Source: Thermoproteota archaeon (GTDB taxonomy: Archaea; Asgardarchaeota; Jordiarchaeia; Jordiarchaeales; Freyrarchaeaceae). From it: DNA of 28,813 nucleotides. The position numbers and the translations under genes were made by a program. The notes below the pieces were generated by a model. That model was not told the origin of the DNA and searched no databases. It worked only from the letters and a program-made list of their open reading frames with translations. The stretch covers positions 1 through 28,813 of the forward strand of contig JAPDJY010000052.1 of assembly GCA_029258835.1 (NCBI GenBank), given 5' to 3'. Of this stretch, positions 1-28,813 are shown in pieces. Positions within the stretch are counted from its first letter, which is position 1. Every line of letters starts with the position of its first letter.

Positions 1-53
1 CATAAAGGCGCTGGCAGCCCTCCTCCCAACCCTAGAAAAAACACGCGGAAAAA

Positions 54-91
54 CCCCCAACACCCCAACACCCAACACCCCAACACCCCAA
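54..91 (+). repeat. Short tandem repeat (CCCCAACA)n, about 4.5 units, one unit 7 bp
   Basis: Sequence reads ccccc-aaca-cccc-aaca-ccc-aaca-cccc-aaca-cccc-aa, just upstream of the 147 ATG. Confidence 0.8.
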
Positions 92-146
92 GCCCGGAAA
101 AACAATCACGCTGGGAAAGGAAGGATACTCGGGAGGGGGACGGGAG

Positions 147-2264
147 ATGCTCAGCCAAGCAGGAGAGGAAAGGGGAGGAGAAGGAGAGGAAGGGTTGAAG
201 AAGGGGAGGGAGGGTGAAGCTGGGCAAACCCCAAAGGGTGATGCCTGCAAGTTCTACATGGGACTCTTTTCCTCCCTAAATAAGAGAGGCGAAGTGGAGG
301 AAGCCCCAACTGATGGCGAATGGAAAGTCTACTTACGAAGGGTGGAGGTGGAGGACAACATTGTGAGAAAGGTCGAGACGCCCGAAGGAGACCTCGAGGC
401 GAATATTAAGCTGAGCAGGTTCTACAAGTCAGATAAAATACCGGAGCTTATGATGAAGATGGAGCCCATACTAGGGGGTTCACACGGTTACGGGGGGAAA
501 CACAGCTTCTATAAAAAGGCGGGACTATTATCGCTTTATAACTACAAGGTAGGGAAACAAGGTGTTGTTAAGGGGGAGGATGTCGCTAAGTTTCTGGTCA
601 TAGTCTCTAATCTTTTGGGACATGAATACGGTAAGAGCTTGCTGGCAAGCTTAAAGGAGGCAGGCATCTACCGAGAGAGAGTGAAGAAAACATTGGTGAA
701 GGGAGCGTTAACCCCGCTCAAAAGGGCGGTCAATATCAAAAGAGCATTTAACCTTGGGTGGAACCTTGACCGCATTGTGGACGGGTTAGGGGGGTTGGTG
801 GGGGCATATGTCGGAGATGGGGCACTCAACAAAGAAGGCAAATTCGTATATACTGCTAAGGATAGAGAAGAAGTGTATAGGGTGGCAGAATACGTGTTCT
901 TGGTGACAGGTGAAAGACCAAAAATCCGCCTCGATGAGAGAAATGGGACATGGAATTTACGCTCGAGGGCGGCGGGTTTACTACTCGAGGCCATGGACTT
1001 TGAACGAGGCAAAAAGACGGTTCCAAGACGCCCACTGCCGCTAGAAAAAGTTGTTGAGGCGCTGAGAAGCGGCGACCCAAAGGAAAGAGCGGCGTCGTTA
1101 CGGTACTTACTGAAAATGAAAGAGGCAATTATAATGGGAGACGGAAGCATCACTGAAGATGGGAGGATCGAGATAGCCCAAAACATCTGGATCATAAATA
1201 GTAGGATTGAGGCCTTAAAAGAGGGTTTTAACGAGTTCGAAGAACTTCTCTCTATGATGACCGGAACTGGAGTCAAAGGCGAGCAAGACGTAAAAACAGC
1301 GCTAGAAACACTAACAAAGAGAAAGCTCGCATACAAGAAGCCTTTTACAGGAACCATATGCTACATCTTGAGAATGGACAAGCTAGAGGAGCAATCTAGG
1401 ATGACAAAGGATGACCCCCAACACGGGAGGCTACATGAGTTCTTCAATTACCTCAAGGAACGCTGCGACAGGGCGGAAAACGAACGCCTATCCCAGCTGG
1501 CACACGTTACAGAAGAGTTCATCAAAGTAATGGTAGAAGAGTTAGGCATACCACCATTAGAAATAGAGAGAAAAATAAAGATTTATAAAATGTCAAACCC
1601 GCAAGTCTCGGTGAGTAGGAGGTATGGTGTCACCGTAAGCGTGACTAGAAGTTTGGAGTTTGGCGGATGGATCCCTTTCATGTTACTCCCCGTCATAACG
1701 GGTGAAAAAGGCAAAAAACTCGCAGAGAAAATAGTATCAAGAATATGCAAGGTCGAAGTAGAGGTGTCAAAACCCAAAGCCAAGCAACTCGCCGAACTCA
1801 TCAAAGAAAACATAGAAGCCCTAGAAAAAGATAGACTCATAACGGTGAAGGAGACAAAAAGCGGACTGAGGCAGGAAGTCGAAATACCATATCACCTCAG
1901 GAGAGAGATCTTAGAAATAGAAGGGGAGGCGGAGGAGGAGTTCGGAGACATTATGGAGAGGTTCAGGAGGCTCTCAGAAACTGTCAAAAAAGAAGGTGAA
2001 CACGGAGTTAAAACAACCAAGCTAAAGATAGGAGAAGCCGATAAGGACGTTTACATAGCAACCTTTCTCGAAGCAATAGACGGATTCGATATAAAACCAA
2101 CCCCAACGAGGATAATTGTAAAAAATCCAAGAACTAAAGAGGAGAAATACTTTGTCATTTTCACTCCCGACCCAGCGGAGTTTCTCGCTAAAGCCCGCAA
2201 CGTCTTGAAGAAGTTAAAGGGAGAAACTAGGGGAGGAGCTCAACAGTATAACTCAGCTATCTAG
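147..2264 (+). CDS. Large protein with a LAGLIDADG homing-endonuclease-like domain
   Basis: 705-aa ORF with two LAGLIDADG-like helices, GLVGAYVGDGAL (~790-826) and KEAIIMGDGSI (~1119-1151). No intein splicing residues recognised at the ends. The true start may lie upstream of the window. Confidence 0.6.
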   Translation: MLSQAGEERGGEGEEGLKKGREGEAGQTPKGDACKFYMGLFSSLNKRGEVEEAPTDGEWKVYLRRVEVEDNIVRKVETPEGDLEANIKLSRFYKSDKIPELMMKMEPILGGSHGYGGKHSFYKKAGLLSLYNYKVGKQGVVKGEDVAKFLVIVSNLLGHEYGKSLLASLKEAGIYRERVKKTLVKGALTPLKRAVNIKRAFNLGWNLDRIVDGLGGLVGAYVGDGALNKEGKFVYTAKDREEVYRVAEYVFLVTGERPKIRLDERNGTWNLRSRAAGLLLEAMDFERGKKTVPRRPLPLEKVVEALRSGDPKERAASLRYLLKMKEAIIMGDGSITEDGRIEIAQNIWIINSRIEALKEGFNEFEELLSMMTGTGVKGEQDVKTALETLTKRKLAYKKPFTGTICYILRMDKLEEQSRMTKDDPQHGRLHEFFNYLKERCDRAENERLSQLAHVTEEFIKVMVEELGIPPLEIERKIKIYKMSNPQVSVSRRYGVTVSVTRSLEFGGWIPFMLLPVITGEKGKKLAEKIVSRICKVEVEVSKPKAKQLAELIKENIEALEKDRLITVKETKSGLRQEVEIPYHLRREILEIEGEAEEEFGDIMERFRRLSETVKKEGEHGVKTTKLKIGEADKDVYIATFLEAIDGFDIKPTPTRIIVKNPRTKEEKYFVIFTPDPAEFLAKARNVLKKLKGETRGGAQQYNSAI

Positions 2265-2325
2265 AAGCACTAGAGGGGAATTTACAGGGAAGTGGCAGTC
2301 ACTAGATAAAAACAAGGTGGAAAGG

Positions 2326-2987
2326 TGACCGACTTAGCAGCGGAGCTAGAAGAGCTCGTAAAAGAAGTAGAGGAAACCGACTTTACGGGGAACGAACCGC
2401 TAGAAAAGAGGCTTTTTGAGAGGGCAGACGAGCTCGTGAAAGACTAAATCTTGAGAGATGAGGTTTAAAGGCGGGGAGACGGGGGAAGAGATGGAGAAGT
2501 TCGAGAAGATCAAGCTCTCAAAGGTCTTCGCCAAGAAGGTGTTAGAATGGCTTGACAGAGGGACTCCGCAAAAACGCCATAAAACAATGGAACCCCGACG
2601 AGAGAAGACTACGACTGGTGGAACAGATCGTTGATGGAACTTCTAAGTGAAAGAAGAGCTTCCCTACTAGACGATGTAGAAATGTTTATCGGCCGACAGG
2701 CCATCATGAAAAGAGTGACAATGAATTCAACAAACACACCAGGAGCATTGAAAGTACTTCTAGACCACATAGATAGGCTAACCTTATGGGACAGAGCAGT
2801 AATAGCGTATATAAGCTTAGTTTTCATAGCGAAGAAAAATGCAAGAAAGTTCCACCCAGACTTAGAGGAGGCACGTATTATTTACTTTAACTTCTTTCTG
2901 ATACGTGTGGTGGTGAGCAACGCAACACCAACTAGGAGCGTCACGAGAGAGCCCCCGAAGCTAGTGCATAAATCAATAAGCCTCTAG
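2326..2987 (+). pseudogene. Coding-like fragments, including the 118-aa ORF 2631-2987; possibly a decayed continuation of the upstream gene
   Basis: Short protein-like frames (e.g. VTDLAAELEELVKEVEETDF...ADELVKD*) with the same purine-rich composition as the upstream ORF, broken by stops and frameshifts. Confidence 0.3.
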
Positions 2988-2996
2988 GTGAAATCA

Positions 2997-3010
2997 CGAA
3001 AAATTTATAA
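2997..3010 (+). promoter_or_regulatory. Archaeal BRE/TATA promoter of tRNA-Asp
   Basis: cgaaaaa-TTTATAA about 29 nt upstream of the tRNA 5' end (3039). Confidence 0.6.
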
Positions 3011-3038
3011 CGACAGGTTAACTACTAACCTTCTGAGC

Positions 3039-3202
3039 GCCCCGGTGGTGTAGCCACCTAAGTCTGGGCTGTAAAGGTTTTATCATCACGGACTGCTAAA
3101 CTGGCCCGTAATGTCGATCCGTGGATGGAGAGCAGATTGTCCTGCCTCCCGCGAACCCGGGTTCAAACCGGAGGTGGGGAATAAATCCCGGCCGGGGCGC
3201 CA
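3039..3202 (+). tRNA. trnD: tRNA-Asp(GUC) with four BHB introns (3056-3074 at 17/17a; 3094-3111 at 32/33; 3126-3155 at 46/48; 3167-3184 at 58/59); CCA encoded
   Basis: Removing the four introns gives a 79-nt cloverleaf: acceptor GCCCCGG/CCGGGGC, G73, CCA; anticodon arm ACGGA-CTGTCGA-TCCGT; T arm CCGGG-TTCAAAT-CCCGG. Each intron has a 4-bp central helix and two 3-nt bulges (GTAG/CTGT, ACGG/CCGT, CGTG/CGCG, GTTC/GAAT). The mature D-loop is 12 nt, one more than usual. Confidence 0.9.
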
Positions 3203-3294
3203 CTTTCCTTAACAGCCTCTTAATTTTGCATTGCTTGAGGTTACACGCAAATTATTTAAGGATATTTGAAGCGGTTATGTTTCAGGTATGTGTT

Positions 3295-3477
3295 GGGCGG
3301 GTAGTCTAGAGCGGAAAGCGGGAAACTTGGTATGATTCCCGTGTGGCACGGGAATGAAACCGGGTTTAGCTTGTGCGCCTAAGGGACCCGGTGACCTTCC
3401 GTGTTGTGCGTGGGGCCGGTAGTCCTGGGTTCAATGCAGCGGCGTGAACGCCGTGCGGACAGATCCCAGCCCGCCCA
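3295..3477 (+). tRNA. trnP: tRNA-Pro(UGG) with five BHB introns (3310-3325 at 15/16; 3337-3358 at 25/26; 3368-3382 at 34/35; 3394-3421 at 45/46; 3435-3462 at 58/59)
   Basis: The spliced product is a 74-nt cloverleaf: GGGCGGG TA GTCT AGCTTGGTA TGAT A CCGGG TTTGGGA CCCGG TGGTC CTGGG TTCAAAT CCCAG CCCGCCC A. Central helices GGGT/GCCT, CCGG/CCGG and GTTC/GGAC pair fully (with G-U). GTCT/GGGA and TATG/AATG pair 3 of 4. Confidence 0.9.
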
Positions 3478-3521
3478 TCAATTGCATTTTTTCCTTGTTA
3501 TGTTTTGTTGGGGGTGTTTCG

Positions 3522-5084
3522 TTGAGGTTTGCATTGAGGGGTTATTTTGAGCTTAGCGACGTTCTTTCAGATGATGCTGTGGGGGGAGTTAGGAGGTTCT
3601 TAGGTGAGATTGGTGATGCCGTGTTCAAGAAGGGGGCTCCTCGTGGGAAGGAGGATGAGGCGGCACGGCTGATTAGTTGGGATGTTAGAGGGAATAGGTT
3701 TTATGTAGAAGTTGAGAGTGGAAGGTATGTTCGAGCTCATGTTGCTTTTGTTAGATTGAGGAATGCTTTGGCGGAGTTCCTTGGTTCTAGGTTTGGGTTG
3801 GGAGTTAGGGGCTCTAGGGTGGAAGAGTACGTTTTGGAGTTTGAGCTAGATAGGGAGCCGTTAGAGCCTGTTAATGTTTTGTTTGCTAAGGATGTTAGAT
3901 TTGATGGGAGGAAGGTTACGATTTTACTTGAAGATTTAGATGATGTTGCTTTGGAAAGGAATTATCCTGATAGGATTATTGGGCGTGTGCGGGAGAAGGT
4001 GGCTAGGCAGTTTGTTTCAGGTAAAGGAGAGTTTACCCGTGTTGTTAGACGTAGTAATAAGGGTGTTGAAAGGTATGTGCTTAAGGAGGACCCGACCGAC
4101 TTAGCTATTAGGTTTGGGTGGGTTAAGGAGTATCCTGCAACGGGTGTTTGGCAGATTATGCCGCCTATGGCTGCTTTAATTCGCGCTATGGAGAAGTTGA
4201 TCGTCGACGAGGTCGCTAAGCCGCTTGGCTTTCAGGAGGTGATGATGCCTCGCCTTATACCGTTAGAGGTCGAGTATAGGAAGGGGCATTTTGGCATTGC
4301 GAACGAGATTATTTGGGCTTGCCCTCCTGTCTCCCGTGACCCGAAGGATTTTGAGGACTTGGTGGATTATGTTGAAATTACTGGTGGTCCTCCGCCAGCG
4401 GAATTTTTAAGGGAGAAGCTGCGTCCTCCTCTTTATGGTCTTTCTTACGCTCAATGTGAACCGTTCTATGAGATGTTCCATAGGGAAACTGTTGACTTAG
4501 ATGCTTTAGAGGAAGAACCCATTAAGTTCTATGATAGAAATGGGCCTACTTATAGGTGGGAGAGTGGGGGGGTTAGGGGGCTGGAAAGGTTAAACGAGTT
4601 CCATAGAGTTGAATTTGTTTTTCTTTCGACGCCTAGGAAGTGTATTGAAATCAGGGATTCTATATTGGAGAGAACAGAGAGAATTGTAGATGAAGTGTTT
4701 GATTTAGAGTATAGAGTGGATGCAACCACGGCAGTTTACCTTGAACATGCCGGGAAGATGGAGGAGGAAGGAGGAGGGGACTTCGTTAAAACGTATGACT
4801 TAACCGCTATTTTGCCTTTTCAAACTAAAAGTAGGCCCGAGGCAGAGCTTGAAATTGCAAGCTTCCACGTTCACACGGATTTTTATGCTAAACGCTTCCA
4901 TTTTAGAGATAAAAAAAGGAGGACGGTCTTCACTGGTTGTGCTGGACTCGGCCCCTCAAGGTTTGCATACGTCTTCCTTGTAAGGTACGGTTTCGACTTT
5001 GAAAACTGGCCTAATGAAATTAAGAAGTACATAGGAGAGAAGCTGCCCGAGCCACCCAGAATGTTAACATGGCCTAAGGGGTAA
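3522..5084 (+). CDS. serS: Serine--tRNA ligase, methanogen (rare) type
   Basis: N-terminal SGRYVRAH domain motif, SYAQCEPFY, motif 2 GPTYRWESGG..GLERLNEFHRVE, motif 3 TGCAGLGPSR. Start moved to TTG 3522 (GGGGTG SD-like upstream) because the ORF-track start at 3444 lies inside tRNA-Pro. Confidence 0.9.
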   Translation: MRFALRGYFELSDVLSDDAVGGVRRFLGEIGDAVFKKGAPRGKEDEAARLISWDVRGNRFYVEVESGRYVRAHVAFVRLRNALAEFLGSRFGLGVRGSRVEEYVLEFELDREPLEPVNVLFAKDVRFDGRKVTILLEDLDDVALERNYPDRIIGRVREKVARQFVSGKGEFTRVVRRSNKGVERYVLKEDPTDLAIRFGWVKEYPATGVWQIMPPMAALIRAMEKLIVDEVAKPLGFQEVMMPRLIPLEVEYRKGHFGIANEIIWACPPVSRDPKDFEDLVDYVEITGGPPPAEFLREKLRPPLYGLSYAQCEPFYEMFHRETVDLDALEEEPIKFYDRNGPTYRWESGGVRGLERLNEFHRVEFVFLSTPRKCIEIRDSILERTERIVDEVFDLEYRVDATTAVYLEHAGKMEEEGGGDFVKTYDLTAILPFQTKSRPEAELEIASFHVHTDFYAKRFHFRDKKRRTVFTGCAGLGPSRFAYVFLVRYGFDFENWPNEIKKYIGEKLPEPPRMLTWPKG

Positions 5085-5145
5085 CCAAAAAGCCGAGACA
5101 GGAGGAACGTACATTTACAAAATCATGATGGATGCTGTGTGATTA

Positions 5146-7980
5146 CTATTCTATGTAAATTCCCGGCTTTAATGGCTCTGCCACCTTAGCTTTTTCGTGC
5201 GTCGACTCGTCGGCGAGTATGACTTCTACTTTTGCTTTGAATTCCCGTTCAATGAAGGATTTTGCTTCATTTAAGGCGTTCACCTCTTCTTCTTGCGTTA
5301 ACGTAACCGATGGAAGATCCCTTACAAGTTTTTCTGCATACTTCACAGCATCTTTGCCGTGTTGCCGGATCTCGGGGATCTGCATAACTCTTTTAATAAG
5401 GTTTTCCCTGCCCTTTAACGCTTCTTTCAGGATAGTGTACTTCCAGCTCGGAGACGCGAAGAGAACTATTTTTTTAGGTTTCTTTATGTTTGTGACCTTT
5501 AAGATTTCCTTTATGTCGTCTGTGAGGGATTCCACTAGCTGTTCTTTCGCCTCGATCTGCTCGTCAATGTACTCCTCCCGGTATTCAGGCCATCTCTCCA
5601 TGGCTATAAGCTGTTTGCCCCCTATTTTCTCCCATATTTCTTCACAAATGTGCGGCGCTACCGGAGCGAGGAGGAGAACCATGGTCTTTATTGCCTCTTT
5701 TAGTATGTCTCCATATTCTTGGGTTCGCCGCATGTACCATCTTATATCGTTCCAGAGGTTGAAGAAGCCCTCTTGGATGGCAGACCTCGTCTTAAGGTTA
5801 TCATAGTTTTCGGTCACTGCTTTTATCCTTCTGTGAAGGCGGCTCCTAAGCCACCTGTCTATTTCCCTGTTAAGAGGCTTAGTTTGAGGCAGATTCGTCG
5901 CAAACTCGTAAAAGGTTTCAAGGCGCCTTCTTAGTCCTTGAACCTCCTTCTCCCGCCAATCAGGATCATTTAACCCTTCGGCAGCGTAAGCCAGGCTCAT
6001 CCTTGTAACATCAGCGCCATACTTGTTTAATGCCTCACGCATGGTGATAAAGTTCCCTTTTGACTTGGCCATTTTCTCTCCTTCAACCTGTATCATTCCG
6101 TTGACACCTATCTTTCGAGGCCACTTGTCCTCTGGCCATAGGGCGACATGATGGAAAAGGAAGAAAGTTAAGTGATTGAAAACTAATTCTTTAGCTGATA
6201 CCCTTAACTCTACTGGGTACCAGTACTCGAATTCATCCCGCATAGCCTCTAAGACATTCCTGTCAAGTCCACTTTTAGAAGCAACTTCGTCTAGGCTCCC
6301 CTCACCAAGAAACACGTAGTCAAACACTTCGGGTACGAGCTTGTCTGCACTTACGTTCAGCATGTTCAAATGCTTAGCTATCGTATAAAAGGCCATATAT
6401 ATTGTAGAGTCAGACAACGTTTCAACAATCCATTCCGGATCCCATGGTAACCGGGTTCCTAGCCCGGTTTTGCGGACGCATGCCTTATCCTCAAGCCACT
6501 CTACAGTGTTTTCGAAGGCATTTCGTGCCTCGTCAGGGAGAATAACCATCCTGTTTAGTTGACGGCGCACTTTTGCCTTCCATTCCGGATCAGAATACCT
6601 AAGAAACCATTGATTCTCAAGGATCTTAACTATGCATTTCGTGTTACACCTGCATATAACAGTGTCGGCACATTCATACATTGAGTCCGCTTTACCTTCA
6701 GCTTTAAAGTCATCCATTAAACGTTGCTTGACCTCCCTAACAGGAAGGCCACGGTATTTCCCGGTGATTTCCTTAAGCACGCCTTTGTGAAACTCCTTCC
6801 TGTAAACATCTTTAGTAAGTTCATCCAGCCTTGGATCTAACTGGGTACGAATACCAGCTTTATCAACGGCTTCTATTGCGGGATGCTCACCTAACCCCTC
6901 CGTTTTTATGAGGCTTATAGGCTTCAATTTCGCAACCACGTCAATGGGTAAACCATATTCCTCCAAGGTCTCAGGGTTTTCCCTCAACTCCTTAATTGCA
7001 GCCCAATCGTAAGGAGCATGGCTGGGGACGCTCATAACCACACCCGAAGCATTGCCAGGATCCACGAAGGACGCTGGCAGGATAGGAACCTCGTTGCCGA
7101 CAACCAAGTTTTTACAATACCTCCCGACAAGCTCGGCACCTTTAAAGCGTTCAAGAACGTTTACTTGCTTCCCTTGCTCCTTGAGCTTGAAAGCAGCTTC
7201 CTCGCTCACAATCCACATTTCACCATTAACTTTAGCCCGTACGTAGTCTCCGTCCGGGTTAACCCACATGTTCGTCACGCCAAAAACGGTTTCAGGCCTT
7301 AAAGTAGCAGCCATAAGGAAGGCCCCGTCTAACTCAAACTTTAGCAAAGTGAACTCCACGTAGGATACGCCCTCGCCGACGAGCCTATCGTGGTCGCCTG
7401 TCGGACTCTCACAGTTAGGACACCAGATAACAGGGTGGGTGCCAATGACGACGTAACCTAAATCCTTCAACCTAAGATACTGCCACTCGATGAAGTGATT
7501 ATAACGTGGGTCTATCGTCGTAAATTGCCTTCTCCAGTCAACTGAGAAACCGATCCTCGCAACGTCCCTGATCGCTTCACGGCGATAATATTGAACAATG
7601 TAATGAGGATCCTTAAATTTTTCAACCTCGCTTTCAGGCACGCCGCCCTTAACTAGAATATCAATCTGCTTTTCATCACCTTTACTAATTCTCTCAGCAA
7701 CGCCAACAATAGGTTCACCAGTAGCGTGAAAAGCAAAAGGAAAAAGAACGTTAAACCCCTGCATCCTCTTAAACCGAGCATAAATGTCAACACGCAAACA
7801 CGTAAAAGCATGACCAAGGTGGAGGCGGCCGTTAAGGTAGGGATAAGGGAAAGTTACAAGTAAGCCTCGCCTCCACTTCCCGGTTCTTTCACTCTTCGGC
7901 GGAGGGTCCGCTTCAAAGAGTTTAGCTTGAGACCATCGTTTCTGCCATTTCTCCTCTATGAGATCCCAGTCAAGCGCCAT
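5146..7980 (-). CDS. leuS: Leucine--tRNA ligase, archaeal type
   Basis: FPYPYLNGRLHLGH (HIGH motif), ATLRPET editing domain, ETLSDSTIYMAFYT, KMAKS (KMSKS variant), C-terminal AEPLKPGIYIE. Confidence 0.97.
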   Translation of the reverse strand: MALDWDLIEEKWQKRWSQAKLFEADPPPKSERTGKWRRGLLVTFPYPYLNGRLHLGHAFTCLRVDIYARFKRMQGFNVLFPFAFHATGEPIVGVAERISKGDEKQIDILVKGGVPESEVEKFKDPHYIVQYYRREAIRDVARIGFSVDWRRQFTTIDPRYNHFIEWQYLRLKDLGYVVIGTHPVIWCPNCESPTGDHDRLVGEGVSYVEFTLLKFELDGAFLMAATLRPETVFGVTNMWVNPDGDYVRAKVNGEMWIVSEEAAFKLKEQGKQVNVLERFKGAELVGRYCKNLVVGNEVPILPASFVDPGNASGVVMSVPSHAPYDWAAIKELRENPETLEEYGLPIDVVAKLKPISLIKTEGLGEHPAIEAVDKAGIRTQLDPRLDELTKDVYRKEFHKGVLKEITGKYRGLPVREVKQRLMDDFKAEGKADSMYECADTVICRCNTKCIVKILENQWFLRYSDPEWKAKVRRQLNRMVILPDEARNAFENTVEWLEDKACVRKTGLGTRLPWDPEWIVETLSDSTIYMAFYTIAKHLNMLNVSADKLVPEVFDYVFLGEGSLDEVASKSGLDRNVLEAMRDEFEYWYPVELRVSAKELVFNHLTFFLFHHVALWPEDKWPRKIGVNGMIQVEGEKMAKSKGNFITMREALNKYGADVTRMSLAYAAEGLNDPDWREKEVQGLRRRLETFYEFATNLPQTKPLNREIDRWLRSRLHRRIKAVTENYDNLKTRSAIQEGFFNLWNDIRWYMRRTQEYGDILKEAIKTMVLLLAPVAPHICEEIWEKIGGKQLIAMERWPEYREEYIDEQIEAKEQLVESLTDDIKEILKVTNIKKPKKIVLFASPSWKYTILKEALKGRENLIKRVMQIPEIRQHGKDAVKYAEKLVRDLPSVTLTQEEEVNALNEAKSFIEREFKAKVEVILADESTHEKAKVAEPLKPGIYIE

Positions 7981-8129
7981 CTTAAACGCCCCTTCCTCTG
8001 CCTTTTAGTAGAGAGGTAGAGACTGGAAGCAAATAAGCTTTTTCTAGAAAGACCTTTATAGAAGGGAGAGTGGAGGGTTGCTCTGTTTAACTTTTTCGGG
8101 TGTTGGTGGCAGACGCGGAGACTAAGAGA

Positions 8130-8858
8130 TTATTTAGGCTGAGACTCATAGATTTTTCTTCTTTTATCGTAGAGGAGGCGGGTGGCTATTTTCCTCGCTG
8201 GGGATCCTGCTACGACCGTTTCAGCTGGGACTGCTCGTGTAACGACCGCTCCTGCTGCTACTACGGCTCGTGCTCCTACGGTGACTCCTGGGAGAATTGT
8301 TGCGTTTGCGCCTATTATGCATTCTTTAGACAGCTTCGCTGGGGTTATCCTACTGCTGGGAGGGTATTTATCGTTCGCTACTACAACGTTTGGCCCTAGG
8401 AAAACGTTATTTTCAACTCTCGTGCCCGTAGACAAGTAGACGTTACTTTGCATAACCACGTTTTTTCCCACATTCACGTTTGCTTCTAAAACGCTGTTAC
8501 TTCCAATTTTCGTGCCTGAACCAATCTTCGTATTTTCTCTTATAAGAACGCCGTGTCCTGTGGTCACCATGTCACTTAGGGATGCATTCTCGTAAATTAT
8601 GGTATTAGATCTTATGATGCATTTTCTGCCTATTTTGGCCCCCGCAGTGTTATCGTAAAGGCGTAGAAGAGGGGGTGTATTGGAGGGAAGGATCGCTTCA
8701 AGGCTTTTTCCAGAAGGATACCCTATCACACAGTTTAAACCTATATAGCACCCATCTAAAATTACGCTTCTACCCAAAATAACCACGTCGCCTTCAAATA
8801 GGACATCATACAACTTTGAGTGGGAAGAAACATATTTCAAAGGAGCCACCTCAAACAC
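8130..8858 (-). CDS. Hexapeptide-repeat (left-handed beta-helix) acyltransferase
   Basis: Multiple [LIV]Gxxxx repeats, TTGHGVLIRE, IGANATILPGVTVGARAVVAAGAVVT...VAGSPAR. Confidence 0.85.
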   Translation of the reverse strand: MFEVAPLKYVSSHSKLYDVLFEGDVVILGRSVILDGCYIGLNCVIGYPSGKSLEAILPSNTPPLLRLYDNTAGAKIGRKCIIRSNTIIYENASLSDMVTTGHGVLIRENTKIGSGTKIGSNSVLEANVNVGKNVVMQSNVYLSTGTRVENNVFLGPNVVVANDKYPPSSRITPAKLSKECIIGANATILPGVTVGARAVVAAGAVVTRAVPAETVVAGSPARKIATRLLYDKRRKIYESQPK

Positions 8859-9131
8859 ATTTGATTTACCTTCAGCCGGTTTATATCGAAGTAGCTATGA
8901 AAAACCTTGCAGTAGTTATTGAAGACTTTTTAAGTTGCTGCATTAAATGCCCTTCTATTTTTCCAGATTGGAGGTAATTTTATTTTAAGAAACACTTTCC
9001 TGTTGAAGCCTTGTTCTTTAAAAAAGTTTAGAGGAGTGAGCAGGCTATTTGTGAGAAAATTTTTTATTTCTCTCATTTTATGGTCTCACGGGATTAAATA
9101 GGCCCCTCAGCGCTTTTCTTAGGTGTTTAGA

Positions 9132-9326
9132 ATGGGCAAGATAAAGCTTTCAGAGGAGGAAAAGGGAGTAGTTAAGGAGGTCATGGATGAGTTAGGGCTG
9201 AGCGGTGGAAGGGTGAAGATACTGGTTGAATCGGTCGGCGTCAGAGTAGGGTTTAATAAGAGGAAAATGAGAGTTGCTGTTAAGCGCGCGTTAATTGGGG
9301 GCGAGCCGACGGTCAAGAAAAGGTGA
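9132..9326 (+). CDS. Small basic hypothetical protein (64 aa)
   Basis: ATG 9132 preceded by AGGTG SD-like site; protein-like sequence; lies directly upstream of hdrA. Confidence 0.6.
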   Translation: MGKIKLSEEEKGVVKEVMDELGLSGGRVKILVESVGVRVGFNKRKMRVAVKRALIGGEPTVKKR

Positions 9327-9365
9327 CGAAGAAATAAAGCATAGGTAGGAGGTGGGTGCCGGGAA

Positions 9366-11330
9366 ATGGCTGAAAAAGAAGGAAAAGCAGAGGAGCTAGC
9401 TATCGGCGTCTACGTGTGCAAGTGAGGAGTTAACATCGGCGCCGTCGTGGACACAGAGGCTGTAGCGGAGTTTGCAAGCAAGCTACCGAATGTGAAGGTC
9501 GCTAAGACGTACTCGTTCTTCTGCTCAGACCCCGGACAGAAGATAATCAAGGACGACATTGAAAATCAGGGAATTAACAGGGTTGTGATTGCCGCGTGTA
9601 CACCCAAAATTCACGAGCCGACATATAGGACGCTGCTACAGTCGGCTGGGCTTAGCCCTTATTTCCTAGAGATGGTAAACCTGCGGGAGCATTGCTCTTG
9701 GGTGCACATGGCTGACCCGCAAGCTGCAACGGAAAAGGCGAAGAAGCTTGTGGCAGCAGGCGTTGCAAGGGCGAGGCTGCTGGAGGACGTACCTCAAAAG
9801 AGGATACCGGTGGAGCCTGCCGTGATGGTTATCGGTGGAGGCATTGCAGGTATAAGTGCCGCCCTGAGCGTGGCAAACCAAGGGATTAAAGTGTACCTTG
9901 TTGAGAAGGAAGCAACCATCGGCGGGTTGGCGGTCCGCTTAGACAGAACGTTTCCAACCGATGACTGTGCAATCTGAATATTAGCTCCTAAGATGGTTGA
10001 AGTAGCAAAGCACCCGAACATAGAGATACTCTCCTACACTGAGGTGCTGGAGGTGAAGGGGAACCCTGGAGCGTACAGGGTGAAGCTGCTTAAGAAGCCA
10101 CGTTACGTGGATGAGGCGAAGTGTACGGGATGCGGTAGTTGCATGGAGGTATGCCCGGTTGCTGTACCTGATGAGTTCAACTACGGTTTAGGGTACAGGA
10201 AGGCGATATACATACCGTTCCCACAGGCCGTGCCGAAGGTGGCGCTTATTTCAATGGACGACTGCATAGGATGTAAGTCGTGTCAGAAAGAGTGCAAGGC
10301 GGAGGCTATAGACTATGATCAGCAGCCGCAGGAAATAGAGTTAACTGTTGGAAGCATAATAGTAGCTACAGGATTCGAAATATACGATATAGCTAAGTAT
10401 GGAGATTACGGATACGGAAGGTTCGAGAACGTTATAACGCAGATAGAGCTTGAAAGAATGTTAAGTCCAACGGGACCGACGGGAGGCGAGCTAGTCAGGG
10501 TTTCAGACGGAAGACACCCTAAACGCATAGGGATGATCCAGTGTGTTGGGTCGCGGGACGTTAAAAGGAACCCATATTGTTCTGAGGTCTGCTGCATGGT
10601 AGCTGTTAAAAACGCCAAGCTCATAAAACAGCATTACCCCGATGCTGAAGTCATAGTATTCTACATGGACATTAGAGGTATAGATGAAGGACATGAAGAG
10701 TACTATGCGGCAACGAGGGAGTATGGAGTTGTCTTCGTAAGAGGAAGGGTTGCAGACGTAATAGAAGACCCGGAAACAAAGAACATCAAGCTCTTCGTTG
10801 AAAACACTCTGACAGGAGAGCTACTTGAAACCGAAGTAGACCTTTTAGTTCTCTCGGCTGCTGTTGTGCCTTCAGAGGGAACCAAACAGATAGGCCAGAT
10901 CTTAGGCCTCGAGAGGAGGCCAAGCGGGTTCCTTGCGCCACAACATGTTGCGTTAAACCCACAGGAAACTAAAACACCAGGAATATACATCTGTGGGGCA
11001 GCATCAGGGCCAAAAAACATACCTTACGCGGTTTCAAGCGCTAGGGCAGCTGCAGCAGCGGCGGCTGCATGGACGCTTTCAGGAGAAGTCGCGGTTGAAC
11101 TAATAACCCCTGAAGTTAACGAGGAGTTATGTGTTGGCTGCAGACGCTGCGAAAGGACATGTCCCTTCGGAGCCATAAAGGTCATAGAGGGAAAAGCAGT
11201 AGTTAATGAAATACAGTGCAAGGGTTGTGGTACATGCGTTGCATCGTGTCCAGCGCATGCACTAGACTTGCGGTACTACAGAGACAAGCAGCTTATAGAG
11301 GAAATAGAGGCGGCCATCAGAACACTTTAA
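9366..11330 (+). CDS. hdrA: Heterodisulfide reductase subunit A, selenoprotein (654 aa; Sec20 at TGA 9423-9425, Sec204 at TGA 9975-9977)
   Basis: One continuous frame joining ORFs 9447-9977 and 9993-11330. IGVYVCK-U-GVNI and FPTDDCAI-U-ILAPKM put both TGAs at conserved HdrA Cys sites. Also GGGIAG FAD motif, ferredoxin motifs, QCVGSRD and YCSEVCC. Confidence 0.93.
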
Positions 11331-11333
11331 GAA

Positions 11334-11409
11334 GGTCCTAGCCGATGGCCACACCGGCGAAAGCATCAGACCGGTGTTGGGAGGCTCTGGCTTAAGCGGC
11401 CAGAGGACC
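11334..11409 (+). promoter_or_regulatory. Putative SECIS element in the hdrA 3' UTR (variant ATGG...GA core)
   Basis: Outer stem GGTCCT/AGGACC; helix AGCC/GGCT; GATGG...GGGA core; stem ACACCGG/CCGGTGT with apical CGAAAGCATCAGA; second hairpin CTGGCT-TAAGC-GGCCAG. Confidence 0.65.
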
Positions 11410-11583
11410 ATCATCTCCTTCTTATAAACTAATTTCAATTGTTCTAAAACCCCAAAGGGAAAGGACGATATTTTTTTAGATGTTGGGAAGTGAAGGGGGA
11501 TCCGTGAGGTTTAGTGGTTAGGGGATAGACGGCAGTAAATGTTATATTTATGAGGGGTAAAGATTCCCCCGGAGGTATCTGGA

Positions 11584-11997
11584 ATGCCTGCGACACGTTT
11601 CAACATAATTGCGTTTTGCTGTTGGAAGTGAGGCTATGGAGCTAGCGACTTGACAGGGGTTTCCAGGGTGCAGTATGATCCTTCGATAATGATTGTAAGG
11701 GTTAAATGCACTGGCAGAGTAGATGTTAAGCATATCTTAGAAGCTATTAGAAAAGGTGCTGACGGTGTCATGGTTGTAGGATGACACCCAGGTGAGTGTG
11801 ACTTTGGAGATGGGAACATAAAGGCACGTCGACGGGTGGAGTTCGCTAAAAAGGTATTGGATAAAGTGGGTCTTGGAGGAGACAGGGTTAACATGTACAA
11901 TGTTTCGGCGGCGGAAGTTGGACGGTTTAAGGCAGCTGTGGACGAGATGATTAGAAAGCTGGAAGTACTTGGCCCTAATCCATTAAGGGAAAGCTGA
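11584..11997 (+). CDS. vhuD: Hydrogenase Fe-S subunit MvhD/VhuD, selenoprotein (137 aa; Sec16 at TGA 11629-11631, Sec67 at TGA 11782-11784); absent from the ORF track
   Basis: Manual translation MPATRFNIIAFCCWK-U-GYGASDLTGVSRVQY...RVKCTGRVD...GADGVMVVG-U-HPGECDF...LGPNPL matches the MvhD pattern (FCCxxC, CxGRV, GADGV..GCHPGxC). GGAGGT SD at 11571. Confidence 0.93.
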
Positions 11998-12005
11998 AAT
12001 ACTCC

Positions 12006-12075
12006 TTTGGGATGAGCCTCAAGCTGAAAGCTCCGTGCTTGAGGTGACTGGCCCTCGTAAGCGGTGGGCCTCAAA
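12006..12075 (+). promoter_or_regulatory. Eukaryote-like SECIS element in the vhuD 3' UTR
   Basis: ATGA (12012-12015), 9-bp stem GCCTCAAGC/GCTTGAGGT, apical TGAAAGCTCCGT, GA (12046-12047); then hairpin GGCCCTCG-TAAG-CGGTGGGCC; outer TTTG/CAAA. Confidence 0.8.
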
Positions 12076-12127
12076 ACTTAAGTTCCTTTAAGCCCCTGAG
12101 GAGCGAGGAATATTAAAGGTTAGATGG

Positions 12128-13585
12128 TTGTTGGCTTTCAGTTTACTGGAGGTACCGGATTTGGAGGGGTTCAGGAAGAAGGTGGATGCAATCGTTGAAG
12201 CCGCCGACAGCTTCAGGGTAAGGGCGTTCTTCTACGGAGAAGAAGAGGTAATTAATGCAGGAAAACTTACTAAGGAGGAATTTGATAGATACCTAGAATA
12301 CCTACTTGATGATGAGTTTAAAAGACGGATTGTTTTGAAGATTATATGCGAGGAGGGCGAAGCAACTATAGGTCAAATAGCCGACAAGGCAGGTTTCTCA
12401 AGGATTGAAGTATTAAAACATGTTAATTTGCTGGAGTACGAGGGGAATGTTAAAAGAAGGGGAAGTAATGGAAACGCGGTTTTCACAGCGAGTGAAGGGA
12501 AGACTAGGTCTGCCTACGAAAAAATAAAGTTTATCGTGGACGCAGGGCTTTGCACGGGATGTGGAAGCTGTGTTTCAGCGTGTCCTGTTTCGGCCATAAG
12601 GTTTGCTGATGAAAAACCAATGATTGATGAGGAGACATGCATCGGATGCGGGATCTGCAACGTTCACTGCCCTAGAACGTTTCTTCCAGCTAGCTTGCTT
12701 GGAGAAATCGTTAAGGGCGAACCGGTGGACTTAGAGGTGGAGCCACTTTCCTACTTTAGGAAGGCGTACACTGCTCAGTCAGCAAAGGAAAAAATAAGGA
12801 TGGTCTGCCAGGACGGAGGGGTAGTAACAGCCCTTCTTGCATATCTCTTCGATCAAAACATTATAGACTGTGCTATAGGAGTAAGGAGGGCAAGCGAGGA
12901 TTGGAGGCCAGAGGTAACACTCGTTACGAACATAGACGAGCTGCTCGAAACCGCTGGAACAAAATATACTATTGCCCCTTCCATCTCAGCTTTAAACACT
13001 GTTAAGGAGAAAGGGCTGAGAAGAGTTGCTATAGTCGGAGTTCCCTGCCAGATACATGCGGTTAGGAAAGCTGAAATATACTCGTCAGAACTACTTAGGT
13101 CCTTAGGGGAACCTGTTATTCTTATAGGGATCTTTTGCATGGAGAACTTTAGCCATAAAGCCTTAAGAGAGATAACAGAAAACCACTTAGGGGTTAGCCT
13201 TGAAGACGTTATCAAGTTTAACATTGATAAAGGGAAATTCTTTGCATACACAAAGGAAGGAGAGGAAAAAGCAGTACCAATAAAGGAAATAGCCAAGTTA
13301 GCGAGGCATGCATGCCATTACTGCCCTGACCTGACTAATGAGTTTGCAGATATATCTGTTGGCTCAATAGGGTCAGCGGCTGGGTGGTCAACGGTTCTGG
13401 TGAGAACACAGAAGGGTGAAAAAATATTTGAAGAGGCACTAAAAGCAGGTTACATTACAGCCGAACCATTACCGGAAGCGAGCATGAAAACACTTCAAAA
13501 ACTAGCCAAGGGGAAAAGAGAAAGAAACCTTAACGCCTTAGAGAGAAGAAGAGAAGAGAGACAATACGCAACACTCATTTTGTAG
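12128..13585 (+). CDS. FrhB/FdhB-family F420-interacting subunit with N-terminal winged-helix-like region and 2x[4Fe-4S] ferredoxin domain
   Basis: CTGCGSCVSACP and CIGCGICNVHCP; QDGGVVTALL, AGTKYT, VGVPCQ, GIFCMENF, CHYCPD..ADISVGSIG. HTH-like ATIGQIADKAGFSRIEVLKHVNLLEYEG. Confidence 0.9.
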   Translation: MLAFSLLEVPDLEGFRKKVDAIVEAADSFRVRAFFYGEEEVINAGKLTKEEFDRYLEYLLDDEFKRRIVLKIICEEGEATIGQIADKAGFSRIEVLKHVNLLEYEGNVKRRGSNGNAVFTASEGKTRSAYEKIKFIVDAGLCTGCGSCVSACPVSAIRFADEKPMIDEETCIGCGICNVHCPRTFLPASLLGEIVKGEPVDLEVEPLSYFRKAYTAQSAKEKIRMVCQDGGVVTALLAYLFDQNIIDCAIGVRRASEDWRPEVTLVTNIDELLETAGTKYTIAPSISALNTVKEKGLRRVAIVGVPCQIHAVRKAEIYSSELLRSLGEPVILIGIFCMENFSHKALREITENHLGVSLEDVIKFNIDKGKFFAYTKEGEEKAVPIKEIAKLARHACHYCPDLTNEFADISVGSIGSAAGWSTVLVRTQKGEKIFEEALKAGYITAEPLPEASMKTLQKLAKGKRERNLNALERRREERQYATLIL

Positions 13586-13734
13586 TCAAGTTTAGGTGAG
13601 AAAGTGGTGGCTTCAACATTCCAGCTTCCTTTCTTAAAAAGAGAAACGTCTTTGAACGTTCATTATTCACAGACACTTTCCACAATAACATAATTTGCCA
13701 TATTCAAAAATTTAAGGTTAAAAAGAGGTTGGAA

Positions 13735-14868
13735 TTAGAGGCGCTTGGTTATTATGTTGCCCTCATTATCTTCTATGGTTACTTGGTAGCTTTCGGCTTT
13801 TTCGCTATATTCGAACTCGGCTTCTTGATCGGGTAAAAGAATGCTTATTCCGTGAACGTAGGGTTTGACTTCGAAAAGTTCCTCTTTGATTCCGCTTATC
13901 CGTACCGTGATACCCTTCAGGGTTCTGCCTGATTTGTTCTTAACCTTAAAGCGTGGAGTGGTATTTCCCTGAGACATCGTTACCTCAATGGATTGCGGCT
14001 CTAAGTTGGAGAGAGGTTTAAACTTCTCCGCTACCTCCTCGAAAAGGTGTTCTTCAATTTTTTCCTCCGTTACGACGTTTATTGGTATTTGGAACTTTAC
14101 AGATTCCCCGCTGACCATTGCACATTCCACTTCAAGGTACCATCTAGAGTAGGCGCCGAACGTTAAGGACCAGTAGGTTACCTCTGGCGGCTCCCAGAGG
14201 TAGTTATAGCTTGGCTCAGCATATCCTGGAATCTTTAAGGTGATGAAGCCTGAGCCGGGATTTCGCTCCTCGACGGACATCACCTTCTCACCCGGCTGCT
14301 TTTTAACGTGAGCACATACTGCCCGGTACTGTGGACATGAGCAACGTATATTTGCTTCATGGATAAGGCTGACCGTTAATACTTTAACATTTTGGGTGAA
14401 GTAATTAAGCTTAACTTCGTCCCCAGGTTTAAATGTGTCGCGATCCATTATGAACCGCATTCCTTTAATGCTCATTGACACGGGGGTCGGTTCAGCCGCC
14501 ACCTTCGCTACGAGGGTAACAGGCTTCTCGGCGGATAGACGACGTTCTTCTTCACGGGTTCCCGGCTTCTTCACGGAAAGTACTGCTTTCAAGGTATAAT
14601 TAACTTTGTTGGGGATAGATGGGACGACGCGCCTACTAATGATCAATTCTCTCGAACGAACATACTCGCCTTTGCCTATGACGCCCTCGCAGAAAACTTC
14701 ATTGCTTGCAACCGTGAGCTCGTTGCCACATGGTAACGTAGTGGAGAGGATGAATCCTCCCCACCAGATCTCCATATCCTCGTCTATGTCAAACACTACT
14801 CTAGTCTTTAACGAGCCGCCCACCTCTGCTACATTACTTGAAAACAGCTTTATCGACATGGACCACAA
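13735..14868 (-). CDS. Arrestin/Vps26-fold-like protein (two beta-sandwiches) with the shared C-terminal domain
   Basis: GEYVRSRELIISRRVVPS..VNYTLKAVL resembles the arrestin-N pattern. MDRDTFKPGDEVKL...LKIP...PS...WYLEV...FQIPINV resembles arrestin-C. Cys-rich insert CSCPQYRAVCAH. Assigned by pattern only. Confidence 0.6.
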   Translation of the reverse strand: MWSMSIKLFSSNVAEVGGSLKTRVVFDIDEDMEIWWGGFILSTTLPCGNELTVASNEVFCEGVIGKGEYVRSRELIISRRVVPSIPNKVNYTLKAVLSVKKPGTREEERRLSAEKPVTLVAKVAAEPTPVSMSIKGMRFIMDRDTFKPGDEVKLNYFTQNVKVLTVSLIHEANIRCSCPQYRAVCAHVKKQPGEKVMSVEERNPGSGFITLKIPGYAEPSYNYLWEPPEVTYWSLTFGAYSRWYLEVECAMVSGESVKFQIPINVVTEEKIEEHLFEEVAEKFKPLSNLEPQSIEVTMSQGNTTPRFKVKNKSGRTLKGITVRISGIKEELFEVKPYVHGISILLPDQEAEFEYSEKAESYQVTIEDNEGNIITKRL

Positions 14869-14892
14869 CCCGAAAAAGTTTTGATCAGAAGA

Positions 14893-15813
14893 CTACCTTT
14901 CAGTATGTGCTCTAACAACTAAGTCTGCGAACACCTCCATGTCCTTTAGAAGAGCTTCGACCTTTTCTTCGTCTTCCCTACCGAATTCGCCTGCCTTCAT
15001 TATTAGAACTGCCAATACGTACTTGAACAAGTTTAATATTAATTCCTTGTCGCCGTCCTTAGCTTGACCCGTGAATGATGCCGAGTCGCTCATGAAAAAG
15101 TTTTCCCTCAAGTTGTTGCATGCTGTTATGAAGTCTCTTAAATCCGCTCTGAGCTGCAGGCCGGTGCTGACTCCTTGAACATTGTGAACGATTACGTTTC
15201 CGGCAGTATCGCTTATAATAACTTTCGCCGGGATCTCAGCCAACTGCTTCTGCGCGGTTTCTAAGTGCTTTTGGAGATCCTCGTAGTGGGCCACTAAGAT
15301 GTCTCTAAATATTTCTGCGAGCCTTTCCTGTTCATAGATAGAAGTCACATAGTAACGTGCCTCCCATTCATCGAAGACCTCACTGAAAATTTTTCTTGCA
15401 GCCTCCAAGTTCTTGTCCAGCAGTTCTCTGGCATAGTCTTCAACGTCATACTTGTGGAAGAAGACGTAAATAGACGGTTTAAGACCCTCTTTCTTAAAGA
15501 ATTCAAGCACTTTCTGGAAGTATTTTTTAGCGTCCTCAAACTTGTCTGGGTCATGAAGGTCGATTACAGGGATTAAAATGTCAGTACCAGCGAAAACCTT
15601 AGGGTCGCTAAGATATGACTCGATGTATTGCTCTTGGCCTCCGAAGTCAAACAGGCTCACATCAAGGCCCAGAAAGGGATGCCGCCGAACCTCGTACATC
15701 ACGGTAGGGGCTATGCCTTTCGTTTCCTGAGGTTTTTTCCCGGCAAAAGTTGTTAGATATATACTTGTCTTTCCACTGCCAGCTAGACCTATTAGTGAAA
15801 TCTTCACGCTCAT
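14893..15813 (-). CDS. Rag/Gtr1-like small GTPase with C-terminal roadblock-like domain
   Basis: GLAGSGKTS (G1), APT (G2), FLGLDVSLFDFGGQ (G3), FFHKYD (Rag-type HKxD G4), TSIY (G5); C-terminal VIISDTAGNVI roadblock-like strand. Start placed at ATG 15813 with GGAGGG SD. Confidence 0.88.
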   Translation of the reverse strand: MSVKISLIGLAGSGKTSIYLTTFAGKKPQETKGIAPTVMYEVRRHPFLGLDVSLFDFGGQEQYIESYLSDPKVFAGTDILIPVIDLHDPDKFEDAKKYFQKVLEFFKKEGLKPSIYVFFHKYDVEDYARELLDKNLEAARKIFSEVFDEWEARYYVTSIYEQERLAEIFRDILVAHYEDLQKHLETAQKQLAEIPAKVIISDTAGNVIVHNVQGVSTGLQLRADLRDFITACNNLRENFFMSDSASFTGQAKDGDKELILNLFKYVLAVLIMKAGEFGREDEEKVEALLKDMEVFADLVVRAHTER

Positions 15814-15869
15814 CCCTCCAGCTTCACTATACAGGGGGAAAGGTAAGGGCTTCAAATATATTTGTTTTA

Positions 15870-17369
15870 TTATTTCTTGAGCTCGGACGGTGAAATACGC
15901 TTCATCAGCAGGGTGCCATGCCTATCAGCGACCCTTAGCAGATATTCTCGTTCATTCCGGACGCGTGGATACTTGAACTCAAGCTCCTCTGAGGGATGCC
16001 ATATCTCAATAGTAGTCGTCCAAGCGTTCGTCTCAAACAACTCCTCTACATGTGAAATTCTAACATTTACATCATAAAGGACTTTCCCGGTGTTATTTTT
16101 TAAGATGACTAGAAGGGAAGTACTAGCGTCTGTAAGGGAAGTTTCAACGATCTTAACGGGAACTCTGCCAGCCAACTTAACTACCTGAGCCGACTCCTCT
16201 TCTAATGGTATAGGCCCAGCCTTCAATTCAAGTTCGGCTACTGGAACTTCTGGGGTGCGGACCACATACGTTCTACGTCTCTTGACGGTATATAGTTGAA
16301 CCTTCTTTACACGAGCTAAGTTTAACACGCTCACTAGTCCTTTCCGATCTAAAGGCTCGACTTCCAAGAAACCCTTATCTACAGCCCCTTGAAGAAGCTC
16401 GAGAGCAATAGGTGATCTTACGAGAACTGTTGAGTATCCTTCAGGAGAGCCTACACTTCCAACGGAAATGTCAGCGTCCTCGGATGTTAGGTCAGAGCAG
16501 AAATAGCAGCTTGAAGCCCGATATTTATCCAGCCGGCTTAAGGGGTAAGACGCGGTCTTTCCATCATAGTAAACGTTGAACTTTCCAGCGGAAATGCTCA
16601 TCTTTGAAATAGACGATAATGGGATGCCTTCTTCCTCCTCGAAAAACTCCTTTAAACCTTCATAGGAAAACGAATCCATGCAGAACAGCCCAATTTTTAA
16701 AATGTTCACTCGCATAATGAGGGGAAGAAGACCCATAGGGAAGCCTTGCATCTTTTTAACGGCTGAAATATTGCAGGGGGTTCCAACGAAGGCGATGGAA
16801 GTTAAGCCCTGCTTTATAGCATCAACAAGTGCTTTAACCGTATAGCTATGAGAGTAAACACTACCCGCACCATTCAGAATGTCCTCCTCTGTAGTAGCTA
16901 CCACGGCTACGGGCCTCCAGGGCTCATCCTTACTTTTGTGCGTCACCACGGCTCCGTCGATAAGCCCCTCCCTCAAGGCATAGAGAAGTAAACTGGTAAC
17001 TACACCCCCATCCTGACCACGCACCTCGCTAAGAAGAGACTTAGCCCTGTAAGCGGAAATAAAGCTTCCCACAAGGTCCTCCACCCGCGTCATGGTCCTA
17101 GGACATACATTATAGCAAATGCCGCAGGCTGTGCACTTACCTACCAGTGTTGGACGGCCGTCGATTATTTCTATGGCCCCTTCAGGACACGACGCGACAC
17201 AGGCTGAGCACTCGGTGCATACGCCTGAAAGGATGACATGGTTTTGTAGTCTTCCAAAGTTCTCAAACTTCTTCTCCTTGAGAACACGTTCAGGGTAAAA
17301 GTAACTCACGTATGCATCTTCATTTGGCGTTGACATCGTGTCACCTTCACACGTCTTTTCCGAGCTCAC
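15870..17369 (-). CDS. FrhB-family Fe-S flavoprotein fused to the shared C-terminal domain
   Basis: CTECSACVASCP and CTACGICYNVCP; GQDGGVVTSLL, VGTPCN, GLFCMDSF, CYFCSD..ADISVGSVGS; extra ~140-aa C-terminal extension. Confidence 0.88.
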   Translation of the reverse strand: MSSEKTCEGDTMSTPNEDAYVSYFYPERVLKEKKFENFGRLQNHVILSGVCTECSACVASCPEGAIEIIDGRPTLVGKCTACGICYNVCPRTMTRVEDLVGSFISAYRAKSLLSEVRGQDGGVVTSLLLYALREGLIDGAVVTHKSKDEPWRPVAVVATTEEDILNGAGSVYSHSYTVKALVDAIKQGLTSIAFVGTPCNISAVKKMQGFPMGLLPLIMRVNILKIGLFCMDSFSYEGLKEFFEEEEGIPLSSISKMSISAGKFNVYYDGKTASYPLSRLDKYRASSCYFCSDLTSEDADISVGSVGSPEGYSTVLVRSPIALELLQGAVDKGFLEVEPLDRKGLVSVLNLARVKKVQLYTVKRRRTYVVRTPEVPVAELELKAGPIPLEEESAQVVKLAGRVPVKIVETSLTDASTSLLVILKNNTGKVLYDVNVRISHVEELFETNAWTTTIEIWHPSEELEFKYPRVRNEREYLLRVADRHGTLLMKRISPSELKK

Positions 17370-17428
17370 TTGAACTTTATTGGATGCCTTAATATAAAAA
17401 TTATCAAAAAAAGCTACGCTCTTTCGGG

Positions 17429-20044
17429 TTACTTTACTTTACTGTATTGCCTCCTACCTTTTCTGGTTTTCCTGCTTTGGTAGGCTAAGACTATTATGCC
17501 TAGCATTAGTACCGCTACAGATACTATTATAGGAGAGCGCGTCCCCTTGATTATTACAATGGAGAAGTTTAATTGGGTTGGGTGTCGAGCTACGGTTATT
17601 GTTATCACGTCTGAAATGGCTGTTTTCCCATTTGAAGACGAAGCCGTTGCATAGATTTGGATAGCTGAGTCTTCAAGCATAGCCGTGTCTACTGAAAGCG
17701 TAACAGACGGAGCTGCCGTGCTGTTTTTCAGTATTTTCTGAGGTGTTATGGCAGTCACTGTAAGGTTTATAATATCGTAGGGGCTGTCAGCTGTAACCTG
17801 TATTTTGAGAAGAGACCCATGTTTAATCTTTTCAGGCGTTACAATGTTGAATGCTATTGGAGAGAGATCCTTTGCCAGCCACTCGCAAAGTGACTTAAAT
17901 AACTGGAGATTGCCTTCTTCGAAAACTGTTTTATTTTTCCATAGATCTAGGTCTGATATAAAAACTACTCTTCCACGCTCCCACGTTATGGATGAAGCTA
18001 TAGTGAATATGTCAGATGTACCGTTTAGGGTTGCCTGAACTTGTATTAGGGGGAAGCCTCCTTCTACTGTTCCAGCTCCTCTCACTAATACCTTTTTAAC
18101 TTTAAAGGTTTGCGGCGTTGGGGGGCAGGTTGCCACTATGTCTTGGCTTGGAGGTAAACCTGCTTTAAGGGGGCCGCCGGTGAATCGCACATTAAAAATT
18201 TGTGCTATCTTGTTTGCGTCATCCGCAAGGGTGCTATTCTCTTCCCCTATTATGAGGAGGCTGCCGCCGTTCCGGACGAAGCCCCGTATCGCTTCGATCT
18301 CCTTCTGGCTGTAGTCCTCTGAGGGATAATAAATGATTAGGATATCAACGTCTTTTAGAGTTTCATACGTAATTTGACTGTTAAGGACGTGAAAGAGGAA
18401 TAAGGATTGGGAAAGGGATGCTCTGAGAGAAGCGGTACTATTCCAGAAGCTCATGTACCTTGAGGAGCCCTTCTGATGATACTCGTCAACCAATATGTTG
18501 ATGGGGGTGCCTACCTCTAGCGACAACTGCGTAGGGAGGTAGCCTGCTTTCGTAATAGTTAGGGTGTAATTGCCACGTTCAGGGCAGGGAAAGCGTACTT
18601 CGCCTTCCTCGTCTGTAAGATAAACATGGTAGTAGTTTATCCCTTGGATTGCAGTAAGGGCGCTAGCAACAGGGTTTCCGTTTTCGTCAAGGACCCTTAG
18701 AGACGCAATCTTCCCAGGTGTAAGCCCTGTAGCACTCACTTGGAGAAATCTTGGTTCTCCAAGGTAGACGGAGAGCTCGGGGTCTCCCAAAAGGATGTAC
18801 TCTAAGAATTCCTGCCTGAACGTTGCGTTCCCTTCTATTAGGCCTCTATATGTCTCGTAGTATTCCTCCCTAGCTTTATAAAGGGCATATCCTGGACGGT
18901 GAGCGAAGGGTTCACTTGCTGTGAAGAAGTTTTTGAAGAACGTGAAGTCGAGGAATGTGTCTGATGCATCGCTTACAGAGTCGCCTCCAAAGCTCGTTCT
19001 AGTTGGTCCTACGACTGCGATGGCGCCTCCGGCAGGAGCCTTTAATAAGGATTCACCTACCGAGTCCCCCGGAGCATCCACCATAGCTCCCGAACAAGCT
19101 GAAATGTAAGCGAAGGGGAGGCGGGGGGCGTTAAGTAAGCTATCCGCTTTGGTGGAAGTATAGTAGGCAACCCCGTTCCGAGTTGTGAAGAGAGAAGTAC
19201 TACTACCGTGGGAGCAAAGGTTAAGTATGGCTACGCCCTCATTGACGCATTGTATGAAGGAAAACTCTGTGAGGTTAGCGATGTCCCTGCGTGAATCGTA
19301 GGCTAGGAGGTTAACCTTAGCCTGCGGGAAAACCTGGAGAATAGTGTGCTTAGCTCTCCATCCTTGAATGTCGCGTTGAGGGTCTATTTCTCCTCCTACT
19401 AGGAGTACGGTGTTCATCCATGGGCCGGCGTAGTCCTTGATGTGCTGCTCGTACATTAAAGTTTTGTTTATAATTATTTCTACCTCTGTTTTCGATGACG
19501 CCGGGATCCTGCCTACATACACTTCTGGAACCCAATCGATTTCACCGGGTTCACCGTAGCGACCGTCGCCGTCCTTATCGAAAGAACCGTTAAGAGCAGC
19601 ATAATAATAGTCTGAAGGAATAAGTGAGCTTCCAACAGTAAAGTATCTTATGGGGATCTTGTCAATGTCCCCCACAAGTAGAACCCACTGAATGCCTTCG
19701 GCATCGTACATAGCTTTGATGAAGTTACGTATTTTGGTGGCGTTATCCTCTCCACTAAAGTTAGCATATATGGATGTGACAGTGTACACCTTTGATGGGA
19801 TACCCTTTAAGGTCTTCCATCTAGCAAGAGGCATGACAGCGTCTGCCCAGCTAGGATCTCCTACTATGATAACATACTTTACACTGTTAACATGAAGGAG
19901 AACGGGAGTTATGGGCGGGGCTACATTTTCCTCCTGATGGAGGATGGGGGTGACCCATGGAGGAGGGGTAACGGCGGTTAGGGGGAAGAGTATTGCCGCC
20001 ACGAAAAAGATGATGAAAAAGCTCTTGAGGACATTTGACTTCAA
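17429..20044 (-). CDS. Membrane-anchored gingipain-like (peptidase C25) protease with GIFT/DUF4350-like domain
   Basis: N-terminal signal/TM segment; WVLLVGD, SDYYYA, VYVGRIP, catalytic SHGS and SAC, YILLGDP; ILVDEYH...FVRNGGSLLIIGE domain; C-terminal TM helix with basic tail. Confidence 0.85.
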   Translation of the reverse strand: MKSNVLKSFFIIFFVAAILFPLTAVTPPPWVTPILHQEENVAPPITPVLLHVNSVKYVIIVGDPSWADAVMPLARWKTLKGIPSKVYTVTSIYANFSGEDNATKIRNFIKAMYDAEGIQWVLLVGDIDKIPIRYFTVGSSLIPSDYYYAALNGSFDKDGDGRYGEPGEIDWVPEVYVGRIPASSKTEVEIIINKTLMYEQHIKDYAGPWMNTVLLVGGEIDPQRDIQGWRAKHTILQVFPQAKVNLLAYDSRRDIANLTEFSFIQCVNEGVAILNLCSHGSSTSLFTTRNGVAYYTSTKADSLLNAPRLPFAYISACSGAMVDAPGDSVGESLLKAPAGGAIAVVGPTRTSFGGDSVSDASDTFLDFTFFKNFFTASEPFAHRPGYALYKAREEYYETYRGLIEGNATFRQEFLEYILLGDPELSVYLGEPRFLQVSATGLTPGKIASLRVLDENGNPVASALTAIQGINYYHVYLTDEEGEVRFPCPERGNYTLTITKAGYLPTQLSLEVGTPINILVDEYHQKGSSRYMSFWNSTASLRASLSQSLFLFHVLNSQITYETLKDVDILIIYYPSEDYSQKEIEAIRGFVRNGGSLLIIGEENSTLADDANKIAQIFNVRFTGGPLKAGLPPSQDIVATCPPTPQTFKVKKVLVRGAGTVEGGFPLIQVQATLNGTSDIFTIASSITWERGRVVFISDLDLWKNKTVFEEGNLQLFKSLCEWLAKDLSPIAFNIVTPEKIKHGSLLKIQVTADSPYDIINLTVTAITPQKILKNSTAAPSVTLSVDTAMLEDSAIQIYATASSSNGKTAISDVITITVARHPTQLNFSIVIIKGTRSPIIVSVAVLMLGIIVLAYQSRKTRKGRRQYSKVK

Positions 20045-20120
20045 CGTCCCACCCTAACTTAAGTAAGGAGAACAACAGGTTGGAAAACACCAAGGGCACC
20101 TACCGGCGAGGGGGTCCTAC

Positions 20121-21233
20121 CTAGTATATGTCCTCTTCTAGCTTCTCTTCCTCCTTTGATATTAACTCTTTAACTGAAATTTTTTTCACAAGAAGTTTTT
20201 CCGTCACGTCTTCCACTTTAATTATGTATTCTCCGTTATTGTCGACCCGCGGAAATACGAAGACAAGACTTTCTAGGGGGAACCACAACTCCACGTTGGT
20301 GGACCAAGAATATGTCTCAAAAATGTCTTGTATGTGGCTTATCGTTATCTTGATGTTTTCAAGCCCCTTTTCCGACGTGTTCTTAACGGTTATCTTCAGC
20401 TTTTTCCCCTGCTCCACTAGCTCCACGCCTTCTAGCTCAACGGGGCTTTCATGCGTTAGCTCGACAGGCCTAGCTTCGATAATGCTCTTCTCAGAAAGAG
20501 GAATGCTTCTTATGGGTGCTTGCCCACTATAAAGGTGGCTGAGAAGGAAGTAAACGAGGCTCCTCTGCTTCTCAGCATCATATTGTAGTGCTTCAATCAC
20601 CCTCTGTGACACTTCAGGTATTGCAGATTCGCAAATGTCCTCTAACGTAGTTTCTATCTTAGAGCTTTCCTCAATTATTTTCCGGTCCTCTTCGCTTTTA
20701 ACCGGTTTAACCGCTATTTCCTCTCTCATTATGAGGATGTAAAGTTGGTCGGAAAGAGATTCTTGTATTTTCCTCCTCAGGATCCTGAGGAGTTCCTCCC
20801 CTAAAGGCTTTGCTATCGACACAGGTGTGCTCACGATGAGCACGAAAACTTCCTCTGTTTCCTCGGTCATGCCAGCCCTCTGTTTTCTCCTAGCAGACTT
20901 AGCTGCAAACTTCGTCGCAGAATACACTTTACCGCCAAACTCCAAGTCCACGTGGTCTACTTCTTCTTTAAACTCGTCGACGGCAAGCCACCAGACAGGG
21001 TGACGCTGAAGAATCCTTAAAATATTCTTATCGTTTTTAAGGTGGCTTGGAATGGTGAAAAGGACAAGGTGTCCCTTAATCTCGTGAAAACAGCAAAGGT
21101 ATATTTCGATGAACTCGGAGAAAAAGGATGCACGTGTATCCGTGACAGCCTCAATAGCACCATCCTTTTTCTCCGCGAAAAACGGCTTAAAGCCGCTTTC
21201 ACTTGACTTGTCTAAATGCTTCTGCTCAGCCAT
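20121..21233 (-). CDS. Longin/uDENN-like protein (folliculin/NPRL2-like N-terminus) with the shared C-terminal domain
   Basis: IYLCCFHEIKGHLVLFTIP resembles the first hairpin of the FLCN/NPRL2 longin domains. Arg-rich loop KSARRKQRAG precedes the VFVLIV strand and a helix. Confidence 0.6.
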   Translation of the reverse strand: MAEQKHLDKSSESGFKPFFAEKKDGAIEAVTDTRASFFSEFIEIYLCCFHEIKGHLVLFTIPSHLKNDKNILRILQRHPVWWLAVDEFKEEVDHVDLEFGGKVYSATKFAAKSARRKQRAGMTEETEEVFVLIVSTPVSIAKPLGEELLRILRRKIQESLSDQLYILIMREEIAVKPVKSEEDRKIIEESSKIETTLEDICESAIPEVSQRVIEALQYDAEKQRSLVYFLLSHLYSGQAPIRSIPLSEKSIIEARPVELTHESPVELEGVELVEQGKKLKITVKNTSEKGLENIKITISHIQDIFETYSWSTNVELWFPLESLVFVFPRVDNNGEYIIKVEDVTEKLLVKKISVKELISKEEEKLEEDIY

Positions 21234-21252
21234 CCTTCAACCCTCAGAAAAC

Positions 21253-21729
21253 CTAGTAGGTTTCACTCCTGGCCTCCGGGGAAACAGGTCTAAGCTCAAT
21301 GTTGTAATAACGTGCATATCTTCTGAAACCATCGATCCACTTCTTACTTATCACACCGACGAGCTTACCGCTCTTATCGACAACCCCGACTCGTTTTATC
21401 TTAGTCTTCTCGAAAAGCCCCTTGATCTCGTCTATCGAGGCATCCGCATTCACCGTAAGTATATCACGGAACATGATGTCCTTCGCCTTGTACTGGCGGG
21501 GGTCCTCCTCTTTAGCGATAAGCCTGAAAATAGCACCATCAGTTATTATCCCTACAACTTTGTCATCATCGTTAACGACGAAGACGCTGCTCACCCAGTT
21601 ATCAACCATAAGCTGAGCGACACGGGGAATAGGGTCGTCTTCTCTGCACGTGACGATATCTCGCATCGCAATGTCCAAAATGGAAAAGCCACGCTTTTGC
21701 GATCGCAACGCTAGCACCCAAAAAATCAT
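21253..21729 (-). CDS. CBS-domain pair protein
   Basis: SSVFVVNDDDKVVGIITDG and RVGVVDKSGKLVGVISK. Start trimmed from 21888, which overlaps the divergent gene and AT-rich promoter DNA. Confidence 0.85.
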   Translation of the reverse strand: MIFWVLALRSQKRGFSILDIAMRDIVTCREDDPIPRVAQLMVDNWVSSVFVVNDDDKVVGIITDGAIFRLIAKEEDPRQYKAKDIMFRDILTVNADASIDEIKGLFEKTKIKRVGVVDKSGKLVGVISKKWIDGFRRYARYYNIELRPVSPEARSETY

Positions 21730-21844
21730 TAATACCACGCTGAATATAACATTTATGTAAAAAAGAGAAAGTTCGTCAAAAAAGAAACAGAAATTAAGGG
21801 GAAGCACCAACTTATAGAGAGATAGTGATAAAAGAAGAGGGAGC

Positions 21845-24226
21845 GTGAGGGAGATAGAACAGATTTGGTCCCCATCAGAGAGGCTCACCGAGAGGATTAG
21901 AAAACTTAGAGAAGAATACTTCTCGTTTGAAAAAAGGGAATACTTTAGAAACGAGGTAATTCCCTATACTACAGGCACTCCATGGGATGAAGTTTTCTCA
22001 TACCATGACTGGGGGGTAGCTCCCGAGGTATTCCCATTCCTCCCAGCTATGAGAGATTCCTTGAAGGCTTTAGCGCAGAAGGTGGAGTTACCTGAAGGTT
22101 TTTGGAGAAAGAGCCTCCCGGTTAGAAGAGCGATCTTCTTCAAAAAAGTGATCGAGGAATACCTCCCAGTAAAAATCCTTGATGGGGAACTCATAGTGGG
22201 GTCGCACTTCAACACGGCCCTCTCCAAATGCTTCACTAAGAAAGAAGCAAAGAAATGGCGTAAAAGAGAGGAGAAGTGGTTCAAGAAAATGGTTGAGCTG
22301 TCGGACTTAGGCGTCATGAATTGTGGAGCGATACCAGGCCACATAATACCAAACTACAAGAAAGTTCTAGAAAAGGGGTTCAAAGGAATAAAAGAAGAAC
22401 TCGAAGAATGGCTGGAAAAACATACAGATAAAGCCAAAAGGGACTATGTCAAAGCAATGATAATAGCAGTAGAAGCGGTGAAGAGGTTCGCGGAAAGGTA
22501 TGCTGAGGAAGCGGAGGCACTCGCCCAAAAGGAAAAAGACGAGGAAAGGCGAAGAGAACTCTTAGAAATAGCAAGAATATGCAGAAAGGTTCCATGGGAA
22601 CCGGCTGAAACATTCTGGGAAGCCTTACAATCTGTCTGGTTCACTCACATGCTCGTAATGGCAGCTGAAAGCTACCCTGGCCCAGGACTATCCCATGGAA
22701 GATTCGACCAGTACATGTACCCATATTACAAAAAAGACGTAGAGGAGGGAAGGCTCACAAGAGAGAAGGCAAAAGAACTCCTACAATGCTTCTGGATAAA
22801 ACACAACTATGCCTACGACTACATGGGAAAAATAGGGAACCAAGGCATCAACTCAGGCTTCGGCCAGCTAATAACCCTAGCGGGGATGAAAAAAGACAAA
22901 AACGACGCAGTAAATGAGTTAACATGGCTGATTCTAGAAGTAGCCGAAGAAATAAACATGCTCGAGCCTAAACTTAATGTAAGGATACATAAAAACATAC
23001 CTAGGCCATTTCTCCTAAAAGTATGTGAAATATTAACGAAAACCCAAGGGTCACCATTCCTCATAAACTTCGATGAACAAGCAATAAAAGGGCTGCTCTG
23101 GGAGGGACTACCCGAGGAGGAAGCCATAGATTACGGAGTCGTCGGATGCCTCGAAAACACCGCACAAGGAAAAGACAGGTCAGGCACCGTTGACGTCAAC
23201 ATAAACCTAGCAAAACCAATAGAGTTAGCACTAAACAGAGGATGCGACATGCAAACAGGAAAACGAATAGGTGTGAAAACCAAAGATCCTACAAAGTTCA
23301 AAAGCTATGAGGAATTTGAGCAAGCATACTTCACCCAGCTAAAAAAATGCATAGAAAAAACGTTAAAACTGGCATCTGAAGCAGACGCCATAAGAAGTAA
23401 GTGGGAACCTGTTCCCTACCTCTCAGCATTAGTAGACGGATGTGCTGAAAAAGGAATGGACGTAAGGCAAGGGGGAGCAAAATATAACTTCATCACGGTA
23501 GAAGGAGTCGCGCTCGCGACAGCAGCCGACAGCCTAGCAGCCATCAAAAAACTGGTCTTCGAAGAAAAAGAAATTACAATGAAACAGTTACTCCAAGCAA
23601 TAAAAGATAACTATCAAGGACATGAAGAGATACAAAGAAGGCTGCTTTTCAAAGCACCTAAATTTGGCAACGACGATGACTACGTAGACCAAATAGCAAG
23701 GAAAATATCAAGATACTGGACTCAAGAAGTGTTTAAATACACATCCCCAGCTACAGGGAGACGATACCGTGGAGGCTATCTCTCGTGGAATTACTACATT
23801 GACTTCGCACCGAAGACCGCGGCTACTCCTGATGGGCGTCCCAGGGGCAGGTTTCTTTCGAATGGTGTTCAGCCTGTTCAGGGTATGGATAGGAAGGGGC
23901 CTACTGCAGTTATCCGTTCGGTGGGTAAGCTTGGGTTGGAGACTGCACCTAATGGAGCGTCTCAGGTGATTACTTTGAGTCCTTCAACAGTTAGGGATGT
24001 AGAACACTTGGAAAAGTTGGCGGGGCTGCTGCTGGCGTGCTGCGATATAGGGGGTACTAGTTTGCAGGTTAACATGATTGACCCGGAGATTCTGAGAGAA
24101 GCCCAGAAAAAGCCTGAGGAGTACAGGAACCTTCTTGTGAGAGTTACAGGGTATAATGCGTACTTTGTTACTTTGGGTAAGGAGCAACAGGAGGAGATTA
24201 TTGCAAGAGCTTGCCACGGGATCTGA
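21845..24226 (+). CDS. Glycyl radical enzyme (PFL2/dehydratase-like), substrate unknown
   Basis: Cys loop VVGCLE, Gly loop LLVRVTGYNAYF, GRFDQY, APKFGNDDDYVD, ATPDGR. Confidence 0.93.
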   Translation: MREIEQIWSPSERLTERIRKLREEYFSFEKREYFRNEVIPYTTGTPWDEVFSYHDWGVAPEVFPFLPAMRDSLKALAQKVELPEGFWRKSLPVRRAIFFKKVIEEYLPVKILDGELIVGSHFNTALSKCFTKKEAKKWRKREEKWFKKMVELSDLGVMNCGAIPGHIIPNYKKVLEKGFKGIKEELEEWLEKHTDKAKRDYVKAMIIAVEAVKRFAERYAEEAEALAQKEKDEERRRELLEIARICRKVPWEPAETFWEALQSVWFTHMLVMAAESYPGPGLSHGRFDQYMYPYYKKDVEEGRLTREKAKELLQCFWIKHNYAYDYMGKIGNQGINSGFGQLITLAGMKKDKNDAVNELTWLILEVAEEINMLEPKLNVRIHKNIPRPFLLKVCEILTKTQGSPFLINFDEQAIKGLLWEGLPEEEAIDYGVVGCLENTAQGKDRSGTVDVNINLAKPIELALNRGCDMQTGKRIGVKTKDPTKFKSYEEFEQAYFTQLKKCIEKTLKLASEADAIRSKWEPVPYLSALVDGCAEKGMDVRQGGAKYNFITVEGVALATAADSLAAIKKLVFEEKEITMKQLLQAIKDNYQGHEEIQRRLLFKAPKFGNDDDYVDQIARKISRYWTQEVFKYTSPATGRRYRGGYLSWNYYIDFAPKTAATPDGRPRGRFLSNGVQPVQGMDRKGPTAVIRSVGKLGLETAPNGASQVITLSPSTVRDVEHLEKLAGLLLACCDIGGTSLQVNMIDPEILREAQKKPEEYRNLLVRVTGYNAYFVTLGKEQQEEIIARACHGI

Positions 24227-25164
24227 TGGAAGTGGATTCGAGAGCTATTATTTTTAACATTCAAAGGTTTTCCACCGAGGATGGTCCAGGAATTAGGACG
24301 ACTGTTTTTATGAAAGGATGTCCTTTGCAATGTGTTTGGTGTCAAAATCCTGAGGGAATTAATCCGAGGCCAGAGCTCGTGTGGTATGATGTAAGGTGTA
24401 TGGGTGTTAGAGCTTGCATTAAGGCTTGTAATGTTAGAGCGCTTGAACTTAGGAGAGATGGGTTGCATATTGATAGAGAGCGGTGTACCGTGTGTGGATT
24501 GTGCGTTAAGGCTTGTCCTACGGGGGCATTAGAGGTTATAGGGGTGGAGTATGGTGTTGAAGGGTTAGTGGAGGAGGTTTTGCGGGACAGGGTGTTCTAT
24601 GATTCTTCAGATGGCGGTGTCACCTTTTCTGGGGGTGAGCCCATGTTACAGGCTAAATTTTTAATGAAGGTACTTCCTTCCCTTAAGGATTATGGAGTGC
24701 ACATTGCGTTGGATACTAGTGGTTTTGCGCCTTGGAAGAGGTTTAGGGAAGTTTTGAGGTATGTGGATTTAGTGTTGTATGATCTTAAGGTGATGGATCC
24801 AGCGAAGCACCGGGAGTTTACGGGAGTTGATCCAAGTTTGATATGGGATAATGCTGTTAAGATCGCTGAAGAGGGTGTTCATATGTGGGTTAGGACTCCT
24901 ATTATTCCCGGGTTTACTAGTGATGAGGAGAATGTTAGGGCTGCTGCGAGGTTTATCGTAGAGAAGCTGCCAACTGTTGAGCGTTATGATTTGCTTGCTT
25001 TTAATAATCTTTGTATTTCTAAATATCGGCGTCTTGGCATGAGGTTTCCTTTGGAGGGGGTGAGGCTAATGAGGAGAGACGAAATGGAGGAGCTTGTCAG
25101 GGTGGCTGAAGAGGAGGGAGTAAGTAATGTTGTCTGGAGTGGTATGGTTAAGAGGGAGGTGTGA
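24226..25164 (+). CDS. Glycyl-radical activating enzyme (radical SAM, with ferredoxin insert)
   Basis: DGPGIRTTVFMKGCPLQCVWCQNPE, inserted Cys motifs (CMGVRACIKAC, CTVCGLCVKACP), GGVTFSGGEP. ATG overlaps the GRE stop (TGATG). Confidence 0.93.
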   Translation: MEVDSRAIIFNIQRFSTEDGPGIRTTVFMKGCPLQCVWCQNPEGINPRPELVWYDVRCMGVRACIKACNVRALELRRDGLHIDRERCTVCGLCVKACPTGALEVIGVEYGVEGLVEEVLRDRVFYDSSDGGVTFSGGEPMLQAKFLMKVLPSLKDYGVHIALDTSGFAPWKRFREVLRYVDLVLYDLKVMDPAKHREFTGVDPSLIWDNAVKIAEEGVHMWVRTPIIPGFTSDEENVRAAARFIVEKLPTVERYDLLAFNNLCISKYRRLGMRFPLEGVRLMRRDEMEELVRVAEEEGVSNVVWSGMVKREV

Positions 25165-25967
25165 TCGTGGTTCTTACTTCAGATGCTGTCGAGGCGTTTA
25201 ACTTAGAGTTGGCTGGAAAGTTTCTGGCTACGATAGGGCTGGATGGAAGGCCAAACGTTGTTCCGGTTATTTCCATCAGGGCGTTTGACGAGGAAACTTT
25301 AGTTTTTGGAGAGTTTATGATGGTGAAGACGAAGAGGAACTTGGTGGATGGGTGCGCTGTCTGCACATGTGTTATAACAGAGAGACTTGACAACTATGTT
25401 GTTAGAGGAGTCTTTGAGGGATTTGAGAGAAGAGGCAAGTATTACGACTTCATATCAGAGATCCCGTTGTTCAGGTATAATGCGTATACTGGTGCTAGGT
25501 CGGCAGGTGTGATCAGAGTTGAAGAAGTATGGCAGGTTAAGAGGGCAAAATCGAGGATTAATATTTTAGCTGACACCTTAACAGTTATGTCGGTGTCTGG
25601 TGGAGGAAGTGGAGGGGTGATACCCCCTAACGTTGCTGAAAAGTTTAACAGGATTAACGCAGTTAAGGTTATCGCTAAGGTTGAAGGGGATAAGCCGCTT
25701 ATTATACCTGCTCTTTCGCTGAGGGCTATGAGCCAGTCGAGGCTAGGGTTTGGCATACGATCGATGGAGGCTGAAAGGCTAAATGAAGGCGACGTAGTGG
25801 CGACAGCTGTTCTCACAATGGATGCGATAGCATACCAAGTTAAAGGCAAATACATCGGAATGAAGAGGGGACTTTTGGGTAAAATAGGGGTGATAGAGGC
25901 TGAAGAAACGTACACTTTGACACCGCCAAGACCAGGGGAGAAGATAACTTCAATAAGAGAGAGTTAA
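25161..25967 (+). CDS. Tandem pyridoxamine-5'-phosphate-oxidase-like (FMN split-barrel) domain protein
   Basis: KFLATIGLDGRPNVVPV..KTKRNL; second repeat ending AYQVKGKY..EETYTLTPPRPGEKI. Start overlaps the activase stop. Confidence 0.7.
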   Translation: MIVVLTSDAVEAFNLELAGKFLATIGLDGRPNVVPVISIRAFDEETLVFGEFMMVKTKRNLVDGCAVCTCVITERLDNYVVRGVFEGFERRGKYYDFISEIPLFRYNAYTGARSAGVIRVEEVWQVKRAKSRINILADTLTVMSVSGGGSGGVIPPNVAEKFNRINAVKVIAKVEGDKPLIIPALSLRAMSQSRLGFGIRSMEAERLNEGDVVATAVLTMDAIAYQVKGKYIGMKRGLLGKIGVIEAEETYTLTPPRPGEKITSIRES

Positions 25968-26053
25968 GGAGGAAGCGACTGGAAGAGCTTTTAGAAGAAT
26001 TTAGAAAACGGACAAGATGAAATAGTGATGTGGAATAGAAGAAGTAGAGGCTG

Positions 26054-26186
26054 TGGTGCCGCGCCCGGGATTTGAACTCCCGGGTCAGCGATCCTCCCGG
26101 GTCAAGGGGTCGAGTGGGCAGGCATATGCCTTGAGCCCCTTATGCTTGGCCGTTGCAGCCTTTATGGGTGGCTACACCAGCGCGGC
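26054..26186 (-). tRNA. trnE: tRNA-Glu(CUC) with three BHB introns (26153-26169 at 17/17a; 26114-26132 at 34/35; 26077-26095 at 53/54); CCA encoded
   Basis: Spliced 78 nt: GCCGCGC TG GTGT AGCCCGGCCAA GCAT A AGGGG CTCTCGA CCCCT TGAC CCGGG TTCAAAT CCCGG GCGCGGC A CCA. Central helices GTAG/CTGC, GGGC/GCCC, CCCG/CGGG. Confidence 0.92.
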
Positions 26187-26309
26187 ACCTAAGTAATTTC
26201 TCGGTAGAGAAATGTTTTTTAATGTTTCGCCGTTGACCTCTAACCTACAATTTACAAACTTTGGTTTTCCCATCTGTAGCACGTTTCTTTGGAGAGTTGG
26301 TGAAGTGAA

Positions 26310-27443
26310 CTACTCCCAGCTTTCGCAGGGAGCTTCCTGATTCATCGGGAAGGCTTGCCCGGAAGCCACCTCCATGTAGGAGGTGGTTCTGGGTAGAGGT
26401 CTTCTCTCCAGCAGGCTATCAGGGCTGTCCCATCCCCTCATCCTTATTCTACATGCTGAAATGTAATCTCTTAGTTTATTCTTATAATTCAACCCTTCGG
26501 ATGTGCCTCTTGGATTTACTTTCACCACCCGAATACCGGCTTTTTCAGCTTTGTATTCGAGTAGTTGAAGGAATTTACCCCAAGAGGCATCTAATATCTT
26601 TTGGGCTAAGCTATGATTTTTTACCATTTTTAATGTTTAGATTTTCGACACAGATAACATCGTAGGTATCAACATAAAATCTCGATAATTTGTGAAGAAA
26701 ATCATTCCTTTGGTTTACCAATTTCTCATACTTCTTTGCCAATTTCTTTCTTTGTTTTTCATAATTCTTTGAGCCTCTCTTTTTCCTCGACAGCCTCTTT
26801 TGCTCGATTTTTATTCTTTTCAAGGCTTTCTCGTAAAATCTTGGATTTTCTATTTGCCTTCCCTCGCTATCTGTAAGGAAATACCTTATCCCAACATCTA
26901 TGCCTATAACTTTCTTGGGTTTTCCTCTAATCGCTTTGATTCCCTTTTCAACACATATGCAAGCGAACCATTTGCCAGAGTTATGCCTTTTTATTATTAC
27001 CTGCTTTATTTTCCCATCTATGGGTCTGTGAATTTTAATCGGAATATTGCCAATTTTTGACAAATGTAGCCTATCCAGTCTTTTACCAGTCCTTATGATT
27101 TTGAATCCAGATTGGTTATAAACAAAGGTTTTGAACCATTTTCCTTTATAACGCAATTTTCCAACTTTCTTACCTTTTTCTTTAGCTTAGATAGAGCCTT
27201 TAGATTCGAATAGAGCTGATAAAGAACCATTTGCAAAACCTTTGAATAGACTTTTTTCAATTCTGGTTTTTCTTTTTTCAGATTGGGTAATTCAGCCTGT
27301 AACTCTAATCTACTTGGAACTTTATCGCTTTTCCTAATTCTTGAGAGAAGGTAATTATAAGTTTGCCTACATATTTCTAAAGTCTCCAGTAGTTTTTCTT
27401 CTTGCTCTTTAGTTGGGTATAACCTAAATTTGTAAGTTATCAT
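26310..27443 (-). pseudogene. tnpB: TnpB, split by two frameshifts (ORFs 27093-27443, 26611-27156, 26310-26627)
   Basis: YKFRLYPT HTH; RuvC motifs GIDVG, CVENLNI, RDYISA; no zinc finger. Confidence 0.9.
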
Positions 27444-27850
27444 TGTTTTTCACCTTGAGACTCAACATATTTCTTCAAAACTTCTAAAGTCACTTGCCCA
27501 GTAGTTGCAAGAAAATAACTCCTTGACCAAAACATACCTTTCCAAAGCTTCTTCTTTACTTCTGAAAATTTCCTTTGAATTTCCCTCGAAGTTATAGTTT
27601 TTATAGCGTTCAAGTATTTCGGTATATTCAGAGTTGATTTTGCCTTGAATATCATATGGAAACGGTCTTTGTCACACTCTACGCATAAACCTCAACATCA
27701 AAAGTTTGGCTAATTTTCATGAATTTTTTGCTTGAGAAAGTCTACTATCTTTTCGTTGTCAAAAACTTTTCTTCTATATTTCACACATTGAACCAAGTGG
27801 TATTGTAATGCATAAACTGAATGATTGCTTTTATCAAGCTTATATCTCAT
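27440..27850 (-). pseudogene. tnpA: IS200 Y1 transposase TnpA, frameshifted
   Basis: MRYKLDKSNHSVYALQYHLVQCVKYRRKVF.. then stop/frameshift near 27680-27715; HUH motif reads DRFH; C-terminal FWSRSYF..TTG..KKYVESQ. Confidence 0.88.
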
Positions 27851-28003
27851 AGTTATGTCATTGTTTAAATAACTATAGATAATTTTTGGCTGCTCCCATC
27901 TCCACCCTTTCGGATGGAGACTTCCCGCAGCAAGAGTTAAAAATTTAAAACATAGTTCATAGTTCTGAGGATCTCTCTTTTAGGAGAGGGTTGGTGGGCT
28001 AAG

Positions 28004-28660
28004 GTGCAAGTGGCTGTTTCTCCCATGGCTTTGGTTAAGGTGCTTGATGTGGCTTTACGAGATAAGAGTAGGGAGGTTGCAGGATTTCTTGTCGGTAGGG
28101 TTGAAGGGGAGCGGGTTCTCGTGTATGATGGGGTTTGGATGGGGGAGGTTGGTGGAGGAGTACGGGTGGAAGTAGACTTTAACGCCATGGCTAAGCTGGT
28201 TGACAAGTTAGAGAGGGAGGGAGGAAGGGAGGTTATAGTAGGATGGTGGCATAGCCATCCTGGGATGGGAGCTGATTTCATGTCTGGAGTTGATATTAAG
28301 ACGCAACAGATTTACCAGGCGTTTCTCCCTCAAGCGGTAGCGTTGGTTGTTGACCCCGTGGAATATGAGAGGACAGGAAGAATTTACGAGAGAAGCTGCA
28401 GTTTCTACGTGGTCGAGAACGAGAAGTACAAGAAGGTTCCCTTTGAGGTAGAGTTTAACCTCGACGAAATGGTAAGAGTAGGGATCATCGCACTACAGAG
28501 GAAACATGCAGGAGAGGCGTATAAGGAGGTAAAGGTGTACCACCCTGTAACAGTGCTTAAGGAGAGGGAGGAGGAAATCCCCTTCTGGGAGCTAGTTTCC
28601 GTTGCCTTATTGATCTGGACCTTAACAATGGCTTCTCTTCTCTGGATTTTTACGGGATGA
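28004..28660 (+). CDS. JAMM/MPN+ metalloprotease with C-terminal transmembrane helix
   Basis: REVAGFLVG and VGWWHSHPGMGADFMSGVD (E..HxH..SxxD), VALVVDP; hydrophobic tail FWELVSVALLIWTLTMASLLWIFTG. Confidence 0.88.
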   Translation: MQVAVSPMALVKVLDVALRDKSREVAGFLVGRVEGERVLVYDGVWMGEVGGGVRVEVDFNAMAKLVDKLEREGGREVIVGWWHSHPGMGADFMSGVDIKTQQIYQAFLPQAVALVVDPVEYERTGRIYERSCSFYVVENEKYKKVPFEVEFNLDEMVRVGIIALQRKHAGEAYKEVKVYHPVTVLKEREEEIPFWELVSVALLIWTLTMASLLWIFTG

Positions 28661-28675
28661 AGTGTCCTCTTTTCA

Positions 28676-28813
28676 AGGCGCCTTGCGAAACTGTTAAATA
28701 CTTGGTAGACATATATGGAACATTGGTAGAATGTAAGATTGTTAAATCCTCATAATTCGACTAAAACCTGTCCCACATGTGGTGGAAGGATGAAGCACCG
28801 AAAGGGGCAGGTT
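28676..28813 (+). pseudogene. tnpB: tnpB C-terminal remnant, running off the window
   Basis: 28742-28813 translates LNPHNSTKTCPTCGGRMKHRKGQV (TnpB NP..TS..CxxCG ribbon); the frame is closed upstream by TAG at 28727. Confidence 0.6.

What the first reader, a model, noticed from the sequence alone, without database searches (positions are those of the whole stretch)
3039..3202. tRNA-Asp(GUC) with four non-canonical introns
Seen: introns in the D-loop, anticodon loop (32/33), variable region and T-loop, all with 4-bp central helices. The gene has a TATA box and encoded CCA, so it looks active. Together with the neighbouring Pro gene, this shows that more than 3 introns is not a one-off in this genome.
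Basis: partly seen in the sequence, partly recalled or inferred. Interest (0 to 1): 0.85.

Follow-up and report, generated by a model that had tools for sequence, protein, structure and literature searches.

The report
Four-intron aspartate tRNA gene, Asgard archaeon
This is the real and apparently only aspartate tRNA gene of an Asgard archaeon (family Jordarchaeaceae), cut into five pieces by four short tRNA-type introns; it is correctly read, but genes this crowded are already reported for this lineage, so it is a good new example and not a new kind of thing.

Summary
Observation confirmed. Window 3039-3202 (+) is a 164-nt tRNA-Asp(GUC) gene. Four inserts make up 85 nt (52%): 3056-3074 (D-loop, 17/17a), 3094-3111 (32/33), 3126-3155 (variable region, 46/47) and 3167-3184 (T-loop, 58/59). 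Removing them gives a 79-nt cloverleaf with encoded CCA that ARAGORN calls tRNA-Asp. The unspliced gene is invisible to ARAGORN and Rfam.

All four junctions fit the bulge-helix-bulge rule (joint chance about 1e-8). For each insert, at least one related genus has uninterrupted sequence at that position. It is the only tRNA-Asp found in the MAG, and the genome encodes a Crenarchaeota-type EndA alpha subunit, a second EndA paralogue and RtcB. Independent metagenome assemblies carry the same gene, so misassembly is excluded. The neighbouring tRNA-Pro has five introns.

Splicing itself is not shown: no RNA data cover this gene.

Novelty is low. The organism belongs to Jordarchaeia. Four-intron tRNAs were tabulated for the related Freyarchaeia and for Atabeyarchaeia in 2024, and a 2026 preprint reports up to five per gene in these families. 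This scan has also confirmed a four-intron tRNA-Phe in this genome and similar genes in related ones.

Extras: intron positions differ between sister genera, one metagenome may hold an allele lacking intron 4, and intron 3 ends in a copy of the ancestral exon.

The parts
2996..3010 (+). Putative BRE/TATA promoter (GAAAAATTTATAA; TATA box 3004-3010)
   Evidence: Read directly. A similar GAAAAATTTAWA motif lies 30-40 nt upstream of the tRNA-Asp orthologues in G002, G004, G006 and G009. Promoter function is inferred.
3039..3055 (+). Exon 1 (17 nt): tRNA positions 1-17, covering the acceptor 5' strand, U8, the D-stem 5' strand and A14-C17
   Evidence: Identical or nearly identical in sister genus g2.
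3056..3074 (+). Intron 1 (19 nt), D-loop, 17/17a
   Evidence: Central helix GTAG/CTGT 4/4, inner helix 4 bp, bulges CC|A and AA|A. Shuffle rate 0.0098. g2 has an intron at the same site; the Freyarchaeia D-loop is uninterrupted.
3075..3093 (+). Exon 2 (19 nt): positions 17a-32, covering G18G19, the D-stem 3' strand, C26, the anticodon-stem 5' strand ACGGA and C32
3094..3111 (+). Intron 2 (18 nt), anticodon loop, 32/33
   Evidence: Central helix ACGG/CCGT, 4/4 Watson-Crick; inner helix 4 bp. Shuffle rate 0.0014. Shared with g2; absent in Freyarchaeia.
3112..3125 (+). Exon 3 (14 nt): positions 33-46, covering U33, anticodon GUC, G37 A38, the anticodon-stem 3' strand TCCGT and GGA
3126..3155 (+). 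Intron 3 (30 nt), variable region, 46/47 (Sprinzl position 47 absent)
   Evidence: Central helix CGTG/CGCG 4/4, inner helix 4+4 bp with one bulged A. Shuffle rate 0.0095. Freyarchaeia has an intron at the same site, published at 1427046-1427073. g2 is uninterrupted there. The last 10 nt contain CTCCCGCGA, which matches exon 38-46 of g2 and of other Asgard families.
3156..3166 (+). Exon 4 (11 nt): positions 48-58, covering C48, the T-stem 5' strand CCGGG and TTCAA
3167..3184 (+). Intron 4 (18 nt), T-loop, 58/59
   Evidence: Central helix GTTC/GAAT 4/4 (one G-U), inner helix 2 bp, outer helix 2 bp. Shuffle rate 0.081, the weakest of the four. g2 and Freyarchaeia have an uninterrupted TTCAAAT and instead carry an intron at 53/54. 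DNA run X1 holds a 38-nt contig that joins CCGGGTTC directly to 3183-3212, which reads as a T-loop without this insert.
3185..3202 (+). Exon 5 (18 nt): positions 59-76, covering AT, the T-stem 3' strand, the acceptor 3' strand, G73 and the encoded CCA (3200-3202)

Best explanation
Window 3039-3202 is the single-copy, functional tRNA-Asp(GUC) gene of a Jordarchaeaceae (Asgard) archaeon, interrupted by four protein-spliced (bulge-helix-bulge type) introns.

Inferred mechanism, none of it shown by RNA data:
1. Transcription starts about 25 nt downstream of the TATA box at 3004-3010.
2. In the precursor the acceptor stem forms. Each insert folds back so that its last nucleotides but two (n-5 to n-2) pair with the four exon nucleotides just upstream of the 5' splice site. 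This creates a 4-bp helix flanked by two 3-nt bulges.
3. The heteromeric, Crenarchaeota-type splicing endonuclease EndA cuts after the second nucleotide of each bulge, at eight sites in all.
4. RtcB joins the five exons (17, 19, 14, 11 and 18 nt) into a 79-nt tRNA that already carries CCA.

The helices for introns 1-3 use nucleotides that belong to the D-stem and to both strands of the anticodon stem. The cloverleaf can therefore form only after, or during, splicing. Splicing is probably stepwise and not simultaneous.
For: - Product: the in-silico spliced sequence is called tRNA-Asp(gtc) by ARAGORN, while the unspliced gene is not detected. It has G73, G10-U25, GUC, U33, G18G19 and TTCAAAT.
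- Splice motifs: all four junctions show a 4/4 central helix, 3-nt bulges and a flanking helix. Shuffle rates are 0.001-0.08 each, with a product of about 1e-8; the window-wide rate at random boundaries is 0.011. All four motifs and the acceptor stem fit into one nested structure.
- Comparison that does not use the motif: spliced products from three genera align colinearly at 76-82% identity, with compensatory changes in the acceptor, anticodon and T stems.
- Every G000 insert faces uninterrupted sequence in at least one relative. The D-loop and anticodon loop are uninterrupted in Freyarchaeia; the variable region and positions 54-60 are uninterrupted in g2.
- In g2 the exons differ at a single base (99-100% identical), while the introns differ in sequence, length and number (3 or 4).
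- My parse of the Freyarchaeia orthologue matches the published tRNAscan-SE introns: one exactly, the other shifted by 1 nt to an equivalent boundary.
- Necessity: exon matches occur only on contig C31 of the 94.7%-complete MAG.
- Machinery: there are two EndA paralogues. The 190-aa one aligns end to end with the Aeropyrum pernix alpha subunit 3p1z_B (E 4e-46) and keeps the His that is replaced by Ala in the 3ajv_B chain, as well as a Lys in the loop region. RtcB is present.
- Assembly: the same four-intron gene occurs on an independent JGI contig (L113) and in contigs of runs X1 and X2.
- Synteny: Asp-Pro-LeuRS order is conserved with g2.
Against: - No RNA evidence exists for this gene. The one metatranscriptome holding part of the region covers only the neighbouring tRNA-Pro, and that contig is unspliced.
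- The unconstrained minimum-energy fold of the precursor (-66.9 kcal/mol) does not display all four motifs. The structure holding all four is much less stable (-38 kcal/mol as drawn, -45.7 when the remaining bases are allowed to pair).
- The outer (exon-exon) helices are weak, at 0-2 bp, so these are HBh'-type motifs and not strict hBHBh' motifs.
- Intron 4 has the weakest motif (shuffle rate 0.08), and four boundary placements give the same product.
- The mature D-loop of 12 nt with a U13-U22 mismatch is at the long end of what is normal.
Confidence: 0.9

Rival explanations
1. It is a tRNA-Asp gene, but not all four inserts are introns. One, for example the 30-nt hairpin in the variable region or the D-loop insert, would be kept in the mature tRNA as an expansion, so the true intron count is three or fewer.
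For: No RNA data show the junctions. The 2026 preprint itself calls D-arm inserts 'intervening sequences' and finds canonical motifs at only a third of those missed by tRNAscan-SE. The variable-region insert forms a stable hairpin that appears in the minimum-energy fold.
Against: All four inserts have a complete 4-bp central helix with bulges at exactly the boundaries needed for a standard cloverleaf. A 34-nt variable region would be far longer than any class II arm, and tRNA-Asp is class I. The Freyarchaeia insert at the same site is annotated as an intron. Relatives with identical function lack each insert.
Confidence: 0.05
2. The locus is a decaying pseudogene, and the working tRNA-Asp lies in the unassembled 5% of the genome, or is split or permuted elsewhere.
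For: The MAG is 94.7% complete with 6% contamination. My search for other copies relied on exon similarity.
Against: All stems pair perfectly, apart from the U13-U22 mismatch that the Freyarchaeia orthologue also has, and identity elements are intact. The promoter motif and synteny are conserved. Orthologues in four g2 genomes and in Freyarchaeia are also interrupted and are the only Asp-like genes seen there. The anticodon-stem changes relative to g2 are compensatory, which implies selection on the spliced product.
Confidence: 0.03
3. The inserts are assembly artefacts, arising from chimeric joins or collapsed repeats in a metagenome bin.
For: The sequence comes from a 91-contig MAG.
Against: A separately assembled JGI contig (L113) is identical across the whole gene. 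A 2279-nt contig in run X2 spans the whole laid stretch 2900-3600 with one differing base, and a 2905-nt contig in run X1 covers 2900-3212 with none.
Confidence: 0.01

Closest known systems
[quoted passage not shown] 2024, PMC11291895; Goswami et al. 2026, bioRxiv 10.64898/2026.10.13.758758)
   Same: Same lineage: the LeuRS neighbours are Jordarchaeia MAGs. Same phenomenon: several short BHB-type inserts per gene, many at non-canonical positions, with D-arm inserts missed by standard tools. Four-intron genes are tabulated there (Freyarchaeia Arg-TCT, Ile2-CAT and Leu-GAG; Atabeyarchaeia Trp-CCA), and 'up to five in a single gene' is stated. Two EndA paralogues are also reported there.
   Different: This genome is its own genus in the tool's genus grouping (g1) and comes from marine or hydrothermal sediment metagenomes. 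The tRNA-Asp of the published Freyarchaeia genome has two introns, not four. The particular combination 17/17a + 32/33 + 46/47 + 58/59 occurs in none of the six orthologues compared here.
tRNA-Asp(GTC) no. 4 of the complete Freyarchaeia genome, 1426998-1427132 (Supplementary Data 4 of PMC11291895)
   Same: It is the orthologue, 81% identical after splicing. It shares the variable-region intron site, the exon sequence CGTGGA before that site, and the D-arm sequence TCATC.
   Different: It has only two introns (variable region and 53/54) and none in the D-loop or at 32/33. Its T-arm intron sits at 53/54, not 58/59.
Multi-intron tRNA genes of Thermoproteales (Sugahara et al. 2007/2008, cited in PMC4090602; Marck and Grosjean 2003)
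   Same: BHB and relaxed HBh' introns at non-canonical positions, a heteromeric EndA with broad specificity, and several introns per gene.
   Different: It is a different phylum. As I recall the literature, three per gene is the maximum reported there; the review likens genes with three introns to the Crenarchaeal ones. Thermoproteales introns show clear signs of copying between tRNA genes, whereas the preprint finds almost none in Asgard.
Ectopic and multiple tRNA introns in the Cyanidioschyzon merolae nucleus (PMC3728597) and multi-intron tRNA genes in another alga described in review PMC4090602
   Same: Multiple ectopic protein-spliced introns in one tRNA gene.
   Different: Those are eukaryotic and involve a different endonuclease complex. 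The review gives up to three introns per gene for that other alga; I did not read the per-gene count for C. merolae.

Membership tests
Archaeal EndA-spliced (bulge-helix-bulge) tRNA introns | A 4-bp central helix flanked by two 3-nt bulges on opposite strands, with cleavage after the second bulge nucleotide | tested here: met
   All four inserts show 4/4 pairs at the register that gives the cloverleaf. Shuffle rates are 0.0014-0.081. The same rule reproduces the published Freyarchaeia intron boundaries.
Archaeal EndA-spliced (bulge-helix-bulge) tRNA introns | At least one flanking helix (h or h') | tested here: met
   Inner helices are 4, 4, 4(+4) and 2 bp. Outer helices are only 1, 1, 0 and 2 bp, so the motifs are HBh'-type and not strict hBHBh'.
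Archaeal EndA-spliced (bulge-helix-bulge) tRNA introns | The genome encodes a splicing endonuclease able to cut non-canonical sites, and an RNA ligase | tested here: met
   Two EndA paralogues are present. The 190-aa one aligns over its full length to the A. pernix (alpha-beta)2 alpha subunit. RtcB scores 607 bits. Substrate range is inferred, not assayed.
Archaeal EndA-spliced (bulge-helix-bulge) tRNA introns | The insert is absent from the mature RNA | not testable with these tools
   No RNA run covers the gene. The only RNA contig, on the neighbouring tRNA-Pro, is unspliced.
tRNA-Asp(GUC) | A cloverleaf with anticodon GUC and Asp-type features (G73, G10-U25) | tested here: met
   ARAGORN on the spliced product. 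Alignment to six orthologues and to uninterrupted Asgard tRNA-Asp genes. That G73 and G10-U25 act as identity elements is from my own knowledge of yeast tRNA-Asp.
tRNA-Asp(GUC) | It is the functional gene copy of the genome | tested here: inconclusive
   Only one locus matches the exons, but the MAG is 94.7% complete and expression is not shown.
Heavily interrupted tRNA genes of Jordiarchaeia | The host belongs to Jordiarchaeaceae or Freyrarchaeaceae | tested here: met
   LeuRS on the same contig is 78% identical to Jordarchaeia/Jordarchaeales MAGs QC4 and JZ-1_bins_29 and 68-70% identical to Freyarchaeota. The genome shares a family with G001-G004.
Heavily interrupted tRNA genes of Jordiarchaeia | Most tRNA genes of the genome carry inserts, many of them hidden from standard finders | tested here: met
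   A scan that ignores the splice motif, using the acceptor stem, T-arm and 5' signature, found 36 tRNA-like genes. Mean length for positions 1-72 is 126 nt and the median is 123.5; only 2 are 80 nt or shorter. Asp, at 160 nt, is fifth longest. ARAGORN reports only 25 calls genome-wide, several implausible, and none of the three tRNA genes in the window.

The most novel reading that the evidence does not exclude
Intron 3 may not be foreign DNA dropped between positions 46 and 47. It may record a switch between two copies of an exon segment. The intron ends in CTCCCGCGA, preceded by TGTC a few bases upstream. This is the ancestral tRNA-Asp sequence for positions 38-46, still used as exon in sister genus g2 and in uninterrupted genes of other Asgard families. 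The exon G000 actually uses (ATCCGTGGA) lies upstream, and the 5' strand of the anticodon stem has co-evolved with it. Freyarchaeia shares the derived exon and the intron site. G001 and G002 carry a canonical 37/38 intron where G000 has 'new copy plus spacer'. On this reading, BHB introns can shift between 37/38 and 46/47, and can be gained or erased, through choice between duplicated exon segments. That would be a route of intron turnover the 2026 preprint did not test.
Probability: 0.2. Interest if true: 0.6.

Novelty: new member of a known kind. Interest (0 to 1): 0.35.

Why it matters
Reviews give three introns as the most in an archaeal tRNA gene, so on its face a four-intron gene looks like a record. 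It is not: this Asgard lineage is already known for it. The value here is as a well-documented case.

- Such genes escape ARAGORN and Rfam entirely. MAGs of this group will therefore look as if they lack essential tRNAs, and completeness or codon-usage inferences that depend on tRNA counts will be wrong.
- The Asp locus gives a compact comparative series: two introns in Freyarchaeia, three or four in Jordarchaeum-like genomes, and four at partly different sites here. A possible intron-free allele of one site occurs in a natural population. Together these make the open question of how BHB introns are gained, lost or moved directly approachable.
- It sets a concrete biochemical problem. An 11-nt exon and an anticodon stem with both strands tied up in intron helices imply ordered splicing by a Crenarchaeota-type EndA in a relative of eukaryotes.

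Tried and rejected
1. ARAGORN (with intron option) and Rfam, at gathering and E<=10 thresholds, found no tRNA in the unspliced region. These tools cannot see the gene, which says nothing against it.
2. RNA evidence. Two run searches and one read-laying gave no RNA cover of tRNA-Asp. One metatranscriptome contig (3274-3524) covers the neighbouring tRNA-Pro unspliced, and it may be precursor RNA or DNA carry-over. The DNA run from the same sample as that metatranscriptome (X16) laid nothing.
3. The metagenome scan for exon 2 returned one true hit, identical to the window, and two chance hits. It gave no new relatives.
4. Tandem duplication or exon copying as a general origin of these introns was tested on 57 introns (38 published Freyarchaeia introns plus G000 and g2 Asp/Pro/Glu). 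Identity between exon tail and intron tail beyond the constrained tetramer was 3.58 against a null of 3.56 (P 0.47). Local similarity of introns to their host tRNA reached P<=0.05 in 3 of 57, with 2.85 expected. I reject it as a general route. Only the single case of Asp intron 3 remains, with shuffle P 0.013 for a match anywhere in the tRNA; that is not significant after allowing for 57 introns unless its exact register is counted.
5. Homology between the 37/38 intron of G001/G002 and the G000 'new copy plus spacer' is not supported: 61% of shuffles aligned as well.
6. I considered reading G000 with a canonical 37/38 intron that uses the downstream copy as exon. I rejected it because the anticodon stem would have only 3 of 5 pairs and no BHB helix forms there (hand check on the sequence).
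7. Is G000 exceptionally intron-rich? The three genes in the window average four introns. Genome-wide, however, the mean excess length of about 50 nt per gene matches the family average in the preprint (about 2.2 inserts of about 22 nt). It is not an outlier.
8. I did not build a full per-gene intron census of G000. A motif-guided parser would return too many false solutions without compact reference tRNAs.

Full report
WHAT IS THERE. Window 3039-3202 (+) begins with GCCCCGG and ends with CCGGGGC-G-CCA, a perfect 7-bp acceptor stem with discriminator G and an encoded CCA. ARAGORN finds no tRNA anywhere in the window. Rfam finds nothing at gathering thresholds, and no tRNA match at E<=10 in 2900-3600.

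Removing four stretches leaves a 79-nt sequence that ARAGORN calls tRNA-Asp(gtc). It finds nothing in the 164-nt gene itself. The four stretches are:
- 3056-3074 (19 nt)
- 3094-3111 (18 nt)
- 3126-3155 (30 nt)
- 3167-3184 (18 nt)

In standard numbering the inserts lie at 17/17a (D-loop), 32/33 (anticodon loop), 46/47 (variable region, position 47 absent) and 58/59 (T-loop). The exons are 17, 19, 14, 11 and 18 nt. Inserts make up 85 of 164 nt (52%).

IS IT MORE THAN CHANCE? I scored each junction with the bulge-helix-bulge rule. Exon nucleotides x-5 to x-2 pair with intron nucleotides n-5 to n-2, each followed by a 3-nt bulge that is cut after its second nucleotide.
- All four junctions have 4 of 4 pairs: GTAG/CTGT, ACGG/CCGT, CGTG/CGCG and GTTC/GAAT.
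- Inner helices are 4, 4, 4(+4) and 2 bp. Outer helices are weak, at 0-2 bp.
- I shuffled each insert and allowed every boundary that gives the same spliced product. A full central helix plus a flanking helix of at least 2 bp then appears at rates of 0.0098, 0.0014, 0.0095 and 0.081. The product is about 1e-8. Random boundaries in the window pass at 0.011.
- All four motifs and the acceptor stem fit into one nested structure.
- That structure is much less stable (-38 to -45.7 kcal/mol) than the unconstrained fold (-66.9 kcal/mol). The unconstrained fold shows only the intron 3 motif and the intron 2 hairpin.

WHOSE GENE IS IT? The window is contig C31 of a 2.72-Mb, 91-contig MAG, 94.7% complete with 6% contamination. 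The LeuRS gene 2 kb away is 78% identical to Candidatus Jordarchaeia/Jordarchaeales MAGs (QC4, JZ-1_bins_29). It is 68-70% identical to Freyarchaeota, including the complete genome CP147778. So this is an Asgard archaeon of the family Jordarchaeaceae, in a genus of its own in the set held (g1). Its sister genus is g2 (G001-G004), and Freyarchaeia (G005-G010) is in the same order. The DNA occurs in several hydrothermal-vent and marine-sediment metagenomes.

COMPARATIVE EVIDENCE. This evidence does not depend on the splice motif. The Asp-Pro gene pair next to LeuRS is conserved in g2.
- G003 and G004: three inserts, at 17/17a, 32/33 and 53/54.
- G001 and G002: those three plus a canonical 37/38 intron.
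- Freyarchaeia G006 and G009: two inserts, in the variable region and at 53/54.

Every spliced product is called tRNA-Asp by ARAGORN. The products align colinearly at 76-82% identity between genera. Compensatory changes occur in the acceptor stem (CCGG/CCGG versus CAAG/CTTG), the T stem and the anticodon stem (ACGGA/TCCGT, CGGGA/TCCCG, GCGGC/GTCGT). Within g2 the exons differ at one base (99-100% identical), while the inserts differ in sequence, length and number.

Each of the four G000 inserts faces uninterrupted sequence in at least one relative. My parse of the Freyarchaeia gene matches the published annotation: tRNA no. 4, Asp GTC, with introns at 1427046-1427073 and 1427081-1427109. The second intron matches exactly; the first is shifted by 1 nt to an equivalent boundary.

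IS IT NEEDED, AND CAN IT BE SPLICED? Exon-level matches to the mature sequence occur only at this locus, so it is the only tRNA-Asp gene found. The genome has two EndA paralogues, both with N- and C-terminal endonuclease domains. The 190-aa protein aligns end to end with the catalytic alpha subunit of the Aeropyrum pernix (alpha-beta)2 enzyme (3p1z_B, E 4e-46). It keeps the His that is replaced by Ala in the 3ajv_B chain, and a Lys in the loop region (RKPK against EKPR). That loop is the one the paper listed (PMC3241643) links to cleavage at non-standard positions. The second paralogue is 308 aa. RtcB is present at 607 bits. A GAAAAATTTATAA motif lies 29 nt upstream of the mature 5' end and recurs upstream of all the orthologues.

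ASSEMBLY. A separately assembled JGI metagenome contig (L113) carries the identical gene with all four inserts. A 2279-nt contig of run X2 spans 2900-3600, and a 2905-nt contig of run X1 covers 2900-3212 with no difference. Misassembly is excluded.

WHAT IS NOT SHOWN. There is no RNA evidence for this gene. The only RNA library with matching words gives one 251-nt contig at 3274-3524. That contig is the neighbouring tRNA-Pro gene with all its inserts plus short flanks. It could be a precursor or DNA carry-over. Splicing, its order and the mature ends are therefore inferred.

MECHANISM (inferred). The central helices of introns 1, 2 and 3 use D-stem nucleotides 12-13 (plus D-loop 14-15), anticodon-stem nucleotides 27-30, and nucleotides 41-44 (anticodon stem 41-43 plus G44). 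In the precursor neither the full D stem nor the anticodon stem can form, and only the acceptor stem holds the ends together. If all eight cuts happened at once, exons 2 and 3 would be attached to the rest only by three D-stem pairs. Stepwise removal with refolding is therefore more likely.

THE NEIGHBOURS. tRNA-Pro(UGG) at 3295-3477 needs five inserts removed to give a 74-nt product that ARAGORN accepts. They lie at 15/16, 25/26, 34/35, 45/46 and 58/59, and their central helices have 3-4 of 4 pairs. The g2 orthologue has three of these. So more than three introns is not a one-off here.

A genome-wide scan that ignores the splice motif used a 7-bp acceptor stem, U8, G10, A14, R15 and a T-arm with at most one insert. 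It found 36 tRNA-like genes with a mean length for positions 1-72 of 126 nt and a median of 123.5. Asp, at 160 nt, is the fifth longest. The excess of about 50 nt per gene matches the published family average, so this genome is typical of its family.

WHAT IS KNOWN. Valentin-Alvarado et al. 2024 (PMC11291895) reported that 92-95% of tRNA genes in Freyarchaeia and Atabeyarchaeia have introns, often several and often non-canonical. Their Supplementary Data 4 lists four-intron genes: Freyarchaeia Arg-TCT, Ile2-CAT and Leu-GAG, and Atabeyarchaeia Trp-CCA.

A preprint of October 2026 (10.64898/2026.10.13.758758) surveys 90 Asgard genomes. It names Jordiarchaeaceae, Freyrarchaeaceae and Atabeyarchaeaceae as the intron-rich families. 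It reports 2.2 inserts per gene, 'up to five in a single gene' and D-arm inserts missed by tRNAscan-SE. [quoted passage not shown]

Earlier notes of this scan record the same thing: a confirmed four-intron tRNA-Phe in this very genome, and four- and five-intron genes in related genomes. The finding is thus a new member of a known kind.

SIDE OBSERVATIONS.
(a) Intron turnover. Sites 17/17a and 32/33 are shared by G000 and g2. Site 46/47 is shared by G000 and Freyarchaeia but absent in g2. Site 53/54 is shared by g2 and Freyarchaeia, while G000 has 58/59 instead. Site 37/38 occurs only in G001 and G002.

(b) A possible intron-free allele. In DNA run X1, a 38-nt contig at depth 45 joins CCGGGTTC directly to 3183-3212. 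That is exactly the predicted spliced T-loop followed by this gene's own 3' flank. The intron-bearing contig in the same run has depth 15. It rests on one short contig, so it is a lead and not a result.

(c) An old exon inside intron 3. Intron 3 ends in CTCCCGCGA(A). This is identical to positions 38-46 of the g2 tRNA and of uninterrupted tRNA-Asp genes in two other Asgard families (f6 and f19), as CGGGA-CTGTCAC/A-TCCCG-CGAC. The exon G000 uses is a different sequence lying upstream, and it is shared in derived form with Freyarchaeia. This suggests a switch between two copies of an exon segment. However, tests for a general exon-copy signal on 57 introns were negative. The single case has shuffle P 0.013 for a match anywhere in the tRNA. 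I therefore rate this reading at about 0.2.

VERDICT. I put confidence that this is a functional four-intron tRNA-Asp gene at 0.9. Novelty is that of a new member of a known kind, and interest is 0.35.

Noticed in passing
window 3295-3477 (+): tRNA-Pro(UGG) with five inserts at 3310-3325, 3337-3358, 3368-3382, 3394-3421 and 3435-3462. The 74-nt spliced product is accepted by ARAGORN. The g2 orthologue has three of these. A metatranscriptome contig (run X18) covers 3274-3524 unspliced, which is only the gene plus short flanks, so it could be a precursor transcript.
   Followed up: partly
window 3183-3212, run X1: A DNA-level variant. A 38-nt contig at depth 45 reads CCGGGTTC followed by 3183-3212, which is the T-loop without intron 4 and with the same 3' flank. 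The intron-bearing contig in the same run has depth 15. It may be an intron presence/absence polymorphism in a natural population.
   Followed up: partly
window 3146-3155 (tail of intron 3): CTCCCGCGA(A) is identical to exon positions 38-46 of tRNA-Asp in sister genus g2 and in uninterrupted genes of other Asgard families. A TGTC lies 4 nt upstream of it, so the intron tail resembles a stale copy of the segment from anticodon loop to variable region. A general test for such copies was negative.
   Followed up: partly
In my quick split, the T-arm insert ends in TGACCCGGG-AG, a perfect 9-nt repeat of the exon tail just before it. ARAGORN read that split as a tRNA with an unassigned 4-base anticodon (cctc), so my anticodon-loop insert is 1 nt too short; it should probably be 19 nt.
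   Followed up: partly
window 3444-5084 (+): A seryl-tRNA synthetase of the methanogen type (PF18490 tRNA_bind_4 plus class II core). The mechanical ORF start (GTG at 3444) lies inside the tRNA-Pro gene, so the true start is probably one of the downstream TTG/GTG codons (3495-3621).
   Followed up: no
G000 contig C62:55-126 (-): In the tRNA scan, the 72-nt tRNA on C62 is one of only two genes without any insert; the other is the initiator-like gene on C2 (74 nt). Its sequence looks unlike the others, so it may belong to the 6% contamination.
   Followed up: no
other contigs of G000 (notes e1-5484539, e1-5484688, e1-5484407 and others): First-stage notes report BHB-type mini-introns in many protein-coding genes and in RNase P RNA of this genome. 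If true, that is a larger story than the tRNA introns. I did not examine it.
   Followed up: no

Follow-up and report, generated by a model that had tools for sequence, protein, structure and literature searches.

A probable tRNA-Pro(UGG) gene with five predicted bulge-helix-bulge introns in a Jordarchaeales archaeon

Does a 183-nt segment of archaeal DNA that yields a proline tRNA only when five inserts are removed encode a working, spliced tRNA, or do five free gaps allow almost any sequence to be joined into a tRNA-like fold? The segment occupies positions 3295-3477 (+) of the 28,813-nt stretch of DNA that was analysed (the window), and its six exons and five inserts, designated I1 to I5, are listed in Table 1. 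Its host is an Asgard archaeon (Jordarchaeales) and not a member of the Thermoproteales, and the closest gene matches in a pattern scan came from Candidatus Jordarchaeia, Jordarchaeum and Jordarchaeales. The coordinates and arithmetic of the initial annotation were exact, with 109 of the 183 nt (60 %) falling in five inserts at the sites it had named. Its ten proposed cuts did give an exact 74-nt cloverleaf, with stems of 7, 4, 5 and 5 bp and no mispairs, which ARAGORN called tRNA-Pro(tgg). The 74-mer displays U8, A14, G18-G19, U33, the anticodon UGG, G37, a UUCAAAU T-loop, A73 and a class I variable loop; CCA is not encoded. One intron had been said to lie inside the anticodon, and the 34/35 insert indeed separates U34 from G35. 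A split or permuted tRNA gene of the type described in Nanoarchaeum, Caldivirga or Thermofilum was considered and rejected, given that all six exons follow one another in order within 183 nt of a single strand. Our preferred reading, to which we assign a probability of roughly 0.9, is that this is a functional tRNA-Pro(UGG) gene, with no other such gene recovered from the assembly and with a transcript predicted to be spliced by EndA and RtcB.

Table 1. Features of the tRNA-Pro(UGG) locus, with the putative splicing motif of each intron, the modelled energy needed to form it and its occurrence in related genomes
Feature	Position in window	Strand	tRNA positions and content	BHB motif	Predicted cost of forcing the motif (kcal/mol)	Four Jordarchaeum species	Freyr-type family (same order)
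Candidate promoter, TATA-like box TTATTTAA	3252..3259	+	After CGCAAA; read from the sequence, putative promoter role				
Exon 1, 15 nt	3295..3309	+	1-15: acceptor 5' strand, U8, D-stem 5' strand, A14, G15				
Intron 1 (I1), 16 nt	3310..3325	+	15/16, D-loop	3/4 central pairs; inner helix 2 bp; outer 1 bp; relaxed	~8-12 in full precursor; ~4 after I3 also gone	Present	Present
Exon 2, 11 nt	3326..3336	+	16-25 including 17a: D-loop G18 G19, D-stem 3' strand				
Intron 2 (I2), 22 nt	3337..3358	+	25/26	3/4 central pairs; inner helix 6 bp; outer 7-8 bp; relaxed	9-11.5, high at every stage	Present	Absent
Exon 3, 9 nt	3359..3367	+	26-34; last base U34, the first anticodon base				
Intron 3 (I3), 15 nt	3368..3382	+	34/35, within the anticodon (U34/G35)	4/4 central pairs; inner helix 2 bp; outer 2 bp; canonical hBHBh'	~8-10 in full precursor; ~4-5 as sole intron	Absent	Absent
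Exon 4, 11 nt	3383..3393	+	35-45: G35 G36 G37, anticodon-stem 3' strand, U44 G45				
Intron 4 (I4), 28 nt	3394..3421	+	45/46, variable loop	4/4 central pairs; inner helix 4 bp; no outer helix; HBh'	~3-4, cheapest	Absent	Absent; unrelated canonical intron at 48/49
Exon 5, 13 nt	3422..3434	+	46-58: T-stem 5' strand, UUCAA of T-loop				
Intron 5 (I5), 28 nt	3435..3462	+	58/59, T-loop	4/4 central pairs; inner helix 3 bp; outer 2 bp; canonical hBHBh'	~4-5	Present	T-loop intron present
Exon 6, 15 nt	3463..3477	+	59-73: T-stem 3' strand, acceptor 3' strand, discriminator A73				
Candidate transcription stop, T6 run	3487..3492	+	10 nt past the gene; read from the sequence, putative function				

Standard tRNA finders had been expected to miss a gene of this layout, and both of those used were blank at the locus. 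ARAGORN, applied to the raw window with and without its intron option, made no call there; the Rfam library gave no match at the locus at gathering score; and in a whole-genome search with the Rfam tRNA model the locus was absent from the list even at E<=10. We also used a cloverleaf finder of our own, which tolerates an insert in every loop and junction and takes the reversed genome as its null. This finder scored the locus at 73 against a reversed-genome maximum of 57, with 25 loci of the real genome reaching at least 63. Permissive output from the same tool also showed how readily five free gaps can splice unrelated sequence into a tRNA-like fold: it contained dozens of pseudo-tRNAs with four or five 'introns' that ARAGORN accepted, those with five scoring 35-57. 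The Pro locus scored above every one of them, three of its introns are common to its orthologues, its exons are nearly invariant, and alignment that made no use of splicing motifs found the same five inserts. Contigs of the Logan DNA collection from three other studies carried the gene with zero differences, which rules out an assembly artefact; the DNA of the host recurs in marine and hydrothermal sediment metagenomes. Chance or artefact as the origin of the Pro locus is thus scarcely credible, and we regard it as refuted.

Comparison with compact genes addressed the boundaries of the inserts. Motif-free spliced alignment against the compact Pro(UGG) of a different Asgard family (G169) placed inserts of 16, 22, 15, 28 and 28 nt where the initial annotation had them, with 67 of 76 positions identical, and an intron-less 74-nt tRNA-Pro(CGG) (G041) agreed with the predicted product at 66 of 74 positions, free of gaps. 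Exons 1 and 2 are contiguous in compact Asgard tRNA-Pro genes. When 400 Asgard genomes were searched for joined exons at <=3 mismatches, exons 1 and 2 joined to the first part of exon 3 were found uninterrupted in 18 other genomes and the junction of exons 5 and 6 in 25, whilst the reversed patterns used as controls gave 0 matches in the same 400 genomes. With the inserts removed, the sequence is again a canonical tRNA, and it is collinear with its intron-less homologues. Other settings were less suited to the locus: an initial spliced-alignment scan with a cheap intron penalty led to over-fitting, and with a heavier penalty it mis-parsed Pro(UGG) and located Pro(CGG).

It could also be argued that the gene holds fewer than five introns and that part of the supposed intronic sequence is mature, with, for example, a 17-nt variable arm and a 16-nt intron replacing the 28-nt I4. 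A structure-only version of the finder chose precisely this parse of the variable region, and ARAGORN still called the resulting 86-nt product tRNA-Pro. In every orthologue and in all compact Asgard tRNA-Pro genes, however, the variable loop measures 5 nt and is unbroken at this site, and the motif-free alignment gave 28 nt for I4. tRNA-Pro is a class I tRNA, which counts against a long variable arm. We consider the 86-nt product a mis-parse and the explanation behind it very improbable, and retain the five-intron structure.

The inserts were then compared with the archaeal splicing motif as defined by Marck and Grosjean, in which the four exon bases 5' of the 5' bulge pair with the four intron bases that precede the 3' bulge, the bulges measuring 3 nt. 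I3, I4 and I5 have 3-nt bulges and at least one flanking helix of at least 2 bp, as expected of canonical motifs, whilst the central helices of I1 and I2 each contain one G.A mismatch. The claim that each insert shows bulge-helix-bulge (BHB) geometry was consequently borne out in full for I3, I4 and I5 and applies only loosely to I1 and I2, which fall in the relaxed class. This class is frequent by chance according to the preprint of Goswami et al. 2026 (10.64898/2026.10.13.758758, 15 Oct 2026), so that the support for I1 and I2 comes from their conservation and from collinearity with compact genes. For all five introns the cuts of the initial annotation were the best fit among shifts of up to two bases in either direction. 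By homology alone the I2 junction carries a one-base ambiguity (nt 26 is A or U), because both TGATACC and TGATTCC are found in compact genes. Shifting the I4 boundary by one base also yields 74 nt; the cut adopted here agrees better with the BHB geometry and with G45-G46 in the orthologues. A single large BHB spanning I1 to I3 was rejected after a hand check found only 2 of 4 central pairs. Judged from sequence, the five inserts appear to be genuine tRNA introns of the archaeal EndA-type (BHB) class.

Orthologues of the gene were found in four species of Jordarchaeum, which belongs to the same family, and these share I1, I2 and I5 but run straight through the sites of I3 and I4. Their anticodon region reads as an uninterrupted TTTGGG, which fixes the boundaries of I3 exactly. 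Between the genera the exons are identical at 71-72 of 74 positions (96-97 %), compared with 46-49 of 70-71 positions (~67 %) for the shared introns, and the BHB geometry of the shared introns is the same in all five species, that is, the present genome and the four Jordarchaeum. On the intron side of the I5 central helix the sequence is GGAC, GAGT, GAAT or GAAC, and all four variants form 4 of 4 pairs with the fixed exon GUUC. The retention of pairing despite these changes reflects selection on the splicing motif. The site of I1 is also occupied in Pro(CGG) paralogues. From this distribution I1 is old and common to the order, as is a T-loop intron, which lies at 58/59 (I5) in the host family; I2 is a family-level intron, and I3 a gain in the lineage of the host. 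I4 may likewise represent a gain in that lineage, or else a loss in Jordarchaeum, and a gain is the simpler reading because an intron at 45/46 occurs in no relative.

The restriction of I3 and I4 to this genome, together with the position of one of them within the anticodon, could indicate decay, whereby a former three-intron tRNA-Pro gained two inserts and is no longer processed to a working tRNA. The only contig from an RNA library at the locus is unspliced, as decay would have it. This 251-nt metatranscriptome contig is an exact match to positions 3274-3524 and contains the whole gene, with 21 nt on its upstream side and 47 nt on its downstream side but no part of the neighbouring genes. 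Its extent is consistent with a precursor transcript, and DNA carry-over is another possible source. Against decay, I3 and I4 each show a complete canonical central helix with 3-nt bulges exactly where the tRNA is restored, the exons differ from those of the orthologues at just 2-3 of 74 positions, and the sequence is identical in the DNA contigs of three further studies. Introns at 34/35 are also carried by the Glu(CUC) and Glu(UUC) genes of the same genome. A partial tRNA census of the assembly, which is 94.7 % complete, revealed no second Pro(UGG) gene. The Pro(CGG) gene is present at C5:28368-28519 and contains 3 introns. Decay is improbable on this evidence, and a functional gene remains the preferred reading.

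The host encodes both a splicing endonuclease and a ligase. Two EndA paralogues, each with PF01974 and PF02778, share 32 % identity, and there is one RtcB gene. In the alignment, as read by eye, one EndA keeps Tyr, His and Lys at what we take to be the positions of the catalytic triad, and the other is without the His. Since one paralogue is without this presumed catalytic residue, the pair probably forms a two-subunit, broad-specificity EndA of (alpha-beta)2 architecture.

For a functional gene, we infer the following route. A precursor of ~183 nt or more would be transcribed and cut by EndA at ten sites, each after the second base of a 3-nt bulge; RtcB would ligate the six exons into the 74-nt tRNA, and CCA would be added after ligation. 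The five motifs are probably unable to form together, because the exons measure only 9-15 nt and adjacent motifs share bases, and sequential removal of the introns is therefore likely. Folding energies were estimated with a nearest-neighbour model at 37 and 65 degrees C, and forcing any one of the five BHB motifs was predicted to cost 3-12 kcal/mol (Table 1). The minimum-energy fold predicted for the full precursor includes a nearly continuous 19-bp hairpin made of I2 and the exons on either side of it, and it also pairs I1 with I3. For I2, a bulge-free, continuous hairpin is predicted to exceed the BHB form in stability by ~9-11.5 kcal/mol. In the model, I1 and I3 would thus mask each other in the full precursor and I4 and I5 would be the most accessible; the pairing of I1 with I3 may be a built-in splicing order or an accident. 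The introns would probably be removed one by one, I4 and I5 first, then I3, I1 and lastly I2, an energy-based order that is a weak prediction because no BHB motif is ever part of the minimum-energy fold.

Searching the genome with each intron by BLAST found no copy of I1, I2, I4 or I5 elsewhere. The core of I3, in contrast, matched 11 of 11 bases inside tRNA-Arg(CCG), at C30:22745-22755. This gene (C30:22689-22803, locus L025) has a 19-nt intron at 51/52, within the T-stem, and an 18-nt intron at 59/60. Full alignment of I3 to the 51/52 intron (C30:22742-22760) matched 15 of 15 bases with two 2-nt gaps. The Arg intron has a canonical BHB, and the Jordarchaeum orthologues are without it. Of 2000 interior shuffles of I3, only 3 matched any of 62 comparison introns equally well, in a test that is somewhat biased in that the Arg intron entered the comparison set after the BLAST hit. 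Two lineage-specific introns of near-identical sequence in different tRNA genes suggest copying, and I3 might, tentatively, have been copied from the Arg(CCG) 51/52 intron, or both might derive from one source; we hold this to be possible but on balance doubtful. If true, it would be a concrete instance of a BHB intron spreading between tRNA genes within a genus-level time span, and would suggest, for instance, that an excised intron entered another tRNA by reverse splicing or ligation and that this tRNA was then copied back into DNA. Goswami et al. 2026 sought a gene-to-gene route of intron arrival and did not find one in general. A larger family found no support, and the hairpin GCUUGUGC was rejected as a repeated intron: 4 of its 44 occurrences lay in a BHB context, which is about chance by rough estimate rather than computation, and relatives contained no copies above control level.

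Standard tools would greatly underestimate the tRNA complement of this genome. Only 12 loci of the whole 94.7 %-complete genome reached the Rfam tRNA gathering score, and ARAGORN and the Rfam tRNA model detect only about one-quarter of its tRNA genes. A structure-based census, made with the structure-only finder, which does not model introns inside stems, recovered 25 credible genes with 65 inserts (2.6 per gene). A motif-free census that took 73 compact tRNAs of three distant Asgard genomes as its references gave 15 loci, a low yield because these were too diverged. Together, these two partial censuses comprise ~30 credible tRNA genes. Pro(UGG) was the only gene with five inserts in either census and none had more, with about one-third of the expected set, including Pro(GGG), lying outside both. 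Genes with four inserts were Asp(GUC), Trp(CCA), Asn(GUU) and possibly Leu(UAA).

Two further tRNA genes of this kind were noted in the window. tRNA-Asp(GUC) lies at 3039-3199 (+), 95 nt upstream of the Pro gene, and has inserts of 19 nt in the D-loop, 18 nt at 32/33, 30 nt in the variable loop and 18 nt at 58/59, all with 4 of 4 central pairs; its finder score was 76 against the null maximum of 57 and its spliced form was accepted by ARAGORN. tRNA-Glu(CUC), at 26057-26186 (-), has inserts of 17, 19 and 19 nt, one of which interrupts the anticodon at 34/35 as in the Pro gene, and tRNA-Glu(UUC) (C4:58929-59054) shows the same layout. Adjoining the latter is tRNA-Asn(GUU) (C4:59164-59341, -), with inserts of 34, 17, 36 and 13 nt, a gene that only the motif-free alignment recovered.

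The initial annotation had proposed that five introns may be a record, and this did not survive comparison with the literature. Archaeal tRNA genes were credited with up to three introns in the tRNAscan-SE 2.0 paper (2021, PMC8450103), and Goswami et al. 2026 already give as many as five per gene for the same families, a published maximum that removes the novelty of the count. That preprint, a motif-free census of 90 Asgard genomes, describes 2.2 intervening sequences per gene (2.0-2.4) in its focal families with a maximum of five, repeated recent gains, many of them on terminal branches, and, for most genomes, a pair of EndA paralogues. In the study of Valentin-Alvarado et al. 2024 (PMC11291895), introns occurred in 92-95 % of Freyarchaeia and Atabeyarchaeia tRNA genes, many of them non-canonical and with multiple introns per gene. 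The Pro(UGG) gene resembles the tRNA genes of Freyarchaeia/Jordarchaeia and Atabeyarchaeia in these two studies in its clade, in its short BHB-type introns at mostly non-canonical sites and in D-arm introns that annotators miss; it differs in that a new intron, I3, nearly copies a new intron of another tRNA gene. It is therefore a well-documented further case of a known system, not a record.

Two more distant systems provide comparison. The multi-intron tRNAs of Thermoproteales (PMC8450103) likewise have EndA/BHB introns, several per gene and at non-canonical sites, with a two-paralogue EndA and introns so close together that the next motif can form only after its neighbour is gone; they belong to Thermoproteota and have a stated maximum of three per gene, whereas the present gene is from an Asgard archaeon and has five. 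For Pyrobaculum calidifontis, 71 introns in 46 tRNA genes are quoted from Sugahara et al. 2008 as cited in PMC8450103 and PMC11291895. Nuclear tRNAs of the red alga Cyanidioschyzon merolae (PMC3728597) similarly contain several ectopic BHB-type introns, in the D-arm, anticodon region and T-arm, and there the order of removal tracks motif stability. Those genes are eukaryotic, have at most three introns each and were verified by RT-PCR, whereas the RNA evidence for the Pro gene is the unspliced contig.

These results leave knowledge of this kind of system unchanged, and place the Pro(UGG) gene at the highest degree of fragmentation reported for tRNA genes, with 60 % intron, a 9-nt exon and a split anticodon. 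Counts of tRNA genes made with standard tools are misleading as a measure of genome quality for such genomes. An essential, single-copy tRNA with five introns implies that the organism would rely on ten correct cuts and five ligations for its production. The sister-genus orthologues that are without I3 and I4 offer a clean before-and-after pair for the gain of BHB introns, and the likeness between I3 and the Arg(CCG) intron is a testable lead on where new introns may come from.

Follow-up and report, generated by a model that had tools for sequence, protein, structure and literature searches.

A C-terminal FN3/Ig-like domain shared by three unrelated proteins encoded around one Rag-type GTPase in Asgard archaea

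Among the closest described systems to the locus analyzed here are the eukaryotic Rag hubs (Ragulator-Rag, GATOR1 with NPRL2/3, and FLCN-FNIP). To our knowledge, no docking domain common to the eukaryotic Rag partners is known. In archaea, the roles and partnerships of many Asgard small GTPases, longins and arrestin-like proteins are an open question. The GTPase genes of the cultured Lokiarchaeon MK-D1 are generally not located in operons with roadblock or longin genes (PMC10933270), so that their partners are hard to assign, and it has been asked with which family of GTPases the FLCN-type longins of Asgard archaea pair (PMC12290439). We analyzed a window, i.e., the whole stretch of 28,813 nucleotides of contig JAPDJY010000052.1 (assembly GCA_029258835.1) from an Asgard archaeon of the Jordarchaeia, in which, as in the eukaryotic hubs, a Rag/Gtr-type GTPase is linked, by genomic position, to a longin protein. 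Relative to these hubs the module adds a flavo-iron-sulfur protein and an arrestin-like protein, no LAMTOR-like gene stood out in the cluster, and Rag binding and GAP activity are only putative here. The longin, flavo-iron-sulfur and arrestin-like proteins share a domain at their C-termini. The same logic, a small linker-borne terminal module that marks unrelated co-encoded proteins for one destination, is found in dockerin-cohesin pairs, type IX secretion (T9SS) CTDs and encapsulation peptides, but a sequence or specific fold relation of the domain to these is absent and the carriers here are cytosolic.

Table 1. Genes and domain copies of the Rag locus in the window.
Feature	Position	Strand	Basis
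Arrestin/Vps26-like carrier gene	13735..14868	-	Arrestin_C below cut-off and language-model features
Rag/Gtr1-like GTPase gene	14893..15855	-	Pfam Gtr1_RagA
FrhB-like flavo-iron-sulfur carrier gene	15870..17369	-	Pfam FrhB_FdhB_C, FrhB_FdhB_N, Fer4
Peptidase_C25 / GIFT-DUF4350 membrane protein gene	17429..20044	-	Pfam Peptidase_C25 2.1e-64
Longin-domain carrier gene, FLCN/NPRL2-like by fold	20121..21233	-	AF2 structural matches
CBS-pair protein gene	21253..21888	-	Pfam CBS 1.7e-25; directly upstream of longin gene
Shared beta-sandwich domain, arrestin-type copy	13741..13986	-	Residues 295-376 of 377; HMM 4.5e-23
Shared beta-sandwich domain, FrhB-type copy	15879..16157	-	Residues 405-497 of 499; HMM 2.1e-32
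Shared beta-sandwich domain, longin-type copy	20163..20438	-	Residues 266-357 of 370, then C-terminal helix; HMM 3.5e-32

An earlier note, made from the sequence of the window, had proposed that an unnamed beta-rich domain is repeated at the C-termini of three unrelated neighbors. The copies do lie at the sites it gave, at the C-termini of the three minus-strand carrier genes (Table 1, with the HMM cores), and its interval for the longin copy also covers the C-terminal helix tail beyond the HMM core. When the 2.72-Mb genome was scanned in six frames with the HMM, exactly three copies were found, all of them in the window. The note's hand count for the longin and FrhB copies was reproduced with 36 identities over 95 ungapped positions, a number reached by none of 1000 shuffles (maximum 18), and BLASTP aligned these copies gap-free at 7e-25 (41% over 86 residues). 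The FrhB and arrestin copies gave a BLASTP match at 5e-15 (31%, one gap), and a BLASTP match between the longin and arrestin copies was absent. Profile-profile alignment of the subfamilies with hhalign yielded E-values of 7.2e-30 for FrhB-longin, 2.4e-18 for FrhB-arrestin and 1e-15 for longin-arrestin. Since the arrestin profile aligns with both other subfamilies at significant E-values, the arrestin copy, which the note had considered most at risk, belongs with the other two. Judged by these comparisons, the three C-terminal copies are homologous, and the carriers are unrelated, as had been claimed: one has FrhB_FdhB_N/C and Fer4 domains, one a longin fold, and one is arrestin-like.

The GTPase encoded between the arrestin-type and FrhB-type genes matched Pfam Gtr1_RagA with 78.4 bits (cut-off 22), and 11 orthologues keep its motifs GxxGxGKT (P-loop), DFGGQ and HKYD with little or no variation. 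Rags typically have HKxD instead of NKxD. By its sequence, the protein is a member of the Rag/Gtr1 GTPase family. Its residues 205-320 are conserved, and translation probably begins at Met-15, at about position 15813. The FrhB-like carrier (FrhB_FdhB_C 5.2e-43, FrhB_FdhB_N 1.4e-23, Fer4) is composed of a 2x[4Fe-4S] ferredoxin part, FrhB_N, FrhB_C, a linker of about 60 residues, and the domain. The AF2 model of the longin carrier (residues 38-215) has, as best fold matches, chains of the complexes known from eukaryotic Rag hubs (6nzd_H of the folliculin complex, Z 10.7; 8fw5_B of GATOR1, Z 10.5), followed by the Sec22 longin (Z 10.3) and the Lokiarchaeal longin 8yqg_B (Z 10.2); because these values are tied across longins, they show the fold and not the subfamily. 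According to this model, the carrier has a longin fold (beta-beta-alpha-beta-beta-beta-alpha). GAP longins of the FLCN/NPRL2/SMCR8 type are characterized by a catalytic arginine finger and a GP motif ahead of strand 2 (PMC12290439). Putative counterparts in the longin carrier are an invariant G54 in the loop between strands 1 and 2, followed by His instead of Pro, and an Arg-rich loop (residues 113-122) with a nearly invariant G121. In its full-length model, the strands of the domain (265-353) follow a disordered linker (235-261), and the linkers preceding the domain are predicted to be disordered. The arrestin-like carrier matched Pfam Arrestin_C with an E-value of 0.0024 and 18.7 bits, below the cut-off of 27.7; two of its database homologues have a precomputed PF02752 match, and the ESM Atlas clusters closest to it in language-model features are those of arrestin families (score 0.91). 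A search of PDB sequences with the profile of its N-terminal part gave no match. Transmembrane or signal-like segments were not found in the carriers.

The AF2 model of the domain (FrhB copy, pLDDT 88.8) shows seven strands, A to G, in two sheets over about 90 residues, and in structure it most closely resembles FN3 and GH2 Ig-like domains, with Z 9-10 over 87-92 of 95 residues. The Ig-like fold suggested in the note is thus borne out by a confident model, and the predicted domain falls into the class of FN3/Ig-like beta-sandwiches. It shares the seven-strand, two-sheet architecture and the size of about 90 residues with integrin beta4 FnIII-4 (4wtx), GH2 Ig-like domains (6d50, 8q2h) and transglutaminase beta-barrels (Z 9.4-9.9, rmsd 2.4-2.8 Å over 87-92 residues), but sequence identity to them is only 8-15% and a profile match is absent; whereas the known examples are mostly extracellular or enzyme-internal, the domain described here is a cytosolic C-terminal appendage on signaling and redox proteins. 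Foldseek with the isolated domain against the PDB returned nothing at E ≤ 0.001. Such a generic fold does not by itself indicate a partner. The specific kinship to adaptin ear, TRAPP or CARDB domains that the note had considered was not found. Adaptin/BBSome ear (GAE_BBS1) domains are likewise Ig-like and serve as docking platforms in GTPase-regulated trafficking complexes, but family membership is not established: the GAE_BBS1 profile matched 3 of 68 members, with 16.3 bits or E 0.0024 at best and all below the Pfam cut-off of 27 bits, and ear/GAE structures were absent among the best 50 structural matches and the Foldseek rows, which does not exclude that family. Residues conserved across all carrier types (numbered as in the FrhB copy) are N21 (100%), F41 (91%), E42, W53, E57, Y72 and K86.

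The domain matched no sequence family in Pfam, NCBIfam or PDB sequences, and PDB sequences yielded no match below E 0.2 to domain profiles of 3 or 68 rows. Domain proteins are named "hypothetical protein" in the source database. A profile search of 1.84 billion representative proteins returned 89 matches, of which the full-length ones share the same few architectures; 38 of the 89 match the N-terminal part of a window carrier in BLAST (9 arrestin-type, 8 FrhB-type and 21 longin-type). Long proteins of 800-3600 residues with several matching stretches were rejected as family members, as they show generic Ig-repeat similarity covering about 30-40 profile positions per repeat; the N-terminal sequences of these proteins resemble bacterial surface proteins. 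A word-based search for longer proteins found mostly arrestin-type carriers and no new architecture. The HMM search proposed in the note therefore describes a rare and unnamed domain and not a common one in scattered contexts. We conclude that it is a genuine, previously unnamed family of cytosolic FN3/Ig-like beta-sandwiches of about 90 residues, which is borne by a redox flavoprotein, by one or more longin proteins of the FLCN/NPRL2-like fold and by an arrestin/Vps26-like protein. An origin of the domain from an arrestin lobe was also considered and rejected (hhalign of the arrestin N-terminal part against the domain profile, E 0.19, probability 0.3%).

Among 301 Asgard genomes, 106 contain the domain, usually in three copies, with four or five copies in some; these genomes are related, so that co-occurrence counts do not represent independent events. 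They belong to Jordarchaeia/Freyarchaeia, to the Lokiarchaeia class (with Helarchaeales-type genomes) and to at least three other GTDB classes. The domain occurs mainly in families f1, f2, f9, f21, f18, f28 and f30, which are exactly the families with this Rag orthologue, and neither was found in f7 (76 genomes), f12 (19) and f14 (11). About 90 genomes provide paired sequences. Exceptions are three isolated weak matches and family f13, in which all three genomes, two of them closed, have only one copy, of the FrhB type, and lack a match to this Rag orthologue at E ≤ 1e-40. The domain can thus persist without its presumed hub. In the domain tree, the f13 copy is located on a long branch. The copies cluster by carrier and not by genome (arrestin clade 98/97), indicating that the fusions are older than the divergence of these lineages and have persisted since.

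In a set of 80 Rag loci collected with the Rag alignment, the gene directly upstream of rag, on the same strand, encodes the FrhB-type carrier with the domain in 65 of 68 loci, and the arrestin-type carrier with the domain follows within ≤ 10 kb downstream in 43 of 48. In Lokiarchaeia, a longin-type gene is found within 10 kb of rag in only 6 of 35 loci. Overall, the gene contexts are tied to one Rag orthologue; the note had named a common family with scattered contexts as contradicting its proposal. The order CBS gene followed by longin gene is kept in loci L003, L006, L010, L011, L013, L014, L015-L023, L045, L074 and L089, and a longin-domain-CBS fusion protein (P0009) connects the neighboring CBS gene with the module; the listed start of the CBS open reading frame is probably too far upstream. 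A gene for the C25 protein, which has hydrophobic segments at its N- and C-terminus, separates the longin and FrhB genes only in L003, L010, L014 and L015-L022 (Jordarchaeia, Freyarchaeia) and is outside the conserved module. In about nine f21 genomes, the redox carrier is a Fer4_20 and Pyr_redox_2 protein of 577-588 residues with the same C-terminal domain; this GltD/NfnB-like flavoprotein replaces FrhB in the same Rag/CBS/longin neighborhood. Neither of two f21 loci that were inspected showed the arrestin type, and a second longin-type copy keeps the total at three. RNA libraries of one marine-sediment sample contain contigs that cover, at a depth of 2-5, portions of the arrestin, rag, FrhB, C25 and longin genes; one contig bridges the arrestin-rag junction. 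This is a weak hint of expression, as DNA carry-over is possible and uncovered parts mean nothing.

We slightly favor the view that the domain is a tethered protein-protein docking tag for a Rag-centered complex of redox sensor, longin and arrestin, of which we infer both the binding and the target. On its flexible linker, the domain would bring each carrier to a common site of this complex, which could be the Rag protein itself or a shared scaffold. There the flavoprotein and the CBS protein would supply a redox or energy signal, the longin would regulate the GTPase and the arrestin-like protein would serve as adaptor or effector, all acting on the same GTPase. As the same residues are kept in all carrier types, a common ligand fits better than three complementary surfaces. 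The homology of the copies, the synteny with rag, the shared phyletic pattern, the replacement of FrhB in f21 and the CBS fusion speak for this view; against it stand the f13 copies without the Rag orthologue, the Lokiarchaeia loci in which the longin-type gene lies away from rag, the generic fold and the relatedness of the genomes. The alternative of a homotypic or heterotypic oligomerization module, whose copies pair edge to edge or face to face and join the three carriers in one heteromer without Rag contact, appears unlikely to us. It would agree with the exactly three copies of most genomes and with the second longin-type copy that restores this number where no arrestin type is visible, and a homo-oligomer could explain the single f13 copy without Rag orthologue; the conserved positions, however, are identical and not complementary across carrier types, and four or five copies occur in some genomes. 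We consider it improbable that the domain has no partner in common and serves stability or spacing as a structural appendage that old domain shuffling distributed. The generic fold and the lack of an identified partner would suit such a role, but the domain has persisted on three or four unrelated carriers in several classes, with strong conservation of its polar loop residues and a strict link to one Rag neighborhood, and a non-homologous redox protein acquired it in this very context.

As a beta-sandwich of the C2 or RhoGDI/PDE-delta/UNC119 kind, the domain might bind membranes or lipids and localize the carriers to the membrane of the GTPase, like lipidated Ragulator in eukaryotes. For the full-length longin model, Foldseek gives matches to RhoGDI, UNC119 and PDE6D at E 2e-4 to 6e-4, and for the isolated domain one to a C2 domain at 9e-3, and the aromatic residues W53, F41 and Y72 are conserved; yet these structural matches, with TM 0.3-0.45, are no better than those to dozens of unrelated Ig-like domains, and all small GTPases of MK-D1 lack the terminal cysteines that are lipid-modified in eukaryotes (PMC10933270), which leaves this function rather improbable. 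Hardly credible is the idea that the domain, like the T9SS CTD, labels the C-termini of its carriers for sorting or processing and is recognized by the C25-family peptidase of the cluster. The C-terminal Ig-like domain on unrelated proteins, the Peptidase_C25 gene between two carriers in the window and an ESM Atlas structural neighbor that is a C25 protein with Por_Secre_tail (TM 0.76) are reminiscent of such a system. Against it stand the restriction of the C25 gene to Jordarchaeia and Freyarchaeia, the carriers without signal-like or transmembrane segments, one of which is a cytosolic Fe-S flavoprotein, and the match of Por_Secre_tail to 1 of 68 members (E 0.062), so that neither the profile match nor the exported carriers of a T9SS C-terminal sorting domain were found.

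Within the favored docking-tag reading, we tentatively consider a more specific and rather doubtful version, in which all carriers dock the tag, in turn or together, on the conserved, putative roadblock half of one Rag-type GTPase and thereby couple the redox/energy state to the switch. Complex prediction with Rag (residues 15-320) and the three domain copies, in which the FrhB copy was scored, gave an ipSAE of 0.00 in two runs without controls and counts neither way. Should docking on the roadblock half be true, the module would represent a prokaryotic counterpart or the precursor logic of the eukaryotic Rag-Ragulator-GATOR-FLCN nutrient-sensing hub.

In summary, the domain is a new family to annotate in several Asgard classes. 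The shared tag and the conserved synteny single out one Rag orthologue together with candidate partners, namely a longin, an arrestin-like protein and a redox enzyme. As a domain of about 90 residues with a confident predicted fold, it can be used as bait to test directly which proteins make up an archaeal Rag complex and whether it has a redox input.

The C-terminal segments of the arrestin-type, FrhB-type and longin-type proteins, which an earlier note had proposed to share a domain of ~90 residues, translated as written there. The FrhB and longin copies aligned without gaps (BLASTP 7e-25, 35/86 identities), and the ungapped alignment of the full segments contained 36/95 identities, a value reached by none of 1000 shuffles (shuffle maximum 18). 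The FrhB copy also matched the arrestin copy (BLASTP 5e-15, 27/86 identities); pairwise BLASTP of the longin with the arrestin copy gave no match. Profile-profile alignments with subfamily profiles built from 17, 21, and 16 sequences yielded E-values of 7.2e-30 for FrhB-longin, 2.4e-18 for FrhB-arrestin, and 1e-15 for longin-arrestin. Thus, the domain is common to all three neighbours, including the arrestin-type protein, whose copy had been thought most at risk. Scanning all six frames of the 2.72-Mb assembly with an HMM revealed no copy beyond these three.

The three carrier genes belong to a group of six co-directional genes (13735-21888) with intergenic gaps of ~14-76 nt. The CBS orthologues in the loci examined have 132-187 residues compared to 211 listed in the window, and therefore the true start of this gene is probably an internal Met. 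HdrA-like and MvhD-like genes adjoin the second FrhB-like gene. Its arrangement recurs in four Jordarchaeia loci (L010, L014, L015, L016), and in the Freyarchaeia loci L003, L017, L019, L021, and L022 its counterpart is more distant, past four ~425-residue genes. Metagenomes of many studies (marine, sediment, hydrothermal-vent) contain DNA near-identical to positions 13700-21900. For one marine-sediment sample, two metatranscriptome libraries contained contigs of low depth that map to the arrestin, Rag, FrhB, C25, and longin genes.

Genes of the cluster and related genes (positions refer to the window unless a fetched genome locus, L, is named; f21, a numbered GTDB family)
Feature	Position	Strand	Remarks
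CBS-pair protein	21253-21888	-	211 aa as listed; GTG start, hydrophobic N-terminal extension, overlaps start of divergent ORF 21845-24226
Longin-type carrier	20121-21233	-	370 aa; without Pfam match
Peptidase_C25/GIFT-DUF4350 membrane protein	17429-20044	-	871 aa; CarboxypepD_reg and GIFT/DUF4350 domains, signal-like N-terminus, C-terminal anchor
FrhB-like protein (FrhB-type carrier)	15870-17369	-	499 aa; 2x[4Fe-4S], FrhB_N, FrhB_C
Gtr1/RagA-type GTPase (Rag)	14893-15855	-	320 aa
Arrestin-like protein (arrestin-type carrier)	13735-14868	-	377 aa
Second FrhB-like gene	12128-13585	+	N-terminal winged-helix region, without shared domain, convergent to arrestin gene
GltD/NfnB-like carrier	L013:6691-8424	+	577 residues; f21; about nine genomes of this family have an ORF of this length class
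Gtr1/RagA-like paralogues	L006:1742-5548	-	f21 genome; near module; three within 8 kb, two clear and one weak
Gtr1/RagA-like paralogue	L008:6154-7098	+	Lokiarchaeia genome; beside longin-type carrier
Four tandem paralogous genes	L003:1569-6864	-	~423-434 residues; after arrestin gene in Freyarchaeia-type loci, also L017, L019-L022

An AlphaFold2 model of the shared domain based on the three-row alignment contained seven strands (pLDDT 88.8). Exhaustive structural comparison gave Z-scores of 9-10 (rmsd 2.4-2.8 Å, 87-92 residues) for GH2 Ig-like domains, FN3 domains, HAP2 domain 3, and transglutaminase barrels, and Foldseek with the isolated domain found no match at E ≤ 0.001. According to the model, the domain adopts a generic FN3/Ig-like sandwich fold, and no relative stands out. 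Of the previously suggested Ig/appendage-like nature, the Ig-like sandwich agrees with this model; kinship with the GAE ears of adaptins and the BBSome is not established, as GAE_BBS1 matched 3/68 members below threshold (best E 0.0024). The other Pfam matches were likewise sub-threshold (CBM49 5/68, FlgD_ig 2/68), and NCBIfam and PDB sequence searches with the domain gave no match. The nearest ESM Atlas structures were clusters of Promethearchaeota "hypothetical protein" entries of ~345 residues and an FrhB cluster of 496 residues; source names of the proteins were "hypothetical protein" or FrhB only. Because of these sub-threshold, empty, uninformative, or structurally generic matches, the domain represents an unnamed sequence family of common fold.

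Among 1.84 billion representative proteins, the domain profile matched only 89 at E ≤ 0.001. BLAST of the N-terminal parts assigned nine to the arrestin type (375-395 aa), eight to the FrhB type (five of full length, 478-510 aa), and 21 to the longin type (about 325-390 aa); the remainder were short pieces resembling carrier fragments and long multi-repeat proteins matching the profile partly. The full-length model of the 370-residue carrier comprised a longin domain (38-215), a disordered linker (235-261), and the sandwich (265-353). The predicted longin fold resembled 6nzd_H of the folliculin complex (Z 10.7), 8fw5_B of GATOR1 (Z 10.5), Sec22 (Z 10.3), and the Lokiarchaeal longin 8yqg_B (Z 10.2), and because these scores are tied, no subfamily was singled out. 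Within this domain, the loop joining strands 1 and 2 has an invariant Gly (within residues 51-62) with His as the next residue, which differs from the GP motif described in PMC12290439. Residues 113-122 form a second loop, rich in Arg and with one Gly that is nearly invariant, which is a candidate for an arginine-finger loop. Three weaker lines underlie the arrestin assignment: a sub-threshold Arrestin_C match, precomputed PF02752 matches of two homologues, and arrestin-like language-model neighbours. In 17 arrestin-type carriers, C47, C176, C178, and C185 are invariant. These cysteines may coordinate a metal or an Fe-S cluster within the arrestin-like part, and such a site would be notable for a redox-linked module. 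A Helarchaeota MAG encodes a 641-aa longin-domain-CBS fusion (P0009, named CBS protein), also found in L091 as an ORF cut by the contig end; by this fusion, the CBS gene next to the longin gene is linked in function to the module.

The domain was present in 106 of 301 Asgard genomes sampled across the phylum, mostly with three matches per genome. Orthologues of the Rag gene, called at E ≤ 1e-40 (45-87% identity versus ~30% for paralogues), showed nearly the same phyletic pattern, to be read as a pattern rather than a statistic, since the genomes are related. Domain and Rag orthologue, respectively, occurred in 4/4 and 4/4 genomes of family f1, 6/6 and 6/6 of f2, 65/68 and 57/68 of f9, 21/21 and 18/21 of f21, and 1/1 and 1/1 each of f18, f28, and f30, together spanning at least five GTDB classes. 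Outside these families no Rag orthologue was found at this threshold; there, the domain was absent from f7 (0/76), f12 (0/19), and f14 (0/11), matched weakly in f5 (1/29), f19 (1/7), and f22 (1/1), and was present in f13 (3/3).

The domain HMM and BLAST were used to annotate 80 Rag loci with flanks of up to 10 kb. An FrhB-type carrier gene was located directly upstream of Rag on the same strand in 65/68 loci with sufficient flank. Arrestin-type carriers lay within 10 kb downstream in 43/48 loci (directly adjacent in 16/73) and longin-type carriers within 10 kb in 6/35. In two f9 genomes, the gene after the longin carrier encodes a GNAT acetyltransferase. The complete array CBS-longin-(C25)-FrhB-Rag-arrestin was found in Jordarchaeia and Freyarchaeia (L015-L022), the only lineages with C25 between the longin and FrhB genes. 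Since C25 is missing from the otherwise identical array in four loci from other lineages (L023, L045, L074, L089), of which one is titled Helarchaeota, the peptidase gene is a lineage-specific insertion. In part of f21, the redox carrier is a Fer4_20 + Pyr_redox_2 protein (GltD/NfnB-like, 577-588 residues) with the same C-terminal domain, which replaces FrhB. Its gene closes a NuoF-like/NuoG-like/DHODB-Fe-S-like operon ~7.5 kb from Rag, a spacing shared by at least seven genomes according to coordinates, and is adjoined by a CBS gene and two longin-type carrier genes. Because a different flavo-Fe-S enzyme acquired the domain within this same gene neighbourhood, module membership seems to be defined by the domain rather than by the enzyme family. 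In a maximum-likelihood tree of 34 copies, the domains clustered by carrier and not by genome (arrestin-type clade 98/97; longin-type clade of f1, f2, and f9 95/91), with four carrier-label changes needed versus 17 expected for shuffled labels. The tree gave no sign of recent domain shuffling, and the fusions are older than the split of these lineages.

All 68 aligned copies share conserved positions (FrhB-copy numbering): N21 (100%), F41 (91%), E42, W53, E57, E58, Y72, and K86. From the strand order and topology of the model, not from coordinates, N21/S23 would be placed in the BC loop, W53-P55-E57 in C'E, and D78-G81 in FG, at one end of the sandwich in FN3 topology. The domain could be a passive appendage, which is quite improbable, or serve the C25 peptidase as a sorting tag, which is scarcely credible. 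No signal-like or transmembrane segment was found in any of the three carriers. Binding of the domain to membrane or lipid is improbable. Hetero-oligomerisation of the copies with each other is unlikely. A tethered docking module for a partner common to all carriers is the best-supported reading, as it would fit the motif common to all carrier types, the flexible linker, the cytosolic carriers, and the strict linkage to a single Rag neighbourhood. The obvious candidate for this partner would be the Rag protein. In the first half of its C-terminal, presumed roadblock region, residues 205-262 are conserved like the switch regions (mean column identity 0.78 versus 0.68 for the G domain; 20/58 positions invariant), which is no more than suggestive. 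Against strict Rag binding, f13 keeps one FrhB-type copy without an orthologue of this Rag gene.

A literature search found no description of the domain or the gene cluster. In MK-D1, GTPase genes lie mostly outside operons with roadblock or longin genes (PMC10933270), and the GTPase partners of FLCN-type Asgard longins were left open (PMC12290439). Like eukaryotic Rag hubs, the module includes both a Rag-type GTPase and a longin protein. It is set apart from them by the tag that its carriers share and by its flavo-Fe-S and arrestin-like components. In summary, the unnamed domain family is real and conserved, and in several Asgard classes it marks a gene module that is itself conserved and centred on Rag.
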